A stretch of DNA of 10,000 nt, from positions 5,177,152 through 5,187,151 of the forward strand of contig NC_092066.1 of NCBI RefSeq assembly GCF_039877785.1, given 5' to 3'. The position numbers were made by a program, and so were the translations under genes. Positions 1 to 10,000 of the stretch are shown in pieces. The notes beneath the pieces are model-generated. The model did no database searches. It was not told the origin of the DNA and saw nothing but the letters and a program-made list of their open reading frames with translations. Positions within the stretch are counted from its first letter, which is position 1. Every line of letters starts with the position of its first letter. The DNA comes from Chaetodon trifascialis (taxonomy: Eukaryota).

Positions 1-280
1 ATCCAGAACACATATTCACAGTGCAGTGTCTTATTAACAAATACTGCACCAGAAATTTGCTCTGACATTATTTCCCTGTCTGTCTTTTCTGAAAGAAGAG
101 GTGTTTCTGCAAACAGCCCACATAGATTCGTCCTCTACAAGCAGGAGAGGAAGAAGAGGCGGTGCAGGACTTGATATTCATCCTGTTCCGCTTCTTCCTC
201 GTCCTTCATACCACTCTACCCTCCCACCCCTTCCTCAACCCAGCCTGCTGTCCTCTGCTCCGCCATCCCCAGGCCCTCAC

Positions 281-390
281 CAGAAATATCCCACACTCGC
301 ACGGTCTGGTCCAGACTGGCTGACACCACCAGGTCCTCGGATGGGTGGAACTGGGCACACATCACGTAGTGATTATGGCCGGTCAGCACA
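281..390 (-). CDS. COPA: COPA exon 6. Encodes (C)[36 protein letters not shown](G). It contains the codon orthologous to human Ile164.
   Basis: Acceptor tcatctgcag and donor gtgagg flank it. The translation matches human COPA residues 129-166 (T146S is the only change). The next exon (LRKKN...) is not found in 1-280 and must lie beyond the window edge. Confidence 0.9.
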
Positions 391-503
391 CTGCAGATGA
401 GAGGGAAAGATTGTTTAGCGAAATTGTGTTAAGCAGTTTTGGGGGGTGTTGCATGATAGAAAGTAATGTGTAGTAATTGTATTTCTCAGTCTAAAAAACG
501 TAC

Positions 504-580
504 CAGACGCAGGTCCTGGACTGCCAGTTCCAGATGCGAATAGTCTGATCATCTGAGGCGCTCAGAATCCAGGGGTACTC
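504..580 (-). CDS. COPA: COPA exon 5. Encodes EYPWILSASDDQTIRIWNWQSRTCV(C).
   Basis: Acceptor tttctgtag and donor gtacgt flank it. The translation matches human COPA residues 104-129 with one conservative V->I change. Confidence 0.9.
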
Positions 581-732
581 CTACAGAAATGGAGATGACG
601 GAATTCATTCATTCATTTCAAACAGACTTTTTGTACAGATGACAGGACACCAAGTCCTTGCCACTCTTGTATTTTAAAATCAGTGATGAGATAGATGAGA
701 AGCCGATATTTTAAAGTGGCAGAGCAACTCAC

Positions 733-813
733 ATGGTGGAAGAAGGTGGTTCTGATGTAGTCGAGGTGTCCAAGGAGAGTGAAGAGGCAGCGCCTCAGCT
801 TGTAGTTCCACAC
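733..813 (-). CDS. COPA: COPA exon 4. Encodes [27 protein letters not shown].
   Basis: This is part of the minus ORF 613-873. Acceptor ttttgaccag and donor gtgagt flank it. The translation is identical to human COPA residues 77-103. Confidence 0.92.
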
Positions 814-1095
814 CTGGTCAAAACAGGAATATTCACTCATAACATACATGTATAATGTAATAAATACTAACACAACACATGTTTTAATCCACAGGACATA
901 ACAGTGTGATGCAGCAGAGTATTAAACATCACATCTCTGACATCTAATGTAAATATTATAACTTAAAACTGAAGTTCTCAACATCAAGAAAAATGCATAC
1001 AAACAAAACTTTTGAAGCAGAACAGGAAATTACTTTATTTCAATAAACCTTCATGACATTTCTGTGACAATTTGCACGTTCCAAAGCAGCCTCAC

Positions 1096-1169
1096 CTTAA
1101 TTTTGTAGTCATCTCCTCCAGACACAAACAGAGGCTGCTGTTTGTGGAAATCAATTCCTCTGACGGGGC
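1096..1169 (-). CDS. COPA: COPA exon 3. Encodes (G)[24 protein letters not shown].
   Basis: Acceptor cccacag and donor gtgagg flank the exon. The translation is identical to human COPA residues 52-76. The split Gly codon (G + GC) joins exon 2 and exon 3 in frame. Confidence 0.9.
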
Positions 1170-1294
1170 CTGTGGGCGAAGACACATCATCACACATCTG
1201 ACATCAGCATCACATATGGTCTGTATGTATCAAGAGCACAGAGAGGACGTTGAAATAACAGCAACACACTGCATCAGCCACGTCGCTGCCTTAC

Positions 1295-1408
1295 CATCGT
1301 GCTCATCGAACTTGTCAATCAGAGTGCACATCCGATAGTCCCACAGCTGGATGACTCCGTTGTGCAAACTGGCAAGAACCCATGGCCTCTTTGGATGGAA
1401 ACTTAGGC
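1295..1408 (-). CDS. COPA: COPA exon 2. Encodes (G)[37 protein letters not shown](G).
   Basis: A tttcag acceptor sits upstream (1409-1414 minus) and a gtaagg donor downstream (1289-1294). The translation is collinear with human COPA residues 14-51. The phase is consistent with exon 1. Confidence 0.9.
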
Positions 1409-1736
1409 CTGAAACATAAGACAGTTTATCAGCTATCTCATAATATCAGTCGAAAACAGGCCGTTGTATTTCAGTCGATGAATGATCAGCTGATTACAGA
1501 TCAGCAAAGAAACAATATCAAGTGGTCAAGATTAGCTAAACAGTGGAGTTTGTTACGCTAGCTCGACAGCTAATGAGGAAGAGTACCGATAGTGTCCGTT
1601 CAACATCACATCTGGACACAAGACGTGGCATAAATTATTTAACGTTAGTTTGTGGTACATAAACCTCTAAAAACAAGCAACTGACTAATAAACAGACGTA
1701 ACTTTAAAACGACAAATAACTGAACCGGTTAACGTC

Positions 1737-1754
1737 AGCTAGCTAACGTTAGCT
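1737..1754. repeat. AGCTAGCTAACGTTAGCT, containing a perfect 14-bp palindrome AGCTAACGTTAGCT (1741-1754), in COPA intron 1.
   Basis: Reverse-complement identity was checked by hand. Related short palindromes are TTAGCTAA at 1542-1549, GCTAGC at 1557-1562, and GTTAGCTAAC at 8358-8367 in PEX19 intron 1. Confidence 0.7.
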
Positions 1755-1785
1755 CCTACGCTACCTGCAGCTGGCAAACTCTTAC

Positions 1786-1825
1786 CTTTAACACGGGCCG
1801 ACTTCGTTTCAAATTTAGTTAACAT
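1786..1825 (-). CDS. COPA: COPA (coatomer alpha) exon 1 coding part, phase-1 end. ATG is the complement of 1823-1825. Encodes MLTKFETKSARVK(G).
   Basis: Minus-strand translation matches the human COPA N-terminus MLTKFETKSARVKG exactly. A GTAAG donor follows immediately at 1781-1785 (minus). Minus-strand coordinates and the translation were derived by hand. Confidence 0.88.
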
Positions 1826-2080
1826 CGTCGCTTGACGGTAAAACAAGTAGTAATTTTAATGCTGTGGCACAACGTATCTCCAGCAGAACCGTAAAAACAA
1901 CTCAAATATTCCAGACAGGTGAGCTCAGGCGGCCTGATCGCCTTCGCCCATTGAGCCGATTCTCCTTTTTCCTGACACGTAGCTCGTTTTGTCTTCCGGT
2001 TTTGAACAATAAAGTTGTGCAGTGAAAACTTGACGCAGAAAGCTCCACGACGGCGGCAGCTAGAAATACAACAAATAGAA
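1826..2080 (-). promoter_or_regulatory. COPA: COPA 5' UTR and TATA-less core promoter region. The TSS is not resolved.
   Basis: The region lies directly upstream (minus strand) of the COPA ATG. It contains an ETS core CCGGAAG (complement of 1993-1999), a CRE-like TGACGCA (2031-2037), a CpG-rich stretch at 2040-2060 (acgacggcggc), and no TATA box. Confidence 0.4.
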
Positions 2081-3298
2081 CTGAACTGACAAGCGCCTTG
2101 TAGACTGAATACGTTAACATAACTACTCTATACAGTGTATTTCTATACTGTCTCGTTAAAGTGACCTATATACAAATAAAACCTTTTCAGACGTAAAAAG
2201 TATATTGAAACTACAGTATGTCTGTCTGTTGGGATGTTATTATTACCAAAAGGCAAATTTAGCAACTATTGTGGCGTTTTCTGTCATATTATATGATCTT
2301 CATCAGCTCATGGAGTTTTCCCAGTTGTCATTGAAATGTAGATACTTAAATGTACATTTTTTTCTGAGCACTTTCGCAACTTTCCATCCACATTGATTAA
2401 AAGCTTCATTTAGTAGCTCTTCTGGATCTTTCATTCTCATCACATGAACTTCAAGTGACCTGTTAAGTACTCAGAAAAAATAGAAATCTGGACATCTGCA
2501 ATTTCGTGGTATCTGGCTCCCATCTGCTGATGAAGAACATGTAATATGATCAAGACAGAAATAAAAACTAAAGATCCACTTAACAAAAAAAATGTGAAAT
2601 CTAAACTGAGAAAACTCAACTACAATCTCCAGAAAGAGACAGTAAGTGGACTTCGAGTTAAGATTTTCTAAGTACAGTATTCAGATCCTCTTTTTAAGAA
2701 CATCATAAAGAAATAAAAGTTCAATAAAGCTGCACTGTAAGTATCAAAAGGACTAATTATACAACTGAACTTTATTACTGATGCATGAACATGTAAGCAG
2801 CTTTTTCATGATATATATATAAACTCAACTCAAAAATCATATAAACCTTGTCACCTTTCATCATTTTCATTAGTCTTATACACGTTTATACATGCAGTAT
2901 ATTTATATGTAGATATATCTTGTTTTATATTCTTACTCTGCTTTATGTTTACTTTTAACACATCTTTCTCTCTGCACACTGGTTTGATGCACACACATTT
3001 TTTATGGTTCTGTCTTCATCTTTGATGTTTTGCCAGTTTTGTGCTCTGGTCTCACAGAAAAGACAAATAAGCTTGAAACATAAACACTGTCGGACAGTTT
3101 GATGTACAGCAATACATTTTTTGAAGCTAATCACAGCTTTTGATTCATCTGCAATGCAACTACTTGCTATAGTTGTCTGACCAACACATTAAATAGATAT
3201 ACTCGTGTATGTTTATCAAAATAGAATCAGAGCTGCATAAATGTACTTATCCTCTATCACTCACTTCTACTAATATAAAAGCAATGATGACAAATAAT

Positions 3299-3325
3299 CC
3301 ACAACAACAACAACAACAACAACAA
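3299..3325. repeat. (CAA)8 trinucleotide microsatellite, preceded by CCA.
   Basis: The run is read directly from the sequence. It produces the spurious poly-Q in ORF 3209-3433. Confidence 0.95.
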
Positions 3326-3450
3326 AAGTGTATTATATCATCATTTTATTTCATATATTTACAAAACAAAACTGTGTCAAATAACAGGTTGCATTTTTTA
3401 ACCGTGCTGTGGGCATGTTTTCATCAGCCCTGAGAGCTGAATAGATTTTC

Positions 3451-3470
3451 ACCCCCCACCCCCCCACCAC
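3451..3470. repeat. C-rich low-complexity tract (C6 A C7 ACCAC).
   Basis: Read directly from the sequence; it lies in intergenic DNA. Confidence 0.8.
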
Positions 3471-4128
3471 AGGCCTTTATGGACCTGCACAGCAGCCTCC
3501 CCTCAGCTGTGTTTCATGTCAATCTGATCTCTTCTCAGTGCACGGCTGACTGAATCCTTTCACAGTACTCCTTTATTATACAGTTATTGATGAGCTGATG
3601 GTCGTGTGATTTCTAGACCTCTCTCCACGGTCGCAGCGCTAAAATCTGCCCGCTGGCAATAGCAGCTGGTGAAAAGTGGCCGCTGGAGTAAACAAACCCA
3701 CCTACTGCAGCCAAAATGTGCTAACATCAGGCTGTTACCCGACAGTGCATGAATTACAGACATGTTTAGTTCTCTGCCTGTCACCTTTTCTGGAAAGAAC
3801 ATAATGTACTTTCAATGGAGGCTACAGGACATAGGTACATATTATCTCTCATGAAAGTTTTTCTTTCCTAGCTGGGACCGCATGCCGAGGAAAGTATCAC
3901 TCTGCACATTAAAAACACTGGGAATCACAAGGGAAGCACTTTGCACAGTAACTCTACACTATAATCATCACTGTAACCACAGCAAAGGCATCTGGGAATC
4001 AGCATCTCAATCACTTCAAATCAACGCCTGGGAATTGGGGACAACACTCGGGAGATTGGCTTCAATTAGTTAAATTAGTTGGCTGAATTACAGTAGGTGC
4101 TGGGAACATCTCAGTCTCATTTTGTCTT

Positions 4129-4844
4129 TTTAATTCTTTAAATTACCAACACTGTCATTAACATTTTTTCCAGTTTCCTAACATGATAATAGGGAATTAA
4201 CTCGTTAATTGAACTCCTGTAAAGCCTGAAACAGAGGTGTGTGTTTAGTGAAGTGCCAGAGAATCATCGCTACCCCGGTGTAAACCTGGGGCGGTATTGC
4301 AAAGTCACACTGATAAAACTATGATCTTTAGTGCTTAGCTGAATGATAACAACGTCTTTGCTCTATGCTGACACCTAAAGTAATAACTGTTTAACATTAA
4401 TAACAATAACATTTTCAAAGGCACTGTTTATACCCGTGAAGTGGTTTGATAGATTTGACCATGAGGCTAAACAGTGTTGTAAAAAACATGGAGAACGGCA
4501 GTGGTGTTTTCTTCTTAAAGAAAGCTGTTAAAACTAAACCGTGAAGGAGCGATGGGAACCGCTGACAGACTAATGCAGAGATGTTAAAATGTTCTCATTT
4601 GTGCGTTCAGTGATTTTAAACACGAGTGTGTGTGTGAGTGTGTGTAGTTCCTGTTGGTTTTCGTGCCTCCTCCTGATGTTTCTGCATCCACACACCTCCC
4701 ACTTGACGGAGAACAGTGTCGACGGTCTGGTCACCCTCCTGCCCGACCTTTGTTTCGCACTCCTTCGCTCCCTGCCTGTTGCTGACACACACTGAGTGAC
4801 CCCTATGGTTCCAGCGCTTCTGATTGGACCGCGCCGCTACCTGC
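4129..4844 (-). other. PEX19: PEX19 3' UTR; its extent is uncertain.
   Basis: This sequence lies downstream of the stop codon. There is no canonical AATAAA on the minus strand between 4080 and 4844. The nearest poly(A)-signal variant is ATTAAA (complement of 4129-4134). A (GT)n tract at 4626-4645 lies within the putative UTR. Confidence 0.3.
4626..4645. repeat. Imperfect (GT)n microsatellite in the PEX19 3' UTR.
   Basis: gtgtgtgtgtgagtgtgtgt. Confidence 0.85.
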
Positions 4845-4931
4845 TCACATGATGGAGCACTGCTCTGCCGGCCCTGTCCCAGGGAGTCCTGGGAGATTGA
4901 GGGACTCCATGTCAAAGTTAAAGCCGGGAGG
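4845..4931 (-). CDS. PEX19: PEX19 exon 8, the terminal coding exon, including the stop. Encodes PPGFNFDMESLNLPGLPGTGPAEQCSIM* with the CaaX farnesylation box CSIM.
   Basis: Acceptor ctcttcttccccttcag. The translation is collinear with the human PEX19 C-terminus PPGLNFDLDALNLSGPPGASGEQCLIM. The TGA stop is the complement of 4845-4847. Confidence 0.9.
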   Translation of the reverse strand, partial: PPGFNFDMESLNLPGLPGTGPAEQCSIM

Positions 4932-5631
4932 CTGAAGGGGAAGAAGAGACAAAGAACGCTGTTACGTCTAAGCTAGAGCTGGACGACCAGTGCTGGGGAT
5001 AACACATCACTGTGATCACATTACATTTGAGTGTAACGCAGTATTTTAGTAAGTCATTAATTTGCTTGATTAGCTGAGAAAAGAATTTCATGAGGGGTTA
5101 TTTTATCAATAAGCAGTTGTTGTTTTTTTTCCAGAAAACGTACTATGTTCATAAAACGACCTCAGTAAAAAGATATAATTGATTTTACTTATTTCCCACA
5201 ATGTCACCAAAAAAGTTTCATAAACACAGAGGTTATGGGAAGGCTGCTGCTGAGTGTATGTACGACAGGCAGCATAAGTGGTTTGAGTGTTTGATTAGTA
5301 AAGGGGAAAAAAGGTTGAGAGAAATAAGTGGTCTGGATTTGTGGAGTGCAATTTGCCAACTCAGCATTTTGTAAAACAGCTGGGTACTTGACAAATATAA
5401 TCTGGTGTACTTTGTATTTCGTGCAGCCTGTGTATTGTCACTATGGCTGTGCCAAGAAGTGTCTGTCAATCCAAATTAAATTGGAGAACATCATTAAAAA
5501 AAACATACATCATGACTAACAAATACACTCTAAAGCCCTCAGATGTCGAGATATTTACTGAAGACAGCAGTGAAACACGTCGAGTGCAGCCCACATATGC
5601 TGCTGTTGCCTGAGAGCAGTGGAAAACTTAC

Positions 5632-5676
5632 CGAGTCACCTGCAAGCTCTTTGGGTGGTTGGCCAAGGTCTTGCAG
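5632..5676 (-). CDS. PEX19: PEX19 exon 7. Encodes LQDLGQPPKELAGDS.
   Basis: Acceptor cttttacttccag and consensus donor gtaagt (5626-5631) flank it. It matches human LQDLGHPPKELAGEM. An upstream gtgact could in principle serve as a donor, but only the gtaagt donor keeps exon 8 in frame. Confidence 0.8.
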
Positions 5677-6190
5677 CTGGAAGTAAAAGCATTAAAATCT
5701 GTGATGAGCTTCATTCTTAACAAGCAAAGTTTATTCTGGAGCTACACTAATCATCATTTTTACATTCAAGTCAACACAAAGGAATATAAATTCATGTAAA
5801 TGTACGATACATGTTCGTATGCATGTACGTATTCAGAGCTCTGATACAGGCACATCTCTGTCTGCAGTCACCACTCCGCCCACAGTGCTGCTTCACACTG
5901 AAGTAAAACTTTTGTCACAGTTTGGAAGCGATGGCGTCCACTGCCTGTGATACTGGATGGGGTTCCTCTGGTAGTTATAGCTATTTAAGGTATGATGTCT
6001 GCATCAAGGAAGCACTAATGTAAGAACTCTATTAGCCACAGTGATGGCTGAATGTTGATTCACAGTGCAAATATTCAAGACCAAAGACTTAATAACAAAC
6101 CTACAAACAGATTGATTCTGATATCTTTTTTCTCAATTTTCATTGAGAAACTATTCCACGATCAAGGAGTCAAATGTAGGGTGTGTCTAC

Positions 6191-6361
6191 CTTCTGCATC
6201 AGGTCCATGATGCTCTCGAACATGCTTTCTTTATCCTCTGCCCCCTGCTCCTCCCTCTCAAAGTGCCTGCAGATCTCTCCCATGATATCGGCCTGCTGTG
6301 CATAGCGCTGGTAGTCCTCTGAGCTCAGGTTTGGCTTGTTGGCATCCAACCATTCGGGGTA
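6191..6361 (-). CDS. PEX19: PEX19 exon 6. Encodes YPEWLDANKPNLSSEDYQRYAQQADIMGEICRHFEREEQGAEDKESMFESIMDLMQK.
   Basis: Acceptor ccctcacag and donor gtagac flank it. It is part of the minus ORF 6170-6442. It matches human PEX19 YPEWLQSHRESLPPEQFEKYQEQHSVMCKICEQFE...RFEMVLDLMQQ. Confidence 0.9.
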
Positions 6362-6444
6362 CTGTGAGGGTGAATGACATTCATGAGTGACACCTGGTAG
6401 AGAAACTAGAGACGACAGCGAGTGCTTGTAAAACAGATGCAAAC

Positions 6445-6618
6445 CTTAGCGGTGATCTCTTTGAGGGATGGATAAAGCACTTCCTTAGAGAGAAGGTTCT
6501 GCATGATGGACTGCATGATGGGCAGGATGTTTGCGTCATCACTACCTCCCTCACTACCCTCATCCAATCCCAGGCCCTCTAGAGCCTTGACAAGGTCGTC
6601 TCCAGCCAGCCCCGTGGA
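6445..6618 (-). CDS. PEX19: PEX19 exon 5. Encodes STGLAGDDLVKALEGLGLDEGSEGGSDDANILPIMQSIMQNLLSKEVLYPSLKEITAK.
   Basis: Acceptor tccccttacag and donor gtttgc flank it. The segment NILPIMQSIMQNLLSK(E/D)VLYPSLKEIT is identical to human PEX19. Confidence 0.92.
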
Positions 6619-6698
6619 CTGTAAGGGGACAATACAGAGTCTGTAAACTGGTCTGTTTGCATCACAGCAACTGATCCTGTGAGCCTGATTTTACCCAC

Positions 6699-6784
6699 CT
6701 GCAGGTTGTCTGCATTTTTGGCCAGGCCACGGAGGGTTTCTTTAAGACAGGAAGTGAATTCTTGTTGGGAGGCGGTGTCAGTGC
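6699..6784 (-). CDS. PEX19: PEX19 exon 4. Encodes (G)TDTASQQEFTSCLKETLRGLAKNADNLQ.
   Basis: Acceptor tgttctgtgtag and donor gtgggt flank it. The translation SQQEFTSCLKETL(R/S)GLAKNA(D/T)(N/D)LQ is near-identical to human PEX19. It is part of the minus ORF 6579-6845. Confidence 0.92.
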
Positions 6785-6875
6785 CTACACAGAACACACA
6801 GATAACATGAAAGCTACAGGAGAAGCAGGCAGAGGAACGTATCAAGGCAGAAACACAGCAAATCGTGGAGCTTAC

Positions 6876-7038
6876 CGACTTTGCCTGCAGCCTCTGACAG
6901 TTTATGGAAGTGCTGCAGCAATTCTGGCTCCTCCTGGGCCAGCTCAGTCATAGCCTTCTCCCACTCCTCCTTGGCTTGGGCAGCCATGTCCCCCTCGAAG
7001 AGAGTCTCGAAGAGTTTGCAGTCTTCAAGCAGGGGCGG
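6876..7038 (-). CDS. PEX19: PEX19 exon 3. Encodes PPLLEDCKLFETLFEGDMAAQAKEEWEKAMTELAQEEPELLQHFHKLSEAAGKV(G).
   Basis: Acceptor ttacctctgtag and donor gtaagc flank it. The translation is collinear with human PEX19 FQELFDSELASQATAEFEKAMKELAEEEPHLVEQFQKLSEAAGRVG. Confidence 0.9.
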
Positions 7039-7379
7039 CTACAGAGGTAAACAGAAAACATGTAAAGTGCCTTTAAAGTGCCAAAAACTGTGAGCGAGCG
7101 CTAAACTGTATGAAGCCTGCTTTTAGTGGCTGAACTTTAAAATCTGTTTTTATCCTTTTCTTCCTAAATAACCTCTTTGCCATCACACCTTGAAATGTAC
7201 TGACTGTAATGATTCGTCTCTGCTGGACAACTCTTGATAAAACCATTTTTCACCAGATGACAGATGCAATTTTTAGAGTGTACAGTTGAAGAAAAGTGGA
7301 TGCTGTGTTAATACCGTCTGTGCATGTATGATTAAATAAGATGTGAACTCTGAAACGTCACAGACCACGTCAAACAGAC

Positions 7380-7474
7380 CTTCTCTGCGCCACTGCTGGC
7401 CGAGGCTGAGGAGGAGGCCGCTGCAGGTTCAGGAGCTGGAGGGGCCGACGTCTTATCAAAGTCTTCCAACGCAG
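7380..7474 (-). CDS. PEX19: PEX19 exon 2. Encodes (S)ALEDFDKTSAPPAPEPAAASSSASASSGAEK.
   Basis: Acceptor ctttctttcag and donor gtctgt flank it. The ALEDFDK motif plus a Pro/Ala/Ser-rich linker match the PEX19 N-terminal region. The frame is continuous with exon 1 (T + CT gives Ser). Confidence 0.85.
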
Positions 7475-7948
7475 CTGAAAGAAAGGAATAACATGAGAAA
7501 CATGCCAGTGGACCGTCAAAGAGTTTTAAAGGAGGAAATCAACAAGCTAAATGTTCAAATGTGGCCATTAACTACGTATTCATACATCAGTTTAAGCCGC
7601 AGCTGCAGAAAATGTACATCAAATGTCAACAAACAGCTTGTGCAGCATAGTCCAAAGCGTCCGAAGGCTCAACAATAACTCTTTTATACACTGTGTTTTC
7701 CTCACTGGTAATAACGACTTCTTTGGGGCAATCCAATGATGTTTTACGCTCTTTTAGAGCTGAGAAAAATAGCATTATAACGAGGTGTTGATTTAAGGTT
7801 ATTGTCATTTTGGAGGCTGTAGTGAGAACAGTTTACAGTTTAGCCTCATTGATATAAATGAGTTGGTCCTCTCATTAGAAGCAGAGCAACTCAACAGCAC
7901 CACAACCAGAAAGAAAGTTGAAATCAACATATTTCCACACTGCATCAG

Positions 7949-7972
7949 AAAAAAAAAAAAAAAAAAAAAAAA
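7949..7972. repeat. A24 homopolymer on the plus strand (T24 in the PEX19 pre-mRNA), inside PEX19 intron 1.
   Basis: Counted directly from the sequence. It may be the tail of an old retroposon, but no recognisable SINE body was identified upstream. Confidence 0.95.
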
Positions 7973-8578
7973 GACATTTAACTTTTAAACTTATCAAAGG
8001 TCGGATTTATTGCAGAGCTGATTTATTACACTGGATTACATTTAGCTAGGTGTAGCTGATAAAGCAACTGAACATAACGTAGATCTAGAAGAGCCGTATG
8101 ACCGTTACAGTAAGTACAGTACAGGTTTAGTACAAGTAAACACTACGAACCGAGTCATACGGAGACTCCACACCTGAAACGTTACACAGCACGAGTATAA
8201 AAAGCCGGATGGACGAAGGCTGCCGGCAGAGACAATGACTGACAGTTCAGCCGCCATGTTCCATCATCAGGCTTTCATTTAATCTAACGGCAACTGGCTT
8301 TCATTAAACAATTCAAGGGCAAACTCGCAATGTGTGACAACAGCTCGGTGGGTCTAAGTTAGCTAACATTCGCAACACGAGTTCGTTTAATCGCATACGT
8401 GTAAACACATGGCGGTGGATAACTGCGCTTCATGCGCTGACAACACGTATTTGATAGTTTTGGTGAATGACAGGATCGTCTGGTCTGACTTTCAGCGATA
8501 ACTTAAGCTACTTTGTCGGTATTTTGGACCTAAGCCGGCGGTCCCACTGAGCACGTATGCTAGCTGACCCTTACACAC

Positions 8579-8592
8579 GGGGGGGGGGGGGG
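8579..8592. repeat. G14 homopolymer on the plus strand (C14 in the PEX19 pre-mRNA), in PEX19 intron 1 about 70 bp from the exon 1 donor.
   Basis: Counted directly from the sequence. Confidence 0.95.
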
Positions 8593-8664
8593 TGTCCGTT
8601 TTAAATACCACAACAAACTGCGTAAAAAAAAGGGCCGTTGTTAAGACTTAATGTCAACACTTAC

Positions 8665-8725
8665 AGTCCAGTATTTCGTCCAATTCTGCATCCGGTCCGG
8701 ACGGCTCTCCTGTTCCTGACGCCAT
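8665..8725 (-). CDS. PEX19: PEX19 exon 1 coding part. ATG is the complement of 8723-8725. Encodes MASGTGEPSGPDAELDEILD(S).
   Basis: The minus-strand ATG sits in a reasonable Kozak context (acatcATGg) and a gtaagt donor follows at 8659-8664. The ELDEILDSALEDFDK junction with exon 2 matches human PEX19 ELEELLESALDDFDK. Confidence 0.82.
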
Positions 8726-8860
8726 GATGTTGCCTTCTCCAAACACCCACCGTGCAGGTCTCCGAAAACTGACGTTTGTGTTGCGAAAACGTCGCGGGAG
8801 TTATGACGTCATGCGTAGGGCCTCAGAGGCGTGGCGCCATCTGGTGGCGGTAATGAAAAC
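8726..8860 (-). promoter_or_regulatory. PEX19: PEX19 proximal promoter and 5' UTR. It contains a perfect CRE/ATF palindrome and a CTCF/YY1-like GC element and may act bidirectionally.
   Basis: It lies directly upstream of the PEX19 ATG. ATGACGTCAT is at 8803-8812 (core TGACGTCA at 8804-8811) and a half CRE TGACGT is at 8770-8775. GCGCCATCTGGTGGCGG at 8834-8850 resembles the CTCF core (CCnnnAGGGGGCGC reverse orientation) and contains a GCCAT YY1 core. The region is CpG-dense (cgtcgcggg). Confidence 0.45.
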
Positions 8861-9284
8861 CACAGAAGAGGAAAGCAACAGGAACCAAACACAAACACAG
8901 ATAGCTGCGGATCTCTGGGAGTTTGATTCAAGGTTGACACTGCTGTTTGAGACCACTCACTTTTACTCTGAACTTTTTACTATTTGCTACTTACATTCTT
9001 CAATAAGATTTTCCATACAAAACACACATATATGATATAAATATGATAGTACAAGTACATTTTCCTGATACCAGTTACTTGGTCTAACCAACACTGGAGT
9101 TCTATTTTTAATTTCAGTGTGTTATTGCAGTACTTTTTCTTACGTAAATAACTTGAATGCTTCCTCATTCAGCCCTGCTTTTTAGAGACTTTCATTTCTG
9201 GATTCAAGAACAACACTTGAGATCACCTGTAGTTTTTACTACAGGTTATTGTTATTGTCTAAAATACCACTAGAGGAATGAACA

Positions 9285-9470
9285 TTTACTCAGATAATGT
9301 ACTTAAGATCAAGTTTGTGATACTTTTGCTTTACTTGAGTATTTCCATTTTATTCTATTTACTTTTACTTCACTTCATTCCAGAGGGAACAATAGCAGCC
9401 TTCTTTTTACACCATTACATTTATTTGATAACTGTAGCTATTAGTTACTTTACAGATTCAGATCAATAAT
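9285..9470. repeat. Probable fragment of a dispersed teleost repeat of the TACTTAAG...TACTTTTACTTGAGTA type; a MITE or DNA-transposon relic is suspected.
   Basis: It is an AT-rich block carrying motifs (gtacttaag, atacttttgctttacttgagtat, tacttttacttcacttc, ttagttactttacag) that recur in fish interspersed repeats. No TIRs or TSDs could be delimited by eye. A related motif, acagtaagtacagtacaggtttagtacaagtaaa, occurs at 8108-8140. Confidence 0.3.
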
Positions 9471-9724
9471 ACAAAACATATTCAAATAGCATTATTATTT
9501 ATTACTGGAAGCTTAAGTAATCAATTGAAATTAGCCCCACATCAGCTTCAGCTGCAGCATATAATTGATATTACATTTAATGTGTCAGTTTTTATGACCC
9601 AATAACAAAATAAACTATTTGGAAACAGACCATTCGATATAATGAGCACTTTGACTTTTTCACATTGGGTGTTTAACAAAGTTTTTTCAGTAATAAATCT
9701 TAGTCATGCTATATAGACTAGAGT

Positions 9725-9729
9725 GAATT

Positions 9730-9814
<85 letters not shown>
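9725..9814. repeat. (CA)n / (TG)n dinucleotide microsatellite of about 45 units.
   Basis: A perfect CA repeat run is visible in the sequence. Confidence 0.98.
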
Positions 9815-9816
<2 letters not shown>

Positions 9817-9933
9817 CCTCCTATAGATTCAGCAGTGGAATGAATGAGCAGTTTCAGCAAATTAAAGCAATCCTGTGACAATGTGCATGTGATGGCAGCT
9901 TCACTTCGCTTCTGTCTCTCTCCCTTTAACAGG

Positions 9934-10000
9934 AAACGCGTCAGTATCGTATCCTGGTCAACAAAAAACGGTTGTCAGGGGTCACCGCTGCTGTTGCCCA
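9934..10000 (+). other. Candidate plus-strand coding exon start of a gene divergent from PEX19. It runs off the window edge and its identity is unknown.
   Basis: A strong polypyrimidine tract and acceptor, cttctgtctctctccctttaacag, end at 9933. All three plus frames downstream are open to the window end, for example ETRQYRILVNKKRLSGVTAAVA. The minus strand has stops in all frames here. Confidence 0.25.

Follow-up and report, generated by a model that had tools for sequence, protein, structure and literature searches.

The end of one COPA exon raises a two-part question in Chaetodon trifascialis: is the adenosine recoded by ADAR in mammals (I164V) also edited in this fish, and which editing-complementary sequence (ECS) would fold back onto it? 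The site is among the few recoding sites that are conserved across vertebrates and has been studied in cancer. The window, that is, the whole stretch of 10,000 nt that was analysed (contig NC_092066.1, positions 5,177,152 to 5,187,151), contains this exon and the first 280 nt of the intron that follows it. COPA exon 6 is located at positions 390 to 281 on the minus strand (110 nt, phase 1/1) and encodes C129-S165 plus the first base of G166; it is bordered by ...ctgcag on the 5' side and gtgagg on the 3' side, and its sequence (T GTG CTG ACC ... GTG TGG GAT ATT TCT G) translates in phase over 36 full codons. When the six COPA exons of the window are joined (1825-1786, with the ATG at 1825, 1408-1295, 1169-1096, 813-733, 580-504 and exon 6, all on the minus strand), the ATT codon at 287-285 becomes residue 164, matching human COPA. 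ADAR is predicted to act on the first base of this codon, the A that pairs with plus-strand position 287 and stands seventh from the exon end. Translation and residue counting thus uphold what a first-pass annotation had read from the letters of the window, namely the exon end, the position of the ATT, its orthology to Ile164 and the 7-nt distance of the site from the 5' splice site. Upstream of COPA, a complete PEX19 gene is found on the minus strand (~7500-4848), and the predicted protein is 100% identical to Chaetodon trifascialis PEX19; in the Menidia locus (L004), Nicastrin comes after COPA.

ADAR favours a U or an A as 5' neighbour and a target A placed in an A:C mismatch or in an A-U pair. 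The Ile164 adenosine is preceded by U (GAU-A-UU), so that its local context is favourable. The protein encoded by exon 6 is 100% identical among six teleosts, cow and lizard, and conservation of the target A alone is no excess over the expectation for a conserved Ile codon. As far as the sequences tell, the signal above chance is a conserved complementary block in the intron of the orthologous loci.

The site in the window is the ortholog of a known recoding site, and in this respect the novelty is low. COPA I164V (human chr1:160302244, hg19) is one of 59 conserved mammalian ADAR sites, with editing levels of 26-46% in human and mouse (Pinto et al. 2014, PMC4053846) and of 7-14% in rat, cow and opossum (Supplementary Table S3 of the same study). 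The first-pass annotation had described it as a site recoded in mammals; this stands for the human ortholog, but the site is not mammal-only, since 31.7% editing is reported at the orthologous adenosine of zebrafish copa (chr2:36902890, Zv9; Table S7 in Pinto et al. 2014, PMC4053846). This zebrafish evidence is a single RNA-seq-based table entry. In the main text of a 2021 atlas of zebrafish editing, copa is absent; by the atlas's own statement, its pipeline may miss some isolated recoding sites. The COPA site depends on ADAR2 (ADARB1), as established by knock-down and rescue in human and mouse cells (PMC9718120), and mammalian Copa has been scored as lacking a conserved adjacent stem (Daniel et al. 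2017, PMC5654063). We found no description of the COPA ECS itself in the open-access literature. Transcript-derived COPA proteins in the databases have Ile at residue 164, and Val occurs only in non-vertebrate genomic sequences; database proteins therefore give no indirect evidence of editing. In some non-vertebrate homologues (P0036, P0104, P0113), Val is genomically encoded at the position equivalent to Ile164 (RVWDVS); the residue that editing would produce is thus tolerated in nature.

Within the 280 nt of intron that are visible in the window, the pairing-score scan detected no ECS, the best score being 24 against a background mean of 22.6. The local fold of positions 1-420 revealed nothing above background around the ATT, and an inverted-repeat search of the window returned no duplex at the Ile164 site. 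These three analyses agree with the earlier statement that the visible intron holds no extended duplex. The AAUAUC hexamer that the same annotation had singled out is present, but at 178-173, slightly off the 174-180 given there; it forms part of a local hairpin loop and lacks conservation in other fish. Two further complements were rejected. A 10-nt match between 281-290 and 1055-1064 in an upstream intron (repeat I22) has no extension and is among the top hits in no ortholog. The complement at 4533-4569 (score 40, z 3.9) lies in the 3' region of PEX19 and, being upstream of the COPA start codon (1825), is outside the COPA pre-mRNA.

We compared the orthologous loci of six teleosts (Pampus, Carassius, Menidia, Dissostichus, Chaetodon auriga and Conger) and of Bos, Podarcis and Petromyzon. 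The locus of the congener C. auriga (L007) aligns along the entire window with 88-91% identity. Intron 6 is 1618-1690 nt long in five of the six teleosts, from a cyprinid through percomorphs (L001, L003, L004, L005, L007), and a conserved ECS block with the core CTGGAAACATCCACAC is situated 1.06-1.45 kb into the intron in all six. In the intron alignment this core begins at +1152 in C. auriga, +1116 in Pampus, +1129 in Carassius, +1058 in Menidia and +1114 in Dissostichus; the ECS counterpart in Conger is CCAGAGACATCCACAC, at about +1440. In these first five species the aligned block, which lies at +1058 to +1152 depending on the species, reads CTGGAAACATCCACA(C/T)CTG..., and its reverse complement, GTGTGG-ATGTTTCCAG, is the end of the exon with a C opposite the target A. 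No other 30-mer of the intron is as conserved as this block (23 of 30 positions invariant, versus 20% overall), and in the pairing-score scan it outscores every other complement of the exon end within ±5 kb in each of the six teleosts (z 3.5-6.2). RNAduplex scans with 70-90-nt windows did not single it out by energy in most species, this approach being too permissive. Other conserved blocks exist in the intron, for instance ATCCAACGCCCCATCAGAGCAC, about 110 nt upstream of the ECS core. The conserved block complementary to the exon end agrees with the earlier views that editing here needs an ECS and that any ECS would be found in the downstream intron.

The folding analyses converge on the same pairing. 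Given the exon arm and the ECS arm, RNAalifold, unguided, paired columns 23-62 with columns 72-113 and left the target A unpaired. In global minimum free energy (MFE) folds of 1.3-1.7 kb, comprising the exon and the intron through the ECS, the segment from exon -25 to intron +12 pairs with the distal block in six of six teleosts, C. auriga included, forming an imperfect duplex over the ATT in which the target A is again unpaired in every species. The base opposite this A is an invariant C in the six ECSs. In the specified duplex, 90.6% of cells are paired, compared to 33-57% when the partner is slid. The two arms also change in step: the exon of Conger has ATC TCT in place of ATT TCC, and its ECS follows with U-A replaced by C-G and C-G by U-A. 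In Pampus and Menidia, ATC replaces ATT with no matching change in the ECS, adding a C:A mismatch two nucleotides 3' of the site. Some decay of the duplex is thus tolerated, and lineages may differ in their level of editing. With six teleost sequences the covariation statistics are modest, as 21-25 of 500 shuffles reach the observed values.

In the window, the 5' arm of this long-range editing duplex corresponds to positions 306 to 267 on the minus strand, from exon -25 to intron +14, and includes the 5' splice site (GT at 280-279). This arm is identical to its C. auriga counterpart, for which the duplex consists of about 32 base pairs spanning the 5' splice site, with GUGAGGGC pairing with GCUCUCCC. 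C. trifascialis probably carries the same ECS about 1.14-1.18 kb downstream, outside the window, as judged from its congener.

The first 14 nt of the intron belong to the editing duplex, and the intron start is compositionally unusual as well. The G-run-rich beginning pointed out in the first reading is indeed present: the tract from +9 to +90 (positions 191 to 272, minus strand) contains 52% G, versus 17-23% G in the whole introns of related fish. The tract after the 5' splice site has 40-55% G across the six teleosts, and a C-rich tract (41-48% C) is found just 5' of the ECS core in the same species (e.g. L007:19680-19790 in C. auriga). This G-rich/C-rich mirror also occurs in Conger, where the sequences are unalignable, and it may lengthen the duplex to more than 100 nt. 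Extended pairing between the two tracts was no better than in dinucleotide shuffles (energy z -1.1 to -2.7; pairing score z -0.9 to 2.6); what is demonstrated is the compositional mirror and not a specific helix of that extent. Runs of G that follow a 5' splice site are also classical splicing enhancers.

Two further structures are conserved in this intron. A hairpin at positions 204 to 144 on the minus strand (intron +77 to +137; repeat I9, RNAalifold) has a folding energy of -33.2 kcal/mol (z -6.0); its 5' arm is rich in purines and its 3' arm in pyrimidines. Five other teleosts have a hairpin at the equivalent position (z -5.2 to -6.6), that of Carassius differing in sequence. We rejected a microRNA precursor as the identity of this hairpin, because Rfam gave only sub-threshold matches (16-24 bits against cut-offs of 60-100) and the arm is not conserved in Carassius; no Rfam family reached its gathering score in the window or in the C. 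auriga locus. The second structure is a helix whose 5' strand, GCAGAAACACCUC, occupies positions 111 to 94 on the minus strand, begins with UGCAGAAACACCUC and includes CAGAAACACCUC at 109-98. Its partner, GAGGUGUUUCUG, is located at intron +324 to +341 (L007:18973-18990 in C. auriga), just outside the window. In this helix 90% of cells are paired and five pairs have changed on both sides, a value that none of 500 shuffles equalled; in Carassius, where the strands are CAAAAAUGCCUC/GAGGCAUUUUUG, there are three fully compensatory changes. Like the editing inducer elements (EIEs) described by Daniel et al. (2017, PMC5654063), the hairpin is stable, conserved and about 80 nt from the duplex, making it a candidate EIE, although with about 60 nt it is shorter than typical EIEs. 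As a hypothesis only, the hairpin and the second helix could act as editing inducer elements or as elements of splicing kinetics.

Outside the teleosts, the same exon end has partners of another kind. In cow, the ECS complement GTAGAAATTTTCCATCTGTCG occurs at about +2.8 kb of the same intron, with more pairing into the intron, and the block is 76.6% conserved over 124 nt in lizard, at +2.46 kb. Unlike the teleost ECS, which is about 1.1 kb downstream and places a C opposite the target A, the cow and lizard geometry pairs this A with U, next to a U:U mismatch. The system of C. trifascialis nonetheless shares with mammalian COPA I164V the gene, exon 6, the codon and the adenosine 7 nt from the 5' splice site, and its ECS would likewise lie in the downstream intron. 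In the 1551-nt intron of the lamprey Petromyzon marinus (L010:10272 onward), neither a convincing ECS nor a G-rich start was detected; the lamprey retains the ATT codon (GAC ATT TCC G|gtgcaa). A locus of the shark Heterodontus francisci (L002:15557-18017) was dropped as an informative ortholog: its copy of the exon is frame-shifted by a one-base deletion, and its satellite-filled downstream intron contains a tandem repeat of about 1.9 kb with a unit of about 40 nt. Either an assembly artefact or degeneration of the copy may explain this.

Based on these comparisons, we propose that in the pre-mRNA of C. trifascialis the last ~25 nt of the exon and the first ~14 nt of the intron (306 to 267) would pair with an ECS about 1.15 kb downstream, producing an imperfect duplex of about 32 bp in which an A:C mismatch would set the Ile164 adenosine against the conserved C. 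This adenosine would then be deaminated by an ADAR, most likely the ADAR2 orthologue by analogy with mammals, and a fraction of the mRNA would encode Val164. Since such a duplex requires the intron and extends over the 5' splice site, editing would have to precede the removal of intron 6. Such an exon-intron ADAR substrate would be ancient. The first-pass annotation had concluded that editing in this species could not be decided from the window, which was too pessimistic: the congener and five other teleosts carry a conserved ECS that pairs with an exon end identical to that of the window, and editing is for this reason strongly predicted. We put the probability that the Ile164 site is edited in C. 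trifascialis at roughly 80%.

A first alternative to this prediction is that Ile164 is kept purely for the structure of the WD40 propeller, that the site is unedited here and that conservation of the distal block reflects some other function, such as regulating splicing by masking the 5' splice site. The protein encoded by the exon is indeed 100% conserved across vertebrates irrespective of editing, a pure splicing role is conceivable for a duplex that covers the 5' splice site, and Pampus and Menidia have an uncompensated mismatch beside the site. Against this reading, editing of the zebrafish ortholog is reported at 31.7% (Pinto et al. 2014, PMC4053846), and a cyprinid, Carassius, shares the block; all six teleosts place a C opposite the target A, Conger has its compensatory changes in the helix that flanks the site, and a splice-site mask would have no need to reach 25 nt into the exon, past the target A. 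We therefore regard an unedited site as quite unlikely. It is very unlikely that the functional ECS is instead located within the window, be it the AAUAUC at 178-173, the CAGAAACACCUC block at 109-98 or the upstream-intron decamer at 1064-1055. There are some points in favour of these candidates: the decamer forms a 10-nt inverted repeat with 281-290; by reading the sequence, CAGAAAC is able to pair with AUUUCUG; and the block at 109-98 is conserved in percomorphs and pairs at 10 of 12 positions with GGGAUAUUUCUG, with a C opposite the target A. Yet no candidate is longer than 10-12 nt and the best intronic score (24) is at background level; the AAUAUC is unconserved and confined to a hairpin loop; the 109-98 block pairs with a conserved partner of its own, at +324 to +341, as attested by the three compensatory changes in Carassius; and the global folds pick the distal ECS in six of six species.

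Accepting the distal ECS as the partner of the exon end in teleosts, its relationship to the amniote element deserves separate consideration. The two may have arisen independently, with ECS turnover supplying non-homologous partners that keep the same adenosine edited. This is a possibility that we hold only tentatively. In its favour, the teleost ECS lies at +1.06 to +1.45 kb and the amniote one at +2.5 to +2.8 kb; the geometries differ (an A:C mismatch and a bulged G versus an A-U pair and a 5' U:U mismatch), the flanks are not alignable, and no convincing ECS was found in lamprey. On the other hand, both elements are in the same intron and in the same orientation and reach across the 5' splice site. 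Similarity is expected of any two complements of a near-identical exon, and a decision on homology therefore needs intermediate taxa (gar, bichir, coelacanth, frog, shark). A more comprehensive model, which we consider unlikely as a whole, would regard teleost COPA intron 6 as a multi-part structured RNA. A duplex masking the 5' splice site, the mirrored tracts, the hairpin at +77 to +137 and the helix at +170/+340 would together tie ADAR access to the splicing rate and in this way set the Ile/Val ratio, and the teleost (A:C, 1.1 kb) and amniote (A-U, 2.5-2.8 kb) ECSs would be non-homologous replacements of each other.

The R/G site of GRIA2 (GluA2) is the textbook exon-intron substrate of ADAR2; its ECS is directly adjacent, within a hairpin of about 70 nt. 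As in GRIA2, the recoded A of COPA is a few nucleotides upstream of the 5' splice site, in an imperfect exon-intron duplex that includes the donor, and in both cases editing must come before splicing. In contrast to the R/G site, the COPA ECS is more than 1 kb away and in this respect is nearer to the long-range elements of the GRIA2 Q/R, GRIK2 Q/R and GABRA3 type. For the window, the outcome is mainly a clean annotation: the orthologous site is in this exon, and so is the exon-side arm of the duplex. The understanding of ADAR substrates is unchanged and the additions are modest. What is new is a testable map of the teleost ECS (sequence, position and A:C geometry) together with two conserved intronic structures; we found no explicit description of either in the searchable literature. 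With such a map, zebrafish laboratories could delete the ECS and so make an editing-null copa allele that leaves the protein sequence untouched.
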